Both the position numbers and the translations under genes were made by a program. Shown one piece after another: positions 1 through 64,000 of a DNA stretch of 64,000 nt. This DNA is from Antechinus flavipes. Its lineage: Eukaryota. The stretch covers positions 190,092,001-190,156,000 of the forward strand of contig NC_067401.1 in NCBI RefSeq assembly GCF_016432865.1, given 5' to 3'. Each line of letters starts with the position of its first letter. Within the stretch, counting starts at the first letter, position 1. The notes under the pieces are model-generated. The model saw nothing but the letters and a program-made list of their open reading frames with translations. It searched no databases and had not been told where the DNA came from.

Positions 1-258
1 GGACCTTGGAGATCATCTCATGTGATTTGACTAAAGTCACATAGGTGGTAAGGAGGGAAAATTTGAATTCAGATCCTTTGACTCCAAATCCTATATCTTT
101 GCCAATTGGTGGGATGCCTCCCTTCCCACTAAATAACTGTTTGTTGAACTGATGTCCTACCCTTAACAACCACAGCCCTGGAGGGATGAGGAGCTCTTAG
201 GAACCTCAGGGGAATAATTAGCTCTTGAGAGAACTGGGAGCAACACATGGGGTCCTAC

Positions 259-480
259 CTGGAAGTCTTCTAGGTGGAGCGGCTTCCTGCCAGAGGGTGG
301 CCGTTCCAGGAAGAGCTGTAAAGTAACATTAAGAACAGCTTCCTCTGTCAGGTCCTGATGGGTGATGGAACTGGGGGCAGCTACCAGGCTCCAGATATTG
401 GGAAAGAAGCCAGATGCTGGGAAAAGCCATGTTATCAGCAGGAGTAGGGAGCCCAGGTAGGAGTGAGACGGAGGGCTCAT
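259..480 (-). CDS. VWA7: von Willebrand factor A domain-containing 7, first coding exon (rest of gene lies left of the window)
   Basis: ATG at 480 gives [74 protein letters not shown], a signal peptide plus the VWA7 motif FFPNIWSL..[13 protein letters not shown]. Acceptor ttcctccag before 495; donor CAG|gtagga after 259. Position next to VARS1 matches MHC class III order. Confidence 0.93.
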
Positions 481-988
481 GGCTAAGACATGGACCTGGA
501 GGAAGAGGAGAGGGGAGAGGGGAGAGGGGAGGACAAAGACACAGGAGCAAGGGTGTATGTCTGTGGAATACTGAATTAAGTGCCCAAATTTCTGAGGAGG
601 ACAGATAGAATGGCATAATGAGGTGACACGCCTTCCTCTCTGGCCAACCCTGGATCTGTTTCTGTCTCCTAGGACACCTGCCTTCTCCACCCTCAGCCTC
701 ACTTATCTTCCTTATTTGGACTCCTGTCTTCACCCAGACAACCAGTTATTAAAATACAAACTGAGTGGCTTTGGCAAACCTGCCAGGGAAAGGCTAAGGA
801 CCTCTCTGCTTCTCAGTGACCCAGGCAATCAAGCTCTTTACTTCCAAGTAGCCAACAATCTGCTGGTCTGCCACCCCTATCCTCCCTCTCCCTTTTAGGT
901 TTTTCCCCTCAAGTACCCAGGTATTTTCTTCTCACAGGGAACAGAAGTTTCCCCTTCAGTTTCTCCCCTCCCCTTCCCCGCATCTTAC

Positions 989-1100
989 CTGGTCCCTGGA
1001 ATTTCCTCCAGGATAGGGTCGTTAGGCTAGGCAAGCAATGGTATCCTTGTCCCAGACTTTAGATCAGAGTTATATTTAACCCAGGGCAAGGTGTAAGTTG
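989..1100 (-). other. VWA7: candidate non-coding first exon of VWA7 (5' limit not determined)
   Basis: Strong minus-strand donor CAG|gtaaga at 989/988; the coding exon starts at an acceptor, so an upstream exon is required. Confidence 0.4.
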
Positions 1101-1467
1101 TGGGTGAGGCAAACTAGGGAGCAAAGACAGGACCTAGAGTGTTCCCAACTGCATAGCCCCCCAAATCCAAAGAAGCCCAAACAAAGGAACTATGTGTAGA
1201 ATGAGAGATATACATAGAGCTGCCCTTACTTGATCTATCCCACTGCATTGCAGAGATGAAATGTGCCAATGAAAGTGCATGAGTCAGGGGCTGGAGCCCA
1301 GCCAGGGCTAGACCAAGTTTTATCCTTTTTGCTCCCTTTCCCCACAGAGGGGACCCAAATTTCTAGTTCCTCAGCTCTGGGGTAGTACCTTGCCCCTAGT
1401 CCTCAGTATTCTCCAGGAACAAAAGCATTCAGTTCCCCTTGAGTTTCCCAGATATTAGACTTTCAAC

Positions 1468-3000
1468 CTTTTTTTTTTTTTTTTTTTGGTTTGTTTTTTT
1501 AAATAGCTTTTTATTTACAAGGTATATGCATGGGTAATTTTACAGCATTGACAATTGCCAAACCTTTTGTTCCAATTTTTCCCCTCCTTTCTCCCACCCC
1601 CTCCCCCAGATGGCAGGGTGACCAATAGATGTTAAATATATTAAAGTATAAATTAGATACACAATAAGTATACATGACCAAACCGTTATTTTGCTGTACA
1701 AAAAGAATCAGACTCTGAAATATTGTACAATTAGCCTGTGAAGGAAATCCAAAATGCAGGCAGACAAAAATATAGGGATTGGGAATTCAGTGTAATGGTT
1801 CTTAGTCATCTCCCAGAGTTCTTTCATTGGGTGTAGCTGGTTCAGTTCATTACTGCTCCATTGGAACTGATTTGGTTCATCTCATTGCTGAAGATGGCCA
1901 CGTCCATCAGAATTGATCATATAGTATTGTTGTTGAAGCATATAATGATCTCCTGGCCCTGCTTGTTTCACTCAGCATCAGTTCGTGTAAGTCTCTCCAG
2001 GCCTTTCTGAAATCCTCCTGCTGGTCATTTCTTACCGAACAATAATGTTCCATAACATTCATATACCACAATTTATTCAGCCATTCTCCAATTGATGGGC
2101 ATCCACTCAGTATCCAGTTTCTGGCCACTACCACAAACATTTTGGCACATACAGGTCCCTTTCCCTTCTTTAAGATCTCTTTGGGGTATAAGCCCAGTAG
2201 AAACACTCCTGGATCAAAGGGTATGCACAGTTTGATAGCTTTTTGGGCATAGTTCCAAATTGTTCTCTAGAGTGGTTGGATGTATTCACAATTCCACCAA
2301 CAATGTAGCAGTGTCCCTGTTTTCCCACATCCCTTCCAACATTCCGCATTATCTTTCCCTGTCACTCTAGCCAATCTGACAGGTGTGTAGTGGTATCTCA
2401 GAGTTGTCTTAATTTGCATTTCTCTGATTAATGACTTGGAGCATCTTTTCCTGTGGCTAGAAATAGTTTCAATTTCTTCGTCTTTGAGAATTGTCTGTTC
2501 ATATCCTTTGGCCATTTATCAATTGGAGAATGGTTTGATTTCTTTAGAGTCAATTTTCTATATATTTTGGAAATGAGTCCTTTATCAGAACCTTTGACTT
2601 AAAAATATTTTCATAGTTTATTGCTTCCCTTCTAATCTTGTCTGCATTAGTTTTGTTTGTACAAAAACTTTTCAATTTGATATAATCAAAATTTTCTATT
2701 TTGTGATCAGTAATGATCTCTAGTTCTTTGGTCATAAATTCCTTCCTCTTCCACAGGTCTGAGAGGTAAACTATCCTGTGTTCCTCTAATTTATTTTATA
2801 ATCTCATTTTGTCTAGGTCATGAACCCATTTTGACCTTATCTTGGTGTATAGTGTTAAGTATGGGTCGATGCCTAGTTTCCTGCCATACTAAGTTTCCAA
2901 TTTTCCCAGCAATTTTTGTCAAACAGTAAAGTTCTTATCCCAAAAGCTGGGGTCTCTGGGTTTGTCAAACACTAGATTGCTATAGTTATTGACTGTTTTC
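1468..3000 (-). mobile_element. 5'-truncated LINE-1 (ORF2 C-terminus, 3' UTR, poly(A))
   Basis: Poly-T at about 1469-1500; ORF-track fragments REMQIKTTLRYHYTPVRLA and WKLSGCPSIGEWLNKLWYM-type are L1 ORF2 C-terminal; possible TSD agactttcaac (1457-1467) / agactttgaac (3001-3011). Confidence 0.92.
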
Positions 3001-3117
3001 AGACTTTGAACATTAAACAGTACCCCTCCCTCTCTAAGGAATTAGGTTATATGATTGCTTCTCTCTCACAGGAACCCATTCCTCATTACACAAAGAAATA
3101 AGTTTGTGCCAAAATAT

Positions 3118-3123
3118 TTTATT
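3118..3123 (-). terminator. VARS1: VARS1 polyadenylation signal AATAAA
   Basis: tttatt on plus, 64 nt beyond the stop codon. Confidence 0.75.
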
Positions 3124-3186
3124 GCTGCAGCACCACCTCCCACCCAATAATGGGAGGTCAGCGTGCTGGGGAGCTGTTTCCAGATC

Positions 3187-21864
<18,678 letters not shown>

Positions 21865-22479
21865 AGTCCCCGGTGTGGCAGGAGCTTCCGCCACACTTGC
21901 AGAGACCTAGAAAAAGAAAAAGAAAGAGACTTAAGCGAGGACAGGCCCTCAGAGAAAACAAGCTGGAGAGGCCTAGGGATAAAGGAGAAATAAACCTTTA
22001 GGCTATCAGAACTGATTGTCAGCTCTCCATCCCCTACAGTTAAATAAAATCTGTAAAGTGGAATTGGAATGGAGGAGTGCAGATAATAAAACTTTAGGAA
22101 AGGAGTGATCACTAGGGTTTGGCCAACAACCCTAAGGCCCCTATCAAGAACCGTTCCCTTTCCTCTACCCTCATCCTTCTGGGTCACACTGGAGGCAGTA
22201 GAGAAGATATGGACGCTGGAGGAAAAGAGGATCAAATCCCATCTCTGAGTCCCCTGACCTGGAAAGGTGGAGGCGCGACCTCCATTATGAACACAGAAAG
22301 GCGGCTGGTGAGGGAAGGAGTCGGGATGCTGACCGCTTACTGGCACGTCGGGGAACTAGGGTTTCTTAGTATCTAGACTGCGAAGGGGAGACTGTGTGGC
22401 GATACTGGGGAAAATCGACTGGGATCGGAAATAGGAGCGAAGAAGGAAGAACAACTTCATCTCTGAATTAGGGGGAACA

Positions 22480-23110
22480 CTAAGCCGAAGCCAAGTATCT
22501 GGTGGCCAGGAGGTGTAGGGTGATCAGAGTGGTTAATAACTTCCCAGCAGTCGAGGCCGGAGAAGGGCCTAAGGAGCAGCGAAACGGATGACAACCAGCT
22601 TCAGGGACGGGGGATCGTACCCAGCAGCGGAGCGGCAGCGATACCTCGGGGTCCAGCCCGGCTTCTAGAGAACACCGTCTCCAAACAAAGCCGCGACTTC
22701 CTCCACGTGTTTCTCCGCCTTTGTGACAGACCAGCACTTCCGGGTTCTTCGAAGGGCCCCAAGTTTCATAGCTGTTTGATCTGGAGCCTGCTCTGAAAAA
22801 GTTAAATTGGGATCCTAGCGGGGTGGGGACAGGGTTGCGGGGGGCGGAGGCGGGGGAGCTGGTAATACATATAATTCCGGGAAAGGAGCCTTACCCTTGA
22901 TGGGGTGGTCAGAGATTGTTGGAGGTTTGGAGAGTTCGGGTTGATGGCAAAGTGAGGTGGTCTTTGGGTCCTGAGGGGTAAGGCTGGGGATAGGCGGGCG
23001 GCTCGGAGAGTTGCCCTGGCCTCCTAGTGGGAGGGGTGGGGCTTGCTTTCAACAATCGTGCTAGGCCAGGGCTTGGAAGTGCACCCACCCCACCCCGCTC
23101 CGCTGCGGTG
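22480..23110 (-). promoter_or_regulatory. VARS1: CpG-rich VARS1 promoter and non-coding first exon(s)
   Basis: Local CpG enrichment, ETS motif acttccggg (22736-22744), GC boxes; candidate minus donors at 22621 (GG|gtacga) and 22895 (GG|gtaagg); acceptor for the ATG exon at 21906. Confidence 0.7.
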
Positions 23111-23197
23111 ACTGCTGCGTGATTTCTACCCTTATAACCTGAATCTGGGGCTCAGACTGAATATATGCCATTTCTTTACTTTTTGATTTTCCCCCTG

Positions 23198-23328
23198 AGG
23201 CAATTAGGGCTAAGTGACTTGCCCAGGGTCACACAGCTAGGAAGTATTTAAGTATCTGAGGCTGGATTTGAACTCAGGTCCTCCTGACTTTAACTGGTAC
23301 TCCTATCCACTGCGCCACCTAGCTGCCC
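23198..23328 (-). mobile_element. short tRNA-derived SINE (WSINE1/MAR1-like)
   Basis: Minus-strand head gggcagctaggtggcgcagtggatagg with B-box-like gagttcaaatcc. Confidence 0.7.
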
Positions 23329-25639
23329 GATGTATGCCATTTCTTGTGGGCAGGTTCCCGGTTTTCCGAAGTAGGAGGAATCATTAAGCAATCAATCAAG
23401 AAGCATTTATTAAGCAAAGATACTTTAGCAATACTAATAAAAATGAGAATACGAAGAGATGCTCGCAAACAAAACCAAGATATATGCAAAATAAGTGCAC
23501 AGTGATGGGGGTGGGGGTGGGGAGAGGAGCACTAACAGGGTAGCAGTCTCTTGAAGTCAAGAGCGTGCTTGAGCCCAGATTTGAAGAGGTGGACTTGAGA
23601 AAGGGGTGGAAAAGGGTTGGGGCTAGGGTAGTAAACAGCTAACGCAGAAGTATGGCGTGTTCGGAAGAGGAAATGTCCCATGAACATCAAATAGGGCAGT
23701 TTGAAATGCAGTGGAGGTGGGAGCACATGTTATTAGCATGGCAAGGTGGGGTGACATCAGATTGTAAAGGGCTTTAAATGAGTTTTGTATTTTTTCCTAA
23801 AGGTGACAGGGAACCACTGCTTTCTTGAACTTCTGCTCAAAACGTTTAGGTCCTAGGTAAGTAGGTGGGGCTGGCAGAGAAAGCCTGAAGCCCCGATAGT
23901 ATGCTAATACTGCTGGAGGCAGGCTGGGAAGGGCACTGATGATGCTGGGATTGGGTGGGTTTTTGGTTTGGATGAAGTTTCCATTGCAGTCCCTCCCCAA
24001 GAGATCATCTTTGGAAATCCCACTTTACTGTGTTCAATCAGAAAACCAAGTTATGCTGGCAAACTCCTCAGGTTAAATTTCCCTCATAAATTGGCCTATG
24101 GGTCTGCCATGTTCCAATTCTTGGCTGCTTTCTTCTCCTCCCCTTAACTCCCACTCACCCTTCATTTACCTAGTGGTGTCCTTCTCCTTGTTATAGTGAA
24201 CTAACTTCTGTAAGGGTTAGCCTGACAGTTAATGGTTTAATCCCCTTCCCCTACTTAGTCTCATGATTTTAGCCTGCCAGGCTATTGTGTGTTCCCTTCT
24301 CATGGCTTATTCCCTTTTTCCTAGTTGATTGTGAGTTCCACTGGAGAACTTGTCTTTCCATTATAATTGTTTAAAATCCTGTTCCTTGTTAACTATGATG
24401 TTCTTTCTATTGCTTTCTCAAAATCTATTTTGTAATTACTACTCCTGGTATCTAATTCACCTCTTCCTTTCATCCATAACTTCTCATAAAATAAAGGTAG
24501 CTTGGCTATTAGGAAAATTCTAAAATTCTTAACTAAATTATTTGGAGTTATTGTCACCATGTTAAATCTAAAATTGACAGTGTGTGTGGAAGAAGAGGGA
24601 TAAGGTGAAAGCCTTCTCAGTTCACCTCCAAGTATAAGGTATTCCCCCTTCACAGAGTAGGGATGTTGTGCCACAGTTCTCTTCTAATTATTCTGATTCA
24701 GTTTCCCTCAATTGCTCTGCCTCAGTTTCCCTAATTGATAGGCCCCAATCCCCTTAGTTGCAAACTCCCCCTCGGGTTCATGAAGACTGATATAACTCAG
24801 GGCTATTTGCTCTAAGATTATAAATTGTCAATGTGTAAACTCAAAAAGGGGGACTCTAGACTTTGTAGTCAGACACTTTAACTCCCAGTTTGTTAGAATT
24901 TATGGTCTTACCCCACGACCTGTCAGAACTGAATTAATGGTTTCTGCCTGGAGATTCCTGCTTACCAGAGTTTGGATTCCACTCCTGCAGGAGGTCCAGG
25001 GAGTTGAGGAGGAATAGCATTGGTCAAAGGAAGACAGGAGTCGTTGAGTAGTTTGAGTGAGGAACTGATGGAAGTGATGCTCCCACTTCTCTCAGGCTCC
25101 TTCATACTTTATTTTTATACTGTATTATGATCATATATTTTCTTTAGGTCAACAAAGTCTTCAGACATGTGTCTGACTTACTGACCTTTATATGTTATTA
25201 CATTTGATATTCAATATTAGAGTAAGTTTTTTATGGTTAAGTGTTAATTACTGATTACATTACTCAAAGCTAATAATGAAAAGGTAATATTATACAAGCT
25301 TAACTGTCAGTGAATTTTGTTAGTTTACTTATGTCTTCTTTGTCAATTTTATGGATTATTTGATTCCTCTATTTCCCTGACTTGGAACCCTGTACATAGG
25401 CATTTAGGGCAATTCCTAGTTATACTTTAATCATCTTTTGATTCCTAGACATACTGATCTTTTCTGAGTCTAAGTTGGTAAACACCATTATTTCCTGGAC
25501 CTTTGGATTCTTTCCCATAGTGACAATGCTTTCGATGGTGTTCTCTCCTTTATCATTTGCCTCAGTGAGAGATTAGTTTTATTAGGACAGAATATGCATG
25601 TGGAATCCTTTCTAGTTAACTTGCCCAAATATCCCTTGT

Positions 25640-26026
25640 CACTATATATATTTTAGATAATGTTTAGTGCTATAATCAAGCCAATTATAAATAATATAGG
25701 AAATAATAGCCCACTAATGAGAATCATAGAAGGAAATGTTGTTCCTGCATGAGGACTGTGCACATTTGATCTCAGTTCTGGGCTTCGCCAATCAGCTTAG
25801 AGATTGCGACTCCCAACTCATACCCCTGCCTTTGTTTAGCTACTGTGTATAAATATGTCATTGAGAACTTGCATTGGTTGCTGGATGCTGGATTCTTGGA
25901 GACAATAGTCTCATTCAGCCTTGGGACCAAACTATGGATCCATTTGGTCCCAGTAAATCTCTCCCTTTCAAATAAATTATTAAAAACTCTCTAATCTCTA
26001 TCTGCCTCAGTTTCTCCGGCATTACA
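25640..26026 (+). mobile_element. solo LTR (5' end approximate)
   Basis: TATA gtataaata, AATAAA, ends cattaca; R/U5 core shared with 27959-28073 and 29098-29230. Confidence 0.65.
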
Positions 26027-26452
26027 GGGAGAGGTATCAAACAACACAGCCCATGTTGTGGCTCCACAACTCCCAAGAATAGTTGGAGTGGACAACAGCA
26101 ATCTCAGCCTTTCCCTTGAGGTCTATGGCAACTCCCCTTAATATGTAAGCTTGCCAGTTTTCTTGAAACCAACAGGTCATTAGCTCTGAAAAATGAGCCT
26201 GTTTAGGATTTATAGTTAATTTTAAAAAAAGAAAAGAAAAAAGGGAGTGTTTACTAAGAATCTATAAGTTTGTATAATAATTGATCCTTTGCTTCAGGAT
26301 AAATTTAAATATATAGAACATGTTAAACTCATGTGTGTAAGTCCTGGTAAACTTTTAAAACAATATATCTAGCCCTAAGTTGCATTTAGTAGAATTTGCT
26401 ATTAAAAGATAAAATCTCTTGGGAGTGATATTCTTTTGAATTTGATTGCCTG

Positions 26453-27245
26453 TAAGAAATAGATTAGTGGATCAGTGGAAAAGGCTAGGTTCACAAGACA
26501 GAATAGTCAACTATAGCAATCTAGTGTTTGACAAACCCAAAGCCCCTAACTTCTGGGAAAAGAATTCATTATTTGATAAAAACTGCTGGGATAATTGGAA
26601 ATTAGTATGGCAGAAATTAGGCATGGACCCACACTTAACACCATATACCAAGATAAGATCAAAATGGGTCTATGACCTAGGCATAAAGAACGAGATTATA
26701 AATAAATTAGAGGAACATAGAATAGTTTATCTCTCAGACTGTTATGGAATATTATTGTTCTGTAAGAAATGACCAGCAGGATGAATACAGAGAGGACTGG
26801 CGAGACTTACATGAACTGATGCTAAGTGAAATGAGCAGAACCAGGAGATCATTATACACTTCGACAACGATATTGTATGAGGACATGTTTTGATGGAAGT
26901 GGATTTCTTTGACAAAGAGACCTGAGTTTCAATTGATAAATGACGGACAAAAGCAGCTACACCCAAAGAAAGAACACTGGGAAACGAATGTGAACTATCT
27001 GCATTTTAGTTTTTCTTCCCGGGTTATTTATACCTTCTGAATCCAATTCTCCCTATGCAACAAGAGAACTGTTCGGTTCTGCAAACATATATTGTATCTA
27101 GGATATACTGCAACATATCCAACATATAAAGGACTGCTTGCCATCTAGAGGAGGGGGTGGAGGGAGGGAGGGAAAAAAAAATCGGAACAGAAACGAGTGT
27201 CAATATAAAGTAATTATTAAATAAAAATTAAATTAAAAAAAAAAA
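26453..27245 (+). mobile_element. internally deleted LINE-1 with 15-bp TSD
   Basis: Exact TSD gaatttgattgcctg at 26438-26452 and 27246-27260; ORF2 piece joins directly to the ORF2 end near 26740; poly(A). Confidence 0.92.
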
Positions 27246-27512
27246 GAATTTGATTGCCTGATCATTAAGTCAGTAGCCCAACATTCGAGAGGAATGCCAC
27301 AAATTACTCAAAGGAATGCTTTCCTGAACTATTGTCATAGGTGGACATCTTATCTGGGCAAGAGGTGGGAGGACAACTTTAGCTTCTGCTTAAGATGGGA
27401 TACTTCTGACTCAGTTTCCCAGTTCTATTTCTTTGTTTCTCACCTGATTCAAAATTCAAAAGAATATCACTCCCAAGAGATTTTATCTCTAAGAGCAAAC
27501 TCTACTAAATTC

Positions 27513-28073
27513 TGTGACAACCCCTAGGTATTTAGACAGGCACTAGTATCCAGTATCTTGATCTGCAGCCCCACAAGGCTTCCCTGGCTACAACCATACA
27601 ATCCCCTAACTTCCAATCCCCCTTCTCCCCCCAGGGCTATGAAGTTTCTTTGTCTAAAGGCCCACACAACCTACCGATTTATCAATCACTCCCTAAACTG
27701 TTGTATACTTTCTTGGGCATGGCTGGATTTTATACTTGTTATTGTCAAGCTCCTCTATGATTCTATTCAAAGCCCTGACACACTCCCTCTTGACTGGGGG
27801 CCTGTGATCAGGCCATGTTGTGCCACAGTTCCCTTTTGATGTCCAGTACCTCCCTCCATTGTATCATCCCAGGTACCTCCCCCACTATGTCATTGTTCTT
27901 GTTATCCTATAAAAAAGCTTGCTCTGTGATACTTAAGGCTGGACTCTTTGAGATGATGGTCTCATCCAGCCCTGGGACCAAACATGGATCCATTGGTCCC
28001 AATATATCTCTCCATTTAATAAACTATTGAATTGGTCTCTAATCTCTGTCTTGCTCAGTTTCTCAGCATTATA
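27513..28073 (+). mobile_element. LTR
   Basis: Starts TG, has tataaaaa and the shared R/U5 core, ends cattata. Confidence 0.65.
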
Positions 28074-28450
28074 GCCAAAGCTTTTAAGACCCTAAAAGCT
28101 AAATTGACTTCTGTCCCTACCCAACCTAATTCAGAAAAGCCTTTTACTCTGTATGTTCATGAAAGGCAGAGTCTGGCCCTAGGGGTCTTTAACGGGGCTC
28201 TTGGACTCGATCCCAGATCAGTTGCCTGCTTCTCAAAGAAACTTGACTTAAGCGTCCTTACAATGATCCTCTAGTCTTAGAGCAAAGGCTGGTATAAGCC
28301 CTTCTAATTGAAGAAGCCTCAAAATTCACCCTAGGCGAAGCATTAGAAGTTCTAACACCCACCCAATCAGGTTCAGAGCATTTTAGAAGCCAAAAGGCAT
28401 CAGTGGCTTGCTAGTGGGAAGCTTACCAGATATCAGGTTCTCCTGCTACA
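28074..28450 (+). mobile_element. ERV1 (gammaretrovirus-like) pol remnant, RT connection region
   Basis: Reads AFKTLKAKLTS..KPFTLYVHERQSLALGV..VACFSKKLDL, then with frameshifts ALLIEEASKFTLGEALEVLTP..HQWLASGKLTRYQVLLL. Confidence 0.85.
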
Positions 28451-28799
28451 CACACCCCTTCCTTCCCCCTCCCCCTCCCCCCTTGATTCTCCAGGTGTGC
28501 CACATCCTAAATGTTTTAAGACTTTGAGAGAATAACTTATTTTGACTATTCTGTATCCAAAGAACTAAGAAATAGAAATATGTACAGATACATATCTAAT
28601 GATGGCCATCTCTAGAGAGGAAAAAAAGAAATTTATATAACTTGTATATTAAAGGGAATAGCAAATTATGCACAATAGATTTGTAGTGTTGTGTGCATTT
28701 TAAAAAATACTCAAAATTTTATTCCATAAACTAAAAATAATTTTCAAAAAAATCACTAACATGATGCAAATTAAAGCAACTTTGAGATTATATCAATAT

Positions 28800-29230
28800 T
28801 GTGCCAGTTCCCTTTAATTGTCCTGACCCAGTTTCCTTAATTGCCTGCCTGTTTCCCTAAATTGTTCTGCCTCCAGTTCCTAATTGTAATGCTCAAACAC
28901 TACCTCCCTCCCTCCTAATCATCAGAACGTTTGATAGAATAAAGATCTTATATTTTAGACATCATTAGACTATCAGGTGCCTCTCCCCATACCAATTAAT
29001 TAGAATATCAGGTGCCTCCCCTCATTATGTCATGGTTCTTGTTACCCTACAAAAGAATCTTTGTATCCAACATTTGAGGCTGCATTCTTGGAGACGTAGT
29101 CTCATTCAGCCCTGGGACCAAACCATGGATCCATTTGGTTGTAGTACATGTCTCCCTTTCAAATAAAACATTTAAGACTCTAATTTCTATCTCGCCTCAG
29201 TTTATATATATATTTCTTCAGGCTAATATA
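28800..29230 (+). mobile_element. solo LTR with ~22-nt internal tandem repeats
   Basis: Repeats of cagtttcc(c)taattg at 28805-28885; shared R/U5 core at 29098. Confidence 0.6.
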
Positions 29231-29546
29231 ACAAACAAAAAAAAAGGGTAATGACAAATATTTGCAGGACTAGAGGGAAAACAGCTATACCAGCACACAG
29301 TTGGTGGAGTAAAATCATCTAGCCAATCTGGAAAATTTGGAATTGAGCATACCATTTGACCCAGTTCCAACCATAATTTCATGGTAGCCAAAAATTAGAA
29401 ACTGAAGGACTACCCTCCTATACTAAACAAATTGTAGTGTATGTAATCTTGCCATATGATGAAATAGATAATTTCAGAAGAAATAAAACTTATGAAATGA
29501 TGCAGCCAAAGTGAGCAGAATTAGAACAATTTATACAATGGTAACA

Positions 29547-29976
29547 TTGAGGTTGAGAAGGGGAGACCCAGAAGTCCCAGACTGGTGTGGCAAGATGTCT
29601 CAAAAGAATTTGCAGGCTTGGACCCTCTCCTAGTCAAGGGGCAAAGTTTATTAAAAGCCAAGTGATGCCATTACTGAGTAAAGAAACAGAACGAAGGTGA
29701 TACTTACACAGCTTTCAATCATAGATATGTTAATTCAATAGCTCAAGCCTAGGGAATAATCTCCAGATGAATTGAGGGTGGTCTCCAAAATTTGATTGTC
29801 ACTACCAGATCATCAGTCAGCAGTGAACTGAGAAGTAGTCTATTCAGAATTAGACCAACTGGGCATTTCCAGAGTAGGAGTTTTCCTGAGGCCAGAGGCT
29901 AATTGACTAAGGAGTAGTCAGAGCCGCTTTGGAGCAAATTCCAAAACCAAAAGTTTTAGCGTTTCATATTACATCA
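29547..29976 (-). mobile_element. solo LTR inserted in an older L1 remnant
   Basis: 6-bp flanks gtaaca at 29541-29546 and 29977-29982; minus strand starts TG; AATAAA on minus. Confidence 0.55.
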
Positions 29977-31190
29977 GTAACACTGAAAAATTTTAGAATG
30001 CCTATCAATGCAATGATAAACCCAGAGTCCAAAAATCGCTAACATCCATTTGTCTCCTGGAAGAAGGGATGAATTTAAAATGACAAAAATAATAAACTAT
30101 AACTAAACCATAAAAATCACAAGGCAATTTGAGACAATCTCAATTTTATCAAATATATTAACAAATCACCATTTTCTGTTTACAGGGAGGAGTGAACCTT
30201 GAAAAAAGGTTCAGGATGATTGCTATAGGAAATCTGATGGTGGTTAAAAGAAAAGTAAAAGAATTGACATATAGTAGTCATGACCCAATTTATACTGTTT
30301 AGAACCAATAAAAGGAGATAATATGCAAAGAATTAACCTAGGGAGGAGCCCAATCAGCAATCTTGACTATCCATAACCCTACAAACCAATTAGTAGCAAA
30401 ATAACACAGCACCTTTCTAGGTTAGTCAGGTTCTGACTTTATGTAAAGCCCATAAAAACTGGATCACAAAGAGCTAAAAGGGACCTGAGAAGTAATTAAT
30501 TAAACCCTCTCATTTTGCAAATGAAGATACTGATTCCCATAGAAGTTGAGTGATTTGCCTAAGGTAATGGTAACAAATCAATTCAATCAATGGGATTTGA
30601 ATCCAAATACTCTTTCCACTGTAGCATGTTCCCTGGAAATGGTGGTACAATGTTGAGCATCCTAATTTTTTCCTTTTCCTATGTAGTCATGTACTTTTAT
30701 TTAATCGTATTTTATTTTTCCTAATACATGCATACCTTTCATCTTTGTAAAACCTTGCGTTTCAAAATTTTTTCTTTCTTTCTCCCTTCCTCCCCCATCC
30801 CATCCCTGCCTTCCTCCCCAAGATGGCAAGCAATCCAATACAAGTTAAACATGGAGCATACTAATTCTGTCAGAGAACCTCAGCTCAAATTCCATCTTTG
30901 ACATTGACTTTGAGCAAGTCAATTAATTTTTCTGGGCTTCAGCTTCCTCATTTGTTAATATGAACAGGATTGAAGCGAGTTGACTTCTGAAATTCCTTTC
31001 AGTTCTTGATTTAAATGCCTGAATTACTAGTCATTTAGAGCTAAGTAGAGGAAGGAAATAGACAATAAAAAGCATGGATGGTCTGAAAATATCCTCATTT
31101 TTTCTTTTAGTCTGCCTCCTTCTCTAGAAAGTGTAATTTTGATATTCTCAATCGCATCTTGAAAGAGACAAACACCTCCAAGTTTCAAAC

Positions 31191-31196
31191 TTTATT
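31191..31196 (-). terminator. LSM2: LSM2 polyadenylation signal AATAAA
   Basis: tttatt on plus, about 340 nt past the stop codon. Confidence 0.6.
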
Positions 31197-31534
31197 CCCG
31201 ATGCGGGACAGGTTCTTTTTACTCCCCAATTTGAGAGACATCTCTCACCTGGGGAGACAGTCCCAATTCCTTCCACCCATTTTCACTTTTCCAGCAAGGA
31301 GAAAGGACCAGTTTGGGAAGAAGACAAGATGAATATTTTGTGCAATACTTCTCCCCCGCCCCCGCCCCATTCCCCTATCCAATCTTCCTGTCACAGGGGA
31401 TAACTTCTCCCCCGCATTATACTTTTAACAAACATTTCTTGCTCCTCAAAAAACAAACAGAAAAAAACCTTTAAAAAAAAAGGATCCTGAACTAGGGGCT
31501 GGAGGAAGAAATGTCATAAAAATAATAACAGTCA

Positions 31535-34500
31535 CTACTGTTTCTGCTGCATAGCTTCCTTCCGAGCTGCATCCTGTAATAGCTGGGTGTCAACTTCATC
31601 TGCTGGCAGCTGCACATATCTGACCACAGAACCCCGGATAAAACAGTTTTTCACAGAGAGCTGGATAAAAAGACAAAAAAAAGCCAATTTTCATGAGAAG
31701 TCTTTTTCCTCAACTTACTGTGCCAGTTCTTTTCCTTATTCATCCTCTCAACTCACCATGTGAGGATATTTCTCTGGGTCTGTAACACTGATATCTGTTA
31801 GTTTGATGTTGAGATACTGTGGAAAGGGAGAAGAGACACACACCATTAATACAGAAACCAGGACCCAAGCTCCTCCCTTATAGCCCTCATATTCACATTT
31901 CCCTCAGGGAACCTGATAAGATGAATGCTTCATTTTTCTCACCTGGTCTACAGAGTGCAAGGTCCCACAGATACTGTGAAGGAAGAAGACTTAATTAGTT
32001 AGAACCAAACTTGGCATAAGTAAAAGAATCCTATCATCACCACTTTTCATCCCATTTCATGCATGAAGTACAACCACCAAATAGGTCCATGCCAGAATGT
32101 TTTCTTTTCAGATAAATCAAGGAAGCTACAGGTGTCATTTACTTCAATTTTAAGGAAGCATTCCACAAAATTTCTCTGCTATTCTTGTGTAGAAAGACAG
32201 AATAGACATTAATGATTCTATGCTAGCTTGGAAGAAGCTCCCTAGCAACCTCATCTTTTTATCCAATACCTTGGATAAAGACAATAGTTGGTATGTTTAC
32301 TACTTTTCAAGTGTCATGAAATTGGGAGGAATAGTTAGCAGACCATATGACAAAGCAAGGATTATAACTTTATATGAAAATAATTTTAGAATATTTAAGG
32401 AAAATATATGACAGGTCTTTCCACTGAATCCATCTAAATGAAGTCTAACAGGGATGTCAAATTTTATAGTTGATTTTGACAAATCAACTTTTACTGGCAC
32501 AAGATGAGGGATATGTAACTATATTTTTAAAAAGTCAAAGGCTTAGTGGACTAAAAGCTCAGTATAAATCAATCTTAGACTGAAACTTATGGATACGAAT
32601 ACCATGAAACTCCAGGACAGGGAAATAGCACTGTTGTCTCTACGTGTGACCAACACAACACATAAAGAAAAAAGTGCTGAATTCTGGGTAACCACATATT
32701 AGGAAGAACATTCATTGTTAAGCTAAAGGGTATTCAGAGAAGATCCAGATAAATCAAGGAACTCAAAAGTTTAAGGGTATTTACAAACCTGAAGAGAAGA
32801 TTTACAGATGAGCACATAACAGCTAATTGAGATTTGAAGTTATTATGGACATTAACCTTGTTTTAATTGGCTCTTGGACAGAACTAGGAGAAGTGGGTGG
32901 AAGTTACAGAGGGACAAATTGATATTTGATACATGTGAGGAGCACCCATCACAAGTGGATCCAGGAAGAAGTGAGACTCCTTCCCAGAAGCTGGATCCCC
33001 ACTTTAAAATGCATCACAACACATCTGATTCTTGTTCAGGTAGCCAGTCTGTGGTTCTTTATATCGGCTCCTGTAGTTTACCATCCTCTCTCCTCGGCTG
33101 CTTCTTTCAATTCATCAATACTACTCCACATCACATCACCATACTCATGCCTTTTTTAATGGTCCTTAGGAGGAGGAAAACCTTTATAAATGTACCTTGT
33201 TATAAGTATATTAAGCCTTCTTTTGGCACTAGTAGAATAGCAAAAAAAATGGACTCATGAGGAAGACCACCAATAAGCCTCTTTCACTCCTAATTATAAG
33301 TTCCTTATTAAAATAAGAATGTTCCTGAGAATTGTCCCACCTTAAGCCCTTGAGAGCTTGATTTTATATAAATGCTTAGTGAAGCAGTAACAAGGAAATG
33401 ACAATTAAGACCTAGTTGGATACCAGAAAGTAAAGAAAGGAGAGGAAGAAGGTAAAACCCAATAAATTTTATCTTCACGGTTTTGCCTATGACTCACTTT
33501 GTTCTTTATACAGACTCTAGTGTTCAACCCTTACCTCCATGCTACTAACAATTTGTGTTCAATAGCAAAAATGTAAAAGCAAAGAATTCTCATCCATATG
33601 ATCGAATCCATCAGTAAACATTTATATTAAATGCTTATAATGTGACAAGCATTGTGCTAAGTGATAGGGATACAAAGAAAGGAAAAATAGTCTATTCTTA
33701 AAGAGCTTACATTCTAATGAGATATGTAAATTTACATGCTTAATAACATACAAAATATATGGAAGACAATCTGGAGGGGAAGGCTCTGGTAGCAGAGCCG
33801 GATTAGCAAAGGTCTCCAAAGATGGGATTTGTGTGATATTTAGAAGGAAGCCAAAACTGCGGTAAGGAAAATATTCTAGGAATGTTGGACTATCAATGCA
33901 AAAGCACCCAGAGAAGAGATCCTGGAATAAAGAAGATCCAGTAGGCCACCACAGCTAGATTGTAAAATTCTTAGAAAGGAAGACTAGAGAGCAAGGAAAG
34001 AGCCAACTTGTAGAGTCAACAACTGTGCTCCTTGGCCCTCTGAAAAAAGTATTTCACTCATAGTATTTCACCTGGAATCCTTTCTATATTCCTATCTCAA
34101 TTCCAGTATCTCCAAATTTTACCCATCTCTCAGTATTCACATTCCCAGGCTACTAAGATTGACTTTCCCCAAGACCTTTTAAAATACATTTTTGTACACC
34201 ATATCATCTAGTACCTGGTACTTATCTTGAATTTCTTCCCTTTTGCAAGACTTGTATCCCTCTTGACTGTAAAGCTTAAAAGTAAGGATTACAACAAATA
34301 TTCTTATATCCTTCCCCCAGTCCCTACTGCAATGCATAATTATAGAGCATTAAGAAGCTTCTTTTGTCAAAAGAATTCTATGGAAATCCAGCAAAGTTGC
34401 TGCCTTCAGTTCTGCAGGAAGACTCTTCATTTGTTCCACATTACCTCAAGTCATTCTTGAGTTCCACGACAACATCCTTTCCCACAAGTGACTTGAAAAA

Positions 34501-35749
34501 GGAGTAGAAGAGCTGAGGGAAGGAAAAAGGAAAAAATGAGGGAGATGAACTAACCACCTATTTTCCATCCCCTTAGTGAATTCTTCCCAGTGTCTCCCAT
34601 TTGGGAGGAAAAAAGCCCCCTCATTTTCTGAACTTAAATCACAATGTGTTTGTTCTCCCCCATATTCAACCCTTCAGCTCTCCTCTTATGTGTAGTGTTC
34701 CATGATTAGAATATTAACTCCTCCATTGCAGGGACTTTCTTTTTGCTCATATTTGTATCCCCGATTAGCACTGGGCCTGGTGTTGAACAACACTTAGCTG
34801 AGATCCAGCCTAATTGTGTAGTGATGTGGAAAGTGTGGAATTTCAGCTGTGCCAGTTACTGGCAGTAAAATTTTGGTCAAATCAAGTCCAATTGCCACAC
34901 CTGTAAAATAATAATCTCCAAGGTTCCTTCCAGTTGCAGAATTTTATTTTCTATGGTTCTCACAAGTCCTTTCAAGTACATGCTTTGTCTTTGTTCTACA
35001 CCAGTACTACTCTCTTTAGGACTTAAGGACCATCACTCTGCTTTTCAATTACCGATTATCAGGTGTTCCAAAAGTCTTATTGCTGTTTTGGACTAAAGCT
35101 TTTGGAACATAGTGTTCTCTTTCCTGTAGGGGAGAAGTGTTTCTGAAGTAGTATGAGTTATGTAGCCCATGTGGATAGCGGGCCAGATTTATAGTCTGAA
35201 AGACCCGAGTTCAAATCTTGCCTAGCAATGCGACCACCACCTGTGTGCCTGGTTTTCCTCATCTAAAAAGGGGATACTACCACCAGATATATTAGCATAT
35301 GTAAAGGGATATCTATACACTCGTTAGCTATTCAATATCAACAGTTCATTATGTAATAAACCACTAGTCAAAGGATCATGAATTTGGAGACGAAAAGAAG
35401 CTCCATAGGAGTGTGGGGTGGGGGTTTAATCTTTTATTTTAACCGAGGCCCAGATTAGGGGGAGGCTATACACCCGAGGTTCTCCCGACGGGATGGGCAG
35501 GGGCTCGAGCCCCGGGTTCTTCCCACTGCTAGACCTCGCACTCTGCCCAGTTTTCCCGAGAACAAGCACAAGATAGGAGAGATGGATTTTCTCACACACA
35601 CACACACACACACACACACGCTCTCCCCGCGCGCGCGCGCACACACACACAACAGACACACACACCCCCACCCTCACCCCGCGCCCTTTAACCGATTCAA
35701 CGGTCTCCGCGGGAAGCGGTACCTTCTATGACGTCACGGCCCTTACCAT
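31535..35749 (-). CDS. LSM2: U6 snRNA-associated Sm-like protein LSm2, 95 aa
   Basis: Exons 35747-35749 (ATG only, |gtaagg), 34445-34512, 31943-31973, 31757-31816, 31535-31660 = 288 nt: MLFYSFFKSLVGKDVVVELKNDLSICGTLHSVDQYLNIKLTDISVTDPEKYPHMLSVKNCFIRGSVVRYVQLPADEVDTQLLQDAARKEAMQQKQ. Confidence 0.98.
35593..35666. repeat. compound (CA)13 ... (CG)6(CA)5 microsatellite
   Basis: Directly visible in LSM2 intron 1. Confidence 0.95.
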
Positions 35750-36420
35750 TATCCTCGCGCCGCGGTTCGGGTCCTGGAGAGGAGGGGGACGCCTTAGCTC
35801 GGGTTTCGGGGAGGTGTGGGCCGCGTGAGAGGCTCGCTACCACCGGAATCCGAGCCCAGGGGTCGCGCGCTACGGTGGGGCTAGGGTGAGGGCAAGTGCG
35901 CACGCGCGGCGAAGAGCTGACAGCGCGAGAGTGAGCGAGAAGGAACTAGGTGATTTGAAGAGACACCGACCGAGTCAGCTCCCAGTTCTTCGAGAAGGGG
36001 AAAGGATTGGAACTTGGAGAATTGAGACGGACTCTGGGCGGAGTTTATATCCTCTTACCTTGTTCCAGAATCTCACCGCGCAGGCGTGTTTTGGGCTAAA
36101 GGGCTGGTATCTCTGAAGTCAATTTAGTTAATGAAAACTATTCAAACATTGTCCTGCGCATTGCAGATATAAACACGAGAGGGAGAATTACATTGTACCA
36201 ATCAGGTGATGTGGGAAGAAATTATTTGCTAAAAACATTCACTCAACATTTGTGTTGCTGATAACGCACGGTGAATCCGAAGTGAGGCAGGAATGGGTGA
36301 GGGTCAGATGTCCAAGGCGCGAGTTCCCGGCCAAGCAATTTCGCTAAACCCAAAGGCTATGGCGGGAAACCTTTATTGTTAAACACCAAGAGGGACTCTC
36401 TTGGCGGGCATATCATTCTC
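35700..36420 (-). promoter_or_regulatory. LSM2: LSM2 CpG-island promoter
   Basis: Dense CpG; CRE TGACGTCA at 35729-35736; E2F-type tggcgggaaa at 36360-36369. Confidence 0.75.
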
Positions 36421-37228
36421 TGGAGAGAAGTGATCTGCAAAGGGTCATTTTCTGAAGACCCATTTTATGCATGAGTCTAAGGGGAATCTCAAGTGGAAGT
36501 GAAATCTTGCCTGGAGTCGTGATTTCCTTCGGGAAGGCTTATCTTGCTCCAGAGGATACTAGACCATTTGGGTTTGTAGATCAAGCAGAGTTTTACTCTC
36601 ATCACAAGTATTAACATTTCATAGATGAGGAAACAGACCAAGAGTTTTTGTCTTCTACAAGCTCAAACTGCTAAGTAATGGCAGAACTAGGATTCCAAAA
36701 TACATTCTGAGATCTTTTCAACACAATTGGGTGACCTATCTGTAATAGTTCACTTTTTAAAAAAAAAATTAATCTTCAAGATTCTGTCTTGGGCTTCTTT
36801 TTACTCTATACCATTTATCTTGTCAGCTCCTGCAGATTCAATTATCATCTCTATGTTCATTCCTAGATCTACTTATCCAGCTCTAACCCCTCTACTGAAC
36901 TCCATTTTGTCATCATGAGGTGTCTATTGGACACCTCAAAATAAATGTTTAATTTATTCTTTAAATGATGTCCTTTTGTGTTTTTTAACATCACCACCTT
37001 CATTGTATATAGAAATAGTATTTTTAAGACAAAAAGAAAAAGAGGGAAAATCAGTATAACCAATACATCAAAAAAGTGAAAAAATACACTTGCAGACTTC
37101 CCATTTCTTTGCAAAAGTAGTGTCTTCTTCCTAGCTGTGTGACCCTGGGAAATTCACTTAACCCCAATTGCCTTAGCAAAAACAAAAACAAAAAAAGTAG
37201 AGGGTCTTCCCATTTCTTTCAAGCCATA

Positions 37229-37898
37229 TTTATTATTATTATTATTATTATTATAACTTTTTATTTACAAGATATATGCATGGGTAATTTTTCAGCATTA
37301 ACAGTTGCAAAACCTTTTGTTCCCATTTTTCCCCTCCTTCCCCCCCACCCTTCTCCTTCCTCCCCCAGATGGCAGGTAGACCAATACATGTTAAATATGT
37401 TAAAGTATATGTTAAATACAATATATGTATACATGTCCATACAGTTATTTTGCTGCACAAGAACAGACTTTGAAATAGTATACCATTAACCTGTGAAGGA
37501 AATCAAAAATGCAGGCAGACAAAAATAAAGGGATTGGGAATTCTATGTAGTGGTTCATAGTCATCTCCCAGAGTTCTTTTGCTGGATGTAGCTGGTTCAG
37601 TTCATTACTGTTCTATTGGAATTGATTTGTTTCATCTCATTGTTGAAGAGGGCTACGTCCATCAGAATTGATCATCATATAGTTTTGTTGTTGAAGTATA
37701 TATAATGATCTCCTGGTCCTGCTCATTTCACTCAACATCAGTTCATATAAGTCTCTCCAGGCCTTTCTGAAATCATCCTGCTGATCATTTCTTACAGAAC
37801 AATAATATTCCATAACATTCATATGCCACAATTTATTCAGCCATTCTCCAATTGATGGGCATCCACTCAGTTTCCAATTTCTGGCCACTACAAAGAGC
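37229..37898 (-). mobile_element. LINE-1 3' end
   Basis: (TTA)n tail, L1 3' UTR, ORF fragment LFVVARNWKLSGCPSIGEWLNKLW. Confidence 0.9.
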
Positions 37899-38949
37899 AT
37901 ACTTTTTCTTTATAATTCTGAAATGTTTACTTTGTTCACATATATATGAATTTCAGAGTTTACAAAGCCTTTTCTGCTGGAGGATTTTAATCTCTCCCAG
38001 ATCTGTCTGCTATGAAGAATAGTTTTCTTGAAGTTCAAGAAAAACACATGGAATTTATTTTAACTGGGATGTCTATGTGAGTCTATAAGGGAAAGGCATA
38101 TGCTAACTTTTATAGTGAGGTTATTATAGTAAAGTTGTTTTTGTACAAGTATTCTCTGTATTGGTCCCCACCCAACAAAACCTATAAAGTGGGCCAATAT
38201 ATTCTTTCTTCTCCAGTCCCCACATTTCATAACTAGTGTAATAAGACAGTTTTGTACAACTATTTTACATTTCTTAGGATTCTCTTACTCTTTGTCTTCT
38301 CAAACATTCATGTATGAAAACACAATCACATATGTACACTAAGACCCATTTGTAAGTGTACTATCCATGTCACATATATTTAACCAAACACAGATGTATG
38401 TTAGTATTAATTAGTGGTAATCATGCATTTTGTTTTTGCATGTATAATAGAAGACAATTTGAACTGAACTGTCTTCAGCCTTACCTTTCCTCACATGACT
38501 AGTTGCTGGGAGTTTTCTATAGAAATTCTCTTCAAATAAATGTTCGAATACATATTCTTCATAGTTCTGCAAACTCTGGTTGCCTTAATCCTGGTGGGTA
38601 GTTTTTTGAATCTTTTCAGGAACTTGTGGACTACAGCTTTCCCTCTGATAAAGACCAAGTTAAAAAGCCATAACAAAAGCATAATCTACTATTGGCACTT
38701 CACTTAAGGTTCTTTTCCCCAAACTTCCTTGTATTTAACTTATTTACCAATATATTTAGTAACTTTGGTTTTGCTATGTATATTTATATATGGACTTGCT
38801 TCCCCTTCCCCCATTAAATGTTCTTAGATATAGGAACAATATATTTTTGTTCTCATCTACCCTTGACCTGGGATGATACCTGGAACATAGTAGATAAATA
38901 CTTGATTCAAAATCCCCAACATTGTGTCCTGGAGTCTCTTTTCACTTTA

Positions 38950-39730
38950 TATTGTTAGCATTTTTGTGCAAATTCTGCCTCATGAGCAAGACATCATCCT
39001 ATGATAAAATCGGTCCTTTTCAAAAAATGAAGGACAGATAACATAATGCTGCTCTTAATTTTGTTTTGCTGGTGAGGGCACAATCATATTCCTAGTTAGC
39101 CAGACTTACAACTTAGATATCATTTTTGACTCATTCTCTCATCCTCTAATTTGACAAATCCTGTTATCTTTATAACCTCACTTATATATGCCCCTTTCTT
39201 GTCTTTTACCTTCCCATCATTTTAGGCCAGTTCATTTTCATCTCACAATAGCCTGTCAGATGGTCTCCCTGCCTTGTCTCTCTCCTAATATATCCTCCAT
39301 TCTCTTATCAAATTGATCTTTCTAAATATTAAGTCTGTTATATCCTCATCTTACTCCCCTCTCCCCCATTCAAGAAACTTCAGTGGCTTCCTATCATTCC
39401 AGGATCAAATATAAAATCCTCTAATCATCTTACATGGTGTCTCCACTTTTCAATCTAGTGACACTAGCCCTCTTATTCTTCTTTTAATAAGATAATACCA
39501 ACTCCTAGTATGCCTGGAATGCTCTCCATCTTTTCTTCCTGGCTTCCTTTGAGTCCCAGCTAAAATCCCACTTCTAAAAGAAGCCATGGCTTCCTTAATA
39601 TTAGTGCCTTTCCTCTGAAATATCAAATTCCTGTACACAGTTTGCATTTAAACTATGAGCAGGTAGGGATTAGTGTTTGGGTTTTTGTTTTTGCTATGAT
39701 TTTCTTCGCATTCCCATTATTTAGCATGTG
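38950..39730 (+). mobile_element. old LINE-2 remnant (boundaries approximate)
   Basis: L2-like 3' motifs such as cttcagtggcttcctatcattccaggatcaaatataaaatcct and gagtacttaataaatgct. Confidence 0.5.
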
Positions 39731-41112
39731 CTGGGCCCATATTGAGTACTTAATAAATGCTGTTGATTGCCTCCTATTGCCACTGGACATGGAGCAAAAG
39801 AAGTGGGACAATTTCCCCACTGTTGCTGAGTCTTTGAGGAAGAAAAGAAGAGAAACAAAATTGAGACAACATATTCCAGTTTTGGGGAGTATTTCATTTG
39901 AATGTTTAGAAGTAGAAAATGGCATATCAAGTTTGGGTAACAAATTAGTAGTCCAATTTTGCTATTAAGAGTATATAAAGGGGAGTAATGTGAAATAAGG
40001 CTGGGAAGCTAGAATGCAGGTTTTTTTTTTTTTTTTTAAACAATTGCCTTAAGTGGCATGTCTAAGGTCACTATTAACTGTTAAGTTATTAACTGTTAAG
40101 TGCTGAGGTCAAATTTGAACTCAGGTCCTCCTGCCTCCACAGCTGTGGTCTATCCATTAGGGAATCTAGAATGGAGTCAGCTTGTGGAAAATCTTAAATG
40201 AAGCAGTTTGCAATTTTGACCTCCAGGCAAAAGGGAGTTATTGAAGGTTTTTGAGAAGGGAATGTGATACTTCCCTAGTTGTGATACTAGGCTTGTGCTT
40301 ACTATTTTTTAATATTAACACAAAAAGGACTGAAAAAAAGATAAGCAGTTATGAGAGATGACTGAGATTGTTGTAGCTACATGAGAGTACAGATTATGAG
40401 AATGTGAGAGATCCAGAAGCACAATGGCTATGATTTGTTAACTTAATTGGATATGGGGAATAAGGAAGAGTGAAGAAGTTGAAATGACTGCAAGGTTTCC
40501 AACCTGGGTGGCTGGAAGTGGTATAGGGCAGTTCAACTGAAATAAGAAAATTTAGAGAAAATATGGATTAGAGAGTAGCTGGTAGGAAAAGATGAATTTC
40601 TTTTTCAATACATTAAATATGAGAGATATTGGTGGCATATTTGGCTATATACATTCCACAGGAAACAACTAAAATTATGGTGAGAAATTTGGACTGGGTT
40701 TACAGACTTGGGAATTATCAATGTGGAAACAATAATTAAATTCGTATTAGATGAAATCTCCAAACAAATACATGCAGAGAGAAAAAAGAAAAGGAGGCCC
40801 AGAACAGTCTTGAGAAACTGACTAGAAATCATAAAATGGATGATAATACAACAAGGGATACAGAAAAAATAATCAGAGAGGAGAATCAGGAGTGCAATGT
40901 CATGGCAAAAATTTAGAAGTAGCACAAAAAACTGCAGAAAGGTTAAGGAGAATGAAGATTAAGTACAAAATTTGTATTTAAATATTGGTTTCATTACTTA
41001 TGTGACTTTGCCTAATCACCCTCAGCCATCAGGCATATTCATTCATATCAATGTTCACAGTTACCATGCTTAGAGTCCCAAAATATCACACATCTTTTCC
41101 TTTAAGCACAAA

Positions 41113-41118
41113 TTTATT
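41113..41118 (-). terminator. HSPA1L: HSPA1L polyadenylation signal AATAAA
   Basis: tttatt on plus, about 315 nt past the stop codon. Confidence 0.55.
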
Positions 41119-41433
41119 GAGCAATAAACAACTCAACTCCCTGGACGGAAAACAAAATCCAGGGCCAGATTAAAAATAAACAGAAATTCAAATTCACCTA
41201 ACTAGTCCAAAAAAGGCCTTGTTATTCTAAGAGTACTATTCCAGTGTCCAAACAGCATTGTGAGATGTGGAAACAGAAAAGTAATCCCCAAAATCCTTCT
41301 AGGATGGTCAAGGACAATTGTGATACAGATGCAGTCAATTCAGAAGGCACAACTGGTGCTGGGGAAATGGGGCAAGAGGCAAAAGTGGGCTAGAGGCTCC
41401 TCAGGGTCCTCTAATCCCACATGGATGAGGCTA

Positions 41434-43362
41434 CTAATCCACTTCCTCAATAGTGGGGCCAGAGGGGGGTCCTTTGGGAGGAACATATCCACAAGTGCCC
41501 CCCATGCCTCCCTCACATCCTTGATAGAGCTTAGTGATGATAGGATTACACACCTGCTCTAATTCTTTCCTCTTATGCTCATACTCTTCCTTCTCAGCTA
41601 GCTGATTGGACTCCAGCCAGGAAAGGACTTCTTGGCATTTATCTAACACTTTTTTCTTGTCATCTTCACTGATCTTTCCCTTTAAGCCTTCCTCACTCAC
41701 TGCATTCTTCATGTTGAAGGCATAAGATTCCAGAGCATTTTTAGCAGCAACTTTCTCCCTCTGGGCCTCATCTTCTGATTTATATTTTTCTGCATCACGC
41801 ACCATTCGCTCAATTTCTTCCTTGCTCAGGCGACCTTTATCATTAGTGATGGTGATCTTGTTGGCTTTGCCTGTGCTCTTATCCATAGCTGTGACATTCA
41901 GAATTCCATTGGCATCTATATCAAAGGTTACCTCAATCTGGGGGACACCACGGGGAGCAGGGGGAATGCCACTCAGGTCAAAACGACCCAGAAGGTTGTT
42001 GTCCTTGGTCATGGCCCGTTCTCCCTCATATACCTGGATCAGTACACCCGGCTGGTTGTCAGAATAGGTGGTAAAGATCTGGGTCTGTTTGGTGGGGATG
42101 GTGGAGTTGCGTTTGATCAGTGCTGTCATCACACCTCCTGCTGTCTCCAGCCCCAGGGAAAGGGGAGCCACATCCAACAGCAACAGGTCCTGCACTTTCT
42201 CTGATTTATCACCCATCAGAATGGCTGCCTGCACTGCTGCTCCATAGGCTACAGCCTCATCAGGGTTGATGCTCTTGTTCAGGTCTCTGCCATTGAAGAA
42301 ATCCTGCAGTAGTTTCTGTACTTTGGGGATTCGGGTGGAGCCACCCACAAGGACAACGTCATTGATTTTGGCTTTGTCCATCTTGGCATCTCGCAGGGCT
42401 TTCTCTACAGGCTCCAGGGTACCCCGGAACAGATCTGAGCACAGCTCTTCAAACCTTGCCCTGGTGACAGAAGTGTAAAAGTCAATGCCTTCAAATAAGG
42501 AGTCAATTTCAAGATTGGCTTGGGTGCTGGAAGACAGGGTTCTCTTAGCCCTTTCACAGGCTGTTCGAAGTCTTCTCACAGCCCGCTTGTTCTGGCTAAT
42601 ATCTTTCTTATGTTTTCTCTTGAATTCCTCAACAAAGTGATTTACTAGTCGATTATCAAAGTCCTCCCCACCCAGGTGGGTGTCTCCTGCAGTGGCTTTC
42701 ACCTCAAAAATCCCATCATCAATGGTAAGAATGGAGACATCAAAAGTGCCCCCACCCAGATCAAAGATCAGTACATGTCGCTCTCCCTGACTAGCTTTAT
42801 CTAGTCCATAAGCAATGGCAGCTGCTGTAGGTTCATTGATGATTCTCAGCACATTCAGGCCAGCAATCACTCCAGCATCCTTGGTGGCCTGGCGTTGAGA
42901 GTCATTGAAATAGGCTGGGACAGTGATGACTGCATTGGTGACTGCATGACCCAAGTAGGCCTCCGCAGTCTCCTTCATTTTGGTCAACACCATGGAGGAG
43001 ATCTCCTCAGGATAGAAGGCCTTGTTTTCACCTTTGTAGGACACTTGAACTTTAGGCTTACCTCCATCATTTATCACCTGGAAGGGCCAGTGCTTCATAT
43101 CGGATTGTACCACGGAATCTCCAAATTTGCGACCAATCAGCCTTTTGGCATCAAAGACTGTGTTCTGAGGATTCATGGCCACCTGGTTTTTGGCTGCATC
43201 TCCAATGAGTCTCTCTGTGTCTGTGAAGGCCACATAGCTGGGGGTGGTTCGGTTGCCCTGGTCATTGGCAATGATCTCCACCTTGCCATGCTGGAACACT
43301 CCCACGCAGGAGTAGGTGGTGCCCAGATCGATGCCGATGGCGGTACCTTTGGTAGATGACAT
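41434..43362 (-). CDS. HSPA1L: Hsp70 family member 1-like, 642 aa, uninterrupted ORF
   Basis: IDLGTTYS ... EEVD. L-type tail (AVSEEG, ITKLYQG, GYVP). Position after LSM2 and head-to-head with the inducible gene matches HSPA1L synteny. Confidence 0.93.
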
Positions 43363-43386
43363 GACTCTCCCACAAGCTCCGGGAAG

Positions 43387-44010
43387 GCTAAAGGATATGT
43401 GTCCCTGTCAAGATGACTATTGAGTAGGGTTCGCACAGGGTGAGGATTGGGAGTTTTCTGATAACACTTGGGGAGAGGTCTGGCCTCCCTTGAAAGCTTG
43501 TACACACTGCACCACTCCCACCAGTTTTCTCCAGAATTAATGTCCCCTTTGGCAGGTTCAGTTCAATTTTCCTTTGGGTTAGAGGAAAAGGCAAAAGTGG
43601 GGCCGAGGCTCTATTGGGGGGAGTCACCTCAGGAGGTCGTTACCTCAGGAGGGTTTTTTCCCCCGCCTCTCATGAACATCCAGCCCCCTTCCTAAACTCT
43701 CCCCTCTCCCCTCCTCGTTTTAACTAATTATGGCCCTAAGATGCTCCCGAAGAGTCTTTCTCTCCGATACCCTGTCACAGCAACGTTCGCAACGGTCTGA
43801 ACTGCAGGTCCCACCTCTTTGGGACAGGGCCAACCAATCACGATCCCCATAAGCCCCACCCTCCCGCCCATCTCTTCTTCCCTGCGCCGCCCAAGGCCCC
43901 GCCTCCCTCCCAGGGCGCTGGTTCAGGTCCTTCTCCCGAACTTTAGGGAACTTTCTCCGTCTTAGGCAGTCGCCCCTCCCCCCACTGTTTAGGGTCCAAT
44001 CAGAATCTCC
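43387..44010 (-). promoter_or_regulatory. HSPA1L: HSPA1L promoter with candidate non-coding exon and short intron
   Basis: CCAAT at 43834 and 43997, GC boxes at 43860-43905; candidate donor ctgag|gtaacg at 43644 and acceptors at 43404 or 43387. Confidence 0.45.
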
Positions 44011-44475
44011 CGTAGCCTCTGCCCCACCCCACCCCCACCCTGTTCTGACTTCAGTCTAGAATTTCATGCACCTTTCAAACTCTCCCCTGGCATTTTGCTC
44101 TTTGCCCACGTACTACGAAGAGGTCATTAACGTAAACAAAGCCCCAGTCACTCCAGTAGGCCAAATGGCGCAACAAACCCACAACCAATTTTACTTTATA
44201 CTCATTCCTAAAAAGGAGAGCGATCCAATGAGAGAGACAGAGATAGAGAGAGACAGGGAGAGAGAAAAAAAGACATGGAGGGAGGGAGGCAGTGGCAGAG
44301 AATGTGTGTCTGTGTAGAGAGGAAGAGTGATAGAGAGACAGAGAGACTGAGTGTGACAAAGTTGTCATGGTAACAAAGTGCAGTGAGCGGCACCAAAATC
44401 GGCTGTGCACACCCTGCTTAAGGGTCCTCTTCTCTATTTTCTTCCGCCTACAAACTCGTACTTCTCAGGAACCCC

Positions 44476-44495
44476 AGAAATGTCCCGAAAGTTCT
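44476..44495 (+). promoter_or_regulatory. distal heat shock element
   Basis: In-register pentamers aGAAa tGTCc cGAAa gTTCt, followed by a GC box (44501) and inverted CCAAT (44521). Confidence 0.75.
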
Positions 44496-44577
44496 GAAGA
44501 GGGGCGGGATGCCCGCCGTGATTGGTTGGAGTTGCTTTTGGGTAGGACCTGGACCCCTAAAAGCCTCACTCATGGCG

Positions 44578-44602
44578 CGAAATCACTGGAAAATTCCTGA
44601 GC
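44578..44602 (+). promoter_or_regulatory. proximal heat shock element
   Basis: cGAAa tCACt gGAAa aTTCc tGAGc, resembling the mammalian HSPA1 proximal HSE; GC box at 44632, ATTGG at 44651, AT-rich box at 44690-44700. Confidence 0.8.
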
Positions 44603-44959
44603 AAGATGGGGGAGAGAAAGAGAAGGGAACACCGCCCCAGGAACGCTGTGATTGGCTGACACATGCGGAAAAGAATAGGTCCTTGGGAGAATAAATAAAT
44701 ACTGAGCATTGCAGCTGCTTCTGACAACCTGCGAATTGGAGTAACTGCGCCACTGAAACTTCCGAAATTTCTCGGAACATAGAGGCTCCGAAACCTTCGC
44801 GAGTCAGCCATAATTGAAGCCTTCTGGAAAATCCCGAGTAAAGGCGTATTTTTCCCAAGGCGCTTGCGCTCCCGCAAGAGGAACCTGTTCCGTGAGGATT
44901 GTACTTGCAGTTTCCTGGACTGAGCTTCCAGAATCAGAATTCTGGAGACATTTTCCAAG

Positions 44960-46891
44960 ATGTCATCTGCCAAAGGTACCGCCATCGGCATCGATCTGGG
45001 CACCACCTACTCCTGCGTGGGAGTGTTCCAGCATGGCAAGGTGGAGATCATTGCCAATGACCAGGGCAACCGAACCACCCCCAGCTATGTGGCCTTCACA
45101 GACACAGAGAGACTCATTGGAGATGCAGCCAAAAACCAGGTGGCCATGAATCCTCAGAACACAGTCTTTGATGCCAAAAGGCTGATTGGTCGCAAATTTG
45201 GAGATTCCGTGGTACAATCCGATATGAAGCACTGGCCCTTCCAGGTGATAAATGATGGAGGTAAGCCTAAAGTTCAAGTGTCCTACAAAGGTGAAAACAA
45301 GGCCTTCTATCCTGAGGAGATCTCCTCCATGGTGTTGACCAAAATGAAGGAGACTGCGGAGGCCTACTTGGGTCATGCAGTCACCAATGCAGTCATCACT
45401 GTCCCAGCCTATTTCAATGACTCTCAACGCCAGGCCACCAAGGATGCTGGAGTGATTGCTGGCCTGAATGTGCTGAGAATCATCAATGAACCTACAGCAG
45501 CTGCCATTGCTTATGGACTAGATAAAGCTAGTCAGGGAGAGCGACATGTACTGATCTTTGATCTGGGTGGGGGCACTTTTGATGTCTCCATTCTTACCAT
45601 TGATGATGGGATTTTTGAGGTGAAAGCCACTGCAGGAGACACCCACCTGGGTGGGGAGGACTTTGATAATCGACTAGTAAATCACTTTGTTGAGGAATTC
45701 AAGAGAAAACATAAGAAAGATATTAGCCAGAACAAGCGGGCTGTGAGAAGACTTCGAACAGCCTGTGAAAGGGCTAAGAGAACCCTGTCTTCCAGCACCC
45801 AAGCCAATCTTGAAATTGACTCCTTATTTGAAGGCATTGACTTTTACACTTCTGTCACCAGGGCAAGGTTTGAAGAGCTGTGCTCAGATCTGTTCCGGGG
45901 TACCCTGGAGCCTGTAGAGAAAGCCCTGCGAGATGCCAAGATGGACAAAGCCAAAATCAATGACGTTGTCCTTGTGGGTGGCTCCACCCGAATCCCCAAA
46001 GTACAGAAACTACTGCAGGATTTCTTCAATGGCAGAGACCTGAACAAGAGCATCAACCCTGATGAGGCTGTAGCCTATGGAGCAGCAGTGCAGGCAGCCA
46101 TTCTGATGGGTGATAAATCAGAGAAAGTGCAGGACCTGTTGCTGTTGGATGTGGCTCCCCTTTCCCTGGGGCTGGAGACAGCAGGAGGTGTGATGACAGC
46201 ACTGATCAAACGCAACTCCACCATCCCCACCAAACAGACCCAGATCTTTACCACCTATTCTGACAACCAGCCGGGTGTACTGATCCAGGTATATGAGGGA
46301 GAACGGGCCATGACCAAGGACAACAACCTTCTGGGTCGTTTTGACCTGAGTGGCATTCCCCCTGCCCCCCGTGGTGTCCCCCAGATTGAGGTAACCTTTG
46401 ATATAGATGCCAATGGAATTCTGAATGTCACAGCTATGGATAAGAGCACAGGCAAAGCCAACAAGATCACCATCACTAATGATAAAGGTCGCCTGAGCAA
46501 GGAAGAAATTGAGCGAATGGTGCGTGATGCAGAAAAATATAAATCAGAAGATGAGGCCCAGAGGGAGAAAGTTGCTGCTAAAAATGCTCTGGAATCTTAT
46601 GCCTTCAACATGAAAAGTGCAGTGGAAGATGAAGGTCTGAAAGGAAAGATTAGTGAGGAAGACAAGAGAAAAGTGCTGGAGAAATGCCAAGAGGCTATCT
46701 CTTGGCTTGATGCCAACCAGCTGGCTGAAAAAGAAGAGTTTGAGCATAAGAGAAAGGAATTAGAGCAGGTGTGTAACCCTATTATTACTGGTCTTTACCA
46801 GGGAGCTGGTGGTCCTCCTGGGGAAAGTTATGGGGCTCAGGCCCAGCATTCAAGCTCTGGAACAGGCCCCACTATTGAAGAGGTGGATTAA
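44960..46891 (+). CDS. HSPA1A: stress-inducible Hsp70 (HSPA1A/B type), 643 aa, intronless
   Basis: A-type tail ([35 protein letters not shown]); HSE promoter; HSPA1A position. A versus B naming rests on position only. Confidence 0.9.
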
Positions 46892-47156
46892 TTGTATTTT
46901 CTTCCACCACTTGACTATGTTACACTTTGAGCTTCTGGGAATTTGGGTGATCTTTCCTTCCATATTATGATTTTGCTCCTTTAAATTCCCTATCATGCTT
47001 ATATAATAATTGTGAGATATTATAGACCTCTGCCCTTTTAATGTTTCATTTTTATTTTTTTCCCTCAGCTTGGGAGTGAATATTGTTATGTACTTGTTCA
47101 TAACTCATTTATTTTTACTTTTATTTTCAGTAGTAAATGACTTAGAAAATAGGAAA

Positions 47157-47162
47157 AATAAA
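47157..47162 (+). terminator. HSPA1A: HSPA1A polyadenylation signal AATAAA
   Basis: 265 nt after the stop codon, following a U-rich 3' UTR. Confidence 0.7.
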
Positions 47163-48849
47163 CTATCAAAATGAATCATTAGTGTCCTTTTTTTTGGGGG
47201 GGGGTGGTCTACTTTTGCCTAAATAGTAATTTCTTTTGATTAAAGGTTTGGATGAAATAGAAATGGGATTATGTAAAAACATGATTTTCATTAAAGAGAG
47301 AAAAACATGATTTTTCTGAGGGAAGGGTATAATGAATTTGGTGAGTGGAAGGTGCCTGGTTTGTGGGTGGGTTAGAGAGATAAATCAGGGTTTGGAAGAA
47401 GGAGGGAGCTAAGGGAAAGACCTTTGAATTCTGAGAAGGAAATAGGATCTTTGTTGATAAAAGATTTTGGGTTTAAAAAAAGGGGGGCAAGAGTGTTTTT
47501 AAATCTGTTCACTGAATGATTACAATGTACAGAGCCCTAGGATTTCAAAGGTGAGGCCCCTTTCCTTACTTGGTCCTGTATCTTAGTTTTCCTTCAATAG
47601 AGGTATTCTAAGAAATAGTAGGTTGAGGATATAGGTAAACATTGTAGTTGGAAATAACCTTTAAGATTGGAGAGAGTATGGGGATAGGGCTTAAGGGTAT
47701 GAGCAGTGGATTCATGAGAATAACTGTTGAACTGAGGGGTTGAAGGTAAGGGAAGTATAAAAATGGCCTTCAGTCACTGAGAAAAACTAAGAATTCAAGG
47801 GAAGGTAATACGCTACCAACATGGGACCCAGAACCACAGGAACACAGGCAAAAAATTCCTCTCAACTTACCCCATCCCTGGTATCGTATTTCCTAGCAAG
47901 TGATTAAGTTCTGTCAAAATACGCAGAAAGGAAGATGGTATTAAGTTCCTAAAGAACAAAAACTGCATTGTAGATTTAGAGCTTGCAAGGGAACTTAAAA
48001 GCTAGTTTATTCAATTGCATGCCTATTACACAGAAGAGCTAGGATTTCAACTCCCATTCTTTTACTTTGCACCACAATCTCTTTTGTTAAACTATAAGAA
48101 TCCAGGATACGATCCTGGAGAGAGGAACTACATTTATCATGGGATGATAAGAAGTATCTCTATGAAGTTTCTAGCTGAAAAGACAGAATTAGGCATATTA
48201 TTATTTGGGAAACTGGGATAGAAATTGTTAATTGTCTGAGTAGGAATGATTCTTAAATTGGGAAATGGGGAGCTGAAGCTTCCACTGTACCTATAGCTAA
48301 GATACCAACCAGGTGATAATGAGGGGAAAACACAATCCTTATTATAAGCTAGTTAGTCCAGATCAAGTTGAGGACTGTGTATATCAAGGCCTTCATAATT
48401 TTCGATTCCCATCTTACTTTACAGGAAAAATCTGAGCATTCCTGTGGGGGGAAAAATGTATGTTTTTGGTTGCATTCCTAGTGTGTGTCCTTATGTCTAT
48501 GTTGATATGTTGTCCCTGCTTGTTACTAGTGGTTATTTTTCCTCAATTCCTTAGTATGTAGATGTTTATTTCCAGGGTCAAGTTCATTTAAAACTTTAAA
48601 ATCCTGTAATTCAAAAAAGTTTTTAAAAAATCTTTTTTTCTGGACATAGAATTATTTAATTAAATAATACATGGAGTACTGAATATTATATTTCAATGTC
48701 ATTACTAATTCATATAAAATATCTATAGATAGTATGGACTTCTGTACTAAGTACCATGGAGGAATGGACCAAAAAAAAAAAAAAAAAAAAGAGACATTCT
48801 CTGTTCAGGCAGTTAACGAAGTATAGGGCTTAGACAATGTTTTTGTTTT

Positions 48850-49675
48850 ATTTATTTTTAAATAAATTATGTTATCTTGTTTTGCAGCTTGAGAACAAAG
48901 ATATTTGTCATCTAAAAGTTGGCCACTAGGTCATAATATTGCCATGGTAACCTATAAAGTTATTTCACACAAAACATTTATAAACTCAAGATTAAAATTA
49001 AAATTGCCAAAGTTTTCATTAAAAAGTACAATAGCTATGGGTCTACAATGTTTTAAAAGTGGAGTGCTACCTCATTAACTGTAGTGGCAAAAAGGTGAGG
49101 ATGGGCAAGTCCTGTTGGATATGCCAGCTCAAAAAAATATGCCCAAATATTATTCCAATTAGAGAGAAATTTGATTTAAAAAGCATTTTAAAAAAAATTA
49201 GTCCTTTTAAAACAAAAGTAGTTCTTACAGATGTTGAGCCAATCAAAACATTAGCATTTAGGAGAAAGTTATTAGTAAATCTTTTTCCTCACATATGTTG
49301 TTAAACACGATTATTAAGTTCCTGGGCCAGCCAATTTAACTCAACATATTGATGAACTGTAATATTATATAATCTAACCACTATATAGGATTTCTGTGGG
49401 GAAATAAGTGGAATGTTGGATTATACCTAAAAATTAATACTTTACAGCCACCATTATAAAAAGGGGTTTTCTCTAGCCTCACCAACCAAGTCAGTTGGTA
49501 AGGAGATTCCAAACTTAATCACCAGTAACTGAATGTGTAGGTCATGAAATTATGATTTATTATCAGTAAATGTTTGGTTTGTATACCTATTATATATATA
49601 CTTATATACTATAAGGGTCACATAAAGATTTCTTGAAAAGGGTTCTCAAGTAGAAAAAGTTTAAGAAGCCCTGCT
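48850..49675. mobile_element. probable hAT/Charlie DNA transposon remnant (left end uncertain)
   Basis: Right end gaaaaagtttaagaagccctg resembles Charlie termini; AT-rich degenerate interior. Confidence 0.35.
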
Positions 49676-50859
49676 TTAAGCCATTGATTGACTCCTGGAA
49701 ATTACAGTTATAATGGGGGAGGGAAGGAGCAGAAACTGTTATTTTAGTCAGGTGCAAGGGCTTCAATGAACCCAAGGGACAGGGCCTAGAAAGGGAATGA
49801 AGAATGATGCTCTAATAATGAGATAGAATTGGTGATGGTTTTGTACTGGAAGAATAGCAAAATCATAAGATCATAGAAGTAGAACTTCAGGAATACTCTG
49901 GAACAGCTTTGTTGCAGAGGACAGGAGAATTCCTGTGGGCCAAATACTGAAGGGTTATGGAACATGGTGTAATGGAAAAGTACAGGAATGAGGCAAAAGA
50001 CGGAAGTCCTGGTCCTAACTCCACTAGTAGTTTGCTATGTGACCTTAGACAGCCTCTTTATTCTATAAAATGAAGGTTAGGTTATATGATTTTAAGGTCC
50101 CATTGTTCTCTGACATTTTTTAATTCAGAATGCTCATATGCCAAACCCACCTAGAGGCCTTCCTGGATATACACTGATAAACCTGAATTGTCATTCTGAA
50201 GCATCACATTTGTGAACTTTCAAAATTTTCATATTGCCTCTATTATGAGACCCTGCCTGATCATCTCTAAGGAATGATGTTTCCTTCCTTAGAACTTTGA
50301 AAATATTTTGCTTGTGCTCTTTTTACTATGTATAGATAATGGTCTGTTTTGCAATGTAGTTATTGATGTGGTATTGGAAAGCACAAAATTAAGAGAATTC
50401 AATTCAAATCCCAGCTCTGCTATTTACTAGCTTTGACTCTGGGAAAATCACTTAACTTATGATTCATCTTTTATAGTACCTCCCTCAAAGTGTTTTCATG
50501 AACAAAGGGATTTATAGAAGGGAATGATGTACATAGTGTGGGTTATTATGTGTGTGAAATACCATGCTCCATTTTGATACAACCCAGGACCATTGTTTCA
50601 GCTATTATATATCTCGAGGACCAAGTTGTCAAAGGTGCAGGCTCTGTGTGGGTTGATAAAGAGAGATATAGTAGGATTGTTCCGCAGCAGTGAAGGCCCC
50701 AGTTGAGTTATTAAGTTGAGTTATTAGGTTAAGGTAGCAATTCCTAGGTTATGCTTCCAACATTCCAATTTCTAAGCTTAACTTAGATCTACTTGACAGG
50801 TTCTAAGTCCCAAGTCCTTTTGTACTAACATAAATAGGATTTATTTGTCTGAATTCTTT

Positions 50860-52500
50860 CAATCAAAAAACATTTTAAGTGCTAAGGTAGTGCTAAGTGC
50901 TGGGATTACAAAAAAGGAACTAGTGCATAAACAAATGGGGGAGACAACATGCAAATAAACATATACAAAGCATGCTACATACATGATAATTAGGAAATAG
51001 TTAATAGAAGGAAGGCATTAGGATTAAGATGTATTGGGAAAGTCTTTCTGTAGGAGATGGGACTTTACTTGCAACTTAAAGTAAGCCAGAGAGGTCACTA
51101 GTCAGAGAGGAGAAGGAGAGCAATCCAGTTAGAAAAAAAATGCCTGCAACATAGAGATGGAGTGTCTTGTTTCTAGAACAGTCAGAAGACCAGTGTACAT
51201 CTTCCTATGGTAATAAGAAAGGGGTGTGTGTGTGTGTGTGTGTATGTGTGTGTGTGGAGAGCAGGTAAAGGGTTGGGGGAGGAAAGGATACTGAGTTTAG
51301 TTTTGGATATATTGAATTTAAAATGGCTATGGGACATCCAGTTTGGGATGTCTGAAAATGATGCGGCTAATGTAGACAACAGATGATGGCAGGCACCAAA
51401 TGTTGGGGTTTGGTCATGTGAAAAATTCACAATGGCTGTTCTCTCTGACAAAAGGTAGAAGAGAAGTTACAAACATGACTATCAGATAACCCGTTGATCA
51501 GTAATAACCAAGTTCCTGAAACAATAGTAACAGATCATCCCTCAGACCTATCTCTAAACCATAAAATTAGCAAATAAGTAACATGAAGGTCTGGTCTCTC
51601 TAACTTTGTCCTATAAGTGTATCTTCTTTCTCTTGGTTCTTTGTTAGTAATTTTGGAATTTAGCCTGCTTCAATTGGTATTACAATTACAATGAACTTTT
51701 CCCCTTGATTTGGAGATGAGTTTAAACCTGCAAATTCTTTAGAGATACCTCCTGACACCTGTCTGTGATTCCAACCCTTTTGAACCTCAATTTAAGGATT
51801 GAGAAAAGGCCATTATATTCAGAAACTAAGAAAGCTTTTGGAGAGTAATCTCAGAGATTCAGTATCCATTTCAGGTCAGAAGCCAGATTATAAGGGTTAA
51901 GATGAGAATGAGAGAAGAGAAAATAGAGGCACCTATTATAGGTAACTTTTTAAAGAAGTTTAACTTTAAAGAAAAGATGATGGAAAGGAGAAAAGGAGTT
52001 GAAGTATCAAGTGAAGTATTTTTTCAGGATGGGGAGAAGCAAATATATACACAATAGGAAATGAGTCAGTAGACAGAAAAAGATTGGAGATAAATGATGA
52101 AGTGGGGATGATAGAGGAAGCAATCTGTTGGAAGAGACAGGATAGAATGGGATCACTGAACAAATAGATTAGAGGCTTGGTAAGAAGTAAGGCCACTTCA
52201 TAAGATAGAGGTGAGAGAGGAGAGAGTAGAAGGCATTTAAGTGATAGAAGTTAGGAAGAGGGGAAAAGAGGGAGTTCATGGAAAATAGTCTTTTTTTCCC
52301 TGTAAAAAATGAGGCAAGATTCTACACTGAAACAGTGGGGAAAGGGGGAAATCATGGGAGGTTTAAGATGAAATGAAAAAATTTGAAAGAACTGCTGTGG
52401 AAAGTGGAATAGTGGGTTGATAAAAAGAGCTATAGTAGGATTGTTCCACAGCAGTGAAGGCCCCGTTGAGGTTATGATGAGGTTAAGGTAGCAATTCCTA
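50860..52500 (-). mobile_element. LINE-2 remnants interrupted by LTR pieces
   Basis: L2-like 3' end at about 50860 (caatcaaaaaacattttaagtgct) and purine-rich L2-like body. Confidence 0.5.
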
Positions 52501-52654
52501 GTTCAAAATAAACATGTAACAAATTCACAATGGCCATTCTTTTTGCCAAAAGGTAGGTTTATTTAGGGGAAGAAGTTACAGACAAAATAAGAGGTAAAAT
52601 AGGCACCAGTGTGGCAATTATGAAATAGAGTTGGGAGAGCAATGGGCCAGAACT

Positions 52655-53019
52655 TGAAACAAGGTATTAAGTGGAATTGAGGAGACCATAGTTAAATCTA
52701 GTTTAGCATCGATTTAATCCTGCAACAAATAATGGTTTCCTAGTGATATAATGATTGGTGTATACTCAGTGTAGAACATATAAACTAGGAGCCTCAGCCA
52801 GGATTCATTGGGCAGAGAAGGAGGCAGGAGCTCAAGCTCTCAGAAGCAAGGAGAGAGGTCTCTAAGAATGCTAACGGGGCCCCAGAAAAGGAGACAAGAC
52901 TTTGAAGGAGACAGTAAAGTCTTTGGACTTTAACCCCTGGCTGCACTTGTGGTGATTACCGAACTGAAACGAAGGCTGCCTCCAGAGACCCCAAGAAAAC
53001 CTAACCAAAGAGAACATTA
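52655..53019 (+). mobile_element. solo LTR (5' end approximate)
   Basis: CCAAT-type attgg, catataaa TATA, ends cattaca. Confidence 0.5.
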
Positions 53020-53874
53020 CACAATGGTGTCATCAAGGAAAGGAATTTGGAGAAATCCATTAAAGGAATATGCCATGAGGCCTGAGCATGCCATTGACTG
53101 GCAGGTTTCATTCATAGAGGAGTTTAGCAGACTAACTAGAGTTAGCTAGAGTAAGGAGAAAGATGACATTAAAGGGAAGACACTAAGAGGGAGAGAAAAA
53201 GAGTGCCTCCTAGTTGATTTAGTCCTGGAGAGAATTTAGCAAAAATCTTCAGCATGAGCAGATCTTCTATAGGGGAAATATAGCCTTGAGCATTTCTCAA
53301 GGAAACCAGGGAAGTAAAAGCAGAAGCTCAGAAGGAGAGATCAAGGAGCCATATGGAATGCTAATGAATATCTCAAAGGTTCTTTAAAGATGCATAGTAA
53401 TTGGGGGATAGACAAGGGAGAAAGAATTCCATCTGCCAATCACTCTATACAAACAGGATATAGTCTGGGAATTGGTTACGCCTGAAAATAGTTGGCTAAG
53501 CTGCTACCTGACAAGGATAGATAGTAAGTCCATATCAGAATAACATAATGGAGAGAAGAGGAGAGAATAAGGGGGATGACTGAGAGAATTTAGGAATTAA
53601 GGGATCTTTCAGCTTCCAACCTTTTAGTGACATCACTACTCTAAGGTATGCAGTCATCTAAAGTATTCAATATGAAAAATTTTAGCAGTGATTACAATTT
53701 AGGGAGGCAGTAGGGACTATCTAGTACAGTGGTGTCTAAATCAAATAGAAAGTGGGAGGAGGACTAGACCATACAGAAAGGATATCTGTGGGTTGCATAA
53801 TGATTTAGAAAACCATATTTTAACATTATCTATGTTCTATTGTATTTTTGTTTATTTTGTTAAATATTTCCTGG

Positions 53875-56486
53875 TGTGTGGGACAGGTGCTAGACCCCAT
53901 TCCCCAAATTAACCAACCAGAAACATCTTTAGGTACAAAGAGAAAGCATTTATTTAGTCCTTGCAGGGAGAGGCCCAGCACACCCAGTAGGGATCTTAGT
54001 TCCCAAAGTGTGCTTCTCAACCTGACAAGCAGAACACCCAGTTAAATAGTAAAAGATCCAAGCCTTTTCACTGGATAGATGAAAAGAATGTAACTAACCG
54101 TCATTGACTAATAGTCACCAATGTTGCCTGATTCCAGCCACTGATTTAGGGTCTGACAAGGTTTGCAAGCAGGATACAGAAGCTGAGAATGCAATTAGCC
54201 TAATATTTTGTCACAGTTGTTATCTTTACTTCACAGAGAGAGCAGGAAGAGAAGAGTTAACTTGCTATTTACAGCTTTGCGGATTGTGGCTCAGGCCCTG
54301 TCAGAAAAGGGAGGAGGACCATTCTTGGATAAATAGGGACTATAGTGAGGGCATAATTTAGGTTTTTAGGCAGGAGGCAAGATAACATATTCTATTCCCA
54401 GGGTAGTTTTGGATAAGTGTTAACCTCCCACTCCGAGGGTACCGATTGCCAGGGCCATACATACCAATTTTCCCCAGATAGACATGGAGACAAGACTGAT
54501 GTTAAGGTACCAAATACTAAGGTGATTTTAGGTTGGCCAAATAGTTGGTATTTCTGAAATCCAGTGGCCTTCCCCATCAGGACCTGTAAGACATCAATAT
54601 GCCAGCCTTCTCCAAAGGATTAAGGTTGGACCTTGCCAATGTCCTTCCTCGGCCTTTCAAAGGACCTTAAAAAGCCCTGTTTTATCCACATCCACCGGGC
54701 TGGCTCTCTAACTTATATACTACAGCTGTGTCACCGGGCATGATGACGGGCAAACTTATCCCTGACCCATTATACATTCCTGCCTTCCTGTCTCTCAAAG
54801 AGGTTGTTGAACCTTCCCTTGCTGGGTCTGGCAATCCTCATTGTAACCACTCCCTCAGAGATTACTGATTGTCAGCATGCCTAATCCCAGGCTTTTGTTT
54901 GAATCCTCCCACTGCCTCATCAAGCAGTGGTTCTTGTTCAGCAGGGCATCCGGACACAGGAGTTTGTGAGCTCAAGTTTGAAAGATACTGGAGCCAACAT
55001 TCTCACATCCTTTTATCATCTCCTCAAGGCTTGTGTCCTCATCTGAGGAGGACATGGCTTTTTGGCAGTGGAACTTAGTGTTCTGATTTCTGCATACGAA
55101 GACCAGCTGCTTCTCCTTTACATACTAATCTCTCAACAGCCACCTGTAGGTGAGCCACGAAATCAGGGAAAGGTTATACTGCTGGAGGTTAGGAGAGCCA
55201 GCAGCTCTTTAACTTATGGAGATTTAACCCTGTAACTGTTAACTGCCTCTTTCAATTTCTTACATTTCTTCCACTCTAATAGGGCCCATGTTCTTTCCTG
55301 GGAGCTATCAAATAGCCAAGTCCTTGCTTCCTGGTTACCTTTGTTGCCTTCTTGCCTTCTGTAACATATCCTAATTCTGACTGTAAATCTACTTCCTGCT
55401 TCTTTCCCCACAGCCTCTTCCTGTGATGTCACATCTACTTTTGGCTTGCTTTATCAGTCTTGGGGTCTCGTTTCCCTTCCCATGATGGGACCAGCTGAAC
55501 TCATGAGGTCCCTAACCAATTCCATCCCTATATGAAGACGAACCCATCCTGGGGTCTCATTTTCTTTCCCATGATTGGACCAGCCGAACTCATGAGGTCT
55601 CTAGTCCCGTCCCTGTTCTTCAGGTGCCATTTGTCTATCCGGGAAAGATTAGTATGTATGGCCCTGACAATCAGTAGCCTCTGAGTGGGAGGTTACAGAC
55701 AAGGATGGAGTCAGAGTGGTGGGCACCTGGATATTTTTTTTTTTCTCTCTCCTTCATTGTGTCACAATGCTATGTAAAACTCAATTTCCAGTCCTAATGG
55801 CAAAGAAGGGGAGGGGTGACTATGACCCCGACGTATCCGGTGCCCAACATTAAAACAAAACAAAACAAAAGCTGCACAAAACTTGGTGCTTTTTTTTTTT
55901 TTTTTGCCAGTATTCCATTGAAATTCCAATCTCCTTCTCAATTACACATTGAAGAAATACCAGATTGTGGGAGAGCAGTTCGAAATGTCAAGAATTCACC
56001 ACAGGTGTTATCATAGTCTGAAATGATATCCTTTATTGACAAGAAAAGGCTCAGGGGCAAAATTAAAAATGATTTTTAAAATGGACTGTGAGAGAAGTGG
56101 GCTTTTTAAGATTGGAGGTGTGTGGGATGAAGTGCTAGACTTCCTTTCCCAAACTGATCACTCAGAAGCATCTTCAGATACAAACAGAAAGCATGTATTC
56201 AGTCCTTGCAAGGAGAGGTCCGAACACACCAACTGAACAGCCCAGCATAGTGTGTGTGTGGCCCTGGGCTGGAAATAGGGAAAGGATTAAATAGCAAAAA
56301 AAAGCAAACAAACAAACAAAAGAAAAATGGGGGCACAACCCCTGTTCCTATTGATTTTTTAAAAATTCATTGGATGGATTAAAAAGGAAATAACCATTGA
56401 CCAATGGTCGGCTATACTGTCTACTTCCTGTTGGTCATGTGACATCTGGAAGCTTAGACCTCGGATTTGACCTTTTCTGTCTTACA
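53875..56486 (-). mobile_element. degraded betaretrovirus-like (ERVK-class) remnant with two related LTR segments
   Basis: Minus strand about 54950-55200 reads PFPDFVAHLQVAVERL..CQKAM..DTSLEEMIKGCENVGS, a Gag capsid C-terminal pattern; 53875-53985 and 56118-56230 are related LTR ends. Confidence 0.7.
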
Positions 56487-58080
56487 GTCCTTTGAGAATA
56501 GAGGATCCTTTAATTTCCTAAAATTTAGGCCTAAGGTCTGATTCACTCCATTTCATAGACTTTTTGAGAAATCTTCACCTGGTCCCATTCAGAGGGAAGA
56601 GGGGAAGGAAAGTAAGGGCAGAATTAATGATTTAGGAAGGAGTTAGGGTAGAAAACAAATTTGCTTACATCCAAAGTGAGTAACTGCAGGATGAGACTGG
56701 AGGTATAGATTATGCTTTTAAATAAACTAATAAGACAGTTTCAACTCAATGGACTTTTGTGTGTGACAGTGGGAACAGAATGAGCGCCATTAAAATTCTA
56801 TTTCATTCCTGACAAGAGAGCTTGTTAAAGTTGCTGTTCCACATCACACACATGGTCAAAAAGGAGCACATGTACTTGTTAGGTGCTATGTAGTTATTAA
56901 TAAAAATAAACATTATTATATATTAGAGTGCATCCTCAATATAATAAAAAAATGAAGATACAATCTTGAAAATCCCATGGGGCTAAACTGGGTTAAGGGC
57001 CTGAATTATTCCTTGTTAAAGTCTGAAATCCTAACTTTGCTCACCTAGTTCTCCATTTGTGAACATGTATTTTTCTTTTTTTTTAATAGACGGACTTTTT
57101 ATGGATTATAGATTTTTTTTTAAAATTAAGGCTTTTTATTTTTCAAAACATATGCATGGACATTAACATTAGTCCTTGCAAAACCCTGTGTTCCAATTTT
57201 CCCCTTCTTCCCCCACGCCCTCCCCTAGATGGCAAGTAGTCCAATATATGTTAAACATGGTAGAAATATATATTAAATCCATTATATGTATACATATTTA
57301 TGCAATTTTTGTGCTGCACAAGAAAAAAAGAGAAGCAAAATAACATACAAGCAAACAACAAAAAGTGAAAATGCTAAGAACATGTACTTTTGACACCCAA
57401 CTTTTATAGGTCCAAGGGAACAAAAAAGACATCTCACTGCCAACTCTAGCCTGTCTGGCAGGCTAGAAAAGGCTTTCATTTCTTGGGTGGATTCTCACAG
57501 AATCTGCTCACAGAATCTAGCTGCCAGCTACATAAATAGGCCCACGATAAATATACTTGAGCCAGTTGCCCTATACAATTCAGCTAAGTTTTGGTTCCTT
57601 CCTTAACCGTATGTGGGGTCTGAGATCAAACATTTCAGTAACTATTCCTGTTCTGTGCTGTATTTCTTGCTGGTATATTTTCCATAAAGCATGAAGATTC
57701 TCTCATAGAAATGTTAAACTATCTTAAGCAACTGCTATTCAATTAAAAGTTTCTGATAATTCAGCTTTTGAATTCTGACTTTCCTACTTTCCTTGTCTTT
57801 TGCCAAAAAGATACAGGAAATTTTCAAGGAGAAAACCCAAGCTATTTTCAAACCTGGGTTACATATGTACAAAATTTTGGACCTTGGATTGCATGGAACA
57901 CAAAAACAGGGCAGATTTTGTCTGTTGAATCTGTAATTTCTGAACATCCAGTTGTAGAACAAAGAAATAGTATGGGGAGTGTTGATAGTTATGAAATAAA
58001 GAAGTAAACAGAATGAAGTCATCTAAGAAAATTTCATGAAAGAGATGTTTTGAGTCCAGTTTTTGAAAGAAGTCAGACAT

Positions 58081-58237
58081 ATTTAACATGTATAGGACTG
58101 CTTGCCATCTGGGGGAGGGGGTGGAGAGAGGGAGGGAAAAAATCGGAACAGAAGCGAGTGCAAGGGATAATGTTGTAAAAAATTACCCTGGCATGGGTTC
58201 TGTTAATAAAAAGTTATAATTATTAAAAAAAAAAAAA
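58081..58237 (+). mobile_element. LINE-1 extreme 3' end; similar short ends on minus at about 30695-30855, 57115-57380, 61670-61995 and 63225-63400
   Basis: Same 3' UTR motif (gactgcttgccatct..gggg..poly(A)) as the longer copies; aagtcaga on both sides. Confidence 0.8.
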
Positions 58238-58248
58238 GTCAGAAATAT

Positions 58249-58764
58249 TGATGAGGGAAAGATTCCTTTCTTTGTGATTCCCAACCTCCCCTAGTTAATG
58301 TAATTACCCTTTAACTCACAAATCCTGGTCCCTTTGTATTCCAATAGAAGATCTGGACCTGTCCCAACTCCCATCCAAATCTGAGCCAACTTTGGGGTTA
58401 CACCCAAAAGCTCCTCTAGCAAAATCTCTCATTATAAAAGGGACACACTGGAACCCTCTCTTTGCAGAGATTCCAAACATGCTAGTCATGTGAGGATCCT
58501 CTGTCCACTGGACCTTCTGTCCAGTGCCCTCCTTATCTCTACCTTCACCTATCTCCTTATTTCCAAACCCAATAATAAACCTCTTTTATCAATCTAGCTC
58601 AGCCTGATAAATGCCTTTCTTGGGGACTCAAGCCACCTCATTTACTGCTTCATCCTTGCACCGAATCCAGGGGGGTTGCAGGGGAGCTCCATTTGACTCC
58701 CTGTACCCCAAACCTGCCACTAGACCTCAATTTCATTTAGGTACCCCAAATCTAGACCTCAACA
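58249..58764 (+). mobile_element. 516-bp solo LTR, ERV1-type
   Basis: TG...CA ends, 4-bp TSD atat (58245-58248, 58765-58768), tataaaa and aataaa inside. Confidence 0.85.
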
Positions 58765-60969
58765 ATATGAATCAGCACGAAAAGAAATTCATCTGAAGAA
58801 GACTGGCATAGAAGTGAGAATAATGTCATGTTTCCCTCCCTTCTACACCACTACATTCATCATTACATGAACTGTATTTGGTTATGCATCATTCACATCA
58901 TGAAGACATAATAATAGCTAGCTTTATATATGTGTGTGCCAGATACTTTACAATATCTCTAATCCTGAAAAAAATAGCTCTTATTATCCCCATTCTACAG
59001 TTGAGTAAACTGAGGCAGGCAGAGATTAAATGATTTACCCACGGTCAGACAGCTAATAACTAAGGTGGGATTAGAATTCAAGTTTTTCTGACTTTTGACC
59101 CAGCTCTCTATCCATTAGTAAAGGCAGGACACTAAAAGTATTATTGATTTCAAAAGAAGTACATTTCAATCTATTTACTTTATAGCTATAACTTGGAATA
59201 ATAATTTGAACTCAGATCTTCCTGATTTCAGAGCCCTTACTCTATTCACTGATCCAGTTGCCCCAATTGGTTTGTTGTTTTTGCCTTTTATTGATTTCAC
59301 TTAGACAGCAAGGGTCATTATATTTATTTTTCTCCTAGTTGTGCTTACTTCACTTTATCAATTCATATAAAATCTCACATTTTCCAAAATTTCTCAATTT
59401 TGTCCTTTAAGGTATGGAAATCTGAGACTGAAGTTTCAATTGAATGAGATTCCTTCAATGTTGTCACTGACCCCAGGCCTAGATTTCTGGTTGAAAGAGA
59501 CCACTTACTGGTCCTGAACCAATTTTCAGCTCAATAGAGATGTCAGGTTCAGATCTCCAGCTAAATGAGACCATTTATAAATTCGAGCTAAGTAGAGAGT
59601 GGTCCTGAGCCAATCTTAAAAAAAAAAAATCGAAAAAAACCCACTTAACTGCCCTGAAGAGTGGATCTCTGTCAGAGAGGAGTTTCTCAAGAGTTCAAGG
59701 AGAGTTTCTTCCCCTTCCCCCCAGTCAGGACAATTTCAGGGTTCCCTCCACATTCACATAAATCACAGTTTTAAATTTTTAAAATTTAAATTTTCCCAAC
59801 CAATATAGACATCCACTGTTTCCGGTTTCTTTACCACCACAAAAAAGTATTGCTATGACTGCTTTGGATAGTTTGGATGCTTTAGGATGCGCATGGTTTC
59901 TATCTGACCTTCTTGAAATACGTGTCCGTGATTTTGGGGGCACATTTTTCTATATTTTCTATTTTATATGCATATGATACAATGTTTATTTACATAGTGT
60001 TATATATAACATTATTTTTCACTTAAGTAAAAACTGACAGAAGGGGCTAATAATGAATCGGGTCCCCAAATCCCATTCCCATAACGGAACTCGGGCCTTT
60101 TCATCCCTTCCAGGGGAGGGGGCTGCGAGAAGTTACAGCGAAAAGGAGGCGCCAAGTGAAAGGCGAGGACAAAAGAGGTTTTCAGATGGGAGGGGGGAGA
60201 GGGCAGAACTCGAAGGCCTGATGGACCAAGCTCAGGCCTAGATCGTTATTAACGTCTAACCTAAGAATTTAGCGGTTTTTTTTTAAACTCCTCCCAACGG
60301 CGAGCGTCGGTAGGCCTCAGAGGCGGATCCTGGTACGTGCTGTCCCCTCCTCTTCCTCTAGCACACTTCCGCTCTGACTGTGGGGACTTCTCGGGTTTGG
60401 CCTACCAATCTGCCTGTATTTTGGGTGACTTTGTTTTAATCAACAAAAATTCCTTTACAGATTTTCCTTCCAAATAAAAAAGTAGGATTGAAAGAGAAGC
60501 CATTATCAATTTTCCTCTGTTTTCTTTTTTCTTATACTAAAAGAAGAATTGGGAAAGAGGCTTGCGCTTAGTTTAGGCACTGCCTGTGACAGCCTCACGC
60601 TTCAAGGTCTTTTCCCTCCTCGTCCACTTTCCTGAGGCTTTAAATAGCCGTTTCGTTAAGGTTAAAGTCTTTTCTTCTTCATGGCCTCCTCTCGATTTTG
60701 TGATGCAGCCTGGACTTTGTGCCATGGCCGCCGAGCCCGCGCTCGCGATTCAGTCCCCGGCCAATGCTCGGTGGGTTGATCAGGAAGGGAAAATGAGTAG
60801 AATGAGGAGTTTTTCGGCAGTGTAGGCCTTTGGAGCATGGGTTTTTCCCCCCACACTCGGTTGCCACCCGGACCGTGGAAGTGACTAGATCGCTGGTAAG
60901 GCCGCAGCGGTGCGAGGTCGGGGGGGGAGGGGAGGAGGGGGAGAGAGGGGGCGCGGATAACCCAGGAAT

Positions 60970-61045
60970 CTGGACAGGATGATCCTACTTTTACAGACTA
61001 GAGTTTCTGATGTCCTCATGACGTCACCATTTGGAACTGATCCAG
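60970..61045 (+). ncRNA. C/D box snoRNA, SNORD52-like paralogue
   Basis: Stem ctgga/tccag; C box AGGATGA (60976-60982); guide CAGACTAGAGT (60994-61004); D' CTGA (61007); C'-like ATGACGT; D CTGA (61037-61040). Confidence 0.75.
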
Positions 61046-61218
61046 CCTCAAAAAAGGGAAAAAGGGATTCCTGGTTTCCCTTCTTTGCTCCTCAGGTTTA
61101 ACTTTGCTTTCTTCTAGGACTTAGGACCCACGCAACAGAGGGCACCCGTAGGTAAGTGACCAGGTGTAAAGGGGATAGGGGATTTCCTAGTTGGGATAGG
61201 GTAGTATGATTCCTTGAT

Positions 61219-61284
61219 TGGCATGATGACCCTAGAGTGGATCTGAGTATCTCCTTGATGCTACTACCGCAGCGCTCTGACTCT
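61219..61284 (+). ncRNA. SNORD48: C/D box snoRNA U48
   Basis: C box ATGATGA at 61223-61229; guide ACCGCAGCGCT directly before D box CTGA at 61277-61280, as recalled for human U48. Confidence 0.88.
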
Positions 61285-62176
61285 TGGTTGGGATTAGGGT
61301 GACATGGAACCCTCTAATTTTTGATAATTCTCTGAATACTTTTTTTTTTTCCCTCCTCTGGCTCCTACCTTCATAATCCATGGTAGGGAATTTAAGCAAC
61401 AGATTCTACTTCAACACAGGAAAGGTAAGTGCTCTGTAGATCTGTGGGAAGCTATGAGTGTTTTCTTTTTTTTTTTTTTTAGTTGAAAATTATCCTGCTT
61501 TTAATTTAATTTAATTAATCTTTTTGCTTTCAAAAAGAAGGTTCTTTAGCTTCTTGTTCTCCATGGTCACATGGACTTGTGTTATACATAACTTAGAGGT
61601 CATTACCTTCTGACTCTCTTTTCATACATATCCTTTCTTTTTGAAAGGAGTATACAATGCCTTTTTTTATTTGAAGTTTTTTATTTTCAAAACATGCAAG
61701 GATAATTTCTTTCAACATTGATCCTTGAAAGACCTTATATTTCAATTTTTCCTCCCCCCCCCCCCACTATCCCTTGCCCTATATGGCATATAGTGCAATA
61801 TATGTTAAACATGGTAAAAATATGTTAACTCCAGAATAGGCATACATATTTTTACAATTGTCTTACACAAAAAAAGTCTGATTTAAAAAATGAGAAAAAT
61901 CAATTCAAACAAACAGCAAAAAGAGTGAAATACTATATTGTAGTCCACCCTCAGTTCCCACAGTCCTCTCTCTGGGTATAGATGGCTCTCATCATCACCA
62001 TATCCACATTGCCTTTTTTTCCTTTAACCAGGCTCTACAAATGGAGACTTTCTTGACACTTCTCTCGCAATGCTATTTTCTCCCATTTTCAAGTGACGTA
62101 GCATTCTCTTCATGCCATTTTTGTGTTCCCAGAATCATTTCCATCCAAGGCCTGCTTCTCTAATGTTCCTAAAAAT

Positions 62177-62246
62177 TGGGAATGATGAGTTTTCAGACTA
62201 GAGTCTCTGACACATGCATTGGAGACAAGAAAACCACTCTGACCCA
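62177..62246 (+). ncRNA. SNORD52: C/D box snoRNA U52
   Basis: Stem tggg/ccca; C box ATGATGA at 62182-62188; guide CAGACTAGAGTC complementary to 28S GACUCUAGUCUG; D' at 62207; D at 62239-62242. Confidence 0.9.
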
Positions 62247-63436
62247 TCCTAGGAATTTGAGGCCTTGGGATTGTAGGGTAGGCAGGGAGACATATTCCTG
62301 GGTCCTTTATCTTATCTTGTCCTGTGAGTGTCATTGGGTAGGAATAACTAATAACTTAGTTATGGAACTAGTAATTCCTGTTATAAAATTCTTATGAGTT
62401 CCCACACTGTTTAGAGAACTGAATTTCTGGGACTTTGATAAAGTGGAGATGAAGATTCTCATTTTATTGCTCTCATTTTTCTTTCAAAAGTATTGGTTTG
62501 TAGCACCTATTAGTAAAGGTGCAAGGTAGCATGATGGGATTAGTATTATTACAGAGGCACAAAAAATTCAAGATTTGAGATCAGGCATGATCTGCTTGAA
62601 TTTTCTTCTGAAAGTGGCTTTGCAGCTTCTGTCTAGAAAGCAATTCCCACTTGTACCTACTTTGCATGTTATACTTGGTTTACCCACTTAAGTATTTTGC
62701 TAACAAACAGAATTGGGAATGTGTATGTTGGGGAAAGGGGAGGAAGGAAAAGTTGGAAATAATCACTAATTGTTTTATGGATTTTTAGGGTCCTCATCTT
62801 GTTTGTGGTACAGTGTTGCAGATGTTTCAGATCCAAGAAACCAAGAGTTTTTCTACGTGGATCACTGCTCAAATTGGGTGGCAAGCAAACAGTTGGATGT
62901 TTGTTTTTTTTTTTCTTTTATTCAATCTCTTGTTTTTTGTATTGAAGTAAAGTTTTTATAAGACCTGCCAGCTTCCTTGTTTTGTTTTTTGATATTTTTG
63001 TTATACCAATTATTTCCCACTGTAACTTCTATCTTCCTATAATAGCAGAATTTTGAATTGCCAACATTGTTCAATGAGTCCTTTGCAGGAACTTTTAAGA
63101 AAGATTAATCATACTTAGAGTGTAATATTTTAGTGAATGAATAATGTAAATTAATGATTTTTAAATCAATGTGGATTGTTTTTCAGTAAGGGAATTTTTT
63201 TCTCCTTGTATTTTATTATTTTTTAATAGTAGTTTTTTATTGACAGAACATATGTGGATAATTTTTACAACATTGTCCCTTGCACTGTTACAATTTTTCC
63301 CCTCCCTCCTTCCATCTCCTCCCCTAGATGGCAGGTAGTCTTATACATGCTAAACATGTTAAGCTATATCCTAGATACAATATATGTGTGCAGATCTGTA
63401 CAATTTTCCATCAAAAAATGATGAATATAGGAATAG

Positions 63437-63664
<228 letters not shown>

Positions 63665-64000
63665 TAGACTTGGAAAAGTTGGCCAGTGATTTTGCAGATA
63701 ACTAAGGGACTTGGCCCTAGCAAAAGATTCATTGCTGCTTGCACTGTGGCCAAAAAAAAAAGATCTTCTAGAACATCGTGGTTTCACAAGTTATGAAGAA
63801 TATAAGGAAATAAGTGATTCTGGGGATGGGAATGCATTTCTTCTGGGTAGGGAATTCCCTTTTTCTTGGGAATTCCTTGGGATAAGTGTTAGAGAATTAA
63901 TACTTAAGGTACTCTATTGATAACACTTGTTATATGTATCAAGTAGGTAAACTATAATCTTCATTCTTCACAATTCAGTTGTGTCAGGTAGCATTTAGAG

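What the first reader, a model, noticed from the sequence alone, without database searches (positions are those of the whole stretch)
41708..46614. HSPA1L and HSPA1A form a near-perfect 1.65-kb palindrome confined to coding sequence
Seen: 1653/1655 identity, synonymous sites included, starting exactly at both ATGs and ending abruptly at codon 552; UTRs and the last ~90 codons are clearly divergent. Established: in eutherians conversion homogenises HSPA1A with HSPA1B, while HSPA1L stays distinct. Inference: here ongoing arm-to-arm gene conversion links the testis-type and stress-inducible genes, giving one shared ATPase and substrate-binding core with two alternative lids and tails. I cannot check whether this is already reported for marsupials.
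Basis: partly seen in the sequence, partly recalled or inferred. Interest (0 to 1): 0.9.

Follow-up and report, generated by a model that had tools for sequence, protein, structure and literature searches.

The report
HSPA1L–HSPA1A converting palindrome in marsupials
In the yellow-footed antechinus, and in every other marsupial I could check, two back-to-back heat-shock protein 70 genes keep copying the first 1,655 bases of their coding sequence onto each other while their last 90 codons stay distinct, which published work says does not happen for this gene pair in mammals.

Summary
Window 41708-43362 (−) and 44960-46614 (+) are coding nt 1-1655 of two head-to-head HSP70 genes. They differ at 2 of 1655 sites. 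The 5' flanks are unrelated up to both ATGs, and the last ~90 codons are 71% identical.

The window is Antechinus flavipes MHC class III. The order LSM2–HSPA1L–HSPA1A–SNORD48/52 is conserved and there is no HSPA1B.

The interpretation of ongoing arm-to-arm gene conversion is supported.
- **Other marsupials:** the same block, ending within a few bases of nt 1655/1656, is homogenised in Sminthopsis (0 differences), koala (17) and Dromiciops (68). The tails group by orthologue.
- **Concerted change:** 74 of the 75 core differences between Antechinus and Sminthopsis are present in both arms of a species. This also rules out an assembly artefact.
- **Direction:** the shared core is HSPA1L-type in dasyurids and HSPA1A-type in koala.
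- **GC bias:** the Sminthopsis lineage shows 37 W→S against 2 S→W changes.

The boundary lies at the end of lid helix B, so only the distal lid bundle and the tail are gene-specific.

I found no report of this. Hess et al. 2018 state that HSPA1L evolves independently in all mammals. This is a new instance of a well-known process, of moderate interest. One practical consequence is that published devil "HSPA1L" qPCR primers match both genes.

The parts
41434..43362 (-). HSPA1L orthologue, intact intronless CDS (642 aa plus stop)
   Evidence: ORF. Pfam HSP70 at 3e-265. The tail groups with marsupial HSPA1L at 96/96. LSM2 lies downstream in the colinear loci of other marsupials.
41708..43362 (-). 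Left arm: HSPA1L coding nt 1-1655 (codons 1-552), the converted block
   Evidence: 2 of 1655 differences from the right arm. dS is 0.0026.
41434..41707 (-). HSPA1L-specific end: third base of codon 552 to the stop (distal lid helices and Gly/Cys-rich tail ending in EEVD)
   Evidence: 70.9% identical to the HSPA1A end, but 93-99% identical to the HSPA1L ends of koala and Sminthopsis.
43363..44959 (.). 1597-nt spacer holding both promoters and 5'UTRs. It is not repeated.
   Evidence: No arm-to-arm similarity. It is colinear and in the same orientation relative to the L and A tails in Sminthopsis, koala and Dromiciops.
43937..43956 (.). HSE-like array of four pentamers (one imperfect) on the HSPA1L side of the spacer
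   Evidence: Conserved in all four marsupials. Function was not tested.
44476..44499 (+). Distal heat-shock element of the HSPA1A promoter. It is followed by a GC box, CCAAT boxes, a proximal HSE (44588-44602) and a TATA-like box (44690-44701).
   Evidence: Read. Conserved in four marsupials. These are consensus matches only.
44960..46891 (+). HSPA1A-type gene (the single inducible-type HSPA1 of marsupials), intact intronless CDS (643 aa plus stop)
   Evidence: ORF. Pfam HSP70 at 1e-264. The tail groups with marsupial HSPA1A.
44960..46614 (+). Right arm: HSPA1A coding nt 1-1655, the converted block, carrying HSPA1L-type diagnostic sites
   Evidence: 11 of 12 robust diagnostic nucleotide sites are L-type. 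Residues M63, H139, K189, Q192, H196, L239 and N283 are L-type.
46615..46891 (+). HSPA1A-specific end (distal lid helices and Gly/Ser-rich tail ending in EEVD)
   Evidence: 92-97% identical to the HSPA1A ends of koala, Dromiciops and Sminthopsis, and 71% identical to the HSPA1L end.

Best explanation
The two arms are coding nt 1-1655 of the HSPA1L and HSPA1A orthologues of Antechinus flavipes, which lie head to head 1.6 kb apart in the MHC class III region. They are kept almost identical by frequent, non-crossover, intrachromosomal gene conversion between the inverted copies. Conversion tracts can start anywhere in the shared block. They cannot spread past the ATGs, because the 5'UTRs are unrelated. 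They also cannot spread past nt 1655, where homology falls to about 71% with 9 mismatches in the next 25 nt. Purifying selection keeps the two C-terminal ends distinct. The process is old and recurrent in marsupials, with the same limits within a few bases in four species of three orders. In the dasyurid ancestor the HSPA1L-type core overwrote HSPA1A, and in the koala lineage the HSPA1A-type core overwrote HSPA1L. As a result, the two proteins in Antechinus differ at Thr/Ala4 and otherwise only in the distal lid bundle and the tail (29 of about 90 aligned residues). The genes also keep different promoters and UTRs. Shown here: sequence identity, boundaries, tree discordance, co-substitution in both arms, direction of overwriting, and GC bias in one lineage. 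Inferred: the molecular route (non-crossover repair or SDSA), the role of the homology barrier versus selection in fixing the boundary, and the expression patterns of the two genes.
For: Core differences between paralogues are 2 (Antechinus), 0 (Sminthopsis), 17 (koala) and 68 (Dromiciops) of 1655. Tail differences are 68-79 of 271. Paralogue dS in the core is 0.0026, 0.034 and 0.13 for Antechinus, koala and Dromiciops, with no synonymous difference in Sminthopsis. Tail dS is 1.1-2.0 and orthologue dS is 0.18-0.44. Among three species, the core has 116 species-pattern sites and 0 orthologue-pattern sites, and the tail has 1 and 46. An AU test rejects an HSPA1L clade in the core (p = 9e-57) and rejects the window pair as a clade in the tail (p = 3e-65). 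Of the 75 Antechinus-Sminthopsis core differences, 74 are shared by both arms within a species. The two differences in the window are derived singletons, one in each arm. The first tail differences fall at nt 1656/1658 in all four species. Flanks are unrelated in all four species. The locus is colinear and the spacer orientation is unchanged. The Sminthopsis lineage has 37 W→S against 2 S→W core substitutions, and core pS is 0.19 against 0.07-0.09 in the tails (p = 0.006). Published opossum values, 92.09% nt identity and pS 0.16 between HspA1 and HspA1L against 81% and 0.48 in human, fit the same pattern.
Against: There are no reads or population data, so polymorphisms shared between the arms were not examined, and continuous conversion cannot be formally separated from one very recent event per lineage. 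The Antechinus assembly was made from PacBio CLR reads and polished with Pilon using 100-bp reads, which could erase a few true arm differences. The Antechinus lineage shows no GC bias (7 W→S against 12 S→W). Trichosurus and Dromiciops keep about 20 diagnostic amino-acid differences in the core, so homogenisation is incomplete in some lineages. Testis-specific expression of marsupial HSPA1L is assumed from eutherians.
Confidence: 0.93

Rival explanations
1. Assembly or polishing artefact: the two arms really differ by several percent, and long-read correction or short-read polishing made them look alike.
For: The assembly used canu-corrected PacBio CLR reads, wtdbg2 and Pilon with 100-bp reads. 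Multi-mapped short reads can homogenise near-identical repeats.
Against: The same block with the same limits is homogenised in three other species from independent assemblies. The 74 species-specific substitutions present in both arms cannot be created by polishing. Arms that differ by several percent would not be multi-mapped. The arms lie 1.6 kb apart between unique flanks, so single long reads span them.
Confidence: 0.02
2. Rare episodic events: one large conversion happened by chance shortly before the present in each lineage, and there is no steady, frequent process.
For: Sequence from one individual per species cannot distinguish rate from recency. Dromiciops and Trichosurus keep islands of difference.
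Against: Three lineages (Antechinus 2 differences, Sminthopsis 0, koala 3 outside one island) all sit within about 1 My of full identity. That is improbable if events were rare. Dromiciops shows many separate identical runs between islands, which is typical of repeated short tracts.
Confidence: 0.06
3. Selection on the nucleotide sequence itself (codon usage or mRNA structure) keeps the cores identical without any exchange.
For: HSP70 coding sequences are highly constrained, and dN is very low.
Against: Synonymous sites differ freely between species (pS 0.19 between the two dasyurids, dS 0.35 to koala), yet they are identical between arms within a species. 73-74 of the 75 co-substitutions are synonymous.
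Confidence: 0.01
4. A recent inverted duplication of one gene, followed by rapid divergence or replacement of the 3' end.
For: Near-identity of two adjacent inverted copies is what a young duplication looks like.
Against: Both tails, both 3' flanks and the spacer are orthologous and colinear across three marsupial orders. Tail dS between paralogues is saturated at 1.1-2.0.
Confidence: 0.01

Closest known systems
Concerted evolution of HSPA1A and HSPA1B in eutherian mammals (Kudla et al. 2004, cited from memory and; Hess et al. 2018, PMC5865164)
   Same: It is the same MHC class III cluster and involves the same inducible gene. Conversion is confined to coding sequence with divergent UTRs. Paralogues cluster within species. 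A GC-biased signature is seen here in the Sminthopsis lineage.
   Different: The partner here is HSPA1L, which Hess et al. say evolves independently in all species. The copies are inverted and 1.6 kb apart, not tandem and about 12 kb apart. Only codons 1-552 are exchanged, so the two products stay different at the C-terminus. Marsupials have no HSPA1B.
Drosophila melanogaster Hsp70Aa/Hsp70Ab inverted pair (Bettencourt & Feder 2002, cited; details from memory)
   Same: It is a head-to-head inverted pair of HSP70 genes homogenised by gene conversion.
   Different: The Drosophila copies are functionally equivalent inducible genes that are converted over their whole length including regulatory DNA. 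Here two anciently diverged paralogues with different promoters share only part of the coding sequence.
Arm-to-arm gene conversion in primate Y-chromosome palindromes (Rozen et al. 2003, from memory; PMC8600007 appeared only as a title)
   Same: Inverted arms around a unique spacer are kept above 99.9% identical by intrachromosomal non-crossover conversion. The rough conversion rate estimated with the same formula is about 1e-5 per site per year.
   Different: The arms here are 1.65 kb rather than 9 kb to 1.45 Mb. They are autosomal and confined to an exon. The arm ends are set by gene structure (the ATG and a point within the lid), not by the limits of a duplication.

Membership tests
HSPA1L / HSPA1A orthologue pair of the mammalian MHC class III region | Both products are full-length cytosolic HSP70s ending in EEVD | tested here: met
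   Pfam HSP70 over residues 8-614, E = 3e-265 and 1e-264. Both translations end in EEVD.
HSPA1L / HSPA1A orthologue pair of the mammalian MHC class III region | Synteny: LSM2 next to HSPA1L, HSPA1L and HSPA1A head to head, and the SNORD48/SNORD52 host gene beyond HSPA1A | tested here: met
   SNORD48 lies at 61220-61282 and SNORD52 at 62178-62245. The loci of Dromiciops, Sminthopsis, Trichosurus and Monodelphis carry an LSM-domain gene beyond the 642-aa gene, and two of them were aligned colinear to the window. The guinea pig control shows HSPA1L-LSM2-VARS.
HSPA1L / HSPA1A orthologue pair of the mammalian MHC class III region | Each gene groups with its eutherian namesake | tested here: inconclusive
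   In the tail tree, marsupial HSPA1L forms a clade at 96/96 and joins guinea pig HSPA1L at only 76/73. The HSPA1A side scores 82/88. In the core the signal has been erased by conversion. In unconverted Dromiciops, diagnostic residues M63, H139, K189, Q192, H196 and N283 (L) and L63, Y139, R189, K192, N196 and S283 (A) are shared with guinea pig.
HSPA1L / HSPA1A orthologue pair of the mammalian MHC class III region | HSPA1A is heat-inducible through HSEs, and HSPA1L is testis-enriched and not inducible | not testable with these tools
   HSE, CCAAT, GC-box and TATA matches are conserved upstream of HSPA1A. An HSE-like array is also conserved on the HSPA1L side. No expression data were available.
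Concerted evolution by interparalogue gene conversion | Paralogues within a species are more alike than orthologues between species, synonymous sites included | tested here: met
   Core dS is 0.0026 (window) against 0.35-0.44 to orthologues. Sminthopsis has 0 of 1657 differences.
Concerted evolution by interparalogue gene conversion | Tree discordance between the converted and unconverted parts of the same genes | tested here: met
   AU tests give p = 9e-57 (core) and 3e-65 (tail). Site patterns are 116/0 in the core against 1/46 in the tail.
Concerted evolution by interparalogue gene conversion | Substitutions since a speciation are found in both copies | tested here: met
   74 of the 75 Antechinus-Sminthopsis core differences.
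Concerted evolution by interparalogue gene conversion | Polymorphisms shared by the two copies within a population | not testable with these tools
   There is one haploid assembly per species and no read or population data.
Concerted evolution by interparalogue gene conversion | GC-biased substitution in the converted tract | tested here: inconclusive
   The Sminthopsis lineage shows 37 W→S against 2 S→W, and core GC3 of 0.61 against 0.47 in the tail. The Antechinus lineage shows 7 against 12.
Large genomic palindromes of the sex-chromosome type | Long arms (at least several kb) that include non-coding DNA, with arm ends set by the duplication | tested here: not met
   The arms are 1655 nt, lie wholly inside the coding sequence, and end at the ATG and at codon 552.
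Large genomic palindromes of the sex-chromosome type | Spacer inversions through crossover between the arms | tested here: not met
   Spacer orientation relative to the L and A tails is the same in four species. Inversion polymorphism within a species was not testable.

The most novel reading that the evidence does not exclude
In marsupials the ATPase domain, the substrate-binding β-domain and the proximal lid of HSPA1L and HSPA1A form one freely exchangeable module. Its type (L or A) was fixed in opposite directions in different orders. Paralogue identity therefore resides only in the promoters, UTRs and last 90 codons. Conversion with HSPA1L would be the ancestral therian state, and eutherians largely left it once the HSPA1B duplicate offered HSPA1A a closer partner. 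This would make marsupials a natural domain-swap experiment on what distinguishes the testis-type HSP70 from the inducible one.
Probability: 0.3. Interest if true: 0.65.

Novelty: new member of a known kind. Interest (0 to 1): 0.55.

Why it matters
1. It corrects a published generalisation. Hess et al. 2018 state that HSPA1L and HSPA1A/B evolve independently in all mammals, yet their own opossum numbers (pS 0.16, 92% nt identity) already hinted otherwise.

2. It locates the lasting protein difference between the two paralogues. That difference is the distal lid bundle and the C-terminal tail, because nature has swapped the rest in both directions without loss of either gene.

3. It has practical consequences. 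In marsupials, qPCR primers, short RNA-seq reads, peptides and antibodies against the first 552 residues cannot tell the two genes apart. The surprising heat-inducible 'HSPA1L' reported in Tasmanian devil cells used primers that match both arms here.

4. Orthology-based selection scans that use these genes in marsupials will be misled by the converted block.

5. The strong W→S bias and doubled synonymous rate in the Sminthopsis lineage give a clean small test case for GC-biased conversion.

Tried and rejected
- **Third copy:** a third HSP70 copy (HSPA1B) in the window as a possible donor. None was found.
orientation is the same in four species, so there is no fixed inversion. Polymorphism is untested.
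- **L-tail protein search:** this was meant to find marsupial orthologues. It was uninformative because all marsupial HSPA1 proteins sit in one 90% cluster. The cluster listing solved this.
- **DNA for other species:** DNA for Trichosurus, Monodelphis and tammar was not delivered because the files were too large, so only protein or published values were used. Tasmanian devil sequences could not be obtained.
- **Guinea pig clade in the core tree:** reading it as evidence of eutherian conversion was rejected. In an unrooted tree it is merely the complement of marsupial monophyly. The patchy pS profile is the relevant evidence instead.
- **Structure model:** the AlphaFold model of the whole protein was poor (mean pLDDT 54). 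Only the lid helices (pLDDT 70-89) were used, to place codon 552.
- **Kudla et al. 2004:** the paper is not held in the library.
Full report
**1. The observation**

The repeat finder reports one inverted pair, 41518-43362 and 44960-46804. Two intact ORFs lie head to head: 41434-43362 on the minus strand (642 aa) and 44960-46891 on the plus strand (643 aa). Both are full-length HSP70s (Pfam PF00012, E about 1e-265).

Compared without gaps from the two ATGs, the coding sequences differ at only two of the first 1655 nt. One difference is at nt 10 (Thr4 versus Ala4) and the other at nt 1407 (synonymous). From nt 1656 to the end there are 79 differences in 271 compared sites.

The DNA upstream of the two ATGs is unrelated up to the start codons (0 of 10 and 1 of 20 bases identical). 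The 3' flanks are unrelated too. The window holds no third HSP70 copy and no N.

**2. What and where it is**

The window is identical to part of CM028220.1 of assembly GCA_016432865.2. Two papers give that assembly as Antechinus flavipes.

Rfam finds SNORD48 (61220-61282) and SNORD52 (62178-62245) downstream of the plus-strand gene. In the colinear loci of other marsupials, an LSM-domain gene lies beyond the 642-aa gene. In guinea pig the order is HSPA1L-LSM2-VARS. This is the MHC class III HSP70 cluster.

The 642-aa gene has the Cys/Gly-rich HSPA1L-type end and the 643-aa gene has the Gly/Ser-rich HSPA1A-type end. Marsupials have one HSPA1A/B-type gene plus HSPA1L (Hess et al. 2018). That agrees with the absence of HSPA1B here.

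Upstream of HSPA1A, the spacer carries two HSE matches, a GC box, two CCAAT boxes and a TATA-like box. All are conserved in four marsupials.

**3. Comparison with other marsupials**

Exact-protein look-ups delivered the whole locus of three further marsupials:
- Dromiciops gliroides (L001)
- koala (L002)
- Sminthopsis crassicaudata (L005)

Guinea pig (L004) served as a eutherian control. The species of these assemblies were checked.

| Species | Core differences (nt 1-1655) | Tail differences (of 271) |
|---|---|---|
| Antechinus | 2 | 79 |
| Sminthopsis | 0 (identical to nt 1657) | 78 |
| Koala | 17 (14 in one island, nt 848-925) | 72 |
| Dromiciops | 68 (clustered in islands) | 68 |
| Guinea pig | 244 | not listed here |

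In all four marsupials the first tail differences fall at nt 1656 or 1658. The 5' and 3' flanks of the paralogues are unrelated in all four.

Synonymous divergence tells the same story:

| Comparison | dS |
|---|---|
| Paralogues, core, Antechinus | 0.0026 |
| Paralogues, core, koala | 0.034 |
| Paralogues, core, Dromiciops | 0.13 |
| Paralogues, tails | 1.1-2.0 |
| Orthologues between orders | 0.18-0.44 |

The published opossum values fit the same picture. They are 92.09% nt identity and pS 0.16 between HspA1 and HspA1L, against 81% and 0.48 in human. The authors did not comment on them.

**4. Tests of conversion**

- **Site patterns (three species):** the core has 116 sites where both copies of each species agree but species differ, and none where the L genes differ from the A genes. 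The tail has 1 and 46.
- **Run-length test:** a Sawyer-type permutation test gives p ≤ 1e-4 for Antechinus and koala and 2e-4 for Dromiciops.
- **Core trees:** maximum-likelihood trees of the core pair the copies by species (Antechinus 100/98, koala 85/100, Sminthopsis identical). An AU test rejects an HSPA1L clade at p = 9e-57.
- **Tail trees:** the tail tree recovers a marsupial HSPA1L clade (96/96) with the species topology inside it. It rejects the Antechinus pair as a clade at p = 3e-65.

The decisive result comes from the two dasyurids. Their cores differ at 75 sites, and at 74 of these both arms of a species carry the same base. Without exchange after the split, the arms of each species should differ at tens of sites. 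The observed counts are 2 and 0.

The two differences in the window are derived singletons, one in each arm. They are new mutations that arose after the last complete homogenisation.

Using the Antechinus-koala synonymous divergence and a split of 55-65 My (the date is from memory), the last homogenisation is about 0.4-0.5 My old, with a Poisson range of 0.01-2.6 My. With the formula used for Y palindromes, this corresponds to a conversion rate of very roughly 1e-5 per site per year. That figure is an order-of-magnitude inference only.

**5. Direction and mosaic**

Dromiciops and Trichosurus keep about 20 diagnostic amino-acid differences in the core. Several of them are shared with guinea pig HSPA1L and HSPA1A:

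| Type | Diagnostic residues |
|---|---|
| L-type | M63, H139, K189, Q192, H196, N283 |
| A-type | L63, Y139, R189, K192, N196, S283 |

I defined 12 robust diagnostic nucleotide sites as those where Dromiciops L matches guinea pig L and differs from Dromiciops A, which matches guinea pig A.
- Both genes of Antechinus and Sminthopsis carry the L state at 11 of the 12 sites.
- Both genes of koala carry the A state at 8 of the 12. Both carry the L state at nt 586, one site matches neither type, and at the two sites inside the island only HSPA1L keeps the L state.

So the inducible-type gene of dasyurids encodes an HSPA1L-type ATPase and β-domain. The koala HSPA1L encodes an HSPA1A-type one. The overwriting in dasyurids predates the Antechinus-Sminthopsis split, because both species share the same mosaic.

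**6. Mechanism**

The arms are inverted, 1.6 kb apart, and surrounded by unique DNA. The spacer is colinear and in the same orientation relative to the L and A ends in all four species. The exchanges that became fixed were therefore non-crossover conversions, since a crossover would flip the spacer.

The 5' limit is the ATG because the UTRs share no homology. The 3' limit coincides with an abrupt loss of homology, with 9 mismatches in the 25 nt after nt 1655 and 71-75% identity beyond. Each tail is conserved among orthologues (dN 0.009-0.048 against 0.17-0.21 between paralogues). I therefore infer that a homology barrier and purifying selection on the two ends together hold the boundary in place.

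Between the two dasyurids, synonymous divergence in the core (pS 0.19) is about twice that of the tails (0.07-0.09, p = 0.006). It also exceeds the non-coding divergence around the genes (7-12%). Polarised changes in the Sminthopsis lineage are 37 W→S against 2 S→W. Core GC3 rises to 0.61 while tail GC3 stays at 0.47. This is the signature of GC-biased conversion. The Antechinus lineage shows no such bias (7 against 12).

**7. Position in the protein**

An AlphaFold model built on a shallow alignment is poor overall (mean pLDDT 54), but it is confident in the lid (pLDDT 70-89 for residues 530-613). It places helices at 514-555, 566-585 and 591-614. Codon 552 therefore lies three residues before the end of the long αA/αB helix.

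The shared module comprises the ATPase domain, linker, β-sandwich and the part of the lid that covers the substrate. The gene-specific part is the distal helical bundle and the disordered tail before EEVD. 'Two alternative lids' is thus only partly right.

**8. Artefact**

The Antechinus assembly used canu-corrected PacBio CLR reads, wtdbg2 and Pilon polishing with 100-bp reads. That could hide a few real arm differences.

It cannot explain three things:
- the same block in three other species from independent assemblies,
- the shared boundary,
- the 74 co-substitutions.

**9. Known or new**

Only 11 papers in the searchable library contain both 'HSPA1L' and 'gene conversion', and none describes this. 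Hess et al. 2018 conclude that HSPA1L shows interspecies clustering and evolves independently of HSPA1A/B in all species. Subscription papers such as Kudla et al. 2004 could not be read, so a prior mention cannot be excluded.

The process itself is textbook for HSP70 genes. Known examples are eutherian HSPA1A/B and Drosophila Hsp70Aa/Ab. I therefore rate this as a new member of a known kind. The notable twists are the different partner, a limit conserved within a few bases inside the gene, and opposite directions of overwriting in different orders.

**10. A practical consequence**

The 'HSPA1L' qPCR primers used on Tasmanian devil cells (S1 Table of PMC5922574) match both arms of the window equally, with 1 and 2 mismatches, at coding nt 1075-1178. 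That stretch is identical between paralogues in all four marsupials with DNA here.

The authors' unexpected heat induction of HSPA1L may therefore be HSPA1A signal. Alternatively it may be real, because an HSE-like four-pentamer array is conserved on the HSPA1L side of the spacer. Devil sequence itself was not available to me.

Noticed in passing
window 43937-43956: An HSE-like array of four alternating GAA/TTC pentamers (one imperfect) lies about 575 nt from the HSPA1L ATG, inside the best-conserved block of the spacer. It is present in Antechinus, Sminthopsis, koala and Dromiciops. Marsupial HSPA1L may therefore be heat-responsive, unlike what is stated for eutherian HSPA1L.
   Followed up: partly
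window 42185-42288 and 46034-46137: Published Tasmanian devil 'HSPA1L' qPCR primers (PMC5922574, S1 Table) match both arms equally. The assay probably cannot separate HSPA1L from HSPA1A. The amplicon would be 104 bp here, whereas the table says 80.
   Followed up: partly
L004 (guinea pig) 1672-3597 and 10001-11929: Guinea pig HSPA1L versus its HSPA1A-type neighbour has pS of only 0.14 in coding nt 601-750 (and 0.28 in nt 1-150). Guinea pig-Dromiciops orthologue pS at nt 601-750 is 0.84-0.92. This points to a local L/A conversion patch in a eutherian, contrary to the view that HSPA1L is untouched there.
   Followed up: partly
L005 (Sminthopsis) 4763-6420 and 8001-9657, compared with window arms: The converting core evolves about twice as fast at synonymous sites as the unconverted tails and the flanking DNA. 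The bias is extreme in the Sminthopsis lineage (37 W→S against 2 S→W) and absent in Antechinus.
   Followed up: yes
window 61220-61282 and 62178-62245 (+): SNORD48 and SNORD52 score above Rfam gathering thresholds, which marks the snoRNA host gene that follows the HSP70 cluster in mammals.
   Followed up: partly
window 43363-43420: The roughly 57 nt next to the HSPA1L ATG are conserved across marsupials and contain a pyrimidine-rich stretch ending in TTTAG shortly before the ATG. This looks like the acceptor of a 5'UTR intron, as in eutherian HSPA1L (that comparison is from memory).
   Followed up: no
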